Part shown: positions 1-12,580 of the stretch, one piece after another
How the letters are laid out: every line of letters begins with the position of its first letter
How positions within the stretch are numbered: the first letter of the stretch is position 1
Virus genome (UHGV): UHGV-1654074
Direction: 5' to 3' (one strand)
Length of the DNA stretch: 12,580 nucleotides
From: a virus
Notes under the pieces: generated by a model
What the model saw: only the letters and a program-made list of their open reading frames with translations
What the model was told of the DNA's origin: nothing
Databases searched by the model: none
Made by a program: the position numbers and the translations under genes

Positions 1-43
1 TCTGCGCATGTCTCGTGGGCTCGGAGATGTGTATAAGAGACAG
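1..43. other. Synthetic library adapter: Illumina Nextera read-2 transposase adapter (GTCTCGTGGGCTCGG + 19-bp Tn5 mosaic end AGATGTGTATAAGAGACAG, 10-43) preceded by an index-like 8-mer CTGCGCAT (2-9). Not biological sequence.
   Basis: Bases 10-43 read GTCTCGTGGGCTCGGAGATGTGTATAAGAGACAG, exactly the Nextera read-2 adapter as I know it. The reverse complement of the same string is at the 3' end of the window. Confidence 0.9.
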
Positions 44-72
44 AGTCAAAACGTACAGAGGAATTTAAAAAG

Positions 73-1470
73 ATGCCGGAATCCATTCGAAACATGATTA
101 CTCCGCCACGCAACAGTGCTCCACGCGTACAGGATGATGAACCTGCAGCCTCCCGGACGCCAGTGCAGGCAGCAGCACCCGTGGTGGATGAAAACAGCAT
201 CCGTGCGCAGGTACTGGCAGAGCAAAAAGCGCGTGTAAACGGTATTAATGATCTGTTTGCCATGTTTGACGGGCGTTATCAGACGCTGCAGGCTCAGTGT
301 CTTGCCGATCCTGAATGTTCGCTGGAGCAGGCCCGCGAAAAGCTGTTGAACGAGATGGGTCGCGAGTCCACGCCATCCAATAAAAATACCCTGGATCATA
401 TTTATGCCGGTAACGGTAATTTTGTGGGGGACGGGATCCGCCAGGCGCTGATGGCGCGTGCCGGATTTGAAAAAACCGAACGTGATAATGTCTACAACGG
501 GATGACCCTGCGTGAATATGCCCGTATGTCACTGACTGAACGGGGTATTGGGGTTTCCAGTTATAACCCGATGCAGATGGTCGGTGCGGCGTTCACACAC
601 AGTACGTCTGACTTCGGTAATATTCTGCTGGATGTTGCGAACAAAGCCATTCTGCAGGGCTGGGAAGATGCCCCTGAAACCTATGAACAGTGGACGCGGA
701 AAGGTCAGTTGTCTGATTTTAAAATTGCCCATCGTGTGGGTATGGGGGGCTTCAGTGCTCTGCGTCAGGTGCGTGAAGGGGCGGAATATAAATACGTCAC
801 CACCGGAGATAAACAGGCCACTATTGCACTGGCGACCTATGGCGAGCTGTTCAGTATCACCCGTCAGGCCATTATCAATGATGATCTGAATATGCTGACC
901 GATGTCCCGATGAAACTGGGCCGTGCGGCGAAATCCACTATTGCCGATCTGGTTTATGCCATTCTGACGTCTAACCCGAAAATATCCACAGATAATGTAA
1001 GTCTGTTCGATAAAGCGAAACATGCAAACGTACTGGAGAGCGCTGCAATGGACGTGGCATCGCTGGATAAAGCCCGCCAGTTGATGCGCGTACAGAAAGA
1101 GGGGGAGCGTCATCTGAATATTCGTCCTGCGTTCGTACTGGTACCGACGGCGATGGAGTCTGTTGCTAACCAGGTCATTCGCTCCTCAAGTGTCAAGGGG
1201 GCTGACATTAACGCCGGTATTATTAACCCGGTGAAAGATTTTGCGACCGTTATTGCAGAGCCTCGTCTTGATGATAACAGCCAGACCACCTTCTACCTGG
1301 CTGCGTCAAAAGGCTCCGATACGATTGAAGTGGCTTATCTCAACGGTGTGGATACGCCATATATTGATCAGATGGAGGGCTTCAGTGTGGATGGCGTGAC
1401 AACGAAAGTGCGTATTGACGCTGGTGTCGCGCCAGTTGATCACCGCGGTCTGGTGAAATGTACGGCGTAA
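73..1470 (+). CDS. Putative major capsid (head) protein, 465 aa from the ATG at 73. The frame is open upstream to the adapter junction, so the N-terminus could be truncated.
   Basis: Large ORF directly upstream of the head-completion and tail genes, i.e. in the gene E slot of lambda-like order. The N-terminal ~100 aa are charged and helical-looking (ENSIRAQVLAEQKARV..., EQAREKLLNEMGRE), as in capsid delta/scaffold-like domains. AGAGGA lies 10 nt upstream of the ATG at 73. Not recognisably lambda gpE; the fold assignment is inference. Confidence 0.55.
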   Translation: MPESIRNMITPPRNSAPRVQDDEPAASRTPVQAAAPVVDENSIRAQVLAEQKARVNGINDLFAMFDGRYQTLQAQCLADPECSLEQAREKLLNEMGRESTPSNKNTLDHIYAGNGNFVGDGIRQALMARAGFEKTERDNVYNGMTLREYARMSLTERGIGVSSYNPMQMVGAAFTHSTSDFGNILLDVANKAILQGWEDAPETYEQWTRKGQLSDFKIAHRVGMGGFSALRQVREGAEYKYVTTGDKQATIALATYGELFSITRQAIINDDLNMLTDVPMKLGRAAKSTIADLVYAILTSNPKISTDNVSLFDKAKHANVLESAAMDVASLDKARQLMRVQKEGERHLNIRPAFVLVPTAMESVANQVIRSSSVKGADINAGIINPVKDFATVIAEPRLDDNSQTTFYLAASKGSDTIEVAYLNGVDTPYIDQMEGFSVDGVTTKVRIDAGVAPVDHRGLVKCTA

Positions 1471-1493
1471 ACGTCGCAGATAACAACTCTGAT

Positions 1494-1513
1494 GGCCCGT
1501 AAGGGCTTTTTTT
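1494..1513 (+). terminator. Weak intrinsic-terminator-like element: short GC stem (GCCC/GGGC) with GTAA tetraloop followed by T7.
   Basis: ggcccgtaagggc followed by ttttttt, 24 nt after the capsid stop (1468-1470). The stem is only 4-5 bp, so strength is doubtful. Confidence 0.35.
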
Positions 1514-1524
1514 GTACCTGAAAT

Positions 1525-1543
1525 CAGCCCCTGAACGGGGCTG
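1525..1543 (+). promoter_or_regulatory. Stable hairpin (7-bp stem CAGCCCC/GGGGCTG, loop TGAAC) just upstream of the RBS of the next gene; no U-tract, so not a terminator. Possible mRNA stability or translation-modulating structure.
   Basis: Perfect 7-bp inverted repeat at 1525-1531 / 1537-1543. GGAGA (1546-1550) and the ATG at 1557 follow. Confidence 0.3.
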
Positions 1544-1556
1544 TGCGGAGACAGTT

Positions 1557-1880
1557 ATGGCAAAGAATTTTGTAGAAGAAGGAAAAACGGTGGCGATTGT
1601 TGCCAGTGCAGCCATCAGCAGCGGAGATCTGGTGCAGGTGGGGGATGTTTTTGCGGTGGCGCTGACCGATATTCCACAGGGTGAAACAGGCGACGGCCTG
1701 ACCGAAGGTGTGTTTATGCTGCCTAAGCTGAAAACGGATGACATGAAAACGGGTAAGAAGGTTTATCTGAAGTCCGGAAAAGTTCAGCTGACTAACAGCG
1801 GCTCTGATCCGCTGGTCGGGGTTGTCTGGGCAGATGCCGGAACCAGTGCAGAAGAAGTGCCGGTAAAACTCAATGTCTGA
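1557..1880 (+). CDS. Small head-associated protein, 107 aa; resembles DUF2190-type small proteins found next to capsid genes (possible decoration or head-completion role). Occupies the lambda FI slot but is not FI-like in size.
   Basis: ORF 1512-1880 in the track. I place the start at the internal ATG at 1557 (MAKNFVEEGKT...), which has GGAGA 6 nt upstream; the track start at 1512 lies in the terminator/hairpin region. Family assignment is from recalled sequence pattern (GVFMLPK..., VPVKLNV C-terminus) and is tentative. Confidence 0.45.
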   Translation: MAKNFVEEGKTVAIVASAAISSGDLVQVGDVFAVALTDIPQGETGDGLTEGVFMLPKLKTDDMKTGKKVYLKSGKVQLTNSGSDPLVGVVWADAGTSAEEVPVKLNV

Positions 1881-2148
1881 TCCCTTTTCCCGGCTGGCAG
1901 CGCGTATGGATGCGATCACGGTCAGAAAGATGGGAAAGACAGCCTCGATTAATGATGTCGATATGACTGTGATCCCGGGAGAAACACTGGCAGAGCTGAA
2001 TGCTCTGTCCGGACCTGCGGTCTCTCTGGTGGTGTTTTCTTCGGGATACCGCCCACGGCGCGGGGATCGCGTTGTTTATGACGGACAACAATGGACGGTC
2101 ACACGGCATGAACGCTTTAACGGTAAGCCAATGATCTTTATTGAGTAA
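1873..2148 (+). CDS. Head-tail joining / head-completion protein, gpFII-like by position and size (91 aa).
   Basis: Start overlaps the upstream stop (ATGTCTGA, 1873-1880), indicating translational coupling. Small protein immediately before Z. The C-terminal RRGDRVVYDGQQWTVTRHERF resembles head-tail adaptor proteins. Shorter than lambda FII (117 aa), so homology is uncertain. Confidence 0.5.
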   Translation: MSDPFSRLAARMDAITVRKMGKTASINDVDMTVIPGETLAELNALSGPAVSLVVFSSGYRPRRGDRVVYDGQQWTVTRHERFNGKPMIFIE

Positions 2149-2159
2149 AGAGGTGTGGG

Positions 2160-2738
2160 ATGAAGGGGCTTGAGAATGCCATCCGCAATCTGAACAGCCT
2201 TGATACCCGTATGGTGCCACAGGCCAGCGCATGGGCGATAAACCGTGTGGCACAGAAAGCGGTCTCGGTTGCCACCCGGCAGGTTGCCGGGAATACCGTT
2301 GCGGGAGATAACCAGGTGAAAGGGATCCCCCTGAAACTGGTACGTCAGCGTGTCCGGGTGTTTAAAGCCAGTCCGTCAGGAAAAATGACGGCCAGGATCC
2401 GCGTTAACCGGGGCAATCTGCCTGCCATTAAGCTGGGGACAGCCCGGGTCAGACTGACCCGGCGTGGTGGAAAACTGCAGTACCGTGGCAGCGTGCTGAA
2501 GGTGGGTAAATATCTTTTCCGGGATGCGTTTATTCAGCAACTGGCGAATGGTCGCTGGCATGTGATGCGGCGTATTGATGGCAAAAATCGTTACCCCATT
2601 GATGTGGTGAAAATCCCTCTGTCCGTACCGCTGACACAGGCATTTGAAGATGCCCGCGACCGCATCATTGCTGCGGAAATGCCGAAACAGCTGGGGTATG
2701 CACTGAAACAACAACTGAGGTTATGGCTGACCCGATGA
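2160..2738 (+). CDS. Z: Tail completion protein Z homologue (192 aa, the same length as lambda gpZ).
   Basis: 192-aa ORF in the lambda Z position with GAGG upstream of the ATG. Its stop overlaps the U start in an ATGA motif, as in lambda. Confidence 0.8.
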   Translation: MKGLENAIRNLNSLDTRMVPQASAWAINRVAQKAVSVATRQVAGNTVAGDNQVKGIPLKLVRQRVRVFKASPSGKMTARIRVNRGNLPAIKLGTARVRLTRRGGKLQYRGSVLKVGKYLFRDAFIQQLANGRWHVMRRIDGKNRYPIDVVKIPLSVPLTQAFEDARDRIIAAEMPKQLGYALKQQLRLWLTR

Positions 2739-3136
2739 ACCGACATACACAAATCCGCCAGGTCGTACTGGCACGCCTTCGGGAGCAGTGTGGAGACAGC
2801 GCCACGTTTTTTGACGGGCTTCCGGCATTTGTTGATGCGCAGGAACTGCCTGCCGTGGCGGTGTGGCTGAGTGATGCTCAGTACACCGGAAAAATGACGG
2901 ATGAAGATGACTGGCAGGCTGTTCTGCATATTGCTGTCTTCATCCGGGCACAGGCACCGGATTCAGAGCTGGATATGTGGATGGAGAGCACCATTTTCCC
3001 GGCCCTGAATGATGTACCGGCACTTTCCGGACTCATCGACACCCTGATCCCACTCGGTTTTAACTATCAACGTGATAATGAGATGGCCACCTGGGCGATG
3101 GCGGAAATCACGTACCAGATCACGTACACGAATTAA
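2735..3136 (+). CDS. U: Tail terminator protein U homologue (133 aa from the ATG at 2735; alternative start at 2723).
   Basis: Translation (...ATFFDGLPAFVDAQELPAVAVWLSDAQYTGK..., DSELDMWMES..., ITYQITY) matches my recollection of lambda gpU (131 aa). ATGA start/stop overlap with Z. Confidence 0.85.
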   Translation: MNRHTQIRQVVLARLREQCGDSATFFDGLPAFVDAQELPAVAVWLSDAQYTGKMTDEDDWQAVLHIAVFIRAQAPDSELDMWMESTIFPALNDVPALSGLIDTLIPLGFNYQRDNEMATWAMAEITYQITYTN

Positions 3137-3146
3137 GGAGGTGGTA

Positions 3147-3890
3147 ATGACCACACCAAATCCACTGGCAAAAACGAAAGGTGCGGGAACGACGTTCTGG
3201 ATGTACACCGGCAAGGGCGATGCGTTTGCGAACCCTTTATCGGACACTGACTGGCTGCGTCTTGCGATGGTGAAGGATCTGCAACCTGGCGAAATGACCG
3301 CTGATGCAGAAGATGACACTTATCTCGATGATGAAGATGCAGACTGGAAAACGACAACCCAGGGGCAGAAATCCGTCGGTGATACTTCGGCGACGCTGGC
3401 CTGGCGTCCGGGTGACAGCGGACAGAAAAGACTGGTTCAGTTGTTCGACTCCGGTGAAGTCTGCGCGTTTCGAATCAAATATCCCAACGGTACTGTTGAT
3501 GTTTTCCGTGGCTGGCTGAGTTCACTGGGTAAAACCATTGCCTCAAAAGACGTGATGACCCGCACAGTGAAAATCAGCGGTGTGGGGCGTCCGTATCTGG
3601 CAGAGGAGGGCACTGAAACCGTGGGCGTTACCGGGCTGACGGTGGCACCGGCATCCGCCAGTGTCAATGTGGGAGCAACCACCACGCTGACCTTTACAGT
3701 AAAACCTGACGGAGCCAGTGACAAAGCGATCAGTGTGCATTCGACAGATCCACAGACAGCCACTGTGACCCTGAACGGGCTTGTGGCCACGGTGAAAGGC
3801 GTGAAGCAGGGCAGTGTCAGCATTGTGGGCATGACTTCTGACGGCGATTTTGTGGCAGTGGCTACGGTGGCTGTCAGCGCCGCAGGTTAA
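3147..3890 (+). CDS. V: Major tail tube protein V homologue (247 aa) with a C-terminal Ig-like (Big_2-type) domain.
   Basis: AAGGAGG at 3135-3141, 5 nt before the ATG at 3147 (the track start at 3072 is upstream and unlikely). MTTPNPLAKTKGAGTTFW..., YLDDEDADW and NGTVDVFRGW motifs match my recollection of lambda gpV (246 aa). The C-terminal ~90 aa are T/V/S-rich beta-strand-like sequence typical of Ig-like domains. Confidence 0.9.
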   Translation: MTTPNPLAKTKGAGTTFWMYTGKGDAFANPLSDTDWLRLAMVKDLQPGEMTADAEDDTYLDDEDADWKTTTQGQKSVGDTSATLAWRPGDSGQKRLVQLFDSGEVCAFRIKYPNGTVDVFRGWLSSLGKTIASKDVMTRTVKISGVGRPYLAEEGTETVGVTGLTVAPASASVNVGATTTLTFTVKPDGASDKAISVHSTDPQTATVTLNGLVATVKGVKQGSVSIVGMTSDGDFVAVATVAVSAAG

Positions 3891-3910
3891 CAGGACGATA
3901 CTCATCATTT

Positions 3911-3934
3911 GCCCCGGTTATCCGGGGCTTTTTT
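3911..3934 (+). terminator. Intrinsic (rho-independent) terminator-like hairpin between V and G: 7-bp GC stem GCCCCGG/CCGGGGC, TTAT loop, then T6.
   Basis: gccccggttatccggggctttttt read directly. The V-G spacer is 57 bp, against roughly 15 bp in lambda as I recall it. Confidence 0.6.
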
Positions 3935-3950
3935 GCAGGTGGAGAACATG

Positions 3951-4337
3951 ATGTTTCTGAAACAGGGCACGTTTAATCATGAAAAACAGTCCGTGGTGCT
4001 CAGTGAGCTGTCCGGGCTGCAGAGAATTGAATATCTGGCGTTTCTTCAGCAGCGAACGGCAAAGTTTGATGCCGAAGAGGGAGAACTGCCGGAGGCTGAA
4101 CGACAGATTGCTTTTCTGCGGATGGGGATGGATATCAATGCCTGGCTGGTTTCCCGCTCACTGTGGAATGCGGATCAGTCTAAGGATGTAGAGACGCTTT
4201 GCGCATCCGTTATTACAACATGGTCGTATGATGCCCTGGGTGCGGGGGCGGAGATGGTTCTGTCGCTGAGCGGTATGGGGGCCATTGAGAATGCCGGGGA
4301 TTTGGAGCATGAGGTGCTGACGCCGGAAAAGTCCTGA
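3951..4337 (+). CDS. G: Tail assembly chaperone G homologue (128 aa from the ATG at 3951; the ATG at 3948 is also possible).
   Basis: MFLKQGTFNHEKQSVVLSELSGLQRIEYLAF... resembles lambda gpG (MFLK..., LSELSALQRIEHLA..., 140 aa). GGAG at 3941-3944 is 6 nt before 3951. Confidence 0.85.
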   Translation: MFLKQGTFNHEKQSVVLSELSGLQRIEYLAFLQQRTAKFDAEEGELPEAERQIAFLRMGMDINAWLVSRSLWNADQSKDVETLCASVITTWSYDALGAGAEMVLSLSGMGAIENAGDLEHEVLTPEKS

Positions 4338-4675
4338 CGCGGGAAATGCAGTTTGTCATGCGGCTTGCCCGGGAGTTCCGGCGGGCAGACTGGCGGCGGA
4401 TGCTGTCGGAAATGTCGGCCACTGAGCTTGGTGAGTGGGGCGATTATTTCCGGATGCAGAGCTTTAGTGATGTGTGGATGGATGCGCAGTTTGCCTCGCT
4501 GAAGGCATTGATCGTGAGAATGGTGTCCGGCAGCAGTGATGCTGCGGTGGCTGATTTCAGCCTTTTACCGGAAGAGAACGGGATACCGGAGCGAACGGAC
4601 GAAGAACTGATGCATCTTGGGGAAGGTATTTCCGGAGGTGTGCGTTATGGACCAGATAGCCAACCTGGTCATTGA
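3951..4675 (+). CDS. G-T: G-T fusion tail assembly chaperone made by programmed -1 ribosomal frameshift near the end of G (candidate slip site G GAA AAG at 4325-4331); T portion 4331-4675. Predicted fusion about 241 aa.
   Basis: The frame of ORF 4346-4675 is -1 relative to G. That frame is open from 4313 (an in-frame TGA at 4310-4312 closes it upstream), so entry must occur within 4313-4334. The only heptamer there with a shifty A-site codon is G GAA AAG. The T part has no SD of its own. Conserved G-T arrangement of lambda. Confidence 0.75.
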
Positions 4676-7600
4676 TTTGGGGATTGATGCGGCAGAGTTT
4701 AAAAATGAAATTCCCCGTATCAAAAACCTTCTGAATGGTGCAGCCAGCGATGCAGAACGGTCTTCTGCCCGTATGCAGCGTTTTATGGAGCGTCAGACTC
4801 AGGCCGCCCGGCAGACAACGCAGGCGGCTTCTTCGGCTGCAACAGCCGCATCCGTCCATGCGCAGACGGTGGAGAAGAACGCACAGGCTCATGAACGCAT
4901 GGCCCGCGAGGTGGAGAAAACCCGCCAGCGCATGGAGGCACTGAGCCAGAAAATGCGCGAGGAACAGGCGCAGGCCATGGCTCTGGCGGAGGCTCAGGAT
5001 AAAGCGGCTGCTGCGTTTTATCGTCAGATTGACAGTGTGAAACAGGCCAGTGCGGGGCTGCAGGAATTACAGCGTATTCAGCAGCAGATCCGACAGGCCA
5101 GAAACAGTGGCGGGATTGGTCAGCAGGATTATCTGGCGCTGATTTCTGAGGTTACTGCGAAAACCCGTGTTCTTACACAGGCTGAGGAAGAGGCTACCCG
5201 ACAGAAAGTGGCGTTTATCCGTCAGCTTAAAGAGCAGGCAACCCGCCTGAATCTTTCATCTTCTGAGTTGCTTCGTGCTAAGGCAGCCCAGCTGGGGGTA
5301 AGCAGTGCTGCAGAAGTGTATATCCGCAAAATGGAGCAGGCAGGAAAAGCCACGCATTCGCTGGGTCTGAAAAGTGCAGCAGCCCGCCAGGAGATAGGCG
5401 TTCTGATAGGTGAACTGGCCCGCGGCAATTTAGGGGCGCTGAGGGGATCCGGGATAACGCTGGCTAACCGTGCCGGATGGATAGACACACTGATGTCACC
5501 GAAAGGCATGATGCTTGGCGGGGTTATTGGCGGTATTGCCGCGGCCGTCTATGGTCTGGGTAAAGCCTGGTATGACGGTCAGAAGGAGGGGGAAGAATTT
5601 AACCGCCAGTTGTCGCTGACGGGGCATTATGCCGGAGTCACTGCCGGGCAGCTGTGGACGCTCAGTCGTGCTATTTCCGGGAATGGTATCACGCAACATG
5701 CTGCAGCCGGTGCGCTGGCTCAGGTGGTGGGGAGTGGTGCATTTCGTGGAAACGATATCGGTATGGTGGCGAGAGCTGCCGCACAGATGGAGCGATCGGT
5801 TGGCCAGTCGGTCAGCGATACCATAAATCAGTTTAAGCGGCTGAAGGATGATCCTGTAAATGCCGCGAAGGCTCTGGACAATGAGCTGCATTTTCTTACT
5901 GCCACTCAGCTTGAGCAGATACGCGTCCTTGGGGAGCAGGGGCGGTCCAGTGATGCTGCACGGATAGCCATGTCTGCACTGGCAGAGGAAACCGGTCGGC
6001 GTACTGCGGATATTGATAATAACCTCAATGCGCTTGGCAGTACGCTGAAGTATCTGTCTGATTTGTGGAGTCGTTTCTGGGATGCGGCCATGAATATTGG
6101 TCGTGAAGACTCGCTGGATGAACAGATTGCCGCTTTACAGGAGAAAGTGTCGCGGGCGAAAAGACTCCCCTGGACGGCATCATCTTCTCAGGTTGAATAC
6201 GATCAGCAGCGTCTTAACGATCTTCAGGAGAAAAAACGCCAGAAGGATTTGCAGGATGCAAAAGAGCAGGCAGAGCGGAATTATCAGGAGCAACAGAAAC
6301 GCCGTAATGCTGAAAATGCTGCACTGAACCGGATGAATGAAACGGAAGCAGCACGACATCAGCGTGAAATTGCGCGTATTAATGCCATGCAGTACGCCGA
6401 TCAGGCTGTCAGGGATGCGGCGATACAACGTGAAAATGAACGTTACGAGAAAGCCCTGGCATCCGGTAAGAAAAAAACACGCGAAACCCGTAATGATGAG
6501 GCCACCCGGTTATTGCTGCAGTACAGTCAGCAACAGGCACAGGTGGAAGGACAGATTGCTGCTGCCAGACAGTCAGCAGGCATTGCCACGGAAAGGATGA
6601 CAGAAGCGCATAAACAGCTTCTGGCTCTGCAGCAGCGCATCAGCGACCTGGACGGGAAAAAACTGACGGCAGATGAAAAGAGTGTGCTGGCCCGTAAAGA
6701 TGAACTGATTCAGGCACTGACGCTGCTGGATGTAAAACAGCAGGAGCTTCAGAAACAGACGGCACTCAACGAGCTGAAGAAAAAAACAATTCAGCTGACC
6801 AGTCAACTGGCTGAAGAAGAGCGCGCTCAGCGTCAGCAACATGACCTGGATATCGCCACGGTGGGTATGGGTGATCAGCAGCGACAGCGATATCAGGTAC
6901 AACTGAGTCTTCGCCAGAAATACCAGCAACAGCTGGAGCAGTTGAGGCGGGATAGTGAGCAGAAAGGGACATATAACACGGATGACTACAGAAAGGCCGA
7001 GCAGGCGCTGACGGAGAGCCTGAACCGACAACTGAATGAGAATCGCCGTTACTGGCAACAGCTTGAAGTTGTGCAGGGTAACTGGAAAAACGGAGTCCTG
7101 CGTGCATTTCAGGATTTTACCGTGGATGCAGATAATACGGCAGAAACAGCAGAACAGGTGTTCTCGTCAGCCTTCAGCAACATGGGAAATGGCCTGGCAA
7201 CTTTTGTCACTACCGGCAAACTCAATTTCAAATCTTTCACCTCTTCTGTGCTGTCAGATATGGCGAAAATCCTGGCGCAGGCAACCATGATGAAATCGAT
7301 AAAAGGGATTGGCAGTGTACTGGGATTTGATCTCAGCAGCCTTTCCCTGAATGCCAATGGGGGGATTTATCAGTCTGCTGATTTGAGTCGTTACAGTGGC
7401 ACGGTGGTTAACCGTCCGACGTTTTTTGCTTTTGCAAAAGGCGCGGGTGTGATGGGGGAAGCTGGACCTGAAGCCATTCTGCCACTGCGTCGTGGTGCTG
7501 ACGGTAAGCTGGGGGTTGTGGCGGATATTGGTGGTTCAGGTATGGCGATGTTTGCCCCGCAGTACAACATCGAGATCAATAACGATGGCACGAACGGGCA

Positions 7601-7712
7601 GATAGGTCCGGCTGCCCTGAAGGTGGTTTATGACCTTGGGAAAAAAGCGGCAGCGGACTTTATGCAACAGCAGGCCCGTGATGGTGGTCGGTTAAGTGGA
7701 GCATATCGGTAA
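4647..7712 (+). CDS. H: Tail length tape measure protein H homologue (1021 aa).
   Basis: GGAGGTG precedes the ATG at 4647 (the track start at 4617 is upstream and less likely). Very long Q/E/R/K/A-rich helical protein with an internal hydrophobic segment (MMLGGVIGGIAAAVYGLG). The C-terminal region (...FAFAKGAGVMGEAGPEAILPLRRGADGKLGV...) is as I recall for lambda gpH. Stop overlaps the M start (TAATG). Confidence 0.9.
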   Translation: MDQIANLVIDLGIDAAEFKNEIPRIKNLLNGAASDAERSSARMQRFMERQTQAARQTTQAASSAATAASVHAQTVEKNAQAHERMAREVEKTRQRMEALSQKMREEQAQAMALAEAQDKAAAAFYRQIDSVKQASAGLQELQRIQQQIRQARNSGGIGQQDYLALISEVTAKTRVLTQAEEEATRQKVAFIRQLKEQATRLNLSSSELLRAKAAQLGVSSAAEVYIRKMEQAGKATHSLGLKSAAARQEIGVLIGELARGNLGALRGSGITLANRAGWIDTLMSPKGMMLGGVIGGIAAAVYGLGKAWYDGQKEGEEFNRQLSLTGHYAGVTAGQLWTLSRAISGNGITQHAAAGALAQVVGSGAFRGNDIGMVARAAAQMERSVGQSVSDTINQFKRLKDDPVNAAKALDNELHFLTATQLEQIRVLGEQGRSSDAARIAMSALAEETGRRTADIDNNLNALGSTLKYLSDLWSRFWDAAMNIGREDSLDEQIAALQEKVSRAKRLPWTASSSQVEYDQQRLNDLQEKKRQKDLQDAKEQAERNYQEQQKRRNAENAALNRMNETEAARHQREIARINAMQYADQAVRDAAIQRENERYEKALASGKKKTRETRNDEATRLLLQYSQQQAQVEGQIAAARQSAGIATERMTEAHKQLLALQQRISDLDGKKLTADEKSVLARKDELIQALTLLDVKQQELQKQTALNELKKKTIQLTSQLAEEERAQRQQHDLDIATVGMGDQQRQRYQVQLSLRQKYQQQLEQLRRDSEQKGTYNTDDYRKAEQALTESLNRQLNENRRYWQQLEVVQGNWKNGVLRAFQDFTVDADNTAETAEQVFSSAFSNMGNGLATFVTTGKLNFKSFTSSVLSDMAKILAQATMMKSIKGIGSVLGFDLSSLSLNANGGIYQSADLSRYSGTVVNRPTFFAFAKGAGVMGEAGPEAILPLRRGADGKLGVVADIGGSGMAMFAPQYNIEINNDGTNGQIGPAALKVVYDLGKKAAADFMQQQARDGGRLSGAYR

Positions 7713-8041
7713 TGGAGACGTTTCACTGGAAAGTGCGCCCGGATATGAATGTGGTATCAGAGCCGAAAGTGGTGACAGTGAAGCTGGGCGATGGTTATGA
7801 ACAGCGTCGTGCGGCGGGACTGAATAACCAGTTGTCGACTTACAGCGTGACGATACGTGTTCGTAAATGTGAACACCCATCTTTAAAAGCCTTTCTGGAA
7901 CGGCACGGTGGCGTCCGCGCATTTCAGTGGACGCCACCTTATGACTGGAAGCCGATCAGGGTGGTTTGTCGTAAATGGTCGGCAAGCGTGGGGGCGTTGT
8001 GGGTAACCATAACGGCAGATTTTGAACAGGTCGTGGCATAG
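7712..8041 (+). CDS. M: Minor tail protein M homologue (109 aa, the same length as lambda gpM).
   Basis: 109-aa ORF coupled to the H stop. M.TF.WKV.P ... GDGY.QR ... TYSV ... WTPPY.W ... AEFEQVV pattern as in lambda gpM. Confidence 0.9.
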   Translation: METFHWKVRPDMNVVSEPKVVTVKLGDGYEQRRAAGLNNQLSTYSVTIRVRKCEHPSLKAFLERHGGVRAFQWTPPYDWKPIRVVCRKWSASVGALWVTITADFEQVVA

Positions 8042-8050
8042 GAGTCTCTG

Positions 8051-8749
8051 ATGCAGGATATTCCACAGGAAACACATCATGAGACGACACGCCTCACTCA
8101 GTCAGCCCAGGTGGTGCTCTGGGAAATCGATCTGACAGTGGTCGGTGGAGAACGTTATTTTTTCTGTAATGAGCAGAACGAAAAAGGTGAGCCGGTCACC
8201 TGGCAGGGGCGACAGTATCAGGCGTATCCCATTCAGGGGACGGGATTTGAACTGAACGGCAAGGGCAGTGCTGCCCGTCCGACACTGACGGTTTCTAACC
8301 TGCACGGCATGGTCACCGGGATGGCGGAAGACCTGCAGAGTCTGGTCGGCGGAACGGTGGTCCGGCGTAAGGTTTACGCCCGTTTTCTGGATGCGGTGAA
8401 CTTCGTCAACGGAAACAGTGACGCCGATCCGGAGCAGGAGGTGATCAGCCGCTGGCGCATCGAGCAGTGCAGCGAACTGAGCGCGGTCAGTGCCTCCTTT
8501 GTACTGTCCACGCCGACGGAAACGGATGGCGCTGTTTTTCCGGGACGTATCATGCTGGCCAACACCTGCACCTGGACCTATCGCGGTGATGAGTGCGGTT
8601 ATCACGGTCCGGCGGTCGCGGATGAATATGATCAGCCGACGTCCGATATCACGAAGGATAAATGCAGCAAATGCCTGAGCGGCTGTAAGTTTCGCAATAA
8701 CGTCGGCAACTTTGGCGGCTTCCTTTCCATTAACAAACTTTCGCAGTAA
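8051..8749 (+). CDS. L: Minor tail protein L homologue (232 aa, the same length as lambda gpL) with a C-terminal cysteine cluster.
   Basis: AGGAG 6 nt upstream. Sequence (VVLWEIDLT..GGERYFFCNEQNEKGEPVTWQGRQYQ...) closely matches my recollection of lambda gpL. Five cysteines lie in CTWTYRGDECGYHGP...DKCSKCLSGCKF. Confidence 0.9.
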   Translation: MQDIPQETHHETTRLTQSAQVVLWEIDLTVVGGERYFFCNEQNEKGEPVTWQGRQYQAYPIQGTGFELNGKGSAARPTLTVSNLHGMVTGMAEDLQSLVGGTVVRRKVYARFLDAVNFVNGNSDADPEQEVISRWRIEQCSELSAVSASFVLSTPTETDGAVFPGRIMLANTCTWTYRGDECGYHGPAVADEYDQPTSDITKDKCSKCLSGCKFRNNVGNFGGFLSINKLSQ

Positions 8750-8753
8750 ACCC

Positions 8754-9497
8754 ATGACAGAGACAGAATCAGCGATTCTGGCGCACGCCCGGCGATGTGC
8801 GCCAGCGGAGTCGTGCGGCTTCGTGGTGAGAACACCGGAGGGGGAAAGATATTTTCCCTGCGTGAATATCTCCGGTGAGCCGGAGGAGTATTTCCGGATG
8901 TCGCCGGAGGACTGGCTGCAGGCAGAAATGCAGGGTGAGATTGTGGCGCTGGTCCACAGCCACCCCGGTGGTCTGCCCTGGCTGAGTGAGGCCGACAGGC
9001 GGCTGCAGGTGCAGAGTGATTTGCCGTGGTGGCTGGTCTGCCGGGGGGCGATTCACAAGTTCCGCTGTGTGCCGCATCTCACCGGGCGGCGCTTTGAGCA
9101 CGGGGTGACAGACTGTTATACGCTGTTCCGCGATGCCTATCATCTTGCAGGTATCGATTTGCCGGATTTTTACCGACATGATGACTGGTGGAAATCAGGT
9201 CAGAATCTCTATCTGGATAATCTGGAGGCCACAGGGCTGTATCAGGTGGCGTTGTCATCAGCACAACCGGGCGATGTGCTGCTGTGCTGTTTTGGTTCAT
9301 CGGTGCCGAATCATGCCGCCATTTACTGTGGTGACAGCGAGCTGCTGCACCATATTCCTGAACAACTGAGCAAACGAGAGAGGTACACCGACAAATGGCA
9401 GCGACGCACACACTCCCTCTGGCGTCACCGGGCATGGCACGCATCTGCCTTTACGGGGATTTACAACGATTTGGCCGCCGCATCGACCTTCGTGTGA
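8754..9497 (+). CDS. K: Tail assembly protein K homologue, 247 aa from the ATG at 8754: N-terminal JAB/MPN (JAMM) metalloprotease-like domain plus C-terminal NlpC/P60-type Cys/His domain. An internal start at 8898 would give a 199-aa form.
   Basis: The JAMM motif H-x-H-x7-S-x2-D is present as HSHPGGLPWLSEAD. Candidate NlpC/P60 Cys (GVTDCYTLF) and His (NHAAIY, HH) lie downstream. The ATG at 8754 is 5 nt after the L stop; the track start at 8712 lies inside L and is unlikely. The ATG at 8898 has GGAGGA 9 nt upstream. Confidence 0.85.
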   Translation: MTETESAILAHARRCAPAESCGFVVRTPEGERYFPCVNISGEPEEYFRMSPEDWLQAEMQGEIVALVHSHPGGLPWLSEADRRLQVQSDLPWWLVCRGAIHKFRCVPHLTGRRFEHGVTDCYTLFRDAYHLAGIDLPDFYRHDDWWKSGQNLYLDNLEATGLYQVALSSAQPGDVLLCCFGSSVPNHAAIYCGDSELLHHIPEQLSKRERYTDKWQRRTHSLWRHRAWHASAFTGIYNDLAAASTFV

Positions 9498-10066
9498 AAA
9501 CGGGGGCTGAAGCCATTCGGGCGCTGGCCACACAGCTCCCGGCGTTTCGTCAGAAACTGAGCGACGGCTGGTATCAGGTACGGATTGCCGGGCAGGATGT
9601 CAGCACGTCCGGATTAACGGCGCAGTTACATGAGACTCTGCCTGATGGCGCTGTGATTCATATTGTTCCCAGAGTCGCCGGGGCCAAGTCAGGGGGTGTA
9701 TTCCAGATTGTCCTGGGAGCAGCCGCCATTGCCGGATCATTCTTTACCGCCGGAGCCACCCTTGCAGCATGGGGGGCAGCCATTGGGGCCGGTGGTATGA
9801 CCGGTATCCTGTTTTCTCTCGGTGCCAGTATGGTGCTCGGTGGTGTGGCGCAGATGCTGGCACCGAAAGCCCGGACGCCCACAGCGACCAGCACGGATAA
9901 CGGTAAGCAGAACACGTATTTCTCTTCACTGGATAACATGGTTGCCCAGGGCAATGTTCTGCCTGTTCTGTACGGTGAAATGCGCGTGGGGTCACGCGTG
10001 GTTTCTCAGGAGATCAGCACGGCAGACGAAGGGGACGGTGGTCAGGTTGTGGTGATTGGTCGCTGA
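9395..10066 (+). CDS. I: Tail assembly protein I homologue (223 aa, the same length as lambda gpI); overlaps the 3' end of K by 103 nt in a different frame.
   Basis: MAATHTLPLASPGMARICLYGDLQRFGRRIDLRVKTGAEAIRALATQLPAFRQ... matches my recollection of lambda gpI. The hydrophobic Gly/Ala-rich C-terminal half is typical. Confidence 0.85.
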   Translation: MAATHTLPLASPGMARICLYGDLQRFGRRIDLRVKTGAEAIRALATQLPAFRQKLSDGWYQVRIAGQDVSTSGLTAQLHETLPDGAVIHIVPRVAGAKSGGVFQIVLGAAAIAGSFFTAGATLAAWGAAIGAGGMTGILFSLGASMVLGGVAQMLAPKARTPTATSTDNGKQNTYFSSLDNMVAQGNVLPVLYGEMRVGSRVVSQEISTADEGDGGQVVVIGR

Positions 10067-10085
10067 TGCAAAATGTTTTATGTGA

Positions 10086-10105
10086 AACCGCCTGCGGGCG
10101 GTTTT
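10086..10105 (+). terminator. Terminator-like hairpin in the I-J spacer: stem AACCGCC/GGCGGTT, loop TGCG, followed by a T-rich tract.
   Basis: aaccgcctgcgggcggttttgtcgttt read directly; it lies 20 nt after the I stop and 22 nt before the J ATG. Confidence 0.4.
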
Positions 10106-10123
10106 GTCGTTTATGGAGCGTGA

Positions 10124-12580
<2,457 letters not shown>

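Follow-up and report, generated by a model that had tools for sequence, protein, structure and literature searches.

The window analysed here, a stretch of 12,580 nucleotides taken at its full length, is almost certainly a complete contig from a short-read assembly, with untrimmed Nextera (Tn5 tagmentation) adapter at both of its tips. The first 43 and the last 48 bases are leftover Nextera library adapter and not genome. The artefact is two-sided, with adapter closing off a contig that the window contains in its entirety. Between the tips lies a genuine insert (44-12532, + strand), identified by one-piece alignments as the head-tail module of an mEp460/Gifsy-2-type lambdoid phage or prophage of E. 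coli. The first-pass annotation, in which only the 5' end had been described, was confirmed to be correct there, and its interpretation is supported.

Adapter sequence at the two tips

The 34-nt Nextera read-2 (P7-side) adapter, GTCTCGTGGGCTCGGAGATGTGTATAAGAGACAG, a string printed in 3,533 papers in the literature, was found at window positions 10-43 on the + strand with 0 mismatches. The 34-mer had no match in any of 200 dinucleotide-preserving shuffles at up to 3 mismatches, and by our own arithmetic its chance expectation was about 25,000 positions / 4^34, or ~1e-16. From base 1, the window reads TCTGCGCAT-GTCTCGTGGGCTCGG-AGATGTGTATAAGAGACAG-AGTCAAAACG and onwards. Its first base (1, + strand) fits the P7 suffix as the last base (T) of Illumina P7 (...CGAGAT). 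Positions 2-9 (+ strand) hold the i7 index N722 in its primer orientation, CTGCGCAT; in a published primer table the N722 index primer reads ...CGAGAT-CTGCGCAT-..., with the sample-sheet form ATGCGCAG (PMC7589761). The 15-mer specific to the read-2, P7-side Nextera adapter, GTCTCGTGGGCTCGG, occupies 10-24 (+ strand; naming of the read-2 and read-1 adapters as in PMC13009126), and the 19-bp Tn5 mosaic end, AGATGTGTATAAGAGACAG, is matched exactly at 25-43 (+ strand), where it faces and directly abuts the insert. The mosaic end had 0 chance matches in 200 shuffles. The first-pass annotation had read bases 10-43 as the Nextera read-2 adapter including the mosaic end, preceded by an 8-nt index-like segment, and had proposed a search against adapter sequences as the check. 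Both readings stand: the adapter match is exact, and the index-like segment is a catalogue index.

The 3' end of the window (12533-12580) is a reverse-complemented copy of the 5' adapter sequence. Here the mosaic end lies at 12533-12551 (- strand, exact match), again facing the insert, and is followed by the read-2 adapter 15-mer at 12552-12566 (- strand), the whole 34-mer being exact at 12533-12566. The same index as at the 5' end, N722, then occupies 12567-12574 (- strand) in the form in which it appears in read-1 read-through (ATGCGCAG), and the last six bases (12575-12580, - strand) are the first six of the P7 complement (ATCTCG...). Outside the index, the remnants of P7 (CAAGCAGAAGACGGCATACGAGAT) amount to only 1 nt (T) at the 5' end and 6 nt (CGAGAT) at the 3' end, both consistent with P7. 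The two tips are 100% complementary over 43 nt and constitute an inverted terminal repeat. An offset of 5 nt keeps this repeat from being flush, and the first 20 nt of the window differ from the reverse complement of its last 20. The read-1-side form of the adapter, TCGTCGGCAGCGTC, was absent from the window, and no internal mosaic end was found in it even with 3 mismatches allowed.

The phage insert and the genes cut at its junctions

The insert is 12,489 bp long, beginning with a fragment of a capsid gene and ending with a fragment of gene J. Bases 44-12532 aligned with E. coli prophages in one piece at 100% coverage and up to 98.2% identity, and with Escherichia virus mEp460_4F5 in one piece at 100% coverage and 97.5% identity. 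The insert corresponds to positions 4884-17349 of the 44,510-bp mEp460 genome, about 28% of it, and follows the mEp460 gene order throughout: the capsid fusion fragment, head decoration, small head/tail genes and tail terminator in the 5' part; then the major tail protein, the G and T chaperones and the tape measure gene (4647-7712); and in the 3' part the M, L, K and I homologues followed by J. The insert is without sign of chimerism. At window positions ~9400-10066, near the boundary of the K and I tail-assembly genes, it is about 23 nt longer than mEp460 (NC_019716) and ETEC1720, and the BLAST alignment with mEp460 splits there in two pieces. Since mEp460_4F5 and strain MS1050 align unbroken, in one piece, the extra ~23 nt represent ordinary mosaic variation.

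Both junctions were compared with 5,426 complete E. coli genomes (28 Gb). The segment 1-1600 had matches in 2,119 of these genomes, and the 15 best matches listed were all of 100% identity and all began at query base 44. For the segment 11000-12580, matches were found in 4,607 genomes; among the matches listed, homology ends at query base 1533 (window position 12532), with one reaching 1538. At the 5' junction, ...GCATGTATTC|AGTCAAAACG in E. coli ETEC1720 stands against adapter|AGTCAAAACG in the window, and at the 3' junction ...TTCGTGGAG|GGCGTCGGTC in ETEC1720 stands against ...TTCGTGGAG|CTGTCTCTTA in the window. Beyond both junctions the ETEC1720 genome runs on into sequence unrelated to the window tips. 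The 43-mer that precedes AGTCAAAACGTACAGAGG in the window had no match in the 5,426 complete genomes. Biological sequence, placed by the first-pass annotation at about base 44, begins exactly there, and in no independent assembly is the tip contiguous with genome, which is what would have spoken against an adapter.

The 5' junction cuts a gene annotated in ETEC1720 as 'ClpP-like prohead protease/major capsid protein fusion protein' (L001, 13400-15427). Mapping to this relative places window base 44 at L001 14001, position 2 of codon 201. This codon is CAG in the genome and a hybrid GAG in the window (43-45), with the first G contributed by the adapter and the AG by genomic sequence; the first intact codon is that at 46-48 (Ser202). 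The window thus holds the 3' portion of the protease/scaffold/major capsid fusion gene, codons 202-675 and the stop, at 46-1470 (+ strand). The last stop in frame 1 before the ATG at 73 is a TAA at 34-36, within the mosaic end, and the frame stays open from 37 onwards, in agreement with the earlier claim of an open frame from 44 to that ATG. The 465-aa 'capsid' ORF as called (73-1470, + strand) starts at this ATG, which by mapping to the relative is the internal Met211 of a 675-aa protein. A Shine-Dalgarno-like motif, GAGGAA, lies at 57-62, 10 nt upstream of the ATG.

The N-terminus is, as the first-pass annotation had maintained, not readable from the window, but it can be placed with relatives that match positions 44-1600 at 100% identity. 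Counted from base 44, the start annotated by PGAP in E. coli ETEC1720 lies 601 nt upstream, and the one chosen by the depositors of phage mEp460 lies 532 nt upstream. The two annotations differ in the exact start codon, and the protease domain is lost under either of them. A Pfam search of the full-length homologue detects CLP_protease (aa 33-191) as well as Phage_capsid_4 (aa 377-672); for the window ORF it detects the capsid domain alone (Phage_capsid_4, PF25209, E about 1e-54), the called 465-aa ORF lacking 210 residues that include the entire ClpP domain. Upstream of the capsid gene, mEp460 carries the small and large terminase, head-tail adaptor and portal genes. Their absence from the window, like that of the ClpP domain, reflects the end of the contig and not biology, and the comparison with a related phage that the first-pass annotation had suggested bears out its view that the upstream genes were lost by artefact.

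A fused prohead protease, scaffold and coat gene of the Gifsy-2 type has been described (Effantin et al. 2010, as cited in PMC12315714). The window at 46-1470 holds the C-terminal 474 codons of such a fusion gene of the mEp460/cdtI-like lambdoid phages, and over 44-1600 it is 100% identical to many E. coli prophage copies. Unlike the intact gene, the window copy lacks the first 200 codons, the whole ClpP domain included. Met211 sits just past the ClpP domain (aa 33-191). Translation might conceivably also begin inside the fusion gene, in frame at the ATG at 73, and yield a scaffold-capsid protein without the protease, in the manner of lambda Nu3 within gene C, a reading that we regard as improbable. 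Conservation is uninformative on such a start because the relatives are nearly identical. If it were used, the called window ORF would match a real product by accident.

The 3' junction falls within the tail-tip host-specificity gene J, which is annotated at L001 24061-27474 and at mEp460 14944-18357. By translation, the window carries its 5' portion, codons 1-802 of 1137, at 10127-12532 (+ strand). The adapter starts exactly at the codon boundary after codon 802: the genome continues GGCGTCGG... and the window has CTGTCTC.... The J frame meets no stop through the adapter, and 16 artificial residues are added to it. E. coli genomes contain J-like sequence at a median of 3 sites each. Inside J, a 449-aa antisense ORF (11219-12568, - strand) has an ATG (12568-12566) that straddles the boundary of index and adapter, AT being the end of the index and G the start of the adapter; this ORF is spurious and owes its start to the artefact.

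Recurrence of the adapter string in other records

The 42-nt index-plus-adapter string was found in 49 IMG/VR loci (L002-L050), all from one metagenome (3300045988), in at least 120 human-gut metagenome contigs and in at least 120 MAG contigs (Collinsella, Clostridiales, Bacteroides, Ruminococcaceae, Acetobacteraceae). About 290 public contigs from unrelated taxa carry it at their tips. Copy positions were counted over the fetched loci and the window, which gave 313 copies, including the two in the window itself. No more than 24 nt, the length of P7, separates 311 of them from a locus end, and none is internal. Copies on the + strand lie at 5' ends and those on the - strand at 3' ends, with the mosaic end directed inward in every case. 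The outer tails are an exact P7 suffix in 308 of the 311 terminal copies, up to the full 24 nt; the full P7 is present in L019, L037 and L029, and two exceptions consist of the full P7 plus a short run of T. A dependence of these tails, mostly 0-11 nt in the siblings, on assembler k-mer size was considered as their cause, and a simple k-mer argument proved unconvincing.

No internal mosaic end was found in any of the sibling loci. Their opposite ends carry the read-1-side adapter in 41 cases, the read-2-side adapter in 27 (the window counted) and a bare mosaic end in 33. Such a mix of A, B and bare mosaic ends at opposite tips is the signature of read-through by both mates of short inserts in untrimmed libraries. 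Many of the sibling contigs are SPAdes NODE contigs, with listed coverages of ~1.7 to 17x. The exact string across the adapter-insert junction of the window had 0 matches in IMG/VR.

One of the IMG/VR siblings, L033 (IMGVR_UViG_3300045988_107564, 13899 nt), has a flush 645-nt inverted terminal repeat in which adapter is joined by ~600 nt of genomic sequence, a pattern suggestive of fold-back (palindromic) assembly. Another sibling, L140 (9423 nt), has a flush 48-nt inverted terminal repeat of adapter only. Both would pass a completeness test that asks for an inverted terminal repeat of >=20 bp. Metagenome 3300045988 appears to have been assembled without Nextera trimming, and the ends of its viral contigs, along with inverted-terminal-repeat and partial-gene calls made from them, are suspect.

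Nextera adapter was also found in 43 deposited phage records, the organisms or hosts of which include Escherichia, Streptococcus, Listeria, Bacillus, Acinetobacter, Salmonella, Pseudomonas and Staphylococcus. It lies at the record ends in some entries (LT9855xx/LT9960xx, 'Bacteriophage sp.') and internally in Streptococcus phage D1024 (at 33833) and Escherichia phage vB_EcoM_G10400 (at 110018). In RefSeq NC_054922.1, the 'complete genome' of the T4-like Escherichia phage vB_EcoM_KAW1E185, an internal adapter was located at 146326-146360 (L292 = 146150-146550). The site is intergenic, between the genes for RNase H and the tail fibre proximal subunit, and the block there comprises a run of ~56 T, the full P7, the index CGATCGGT and the 34-nt Nextera adapter, followed by a ~55-nt duplicate of the genomic sequence that precedes it.

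Origin of the tips and consequences for annotation

The tips would be explained by read-through of short inserts. Where an insert is shorter than the read length, read 1 would run on into the complement of the P7-side adapter, in the order mosaic end, CCGAGCCCACGAGAC, i7 index N722 and then ATCTCG.... With reads untrimmed for Nextera adapter, the assembler would extend each contig end into the adapter and would halt there, as pure-adapter k-mers are common to thousands of unrelated reads. That the contig ended at these two particular sites may be due to a coverage gap or to repeat branching. Compared with Nextera or Nextera XT read-2 adapter left in assemblies, the window is alike in the 34 nt, the mosaic end, the N722 index, the P7 bases and the terminal position; its particulars, the P7-side adapter on both ends with 1 and 6 bases of P7, differ in nothing substantial from usual Nextera read-through.

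The two ends carry the same B (P7-side) adapter with the same index, both directed inward, which is how a B-B tagmentation product would look. The window could on that account be a single real library molecule, a 12.5-kb tagmentation fragment with the P7-side adapter at both ends that was read whole by a long-read platform. A molecule of the B-B type is poorly amplified, and an insert of 12.5 kb does not form clusters on an Illumina flow cell. The siblings with the same string include many SPAdes NODE contigs (listed coverages ~1.7-17x), their other ends fall into comparable numbers of A, B and mosaic-end-only tips (41/27/33), as mixed read-through predicts, and the unequal P7 remnants (1 vs 6 nt) are a better fit to truncated read ends. 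A B-B molecule is therefore very unlikely, and the sequence would be an artefact in either case. A further possibility is that the adapter marks a chimeric join, part of the insert having been mis-assembled by adapter-mediated concatenation of unrelated fragments. Adapters can nucleate chimeras, as the internal P7-index-adapter block with its duplicated flank in the RefSeq T4-like phage illustrates. The window, lacking an internal mosaic end and unbroken from 44 to 12532 at 100% coverage against several independent genomes and mEp460_4F5, leaves such a join with a negligible probability.

A biological origin of the terminal inverted repeat, as the ends of a natural Tn5/IS50-type transposon or as genuine inverted terminal repeats of a linear phage, was weighed against the same evidence. 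The mosaic end is an engineered derivative of the natural 19-bp outside and inside ends of Tn5/IS50, and in the window, likewise, two mosaic ends in inverted orientation enclose a stretch of DNA. Searches with the natural IS50 sequences, taken as CTGACTCTTATACACAAGT for the outside end and CTGTCTCTTGATCAGATCT for the inside end, gave 0 matches in the window at up to 2 mismatches. No transposase lies between the repeats, the annotated content being all phage structural genes in mEp460 order. Unlike a natural element, the window has no target DNA outside the ends, and the flanks of its mosaic ends are Illumina-specific. With the natural ends and a transposase absent and Illumina-specific bases present, a natural Tn5/IS50 element is excluded.

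With the genuine phage repeats behind completeness calls in CheckV and IMG/VR, the window shares an inverted repeat of >20 bp at its termini: a perfect 43-nt repeat lies at or near both ends, and CheckV-style criteria take repeats of >=20 bp as a signal of completeness (PMC8116208). The repeat of the window is, in contrast, synthetic, containing Illumina-specific sequence, a catalogue index and P7. It is offset by 5 nt, bounds a fragment of about 28% of mEp460, and cuts genes mid-codon or mid-gene at both junctions where relatives continue through. The 43-mer is absent from the 5,426 E. coli genomes yet occurs at contig tips of unrelated phyla. A genuine phage repeat is excluded by the truncated genes, the 28% of a genome, the relatives without the sequence and the lack of a flush repeat, and a biological origin of either kind has next to no probability. 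Adapter left by an untrimmed-read assembly is the reading that we retain.

Such tips are a well-known artefact of untrimmed-read assembly, and the finding holds no biological novelty. Its relevance is one of quality control only: annotation should start only once bases 1-43 and the 48 bases at 12533-12580 have been removed. Left in place, the tips give rise to false annotations, namely the N-terminus of the 465-aa capsid ORF, the 16 artificial residues of J and the start of the antisense ORF. They can also yield false 'complete, ITR' calls. CheckV presumably compares flush contig ends, and the window escapes a strict flush test only via its 5-nt offset. In CheckV an inverted terminal repeat is a repeat of >=20 bp at contig ends, and only 33.2% of the contigs with such repeats were of high quality (PMC8116208). 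Nextera contamination of this kind is widespread among public contigs (metagenome, MAG and IMG/VR) and extends to deposited phage records, including the inside of one RefSeq genome.

Follow-up and report, generated by a model that had tools for sequence, protein, structure and literature searches.

The V–G junction in its late operon

The DNA analysed here, a stretch of 12,580 nucleotides to which we refer as the window, carries on its + strand a late operon of the lambda type, as identified by PHROG searches. The genes follow one another in the order protease/capsid fusion, decoration-like, FII-, Z- and U-like, V, G/T, H, M, L, K, I and J. The window begins inside the ClpP-protease/major-capsid fusion gene, whose stop lies at 1470, and J, which begins at 10117, continues past the window end. 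Between V and G, the genes for the major tail (tube) protein and the tail assembly chaperone, lies a compact GC hairpin that is followed directly by a run of six T residues. The features of this junction are compiled in Table 1, together with further hairpins found in other spacers of the operon.

Table 1. Coordinates of the V–G junction and of hairpins elsewhere in the late operon (window positions)
Feature	Position	Strand	Basis
Hairpin of terminator-like form, GGCCC-GUAA-GGGCU + T7, after the ClpP-protease/major-capsid fusion gene (sister hairpin)	1494–1513	+	scan
Second GC hairpin, CAGCCCC-TGAAC-GGGGCTG, without T-run	1525–1543	+	direct reading
V, major tail (tube) protein, gene 5′ of the hairpin	3147–3890	+	PHROG phrog_41, E = 1.7e-122
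Linker of 20 nt from the V stop codon to the hairpin	3891–3910	+	direct reading
RNA hairpin, 7-bp GC-only stem (3911–3917/3922–3928), UUAU loop (3918–3921)	3911–3928	+	sequence, scan, fold
T6 tract, U-tract of the predicted terminator	3929–3934	+	sequence, terminator scan
Shine-Dalgarno-like GGTGGAG of G	3938–3944	+	direct reading
G, tail assembly chaperone, first gene 3′ of the hairpin	3948–4337	+	PHROG phrog_42
Weaker hairpin of terminator-like form, AACCGCC-TGCG-GGCGGTT then TTGTCGTTT, I–J spacer	10086–10103	+	computed

The start of V is placed at the same position by PGAP, and the record of phage mEp460 annotates the major tail protein at 7987–8730 (window + 4840); the V stop codon, TAA, occupies 3888–3890. 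The ATG of G lies at 3948 according to the mEp460 annotation and at 3951 according to PGAP (gpG). The V–G spacer of the window thereby measures 57–60 nt, compared with 15 nt in lambda (J02459, 9696–9710). Within this spacer, the hairpin is positioned 20 nt past the V stop and 10–20 nt ahead of the ribosome site or start of G. The predicted fold leaves the Shine-Dalgarno sequence of G unpaired, and the hairpin does not sequester it.

Sequence identity identifies the window as a lambdoid prophage of the mEp460/cdtI/Ayreon type. Over positions 3100–4700, it is 98.6% identical to mEp460, 96.8–98.6% identical to Ayreon, cdtI, Tritos and others, and 100% identical to a prophage of E. coli SC423 (NZ_LR778145.1). 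Of 5426 complete E. coli genomes, 1842 contain this V–G segment at a coverage of at least 80%. A prophage of O157:H7 Sakai carries the module with about 97.8% identity, and Term-seq, dRNA-seq and RNA-seq sets for Sakai have been deposited at GEO (PMC7547250). In the SC423 prophage, ydfT, a gene of the Q antiterminator family, is located some 10 kb upstream on the same strand, and genes for lysis, terminase and head come after it; mEp460 carries a Q-like late regulator. By extension from these two relatives, a late operon under Q control is reasonable for the window as well, which is the setting that a first-pass annotation of this DNA had supposed.

A scan of the window found no promoter-like site on the + strand between 3934 and 8132, and a downstream promoter that would make 3911–3934 a true operon end, sought up to 8132, was rejected as a candidate. 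Since essential tail genes follow the hairpin with no promoter-like site ahead of 8132, read-through past the hairpin is needed. The element does not mark the end of a transcription unit, as the genes G to J lie beyond it, and for this reason the predicted terminator must be an internal one of the attenuator type, either leaky or antiterminated, and not an operon end.

Several observations concern the neighbouring genes. The first 1470 positions of the window belong to a gene of ~650–675 codons, for which PGAP gives the product ‘ClpP-like prohead protease/major capsid protein fusion protein’. Where lambda has the separate genes C, Nu3 and E, this lineage appears to combine head protease, scaffold and capsid in a single gene. 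The heptamer GGAAAAG at 4325–4331, located 4 nt ahead of the G stop and with T (4346–4675) in the −1 frame, is the predicted site of the standard G/G-T programmed −1 frameshift; the record of phage LLS marks the same heptamer as a slippery site. An open reading frame of 449 codons runs antisense within J on the − strand (11219–12568) and is probably a shadow frame of that gene.

Form and predicted fold of the hairpin

Direct reading of the + strand gives GCCCCGG-TTAT-CCGGGGC followed by TTTTTT at 3911–3934. Stem, loop and T6 are thus exactly as the first-pass annotation had described them, and its statement that the V–G spacer is about 40 bp longer than that of lambda agrees with a measured difference of about 43 nt. 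RNA folding assigns the isolated hairpin an energy of −15.0 kcal/mol, and a consensus terminator scan of the window ranks the hairpin at 3911–3934 as its top hit, which bears out the terminator-like form that had been claimed for it.

Folding energies of the surrounding region are unexceptional, with z = −0.56 versus shuffles for the 81-nt context and z = −1.6 for the 57-nt V–G spacer. Whole-region energy is the wrong test for an element of this kind, and a shuffle at the level of the motif was therefore used instead. For this purpose, the motif was defined as 7 GC-only pairs with a loop of 3–8 nt and at least 6 T among the next 8 bases. When the window was shuffled 1000 times with dinucleotides preserved, one shuffle gave a motif of equal quality on either strand. 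What stands out is the combination of a compact GC stem with the adjoining T-run, rather than the overall folding energy.

The anatomy of the element is that of an intrinsic terminator. The stem-loop at 3911–3928 lies within the expected dimensions (stem of ~5–14 bp, loop of 3–8 nt), the T6 tract begins at the first base past the stem, and the whole lies in sense orientation in non-coding DNA downstream of the V stop codon. On the − strand, AAATGATGAG comes after the stem, and the terminator form is restricted to the + strand. A bidirectional terminator was ruled out, given that the − strand has no T-run and that − strand genes are absent nearby. Other candidates were rejected as well. A dispersed or mobile REP-like element was ruled out because all 118 exact copies checked in IMG/VR share one context, between V and G. 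RNase III substrates are far longer than a 7-bp stem, and an RNase III site was ruled out on these anatomical grounds. Rfam returned no match at the gathering score, the best hit being a chance match elsewhere in the region (E = 0.4, 19.7 bits versus 80).

The post-V hairpin is already known, in the sense that it is annotated in the records of sister phages and belongs to a familiar kind of element. In mEp460 (JQ182728.1), a ‘rho-independent terminator’ at 8751–8774 corresponds base for base to window positions 3911–3934 (offset 4840), with a single G-U-compatible difference in the hairpin (TTATT versus TTATC in the window). In Ayreon (MF807953.1), a ‘terminator’ at 8742–8782 covers the same site, and the hairpin is identical to that of the window. 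These are the same element in the same place, with no structural difference, and the label was given by two independent annotation teams; both annotations are computer predictions. The mEp460 record lists five predicted rho-independent terminators across the late operon. The third of these (9389–9406, window 4549–4566) lies inside T, consists of a weak GGCTG-ATTT-CAGCC stem-loop with TTTT, and is probably a prediction artefact. A search of the literature found no transcript 3′-end data for the late operons of mEp460, cdtI or Gifsy-1.

The sister hairpin that follows the fusion gene has a GNRA loop and is likewise annotated as a rho-independent terminator in mEp460 (6334–6353), and also annotated in Ayreon. 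It shares the 86-nt capsid-to-decoration spacer with the second GC hairpin, which is located just ahead of the ribosome site of the decoration-like gene (ATG 1557). The weaker hairpin of the I–J spacer (10067–10116), just upstream of J, carries no annotation in the mEp460 record.

Junctions in close relatives and across V lineages

For the comparison of close relatives, 84 loci were fetched; they are mostly close relatives, selected through the V gene or protein and not through the hairpin itself. The hairpin is present at all 82 of the junctions recovered, in 15 spacer variants, and at 7 further junctions in genomes of other species; the conservation in close relatives on which the first-pass annotation had made its proposal depend is hence found. 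One of the ten positions of the 5-bp core (GCCCC/GGGGC) is variable among 64 distinct V-to-G haplotypes. Stem changes (3917 G>A; 3922 C>T or C>G; 3923 C>A) affect the two pairs nearest the loop, and the loop varies also. The T-run ranges in length from T5 to T7 only and is never interrupted, and the linker varies at 3 of its 20 sites. With third codon positions variable at 32% of sites in V and 23% in G, however, the conservation of the core stem is suggestive but not statistically above this neutral level. No compensatory double changes were found among the 64 haplotypes, and 3917 G>A and 3922 C>T fall in separate ones.

A scan of viral contigs with V returned near-identical relatives only, and the deeper comparison is based on a scan of genomes, one per bacterial species, with an alignment of the V protein as query, yielding 80 loci. 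The junctions of these loci fall into three states. In state A, the spacer measures 9–23 nt and contains a Shine-Dalgarno sequence only, with no hairpin. In state B, a spacer of 45–59 nt holds a hairpin with T5–T7; this state comprises the window type and hairpins with unrelated stems in Kluyvera, Klebsiella, Ewingella, Buttiauxella and Providencia. In state C, a spacer of 34–43 nt holds a GC hairpin without T-run, in several cases with a UUCG loop, and was found in Trabulsiella, Kluyvera, Dryocola, Buttiauxella, Atlantibacter, Leclercia, Kosakonia and Symbiopectobacterium. GC hairpins lacking a T-run occur in at least three lineages beyond those that have both parts. Every V–G spacer of 34–67 nt holds a hairpin of −7 kcal/mol or better, and all but one of the 18 long spacers examined have a folding z below −1.5 relative to their shuffles.

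Gifsy-1, whose G protein is 55% identical, has a V–G spacer of 50 nt in which the stem is kept as GCCCCG-GTTC-CGGGGC, while the T-run has decayed to TTCTAT and the flanks cannot be aligned with the window. A Citrobacter prophage likewise keeps the window-type stem, with a T-run decayed to TTTGCG and the rest of the spacer unalignable. At the same junction, a Providencia phage carries AGCCACA...TGTGGCT, a hairpin of unrelated sequence, with T7. Short spacers of 10–21 nt are found in lambda, phi80, LLS, VT1-Sakai, PhiR46_1 and PhiR12_5. In the comparison of V–G spacers that the first-pass annotation had suggested, the stem is kept in Gifsy-1 and Citrobacter, with a decayed T-run, and lambda and phi80 are free of hairpins. 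The description of the hairpin in that annotation as inserted between V and G is apt relative to lambda only, as hairpins occur in many V lineages and the change may have been a gain or a loss.

In a rough neighbour-joining tree of the V tube domain, the junction states track the clades: seven clades or more have hairpins of unrelated stem, and other clades have hairpin-free spacers. We also counted strong hairpins along 45 distinct junctions (±2.9 kb). The 100 nt past the V stop contain 23 of them, compared with a mean of 4.05 per 100-nt bin; 9 of these 23 have a T-run, and no other bin contains more than 3 of that kind. The second-highest peak, about 2.4 kb upstream, corresponds to the post-capsid junction. 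Hairpins are strongly and specifically enriched at the post-V and post-capsid junctions of lambda-like tail modules. What is new here is modest, and consists of the three junction states, the repeated independent origin and the position-specific enrichment at V–G.

The spacer lengths bear on one possible role, in which the hairpin and the long spacer would part the ribosome site of G from the ribosome traffic on V and prevent coupling by termination and reinitiation, with G and G-T translated independently and at a low level. Hairpin-free lineages have the G start 9–23 nt past the V stop, which is near enough for coupling, hairpin-bearing spacers reach 34–67 nt, and in the class with a hairpin only, the stem ends 2–8 nt ahead of the GGAG of G. 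We nevertheless regard a translational uncoupler as quite improbable. The hairpin pairs with neither the Shine-Dalgarno sequence nor the start codon of G, a T-run is unnecessary for uncoupling and yet evolved repeatedly, and similar hairpins follow lambda D and E, whose downstream genes are also needed in quantity.

A mosaic joint coincides with the hairpin. When the window was compared with a prophage of E. coli KS-NP019, identity was 97–100% over positions 3623–3922, which span the C-terminal part of V, the linker and the 5′ arm of the stem, and fell to 60–72% from 3923, at the 3′ arm. In the KS-NP019 prophage, a head module of the lambda type (D, E, FI) replaces the protease–capsid fusion. 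This break exactly at the hairpin might indicate that the element has no selected function, being either a passenger carried along where modules have recombined or the leftover terminator of a former operon end. Such a reading would also fit the many functional phages that lack the element and the within-clade conservation, which is not significantly above neutral. It is rather improbable all the same, given that at least seven V lineages have independently acquired unrelated hairpins at this junction, that the enrichment specific to this position is roughly six-fold, that Gifsy-1 and Citrobacter preserve the stem while its flanks are randomised, and that several relatives have extra-stable UUCG loops.

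The perfect 7-bp inverted repeat with its 4-bp spacer, and its coincidence with the mosaic junction, could alternatively point to a site acting at the DNA level, either an 18-bp palindrome bound by a dimeric protein or a signal for recombination or replication. However, a search that allowed two mismatches found no second copy of the palindrome in either the window or the complete mEp460 genome, which rules out a repeated operator or DNA-binding palindrome. The stems found in the same place in other lineages are of unrelated sequence, so that structure is what is conserved and not a binding sequence. Moreover, the G-U-compatible variant 3922 C>T is tolerated, and the T-run is strand-specific. 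A DNA-level role is, on these grounds, highly improbable.

Possible roles of the post-V hairpin

The reading that we prefer, with a probability of roughly 0.55, is that the post-V hairpin would serve as an mRNA dosage step in the late operon, combining a leaky terminator with a barrier to 3′ exonucleases. The hairpin is a stable stem-loop between a cistron in high demand (V) and cistrons in low demand (chaperone and tape measure), as expected of an mRNA stabiliser, and the contrast in copy number between the tube protein and the chaperone and tape measure is established lambda virion stoichiometry. It is also the structure, rather than the sequence or the U-tract, that is kept across relatives, with unrelated stems in at least seven V lineages.

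According to this proposal, polymerase lacking the Q modification would stop at 3911–3934, and Q-modified polymerase would mostly read through the hairpin during lytic growth. This read-through would be required for the expression of G, T, H, M, L, K, I and J, which follow the hairpin and have no promoter of their own. On the RNA, the hairpin would form and cap the 3′ ends of decay intermediates and of those transcripts, a minority, that have terminated, and ends capped in this way would block 3′-to-5′ exonucleases. The mRNA ending after V would consequently outlast and outnumber the G-T-H segment, and the net effect would be an abundance of V and a scarcity of chaperone and tape measure.

The comparative data lean towards a role of the RNA hairpin, since relatives retain in this position a hairpin that has no T-run. 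Hairpin-only relatives, and intact stems beside decayed T-runs, favour 3′ protection as the role that would be common to all. The repeated evolution of T5–T7, on the other hand, favours real termination in state B, and since independent versions with both hairpin and T-run recur, termination can be argued to matter.

Within lambda itself, hairpins are found in the D–E spacer, where the stem is followed by T7 (L003, J02459, 1081–1135), and in the E–FI spacer, where the loop is UUCG (2162–2202). Like the post-V hairpin, these GC hairpins are stable, occupy the only long intergenic gaps of a late operon under Q antitermination and lie directly 3′ of genes for high-copy virion proteins, in this case the two most abundant head proteins. 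Unlike the post-V hairpin, they follow head genes, and lambda V is followed by none, with its 15-nt spacer.

The closest parallel outside the lambdoid phages is the terminator Tphi of phage T7, which is located directly 3′ of capsid gene 10 and past which RNA reads drop (10.1101/647024). Leaky terminators are known to tune phage operons, and Tphi has been cited as balancing expression by inefficient termination (PMC9163698). As in the window, a terminator stands right after the most abundant structural gene, and essential downstream genes need read-through. Tphi differs in that it acts on T7 RNA polymerase with no Q control, follows a capsid gene and has been characterised experimentally. Stem-loop terminators have also been predicted after major tail subunit genes or in the late region of unrelated siphophages, namely after gene 49 of mycobacteriophage Corndog and in SPP1, for whose late region predicted terminators are listed (PMC6316719). 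These phages have other hosts, polymerases and modes of late-gene control, their terminators bear no sequence relationship to that of the window, and they are predictions only.

For the protective part of the proposed dosage step, bacterial operons offer a precedent. The REP sequences of malE–malF and the hairpins of the Rhodobacter puf operon stand between strongly expressed upstream and weakly expressed downstream cistrons and block 3′ exonucleases. They match the class of the window’s relatives that have a hairpin without T-run; the hairpin of the window differs from them by having a full U-tract as well.

The hairpin might instead be a safety stop for the prophage state, or for any polymerase not modified by Q, that blocks stray transcription into the downstream tail genes and is neutral during lytic growth. 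The principle of lambdoid Q antitermination has been described (PMC7547250), and Q-modified polymerase is expected to ignore such terminators. The full form of an intrinsic terminator, with an uninterrupted T5–T7 in all close relatives, would agree with this role, as would the life of the module mostly as a prophage, seen in its presence in about a third of the complete E. coli genomes counted above, and the spread of the five predicted terminators through the mEp460 late operon. A safety stop would not account, however, for the concentration of hairpins at two particular junctions, after V and after the capsid gene. In addition, several lineages keep a non-terminating hairpin without T-run at the same spot, and the stem has outlived the T-run in Gifsy-1 and Citrobacter. 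We consider this role unlikely.

A broader formulation can be offered tentatively, although we hold it to be doubtful in its full form. The post-V hairpin would then be a facultative dosage element, in some cases with a U-tract and in others without one, that arose separately in no fewer than seven V lineages. Its main job under Q would be, rather than termination, to provide an exonuclease-protected 3′ end, such that the V mRNA outlives the chaperone and tape-measure part, and the shared GC stem would in addition be a preferred joint for mosaic recombination.

Two considerations weigh against the dosage step on mechanistic grounds. Attenuation after the capsid gene would be counterproductive if the decoration-like protein is needed in amounts similar to those of the capsid protein, and if Q-modified polymerase is fully resistant, a conserved T-run would have no role in lytic growth. 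The first-pass annotation had offered three functions, namely the setting of stoichiometry, 3′ stabilisation of the mRNA and a stop in the prophage state. Sequence comparison as carried out here does not separate them. The observation made in that annotation stands confirmed, and its interpretation is partly supported.

If the dosage reading is true, a single long late transcript would yield very unequal amounts of neighbouring proteins, and hundreds of tube subunits per tail would be made alongside few chaperones and tape measures by simple means. Related phages would then differ in having a hairpin with a U-tract, a hairpin alone or, like lambda, neither. The principle is a textbook one (T7 Tphi), and the post-V hairpin raises no new question. 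Its practical use lies in the annotation of the very common E. coli prophages of the mEp460/cdtI type and in the engineering of phage tail or tailocin operons.

A further argument against the dosage step comes from lambda, phi80, VT1-Sakai and others, which have the same kind of tail with a hairpin-free spacer of 9–23 nt. As the tails of these three are built with no hairpin at this junction, the element is dispensable for the tail design itself. Separately, about 15 contigs assigned to unrelated organisms, among them Neobacillus, Oceanobacillus, Shewanella, Pseudomonas, Kitasatospora, Leeuwenhoekiella and Methyloglobulus, were observed to carry the plain lambda V–G junction. Many of them have a coverage of about 1×, and the junction in these contigs is almost certainly lambda DNA contaminating the assemblies.

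What the first reader, a model, noticed from the sequence alone, without database searches (positions are those of the whole stretch)
4313..4346. G-T programmed -1 frameshift uses a non-canonical slippery heptamer right at the G stop
The T frame is -1 to G and open only from 4313, so the shift must occur in the last seven codons of G. The only candidate is G GAA AAG (4325-4331), with the shifty A AAG A-site codon but a GAA P-site codon, whereas the established lambda site is G GGA AAG. The site sits one codon before the G stop (4335-4337), which could add a stop-codon pause to the slippage. If efficiency differs from lambda, the G:GT ratio that controls tail assembly would differ.
Basis: partly seen in the sequence, partly recalled or inferred. 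Interest (0 to 1): 0.55.

Follow-up and report, generated by a model that had tools for sequence, protein, structure and literature searches.

The report
Common G GAA AAG tail-chaperone frameshift site
The odd-looking slippery sequence G GAA AAG at the end of this prophage's tail-chaperone gene G is real and is almost certainly where ribosomes slip back one base to make the G-T fusion protein, but it is the usual form of this signal in lambda-like phages of enteric bacteria and is already annotated in phages N15 and LLS, so it is ordinary.

Summary
G (3948/3951-4337) ends ACG CCG GAA AAG TCC TGA. The T frame is -1 relative to G and has a TGA at 4310-4312, so it is open only from 4313. G GAA AAG (4325-4331) is the only in-frame A_AAG or heptamer candidate in the overlap.

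It is not a peculiarity of this element. The window is an E. coli lambdoid prophage tail module, about 98.5% identical to the viable phages mEp460, cdtI, Ayreon and Tritos, which have the same junction. In 32 clusters of T homologues (under 90% identity), GGAAAAG sits at the position of lambda's GGGAAAG in 24. Lambda's own form is found in 3. The family motif is G-G-N-A-A-A-G.

GenBank already annotates GGAAAAG as the -1 slippery sequence in N15 and LLS. The first G, a third-codon base, is G in 30 of 31 informative clusters against 11.6 expected. This favours two-tRNA slippage, with tRNA-Glu re-pairing GAA to GGA through a central G.U mismatch.

The stop-codon pause idea is not supported: the stop lies 0, 1 or 5 codons away in relatives. 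No downstream hairpin was found. An SD-like GAGGTG at 4311-4316 is not conserved beyond what the amino-acid sequence requires.

Efficiency is unmeasured. In vitro, this heptamer was used as a "less slippery" control.

The parts
3911..3936 (+). Terminator-like GC hairpin plus T run between the major tail gene (V-like, ends 3890) and G
   Evidence: The same position is annotated as a rho-independent terminator in mEp460, Ayreon and N15.
3948..4337 (+). Gene G, tail assembly chaperone. There are tandem ATGs at 3948 and 3951; RefSeq uses 3951. The product is 129 aa from 3948.
   Evidence: Pfam PF06894, E 1.1e-39.
4310..4312 (+). TGA stop in the -1 (T) frame. It sets the upstream limit of the frameshift window.
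4311..4316 (+). SD-like GAGGTG, 8 nt upstream of the heptamer. The spacing resembles dnaX, so it is a possible but unproven stimulator. It is polymorphic (GAGGCG) in close relatives.
   Evidence: Predicted duplex with the 16S 3' end is -6.9 kcal/mol. The signal across lineages is not significant once the amino-acid sequence is held fixed (P = 0.20). The GTG/GCG polymorphism is shown.
4325..4331 (+). Slippery heptamer G GAA AAG (0 frame), read as GGA AAA G in the -1 frame
   Evidence: It is at the position homologous to lambda's G GGA AAG. It is conserved in 24 of 32 clusters, with position 1 G in 31/32, position 2 G in 32/32, positions 4-6 A in 32/32 and position 7 G in 29/32.
4335..4337 (+). 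G stop codon TGA, bypassed after the shift
4328..4675 (+). T segment in the -1 frame, from the AAA (Lys) codon of the shifted heptamer to the TGA at 4673-4675. It has 115 codons. The predicted GT fusion is G residues 1-128 plus VLTREM..., 242 aa counted from the ATG at 3948.
   Evidence: Pfam PF06223, E 4.5e-15. T-frame residues are conserved from this Lys onward.
4346..4348 (+). ATG used by RefSeq and mEp460 annotators as a separate T start. It is not a conserved start codon.
   Evidence: This codon is ATG in only 2 of 32 clusters and is otherwise CTG, CTT, CGN or CAT.
4647..7712 (+). Tape measure gene H, overlapping the end of T

Best explanation
This is the programmed -1 ribosomal frameshift site of a lambda-family tail assembly chaperone pair (G and GT), in its common N15/phi80-type form.

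Most ribosomes read ...CCG GAA AAG UCC UGA and release G. A small fraction slip back one base on G GAA AAG. They then read GUC CUG ACG... in the T frame and make a 242-aa G-T fusion (...TPEK|VLTREM...).

The most likely mechanism is tandem slippage. tRNA-Lys (anticodon mnm5s2UUU) moves from AAG to its cognate AAA. tRNA-Glu (mnm5s2UUC) moves from GAA to GGA. That keeps the first-position G:C pair and the third-position A:U pair and tolerates a central G.U.

Shown here: the anatomy, the homology, and nucleotide-level conservation of the heptamer across diverged lineages. Inferred: that the fusion is made, its amount, and the two-tRNA mechanism. Neither the nearby stop codon nor any RNA structure appears to be required.
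For: 1. Gene order is V - terminator - G - T(-1) - H. G is PF06894 and T is PF06223.
2. The junction is identical in isolated, plaque-forming phages mEp460 and Ayreon. Those two phage loci, 80 viral contigs and 7 genome contigs make up the other 89 members of the window's 90% cluster; all 90, the window included, carry GGAAAAG.
3. The same heptamer sits at the lambda-homologous position in phi80, LLS, Gifsy-2 and N15. It is annotated as the -1 slippery sequence in N15 and LLS.
4. Of 32 clusters below 90% T identity, 24 have GGAAAAG, 3 GGGAAAG, 1 GGGAAAA, 2 GGCAAAA, 1 AGAAAAG and 1 GGTAAAG.
5. Codon choice is constrained. GAA is used in 25 of 25 cases (background 54%) and AAG in 29 of 32 (background 34%). 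The third base of the preceding codon is G in 30 of 31 informative clusters against 11.6 expected (naive P 1.5e-12), across 8 different preceding codons.
6. Entropy at heptamer position 1 is 0.20 bits, against 1.35-1.99 bits at all other upstream third-codon positions.
7. T-frame residues are conserved from the slip Lys onward: K1 32/32, E6 28/32, F9 32/32. Upstream of it the T frame carries stops within 8 codons in 13 of 32 clusters. In Providencia heimbachae (L154) the overlap is only TCA CTG GAA AAG|TAG.
8. PRFect lists a 'twofour' motif class (two identical bases followed by four identical bases, a definition GGAAAA fits). It also notes that the GAA-reading tRNA can re-pair to GGA if G:U pairing is allowed.
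Against: No GT protein, junction peptide or frameshift rate has been measured for this element or, in the literature I could search, for any G GAA AAG phage site.

In a reconstituted E. coli system the very heptamer AUG GAA AAG was used as the 'less slippery / unfavourable' control. It gave mainly 0-frame product at all EF-G concentrations.

In vivo, the A_AAG tetramer without a stimulator was near background.

One lineage (Morganella, A GAA AAG TAA) lacks the position-1 G, and others have P-site codons GCA or GUA. Strict P-site re-pairing is therefore not universal.

The conservation statistics treat clusters as independent, and they are phylogenetically related.
Confidence: 0.87

Rival explanations
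1. Only tRNA-Lys slips, on the A_AAG tetramer, either in the A site or in the P site while the next codon waits. The GAA codon and the preceding G would play no part.
For: A_AAG is the most shift-prone tetramer in E. coli, reaching 5.6% with a strong pseudoknot. The A-A-A-G core is the only invariant part across the family, while the P-site codon varies (GAA, GGA, GCA, GUA). Morganella has A GAA AAG.
Against: Heptamer position 1 is a synonymous third-codon base and is G in 31 of 32 clusters, behind 8 different codons. The tetramer model gives no reason for that. Without a stimulator the tetramer is at background, and no stimulator was found here.
Confidence: 0.2
2. T is made on its own from the ATG at 4346, as RefSeq and the mEp460 record annotate it, and there is no frameshift.
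For: PGAP and the depositors annotate a separate 109-aa T CDS starting at 4346.
Against: That codon is ATG in only 2 of 32 clusters. The six T-frame codons before it (K-V-L-T-R-E) are conserved with relatives. The only SD-like bases (GGGAA) end 2 nt before the ATG. In lambda T has no independent start and GT is required, which is established knowledge (Levin 1993), summarised.
Confidence: 0.03
3. The G stop codon one codon downstream adds a termination pause that stimulates the slip.
For: The stop is always close, 0, 1 or 5 codons after AAG. In 7 clusters it directly follows the Lys codon (AAG TAG/TAA, AAA TAG), which is the classical 'shifty stop' arrangement.
Against: The distance is not conserved, and 13 of 32 clusters, including lambda, phi80 and N15, have 5 codons between. 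In this window, when UGA is in the A site the P-site tRNA-Ser on UCC cannot re-pair to GUC. The stop's position also follows from the conserved T-frame peptide (K-V-L / E-L) read in the other frame.
Confidence: 0.07
4. An upstream SD-like element (GAGGUG, 4311-4316) pairs with 16S rRNA and compensates for the weak heptamer, as in dnaX.
For: It is a six-base match to the SD consensus, with a predicted -6.9 kcal/mol duplex 8 nt upstream. Lineages show a position-specific peak of SD-like affinity 6-11 nt upstream: mean -3 against -0.6 kcal/mol background, and 25-41% of clusters at or below -4 against 8%.
Against: The signal disappears as evidence of selection when synonymous codons are shuffled with the peptide held fixed (P = 0.20 for the mean, 0.10 for the fraction). 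It follows from a conserved Glu. Close relatives carry GAGGCG. phi80/N15/LLS-type GGAAAAG sites have no such element.
Confidence: 0.2

Closest known systems
Phage N15 genes 14/15, and likewise phi80 and phage LLS genes 11/12: a G/GT-type -1 frameshift on GGAAAAG
   Same: The heptamer G GAA AAG is the same and sits at the same aligned position (GCG/GTG GAA AAG). The G (PF06894) and T (PF06223) families are the same, and so is the V-terminator-G-T-H gene order. The site is annotated as the slippery sequence in GenBank.
   Different: T identity to the window is only about 42% (LLS, phi80). In those phages the G stop is 5 codons after AAG rather than 1, and there is no SD-like GAGG upstream.
Phage lambda G/GT -1 programmed frameshift on G GGA AAG (Levin, Hendrix and Casjens 1993)
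   Same: The genes are homologous, the slip position is the same, the A-site codon AAG and tRNA-Lys are the same, and the product architecture is the same. No required downstream structure is known for either. The ratio is about 30:1 G:GT, or about 4%.
   Different: The P-site codon is GAA (Glu) rather than GGA (Gly). Re-pairing to the -1 codon therefore has a central G.U instead of being near-perfect. T is 37% identical and lacks lambda's C-terminal extension.
Gifsy-2 (Salmonella) G+G' frameshift pair
   Same: It is the closest diverged relative among the named phages fetched here (a Citrobacter prophage locus, L095, is closer at 66%). The junction is identical, ACG CCG GAA AAG TCC TGA, with GAGG at the same upstream position. 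Its T CDS product is annotated 'part of G+G' frameshift hybrid protein'.
   Different: T identity is 52-54%, and the host genus differs.
E. coli dnaX A AAA AAG frameshift
   Same: The A-site Lys AAG-to-AAA slip is the same, and there is an SD-like element at a comparable spacing in this window.
   Different: dnaX has a fully slippery P site, a proven SD stimulator and a downstream hairpin, and it shifts about 50% of ribosomes. Here there is no hairpin and the SD-like element is not demonstrably selected.

Membership tests
Lambda-type G/GT tail assembly chaperone frameshift (Levin 1993; Xu, Hendrix and Duda 2004) | Two overlapping ORFs between the major tail protein gene and the tape measure gene, the second in the -1 frame | tested here: met
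   V-like gene ends at 3890, G is 3948-4337, the T frame is open 4313-4675, and H starts at 4647.
Lambda-type G/GT tail assembly chaperone frameshift (Levin 1993; Xu, Hendrix and Duda 2004) | The upstream product is a gpG homologue and the downstream segment a gpT homologue | tested here: met
   PF06894 E 1.1e-39 and PF06223 E 4.5e-15. The alignment with lambda T has 37% identity and 31 invariant columns.
Lambda-type G/GT tail assembly chaperone frameshift (Levin 1993; Xu, Hendrix and Duda 2004) | The downstream ORF lacks a conserved start of its own, and its conserved residues begin at the slip site | tested here: met
   The codon at 4346 is ATG in only 2 of 32 clusters. K1, E6 and F9 are conserved from the slip Lys onward.
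Lambda-type G/GT tail assembly chaperone frameshift (Levin 1993; Xu, Hendrix and Duda 2004) | A conserved shift-prone heptamer in the overlap, in the right frame | tested here: met
   G GAA AAG at 4325-4331. The family motif is G-G-N-A-A-A-G, with near-zero entropy at 6 of 7 positions.
Lambda-type G/GT tail assembly chaperone frameshift (Levin 1993; Xu, Hendrix and Duda 2004) | A GT fusion protein is made at a few per cent of G and is needed for tail assembly | not testable with these tools
   This needs protein or reporter data. It is inferred only from the viability of phages with the identical junction.
Canonical X_XXY_YYZ tandem-slippage heptamer | [quoted passage not shown] | tested here: not met
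   The A site meets it (AAG to AAA). The P site does not: GAA to GGA gives a second-position G opposite U. states the same for this heptamer.
dnaX/IS-type stimulated -1 frameshift | Downstream hairpin or pseudoknot 5-9 nt after the heptamer | tested here: not met
   Folds of 44-89 nt downstream give z-scores of 0.09, -0.82 and -0.06 against shuffles. Lambda, phi80 and Gifsy-2 behave the same way.
dnaX/IS-type stimulated -1 frameshift | Selected SD-like element about 10 nt upstream | tested here: inconclusive
   GAGGTG is present at 4311-4316 (-6.9 kcal/mol). Family-wide enrichment is not significant once the peptide is fixed (P = 0.20).
'Shifty stop' frameshift (Weiss et al. 1987) | The stop codon is in the A site while the slipping tRNA is in the P site | tested here: not met
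   In the window the order is AAG-TCC-TGA, with one codon between. The feature is met in 7 of 32 related clusters, with AAG TAG/TAA or AAA TAG.

The most novel reading that the evidence does not exclude
G GAA AAG is the preferred natural G/GT signal (24 of 32 clusters), yet in vitro the same heptamer behaves as a poor slip site. These phages may therefore either run on a much lower GT:G ratio than lambda, or depend on an unrecognised stimulator.

One candidate follows from both slipping tRNAs, Glu and Lys, carrying mnm5s2U34: the ratio could be unusually sensitive to the host's tRNA thiolation state. Other candidates are an effect of the nascent acidic peptide or of the purine-rich context.
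Probability: 0.2. Interest if true: 0.5.

Novelty: already known. Interest (0 to 1): 0.22.

Why it matters
For this window it matters mainly for annotation. G and T should be joined by a -1 shift at 4325-4331 into a 242-aa GT product. RefSeq, mEp460, cdtI, Ayreon and phi80 records instead list T as a free-standing CDS.

More generally, the survey shows that the textbook lambda heptamer G GGA AAG is the minority form in its own family. The majority form breaks the X_XXY_YYZ rule at the P site while keeping its first base under clear selection.

That bears on frameshift predictors that search only for canonical heptamers. It also identifies a natural, abundant test case, present in about a third of complete E. 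coli genomes, for how much P-site mismatch tandem slippage tolerates in vivo. None of this is a new kind of system.

Tried and rejected
- Downstream stimulatory structure: I folded 44-89 nt after the heptamer in the window and 60 nt in lambda, phi80 and Gifsy-2. All z-scores were near 0, so this was rejected.
- Upstream SD-like stimulator: a position-specific peak of anti-SD affinity appears across lineages. A synonymous-codon shuffle with the peptide held fixed removes its significance. I kept it only as a low-confidence rival.
- Stop-codon pause: rejected because the distance to the stop varies (0, 1 or 5 codons) and UCC cannot re-pair.
- Independent T initiation at 4346: rejected, because the ATG is not conserved.
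- Transcriptional slippage: considered and set aside on general knowledge, because the A run is only 4 bases.
- Literature: six full-text searches, including 'GGAAAAG'/'GAA AAG' with frameshift, phage, slippery or tail assembly, found no open-access paper treating it as a phage site. The only relevant hit was Peng et al. 2019, which uses it as a low-slippage control. A seventh, title-based search for Sharma et al. 2014 found nothing; that paper was then read by DOI.
- Xu et al. 2004 (Mol Cell) is not held. I could not check whether it lists or tests this heptamer.
- The first IMG/VR scan returned only near-identical copies of the window's own lineage, so it added no diversity. The diversity came from the species-dereplicated genome scan.

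Full report
**1. What is in the sequence**

The window is the tail-gene module of an E. coli lambdoid prophage.
- The stretch 3900-4700 is 100% identical to E. coli SC423 (NZ_LR778145.1). It matches 1,848 of 5,426 complete E. coli genomes, nearly all at 95% identity or more.
- It is 98.1-98.8% identical to 17 phage records, including mEp460, cdtI, Ayreon, Tritos and HannyBb.
- Over the whole window, SC423 aligns at 99.4% for 44-9603 and 98.8% for 9821-12532.
- The gene order from the SC423 annotation is: head genes, tail terminator U, major tail protein (ends 3890), G, T, tape measure H (4647-7712), M, L, K, I, J.

G runs from tandem ATGs at 3948/3951 to TGA at 4335-4337, ending ...GAG GTG CTG ACG CCG GAA AAG TCC TGA.

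The -1 frame has TGA at 4310-4312 and is then open to 4675, reading GADAGKVLTREMQFVMRLAREF....

G GAA AAG is at 4325-4331.

G contains no canonical X_XXY_YYZ heptamer.

Pfam identifies G as PF06894 (lambda TAC protein G, E 1.1e-39). It identifies the -1 segment as PF06223 (minor tail protein T, E 4.5e-15).

**2. Is the heptamer more than chance?**

As a string it is not. GGAAAAG occurs six times in the window against 1.5 expected. The evidence comes from comparison with relatives.

I aligned the T segments of the window, Gifsy-2, LLS, phi80 and lambda. I used that alignment to fetch 80 viral contigs and 78 loci from species-dereplicated genomes. I then located the frame overlap in every locus.

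All 90 members of the window's own 90% cluster carry GGAAAAG.

After clustering T proteins at 90% identity there are 32 clusters:

| Heptamer | Clusters | Examples |
|---|---|---|
| GGAAAAG | 24 | window, phi80/LLS, Gifsy-2, and prophages of Citrobacter, Kosakonia, Kluyvera, Klebsiella, Enterobacter, Proteus, Providencia, Sodalis and others |
| GGGAAAG | 3 | lambda, E. albertii, Edwardsiella |
| GGGAAAA | 1 | Providencia rustigianii |
| GGCAAAA | 2 | Kluyvera genomosp. 1, Ewingella |
| AGAAAAG | 1 | Morganella |
| GGTAAAG | 1 | Pantoea |

All of these sit at the same aligned position as lambda's G GGA AAG. The family motif is therefore G-G-N-A-A-A-G, and lambda's canonical version is the minority.

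Per-nucleotide entropy makes the point.
- Every third-codon position in the 24 nt upstream has 1.35-1.99 bits.
- Heptamer position 1, also a third-codon position, has 0.20 bits (31 of 32 G). The first two bases of that same codon have 1.44 and 1.11 bits.
- Positions 2 and 4-6 are invariant. Position 7 is G in 29 of 32. Only position 3 varies (A 25, G 4, C 2, T 1).

Against the codon usage of these same genes:
- G at position 1 is seen in 30 of 31 informative clusters against 11.6 expected. The naive Poisson-binomial P is 1.5e-12. The preceding codons are CCG, GCG, GTG, CTG, TTG, AAG, ATG and GCA.
- Glu is GAA in 25 of 25 cases (background 54%).
- Lys is AAG in 29 of 32 cases (background 34%).

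These P values ignore shared ancestry, so they overstate the significance. The number of different preceding codons nevertheless shows repeated change around a fixed G.

**3. Is this where the frame changes?**

T-frame amino acids are conserved from the Lys of the shifted heptamer onward: K1 32/32, hydrophobic residues at 2-3, E6 28/32, F9 32/32, L13 32/32. The LARE motif is nearly invariant.

Upstream of that Lys, the T frame has stop codons within eight codons in 13 of 32 clusters.

The overlap is very short in some lineages. In Providencia heimbachae it is TCA CTG GAA AAG|TAG. In Edwardsiella it is GCG GGA AAG TTT|TAG.

The ATG at 4346 that RefSeq and the mEp460 record use as a T start is ATG in only 2 of 32 clusters. 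Elsewhere it is CTG, CTT, CGN or CAT. Independent initiation is therefore not a family feature.

The predicted product is G residues 1-128 (...EVLTPEK) joined to VLTREMQF..., 242 aa counted from 3948.

**4. Mechanism**

The A-site half is classical. AAG and AAA are read by one tRNA-Lys, and A_AAG is the most shift-prone tetramer in E. coli.

The P-site half is not. tRNA-Glu would move from GAA to GGA, a second-position mismatch, as Peng et al. state for exactly this heptamer. With G.U allowed, all three positions still pair. The PRFect authors make this point for the GAA-reading tRNA on GGA. Their 'twofour' class, two identical bases followed by four identical bases, fits GGAAAA.

The strong constraint on heptamer position 1 matters only for the -1 P-site codon. 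It is the main evidence here that the P-site tRNA takes part, meaning tandem slippage rather than tRNA-Lys slipping alone. I put about 0.6 on tandem slippage within the overall explanation.

The exceptions (A GAA AAG in Morganella; GCA or GUA P-site codons) show the rule is not absolute. In 7 clusters, including Morganella and all three AAA-type clusters, a stop codon directly follows the Lys codon. There a 'shifty stop' contribution is plausible.

**5. Stimulators**

- Downstream: there is no structure beyond what shuffled sequence gives (z = 0.09, -0.82, -0.06). The same holds for lambda, phi80 and Gifsy-2.
- Upstream: GAGGTG at 4311-4316 is a six-base SD match, 8 nt before the heptamer. By my own count the spacing is close to that of dnaX. 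Across clusters there is a clear positional peak of anti-SD affinity 6-11 nt upstream.
- That peak does not survive a control. When I shuffled synonymous codons with the peptide held fixed, the observed values were not unusual (P = 0.20 and 0.10).
- The peak reflects a conserved Glu five codons before the slip. Close relatives have GAGGCG, and phi80/N15/LLS-type sites have nothing there. A contribution in this particular phage is possible but unproven.
- The stop codon: its distance from AAG is 0, 1 or 5 codons in 7, 12 and 13 clusters. In the window, tRNA-Ser on UCC cannot re-pair to GUC. The stop-pause idea is not supported for this element.

**6. What is known**

- The lambda site G GGA AAG, the roughly 4% shift or 30:1 G:GT ratio, and the need for that balance are established.
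- The N15 GenBank record marks 10027-10033, which reads GGAAAAG, as 'slippery sequence for -1 translational frameshift'.
- The LLS record marks 'minus-one programmed translational frameshift site GGAAAAG' and joins the CDS.
- Gifsy-2's T is annotated as part of a G+G' frameshift hybrid.

The feature is therefore known to phage annotators. It is not annotated in mEp460, cdtI, Ayreon, phi80 or RefSeq E. coli records.

I found no open-access paper that discusses or measures G GAA AAG as a phage signal. Xu et al. 2004 is not held.

The only functional data are in vitro. AUG GAA AAG gave mainly 0-frame product at all EF-G concentrations, whereas G GGA AAG gave more than 70% -1 product at low EF-G. 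Both gave mostly 0-frame product at saturating EF-G. In vivo, A_AAG without a stimulator was near background.

A 2025 preprint reports efficient -1 sites outside the XXXYYYZ pattern, with purine-rich P sites and preceding bases. This fits G GAA AAG in general terms.

Lambda's ratio responds to thiolation of tRNA-Lys U34. Here both slipping tRNAs belong to the s2U34 set. That last point is my knowledge of tRNA-Glu, not something tested.

**7. Verdict**

It is a routine member of a known class and in fact the commonest form of that class. The 'stop-codon pause' is not supported.

What remains open is quantitative: how efficiently this mismatched heptamer shifts in vivo, and why it is preferred over the canonical one. 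That question is modestly interesting to recoding specialists but is not specific to this window.

Noticed in passing
window 3911-3936: A GC-rich hairpin (GCCCCGG-TTAT-CCGGGGC) followed by TTTTTT lies between the major tail gene and G. Terminators are annotated at the same place in mEp460, Ayreon and N15. It may lower expression of G, T and H relative to the major tail protein.
   Followed up: partly
window 4346 (annotation in NZ_LR778145.1, NC_019716.1, MF807953.1, NC_021190.1): RefSeq/PGAP and several phage records list T as a separate CDS with its own start, and Ayreon and phi80 start it even further in. None of them joins G and T, although N15 and LLS mark the same heptamer as the slippery site and LLS annotates the joined product.
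   Followed up: yes
loci L139-L151, L159-L163 (genome contigs): Short, low-coverage contigs in assemblies of unrelated organisms carry lambda T at 100% identity. The assemblies include Kitasatospora, Neobacillus, Oceanobacillus, Leeuwenhoekiella, Shewanella, Paenibacillus, Enterococcus and Marinifilum. This is most likely lambda DNA contamination of those assemblies.
   Followed up: no
L100/L101 (Morganella), L096 (Kluyvera genomosp. 1), L098 (Ewingella), L133/L135/L136/L153 (Pantoea), about 1198-1204 in each locus: Variant junctions occur at the homologous position: A GAA AAG TAA, G GCA AAA TAG and G GTA AAG. In all three AAA-type clusters and in four others, a stop codon directly follows the Lys codon.
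   Followed up: partly
window 9604-9820: This roughly 217-nt patch, in the region of the tail assembly protein (I-like) gene, does not align by blastn to the otherwise 99% identical SC423 prophage. That suggests a mosaic exchange. K and I ORF coordinates also shift by an indel relative to SC423.
   Followed up: no
window 11219-12568, minus strand: A 449-aa ORF lies antisense inside the J (tail tip) gene, whose + frame is open from 10121 to the end of the window. It is probably a spurious antisense ORF.
   Followed up: no
window 4314-4316: Within the near-identical lineage this codon is polymorphic, GTG (Val) or GCG (Ala). The change turns the SD-like GAGGTG into GAGGCG.
   Followed up: partly

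Follow-up and report, generated by a model that had tools for sequence, protein, structure and literature searches.

Relation to known tape measure proteins

The tail tube of phage lambda consists of 32 gpV rings, and residues 818-842 of its 853-residue tape measure protein gpH (length as in J02459; solved structure, 8iyk) form a three-helix coiled coil within the lumen of the tail tip (PMC10721106). Closer in sequence to the protein analysed here are the annotated tape measure proteins of mEp460, mEp460_ev081, Tritos and Ayreon, each of 1021 aa, and that of cdtI, the gene for which is 9 nt (3 codons) shorter. Phage phi80 encodes a more distant tape measure protein (gp15/16, 1045 aa), and the Salmonella prophages Gifsy-1, Gifsy-2 and Fels-1, from another host genus, carry a related segment.

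The window, i.e. the whole 12,580-nt stretch of virus genome UHGV-1654074 that was analysed, matches phage mEp460_ev081 at 99.8% identity. The annotated tape measure gene of that phage likewise shows 99.8% nucleotide identity to the window gene; for those of mEp460, Tritos and Ayreon the values are 99-99.8%. With cdtI included, identity is 96-99.8% over 3066 nt, the neighbouring genes are the same, and few residues are substituted (in the case of Tritos, 13 of 1021). Annotations of this protein exist for mEp460, cdtI, Tritos and Ayreon, and E. coli prophages very commonly carry it; the gene is an ordinary one, already known and annotated, for the tape measure of a lambdoid phage of the mEp460/phi80 type. 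For annotation the finding matters little, since several phage genomes already give the gene its correct name and its 1021 aa are average for the family. Overall, we consider it likely (probability roughly 0.8) that the protein is an intact member of the lambda gpH family, of the mEp460/cdtI/Tritos type, and that it is a long form bearing a helical module which would most likely be a ruler extension that lengthens the tail.

The phi80 protein has the same architecture, including the module; it is 38% identical to the window protein and colinear with it from residue 3 to about residue 945, the alignment being gap-free across residues 3-480, but differs in having several indels in the middle, in its C-terminal ~80 aa, which are unaligned in BLASTP, and in being accompanied by its own tip genes. 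The likeness to Gifsy-1, Gifsy-2 and Fels-1 covers the module only, over which identity is 63-68%. Lambda gpH, by contrast, lacks the ~160-aa module; it is 25% identical to the window protein overall, and has 56 aa before TMP_2 compared with 227, yet shares the N-terminal ~55 aa, TMP_2 with the hydrophobic segment, the C-terminal domains and the gene position.

An intact gene of the lambda gpH family

The Pfam profiles PF06791, PF09718 and PF24622 all score above their cut-offs, TMP_2 (PF06791) with 168.1 bits against a gathering cut-off of 30.2 (E=2.7e-49) and Tape_meas_lam_C (PF09718) with 78.3 bits against 23 (E=4.7e-22); PF24622 (TMP_4) scores in the window protein and not in lambda gpH. 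TIGR01541 matches residues 656-981 with 285.8 bits (cut-off 104.75), and the top sequence match in the PDB is the solved lambda gpH (8iyk, E=2e-48). Residues 2-56 align with lambda 3-57 at 33% identity (E=4e-8), and this region contains the motif M.QI.DLVI.L..D...F, common to many family members. The window protein thus has the TMP_2 domain, the C-terminal profiles, the gene order and, at the sequence level, the C-terminal tip helix of the lambda type, together with the helical module of ~160 aa, located after the N-terminal ~55 aa and ahead of TMP_2, that marks the long-N (phi80/Gifsy/mEp460) subtype. The profiles, the gene order and the annotated relatives all agree with the original prediction in identifying a tape measure protein.

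That prediction had also proposed that a hydrophobic segment and a lambda-like C-terminal region are retained, as proved to be the case. The hydrophobic segment, called by Kyte-Doolittle analysis (19-residue window above 1.4), is the counterpart of lambda gpH 113-138 and aligns to lambda 122-141; 36 of the C-terminal 69 residues are identical to lambda 785-853, the underlying DNA including a 61-bp island (7574-7634) of ~90% nucleotide identity to lambda.

The reading frame encodes 1021 aa (1022 codons including the stop), an excess of 168 aa (19.7%) over lambda gpH, as had been predicted. The possibility that the excess is an artefact of annotation or sequencing, such as a mis-called start or a frameshift joining two ORFs, had been named as grounds for dismissing it, and can be regarded as negligible. 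The ATG at 4647 has a GGAGG ribosome-binding site 8 nt upstream, whereas starting further upstream, at the TTG at 4617, would lengthen the protein by just 10 residues without homology; since lambda gpH residue 3 pairs with residue 2, the start is also backed by homology. The gene contains no frameshift; relatives of equal length fall in clusters with 10,008 and 3,366 member sequences. With homology to gpH extending from residue 2 to the final residue, thousands of independent sequences and several phage genomes sharing the length, and the phi80 protein colinear, we rejected an artefact, in favour of which nothing was found.

Table 1. Coordinates of the tape measure gene, its parts and the adjoining tail genes in the window.
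Feature	Position	Strand	Basis
Major tail tube protein V, 247 aa	3147..3890	+	55% identity to ev207 V (246 aa); 96% to Tritos V
G-like tail assembly chaperone, 129 aa	3948..4337	+	34% identity to G of lambda-like ev207; PHROG 42
T reading frame, -1 relative to G	4313..4675	+	Frame analysis; 38% identity to ev207 T; PHROG 39
Tail tape measure protein gene, lambda H homologue	4647..7712	+	ORF; Pfam, TIGR01541; nucleotide identity to annotated tape measure genes
Conserved N-terminal ~55 aa, common to lambda gpH	4647..4811	+	Alignment to lambda gpH and family motif
N-proximal helical module (putative extension), residues ~57-214	4815..5288	+	Alignment, composition, AlphaFold2, relatives
Predicted helix break NSGGI within the module, residues 154-158	5106..5120	+	AlphaFold2 secondary structure
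TMP_2 domain, residues 228-426	5328..5924	+	PF06791
Hydrophobic glycine-rich segment, residues 286-306	5502..5564	+	Kyte-Doolittle; lambda alignment
Q/E/R/K-rich helical middle, residues 427-810, including TMP_4 at 616-693	5925..7076	+	Pfam coordinates, global alignment
Tape_meas_lam_C domain, residues 811-885	7077..7301	+	PF09718
Lambda-like C-terminal 69 aa, including counterpart of gpH tail-tip helix	7503..7709	+	Identity to lambda
M-like distal tail protein, 109 aa	7712..8041	+	56% identity to ev207 M, same length
L	8051-8749		Gene order

Position of the additional length

The original prediction placed the extra residues in the Q/E/R-rich helical middle; alignment and Pfam landmarks instead point to the region near the N terminus. 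In the global alignment, the window protein has 242 aa (residues 54-295) where lambda has 72 (residues 55-126), an excess of 170, whereas residues 296-1021 compared with lambda 127-853 show a net change of -1. TMP_2 starts at residue 228 compared with 54 in lambda, and Tape_meas_lam_C at 811 compared with 627, the spacer between the two domains, i.e. the helical middle, being nearly the same length in both proteins (384 aa compared with 370 aa). Essentially all of the extra length thus lies in the N-proximal module, upstream of the hydrophobic/TMP_2 region.

Residues 57-227 are rich in alanine (20%), glutamine (13%), glutamate (9%) and arginine (9%), there are long stretches without glycine or proline at 32-136 and 159-216, and AlphaFold2 predicts helices at 15-153 and 159-200. 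Further along, residues 330-460 are modelled with pLDDT above 90 as several short helices, which we read as a compact domain rather than a rod. The AlphaFold2 models are of the monomer and have little bearing on a trimer confined in the tube; a Foldseek comparison of the full-length model with the PDB gave no significant match, only generic long-helix proteins.

Internal duplication was considered as an origin of the module and rejected, the match of residues 54-228 to the rest of the protein by BLASTP and Smith-Waterman being at shuffle level (67, compared with a mean of 67). The same residues gave a borderline score against the lambda middle (105, with a shuffle maximum of 104), probably a composition effect. 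No tandem repeats were found in the DNA, and a heptad periodicity scan of the protein gave no informative signal.

Age and length variation of the module

The module is common to phi80, Gifsy-1/2 and Fels-1, is covered by positions 26-235 of the PHROG 24 profile, and aligns, with common motifs, across relatives of 25-48% identity. Its presence in phi80, Gifsy-1/2 and Fels-1 shows that it is not a recent insertion; it is both conserved and old. Over 98 diverged full-length representatives, total length follows 1.03 x (pre-TMP_2 length) + 805 (r = 0.95), and the pre-TMP_2 segment accounts for 88% of the length variance. The other parts are comparatively constant, with TMP_2 at 198 ± 3 aa, the middle at about 385 ± 22-24 aa and the C-terminal part having an SD of 13. 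Within the family as surveyed, which drew on the 150 best matches to a long query and is thus biased toward long forms, 1021 aa is typical and lambda lies at the short extreme. The module is, on these alignments, the length-variable part of the whole lambda gpH family, and for engineering of tail length the N-proximal helical segment, holding almost all of the family's length variation, would be the place to cut.

Natural in-frame deletions in relatives of at least 91% identity affect residues 53-63, 85-110, 140-143, 196-229, 200-246, 216-238, 378-418 and 615-682; they cluster at residues 53-246, the sites being read from prophage sequences alone and not implying tail production.

Implications for tail length

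By analogy with lambda, a trimer of the protein would lie in the lumen of the tube, with gpI, gpL and gpJ anchoring its C terminus in the tip complex, and its N-terminal end would set the point at which tube polymerisation stops. Given such an anchored trimer, with the N-terminal end setting the stop, the N-proximal module would most likely act as an extension of the ruler, giving a tail longer than that of lambda. Tails of phi80 are reported to be somewhat longer than those of lambda, with the determinant said to map near gene H. Katsura reportedly found in 1987 that, within single phages, tail length scales with tape measure length. Were the ruler strictly proportional, with the full 1021-aa chain extended, the tail would have ~38 rings and be ~1.17-1.2 times as long as that of lambda (roughly 175-185 nm), in line with the original prediction of about 1.2 times; uniform scaling at 0.15 nm per residue, the rule applied in PMC9928086, predicts a gain of ~25 nm and ~38 tube rings compared with 32. 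Besides the established within-phage scaling and the use of that rule, strict proportionality has in its favour that the family's length variation sits in one simple helical segment, as would be expected of an element that tunes tail length.

The lengths published for close relatives run counter to this expectation. According to PMC9928086, the tail of Tritos, the 1021-aa tape measure protein of which is identical to that of the window at 1008 of 1021 residues without gaps, is 163.5 ± 2.4 nm long, whereas that of Perceval, which has a tape measure gene of 2562 nt (853 aa) with 98.5% DNA identity to lambda H, is 156.8 ± 5.3 nm by the same method in the same study. The difference of 6.7 nm (ratio 1.04) comes from the sole same-study comparison found, in which the two phages serve as proxies for the window phage and lambda, and it falls well short of a factor of 1.2; from one laboratory and method, and with such SDs, a gain of ~25 nm would be obvious. 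A rough figure of about 120 nm for Ayreon (PMC5764929), with a tape measure gene of 98.8% DNA identity to that of the window, also argues against proportionality, as does the variation of the ratio between phages, a 259-nm tail for a 1525-aa protein corresponding to 0.17 nm per residue in PMC9928086. Papers on phi458, FhuA phages, Tai systems and LLS gave no tail lengths. Under-measurement of Tritos would reconcile the values with strict proportionality, and because its stock reached only 1.4e7 PFU/mL (with a capsid SD of 9.6 nm), and the passages of PMC9928086 used here give no particle number, a proportional tail is disfavoured rather than excluded; we regard strict proportionality as rather unlikely. 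At the least, a 4% difference between phages with 1021-aa and 853-aa proteins in one study counsels caution in inferring tail length from gene length.

A small difference would also be expected if the module did not measure at all. The predicted break at NSGGI is a possible hairpin turn, at which the chain could fold back such that the helix at 15-153 runs down beside residues 159 onward; the effective ruler would then be ~156-1021 (866 aa), close to the 853 aa of lambda, tails would be nearly equal in length, and the module would have its role elsewhere, e.g. in chaperone binding or after ejection. The measured ratio of 1.04 is compatible with such an arrangement, under which a ruler of 866 rather than 853 aa should make the tail about 2 nm longer. 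So too is the AlphaFold2 model of a 151-aa fragment (pTM 0.55), in which the best confidence of the N-terminal region flanks the break (pLDDT >90 for residues 139-179), as is, at the level of prophage sequence, the clustering of deletions described above. The best low-rmsd Foldseek matches of the fragment are antiparallel helical hairpins (e.g. ESCRT-I, 0.6-1.4 Å over 57-63 residues, and gp41, 2.0 Å over 77), but none is significant (E above 0.4), and monomer AlphaFold2 tends to fold back long helices that truly form coiled coils. Moreover, the tube lumen would need room for six helices, and the ~55 N-terminal residues that are conserved in lambda would come to lie ~20 nm below the top, unlike in lambda. 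A folded-back module is thus quite improbable; were it to occur, total tape measure length would predict tail length poorly across homologues, and the most variable segment of the family would serve another purpose.

With a ruler extension preferred, we put at about even the odds that the tail is 3-15% longer than a lambda-type tail; a gain of 15% or more is appreciably less probable, and a tail indistinguishable in length from the lambda type is improbable.

Neighbouring tail genes

As in lambda, the genes lie in the order V, G, T (-1 frame), H, M, L, and the tip genes L, K, I and J match their counterparts in the lambda-like phage ev207 at 93-98% DNA identity. The view that the flanking genes are lambda-sized holds for M (109 aa in both), and V is close as well (247 compared with 246 aa), but it holds only roughly for G and T, G having 129 aa compared with 140 in lambda and the predicted G-T fusion 242 compared with 279. 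The sole candidate slip site for the fusion is G_GAA_AAG at 4325-4331, and the T frame overlaps the start of the tape measure gene by 29 nt.

The tape measure gene and its surroundings

At 1021 aa against 853 aa for lambda gpH, the tape measure protein (TMP) of the window is longer than its lambda counterpart to the extent originally predicted (about 20%). A mis-called start or a frameshift as the source of this length was considered and is excluded by a GGAGG motif 8 nt 5' of the ATG, by alignment with gpH beginning at residue 2, and by proteins of equal length in clusters of 10,008 and 3,366 sequences that come chiefly from E. coli. The window covers the head-to-tail-tip portion of an mEp460-type lambdoid phage, with the gene order of mEp460-type records and of lambda (see table). 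The TMP gene (3066 nt) has 99.8% nucleotide identity with the annotated tape measure gene of mEp460_ev081, and 99.1, 98.9, 98.8 and 96.3% with those of the phages mEp460, Tritos, Ayreon and cdtI, respectively. TMP is called at its correct size and belongs to a common phage type in which this tape measure protein is already annotated.

Two database matches deserve comment. Entry P0001 (1150 aa) is 100% identical across all 1021 residues and carries 129 additional residues past the normal stop; it is probably a gene call reading through the TGA. In Aeromonas phage AP1 (MT713136), 238 bp (L005, 2928-3165) are 99.2% identical to window positions 6381-6618, within the TMP gene; the match falls in a part of the AP1 record without annotation, toward its end, adjoining tRNA genes, and is probably an assembly chimera.

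Features of the window, with nucleotide positions
Feature	Position	Product	Remark
Capsid gene			truncated by window start; small head and neck genes follow
Z-like	2160-2738
U-like	2723-3136
V	3147-3890	247 aa
V-G hairpin	3911-3934		GCCCCGG-TTAT-CCGGGGC, then T6
G	3948-4337	129 aa
G-to-T frameshift region	4313-4337		22 nt, -1 frameshift
Candidate slip site	4325-4331		G_GAA_AAG
T frame	up to 4675
TMP	4647-7712	1021 aa	ATG at 4647, stop at 7710-7712
Island like lambda H	7574-7634		61 bp
M	7712-8041	109 aa
Mosaic joint	8050-8200		at L start; ev207-like side 8051-12532
L	8051-8749
K, then I			between L and J
J	10127 to window end

Location of the additional residues

The original prediction had placed the extra length in the Q/E/R-rich helical middle; global alignment with gpH and Pfam landmarks put it close to the N terminus instead. 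TMP residues 54-295 (242 aa) lie opposite lambda residues 55-126 (72 aa), a surplus of 170, and residues 296-1021 (726 aa) lie opposite 127-853 (727 aa). TMP_2 (PF06791) spans residues 228-426 in TMP versus 54-256 in lambda, Tape_meas_lam_C (PF09718) 811-885 versus 627-701, and the spacer between them is 384 aa versus 370 aa. The hydrophobic segment (286-306; lambda 113-138) and the lambda-like C-terminal region (last 69 aa, 52% identical to lambda) are retained, as had been predicted. Residues 57-227 are rich in A (20%), Q (13%), E (9%) and R (9%), stretches 32-136 and 159-216 are free of G and P, and AlphaFold2 predicts helices at 15-153 and 159-200, separated by a break at NSGGI (154-158). 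Searches for internal duplication in TMP and for DNA tandem repeats in its gene found none.

Distribution of the N-proximal module

Judged by sequence comparison, the helical extension (the module, residues ~57-214) is old and widely shared, with lambda as the outlier. The phi80 tape measure (1045 aa) is colinear with TMP at 38% identity, without gaps across residues 3-480; the module recurs in Gifsy-1, Gifsy-2 and Fels-1 (63-68% identity) and in mEp043, mEp213, LLS and some Klebsiella, Enterobacter and Aeromonas phages (45-50%), and lies within the span of the main PHROG tape measure profile.

Among 1.84 billion representative proteins, 13,499 family members were found (E <= 1e-3), and lengths were surveyed in the 98 of the best 150 that were full length with both landmarks. 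Among these, total length follows 1.03 x (residues before TMP_2) + 805 (r = 0.95); the segment before TMP_2 (33-371 aa) accounts for 88% of the length variance, with TMP_2 at 198 +/- 3 aa, the middle at ~385 +/- 22 aa and the C-terminal part having an SD of 13. The median total length is ~990 aa in this list, which is ordered by likeness to the long TMP query and hence skewed toward long forms; within it, the 56 aa before TMP_2 in lambda fall near the 5th percentile, and the 227 aa in TMP are typical. The length of this segment is multimodal in the same 98 proteins (peaks near 45, 110, 190-230 and 320 aa), a hint that blocks of ~100 aa are gained or lost stepwise. In-frame deletions in relatives at least 90% identical cluster N-proximally (residues 53-63, 85-110, 196-229, 200-246 and 216-238); the relatives concerned (P0009, P0011, P0012, P0014, P0016, P0018, P0019 and P0107) come from prophages that may not be functional.

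Implications for tail length

In the lambda tail, a gpH oligomer lies inside 32 hexameric gpV rings, and the C-terminal helix of gpH (818-842) contributes to a three-helix coiled coil within the lumen of the tip, where gpI supports it (PMC10721106). The tip genes of the window resemble those of lambda, L, K, I and J being 93-98% identical in DNA to their counterparts in the lambda-like phage ev207; given this and the conserved C-terminal 69 aa, TMP is expected to be anchored at the tip as in lambda. Its N-terminal end would then mark the stopping point of tube growth, and the module just behind that end would be a natural site for ruler extension. The 61-bp island, with ~90% nucleotide identity to lambda H within an otherwise diverged gene, falls in the stretch for the last 69 aa and codes for INNDGTNGQIGPAALK, at the beginning of the helix located in the lambda tip. 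Unlike L, K, I and J, the genes from Z through M, including that for TMP, are at most ~66% identical in nucleotides to ev207.

Uniform scaling (1021/853 x 32) gives ~38 rings; with 0.15 nm per residue, the tail would gain 25 nm. In PMC9928086, tails were measured by one method for Tritos (163.5 +/- 2.4 nm) and for Perceval (156.8 +/- 5.3 nm), a difference of 6.7 nm and a ratio of 1.04. The Tritos TMP, also of 1021 aa, is identical to ours at 1008 of 1021 residues without gaps, and its V at 238 of 247; the Perceval TMP gene (2562 nt, 853 aa) shares 98.5% identity with lambda H. For Tritos, the stock had a low titre (1.4e7 PFU/mL), the SD in capsid diameter was large, and no particle number was found. 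PMC9928086 also reports a 259-nm tail for a 1525-aa tape measure (0.17 nm/aa); the spread between phages in this ratio is about as large as the effect in question. The tail of Ayreon was put at ~120 nm, a clearly rough value (PMC5764929). A longer tail is reasonable in principle, but the predicted magnitude of about 1.2x lambda is unsupported by the one comparable measurement and, given the ratio of 1.04, the dilute Tritos sample and the variation in nm/aa, is disfavoured, not disproved.

A possible reason for the shortfall would be a reversal of the chain at about residue 156, leaving a measuring part of 866 aa, near the 853 of lambda. The highest AlphaFold2 confidence in the N-terminal region flanks the NSGGI break on either side, a 151-aa fragment has pLDDT >90 for residues corresponding to 139-179 (pTM 0.55), antiparallel helical hairpins are the structures that match this fragment best locally, and the TMP_2 core (330-460; pLDDT >90, several short helices) is modelled as what may be a compact domain, not a rod. 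However, the hairpin matches are without significance and monomer models often fold back helices that in reality form trimers, and we consider such a reversal unlikely.

Expression signals and flanking genes

A strong terminator-like hairpin separates V and G; the mEp460 record, too, lists it as a terminator, and it may reduce how strongly G, T and the TMP gene are expressed relative to V. A -1 shift from G to T has to fall within 22 nt, and this region contains a sole A-rich candidate slip site, which is non-canonical, whereas that of lambda (G_GGA_AAG) is a canonical X_XXY_YYZ. The flanking G/T and M had been described as lambda-sized, which holds for M (109 aa in both) and only roughly for G (140 aa in lambda); the predicted G-T fusion would be 242 aa, versus 279 in lambda. 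V is close in size to its counterpart (246 aa in lambda).

Follow-up and report, generated by a model that had tools for sequence, protein, structure and literature searches.

The closest described counterpart of the gene studied here is gpK of phage lambda, the TAPK of Iyer, Burroughs and Aravind (2006). That work already recognized in K a JAB domain joined to NlpC/P60 and a ubiquitin-like partner in gpI, and put forward the ubiquitin-like N-domain of gpI as the part that K would process (Iyer et al., 2006, PMC1779556). gpK is required for tail assembly and is absent from virions (PMC10721106), and it is unresolved in the cryo-EM maps (PMC12617516); a passage on a domain in the former study is compatible with removal by K, yet is not evidence for it. 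A gpK counterpart has also been reported in the lambda-like tail cluster of the F-type pyocins (PA0639/pyoF8), where it is likewise absent from mature particles; the likeness is drawn here from the description, and the pyocin differs in being a tailocin, not a phage. The first domain of K can be compared with the prokaryotic JAB/MPN+ (JAMM) deubiquitinase-like peptidases PfJAMM1 (5ld9/5lda), DSY2949 (2kks), and AfJAMM (1r5x), with which it shares the complete motif and, according to Foldseek and a profile alignment starting at residue 2, the fold; it differs from them in being fused to a C40 peptidase and encoded beside the ubiquitin-like tail protein I, its substrate being putative. The second domain resembles NlpC/P60 (C40) peptidases such as MepS/Spr of E. 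coli in its Cys121-His187-His199 residues and in structure, whereas K, unlike MepS/Spr, serves phage assembly in the cytoplasm and has no signal peptide context, and a cell-wall substrate is putative in its case.

The window, that is, the whole stretch of 12,580 nucleotides analyzed here from the virus genome UHGV-1654074, carries a lambda-type tail-tip cluster in the order M-L-K-I-J (Table 1). K lies between L and I, and I begins 103 nt inside K in another frame, as does lambda I (14773..15444); these are the features of a lambda-type K. The window comes from a lambdoid relative showing about 95% DNA identity to lambda-type phages in this region, not from lambda itself. Its K is 94% identical at the amino acid level (233/247) to the corrected lambda K presented below, from which the lambda database entry (NP_040598/AAA96551, 199 aa) differs owing to a base omission, the frame of the window being intact over 247 codons. 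K is an ordinary, already known lambda-type gene, which departs in nothing from the known picture of gpK, its enzymatic role being predicted. Of 5426 complete E. coli genomes, 4367 contain K, the median being 2 copies.

Table 1. Features of the window in and around gene K (window coordinates)
Feature	Position	Strand	Basis
Gene M	7712-8041		Pfam-confirmed
Gene L, minor tail protein L, 232 aa	8051..8749	+	Pfam Phage_tail_L, 330 bits
Gene K, full-length, 247 aa / 28.3 kDa	8754..9497	+	Prok-JAB and NLPC_P60 Pfam matches, AlphaFold, Foldseek
Disputed 48 codons of K: helix 1, beta1-beta2 hairpin, Glu19	8754..8897	+	Conservation, dN/dS
SD-like GGAGGA (8882-8887) and in-frame ATG 8898 (Met49)	8882..8900	+	Start of the lambda reference annotation
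JAMM metal-binding motif H68-S-H70-x7-S78-x2-D81	8955..8996	+	H68, H70, and D81 invariant; S69 and S78 at least 94% conserved
NlpC/P60 catalytic residues C121 (9114-9116), H187 (9312-9314), H199 (9348-9350)	9114..9353	+	Alignment and NLPC_P60 match
Gene I, tail assembly protein I, 223 aa	9395..10066	+	Pfam Lambda_tail_I, aa 14-97, 97.6 bits

Two ATG codons can be considered as the start of K. The original prediction described the first, at 8754, as coupled to the L stop and devoid of a Shine-Dalgarno (SD) sequence, and this was borne out: it lies 4 nt downstream of the L stop (TAA 8747-8749), and the 20 nt preceding it show no complementarity to the 3' end of the 16S rRNA (dG of the anti-SD duplex, +0.7 kcal/mol). 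The statement that the open frame begins at this codon holds in so far as it is the first ATG in frame, but the frame is already open from at least TTG 8712. The internal ATG is preceded by a GGAGGA with a dG of -9.5 kcal/mol and a rather long spacer of 10-11 nt; it would yield a product of 199 aa (22.9 kDa), and both the coordinates and the J02459/NC_001416 annotation agree with the original prediction that this is the length of lambda K. The JAMM motif HSHPGGLPWLSEAD, previously placed about 20 residues past the internal start, begins at H68, 19 residues past M49. The N-terminus specific to the long form reads MSPEDWLQAEMQGEIVALVHSHPGG..., and its residues 2-48 include the peptides AILAHAR and CAPAESCGFVVR. 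Other candidate starts were rejected: TTG 8712 (261 aa) lies inside L and the N-termini of the family align with 8754, and GTG 8823, 8826, and 8862, which are used by some gene callers, were discarded on the same conservation grounds.

Homologs of K were collected with an exhaustive HMMER search over 1.84 billion representative proteins, which returned 1720 at E <= 1e-10. In the full-length relatives (36-59% identity, 230-260 aa), query residues from about 1-10 onward align with residues from about 1-15 of the relative. In an alignment of the K of the window with 83 homologs showing 33-58% identity (84 sequences), 82 of the 83 homologs have an N-terminus that protrudes by only 0-7 residues relative to M1, and six residues encoded by codons 1-48 are invariant or nearly so in the family: G22 and N38 (84 sequences each), E19 (83), F47 (80), C21 (78), and P17 (77). 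Mean column conservation amounts to 0.41 in residues 1-48 vs 0.48 in residues 49-100. At the nucleotide level, the polymorphic sites in 8754-8897 are distributed 3/2/11 over codon positions 1, 2, and 3 among 16 unique close sequences. The dN/dS of codons 2-48 (Nei-Gojobori) is 0.097 relative to the E. albertii prophage copy L109 (dS 0.66), which is identical to the value obtained for codons 49-213, and 0.32-0.40 relative to two Citrobacter copies, this ratio being noisy in close comparisons, where just 3-13 substitutions are counted. The synonymous-site pattern of a non-coding stretch, which the original prediction had considered, was therefore not what was found in 8754-8897, where variation is biased toward third positions and dN/dS ranges from 0.1 to 0.4. 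These patterns of variation demonstrate that 8754-8897 is coding and indicate that it is under purifying selection, and, on this sequence evidence, ATG 8754 is the true start of K.

The same 48 codons carry part of a domain. K consists of a JAB/MPN+ domain (about aa 1-105) followed by an NlpC/P60 (C40) domain (about aa 108-226). In the long form, Prok-JAB (PF14464) matches aa 4-98 over profile positions 4-103 of 114 with 52.7 bits (cutoff 25), whereas in the short form only positions 63-103 are matched, and the score of 22.9 bits is under the cutoff. NLPC_P60 (PF00877) matches aa 111-224 over all of its 105 positions with 45.6 bits (cutoff 23), and does so equally in the short form. The catalytic motif E-x(n)-H-S/T-H-x7-S-x2-D is complete (E19, H68-S69-H70, S78, D81) and its residues are 94-100% conserved in the 84 homologs; its glutamate lies in the peptide PAESCG (GAG 8808-8810), inside the disputed codons. 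In the second domain, H199 never varies in the same alignment, and C121 and H187 hardly do. The structure predicted by AlphaFold2 with the 84-sequence alignment has a mean pLDDT of 97.4 and a pTM of 0.92, with residues 1-50 at 97-98 from the first residue on; a model made from the single sequence (pLDDT 33) was unusable, and the alignment-based model was used. The modelled N-domain, which has the MPN fold according to AlphaFold and Foldseek, comprises a helix (3-15), strands 21-27 and 30-36, a helix (51-60), and a strand ending in H68-S-H70. Foldseek matches it with Pyrococcus JAMM1 (5ld9/5lda; for 5ld9, TM 0.66-0.68 on the target, rmsd 2.6-2.7, 107-109 columns) and the C-domain with MepS/Spr. 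Positions 2-101 of the family profile align with the JAB structures 2kks and 2kcq from residue 4 of the latter, and this alignment takes in the N-terminal helix and the P-x-E-x-C-G motif. According to the model, a protein starting at Met49 would be devoid of helix 1, the beta1-beta2 hairpin, and the catalytic Glu, which agrees with the earlier suggestion that the short form would miss the JAMM glutamate and the N-terminal strands. The K of the window shows all the sequence-level features of the family, and its enzymatic activity and substrate are predicted on this basis.

The window is not alone in having the start of K close to the L stop. With its 4-nt gap, it falls under the definition of a coupled start used here, an overlap with the L stop or a gap of at most 10 nt. 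Members of the lambda clade have gaps of 4, 5, or 10 nt; the K of the two Citrobacter copies (74-77% identity) starts 11 nt past the L stop or in a TGATG overlap, and relatives with about 50% identity, found in Rahnella, Phytobacter, Hafnia, Atlantibacter, Erwinia, Enterobacter, Pseudocitrobacter, and Pantoea, show TGATG or ATGA overlaps. Judging from these sequences, the juxtaposition of the two codons is conserved family-wide. ATG 8754 would need no SD because the ribosomes terminating L at TAA 8747-8749 would reinitiate 4 nt downstream; this translational coupling is the mechanism commonly deduced from a conserved arrangement of this kind. K would be translated as one 247-residue protein having an N-terminal JAB/MPN+ (JAMM) metallopeptidase and a C-terminal NlpC/P60 cysteine peptidase. 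We assign a probability of about 0.9 to the joint reading that K is a single 247-aa product made from 8754 via coupling to L, that the site at 8898 is a by-product, and that the 199 aa of lambda K stem from a missing G.

Lambda K is annotated at 14276..14875 (199 aa) in J02459 and NC_001416. About 10 nt before the annotated ATG, GGAGGC-TATTTCC in the lambda reference stands against GGAGGCGTATTTCC in the window, in phage 21, and in all the others; the position of the omission corresponds to about 8888-8889 in the window. Among 140 loci, the 29-nt version occurs only in two copies of the lambda reference, while 47 loci have a version that is identical to lambda except for the additional G. Contaminants in unrelated genome assemblies provided seven lambda-identical contigs, 9.7-48.5 kb long and in four cases about 48.4-48.5 kb, which match positions 13000-15500 of J02459 with 0 mismatches and exactly one gap. 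The extra G is located between reference positions 14266 and 14267 in ten sequences, namely these seven contigs, PV340536 (lambda), DE3, and lambda imm21. In the phage collection, the 502-nt version of the region was found in lambda imm434, lambda h434 imm21, KT232076, LC730321 (48,503 bp), HK629, HK630, and others, and the 501-nt version only in J02459, NC_001416, OR474059, and OR974322. When the G is restored, lambda K becomes a 247-codon ORF starting at ATG 14133; without it, this ATG opens a dead-end ORF of 76 codons. Lambda K is listed as 199 aa because the reference lacks this one G: its omission from the 1982 reference would put the first approximately 44 codons of K out of frame and leave the SD-preceded ATG as the first usable start. 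This cause was overlooked in the original prediction. The GGCG run is a classic gel-compression site, and the lambda sequence notes of a commercial supplier presumably list a single-base insertion at 14266. No statement on a correction of the K start or on the discrepancy at 14266-14267 was found in the searchable literature. A programmed frameshift in lambda K was rejected, the frame being intact in every independently sequenced copy.

Whether the 1982 strain truly had a 1-nt deletion, so that the K of laboratory stocks would be split or truncated and yet functional and its JAB domain dispensable, has to be weighed against an omission from the sequence. Four records lack the G, and the frameshift in stf of lambda PaPa provides a precedent for such a laboratory mutation (PMC10721106). 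However, all the independently sequenced derivatives and contaminant contigs examined carry the G with 0 other differences, as do lambda imm434, KT232076, and LC730321 judging from their 502-nt matches, and OR474059 and OR974322 may themselves be derived from the reference, one being unannotated or engineered and the other perhaps a reference-guided assembly. We consider a real deletion very unlikely, and a base omitted in 1982 seems to be the most economical reading of these sequences. The idea that only the short form exists, 8754-8897 being an untranslated spacer between L and K, has the annotations of J02459, NC_001416, DE3, and lambda imm21 in its favor, as well as the approximately 11,000 member sequences of four 199-aa clusters, which come from automatic gene callers. 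It would leave the third-position bias and the low dN/dS of the long frame unaccounted for, together with the six conserved residues, among them the catalytic Glu, and the need for this region in the Pfam-significant JAB match and in the fold, and the missing reference base accounts for the annotation; from the conservation data, this idea appears to be already refuted, its probability being practically nil.

There remains the suggestion that both forms may be made, the 199-aa product from ATG 8898 retaining NlpC/P60 intact beside a crippled JAB remnant and serving a separate function. Lambda has known examples of nested in-frame products (C/Nu3 and S107/S105). Taken in isolation, the GGAGGA and its ATG form a plausible ribosome binding site (RBS), both are retained in most of the close lambda clade, and annotators mark the site as the RBS of K even in lambda imm21, which carries the G, DE3 being annotated from the same start. 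Natural versions of K having only NlpC/P60 exist (Iyer et al., 2006, PMC1779556), so that some phages can make do with this domain. Against this, the joint conservation of an internal start and its SD that is expected of a nested start was not found among the relatives: at alignment column 49, only 13 of the 84 sequences have Met, vs 53 with Ile and 10 with Leu, Ile being found there even in E. coli copies of the Stx-phage type with 83-88% identity. The two signals are uncoupled, since CCGGAGG is retained in the E. albertii copy, where codon 49 is ATC and not ATG, whereas the Citrobacter copies (L113, L114) keep the ATG and have no SD (dG +0.4). Within the lambda clade, synonymous changes weaken the SD (GAG to GAA in L041 and L046, CCG to CCT in L024 and L030), and the codon directly past it varies between Glu, Ala, Asp, and Gly. 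Combinations of an SD core and an ATG are as frequent in the window as in codon shuffles (14 vs 14.3 +/- 5), GGAGG is not enriched (20 vs 26 +/- 5 expected), three CCGGAGG copies occur within 70 nt in the 5' region of K (8837, 8882, 8906), all of them at Pro-Glu-Gly/Glu/Asp codons, and the spacer is longer than optimal. The short product would also carry about 55 residues of a half-domain that, according to the model, would be unable to fold. Since SD and ATG are uncoupled across relatives, the site looks like a by-product of the peptide E-P-E-E-Y-F-R-M (E-P-E-x-Y-F-R-M across relatives), from which GGAGGA and ATG 8898 would both arise. The claim that both forms may be made finds no comparative support; some weak initiation at ATG 8898 may occur in this phage, but a functional second isoform is improbable. 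A narrower version, in which the SD and the ATG at codon 49 would be a recently acquired start in the lambda clade alone, giving an NlpC/P60-only isoform beside full-length K and two tail-assembly activities from one gene, is slightly less probable still. In this clade, one of the 16 unique close loci has CTG at codon 49 and hence no internal AUG.

At the other end of the gene, the polymorphic sites in the K/I overlap (9395-9497) are distributed 0/6/2 over K codon positions 1, 2, and 3; position 2 of K is position 3 of I there, and I is therefore the constrained frame. Conservation of K residues 227-247 within the family is low (mean 0.12). Annotations also disagree on where gene I begins: ATG 9395 (223 aa) is backed by lambda and the window, while in PGAP (NZ_CP028754) and PV340536 the gene begins at the K stop (573 nt, 190 aa), a choice that would cut about 20 residues from the Lambda_tail_I domain. 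Elsewhere in the cluster, the tape-measure gene H (4617/4647-7712) has about 1020 codons vs 853 in lambda, a difference from which a longer tail would be expected; its ORF opens at TTG 4617, and ATG 4647 has a GGAGG 8 nt upstream.

Lambda DNA is present as low-coverage contigs in unrelated assemblies of Pseudomonas, Shewanella, Neobacillus, Chromatium, Leeuwenhoekiella, Bradyrhizobium, Streptomyces, and Enterococcus. These stray contigs (L088-L099, L107-L111, L115-L121, L132, L136-L140) range from fragments to whole genomes of about 48.4-48.5 kb and look like spike-in or reagent contamination.

The annotation of K is at present divided. The 744-nt gene is annotated in phage 21 (OL657228), in lambda PV340536, and by PGAP in the closest E. 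coli prophage copy (98.4% identical), and a 600-nt gene in DE3 and lambda imm21 despite an intact long ORF. Among the protein clusters listed, those of 247 aa have about 50,000 members, and smaller clusters start at GTG 8823 (224 aa) and GTG 8862 (211 aa). A paper on JAMM structure cites the short lambda entry AAA96551. The one-base discrepancy explains a truncated annotation of lambda K that is 40 years old, and the main value of the present analysis lies in curation: the K model of J02459/NC_001416 is without the catalytic glutamate and a third of the JAB domain, and has spread to DE3, lambda imm21, and the automatically called 199-aa proteins. Cloning, modelling, or mutating lambda K from the reference means working with a non-native protein, and a +G at 14266/14267 will turn up whenever variants are called with NC_001416 as the reference. 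The presence of an intact JAB domain beside the ubiquitin-like gpI keeps the processing hypothesis of Iyer and Aravind testable.
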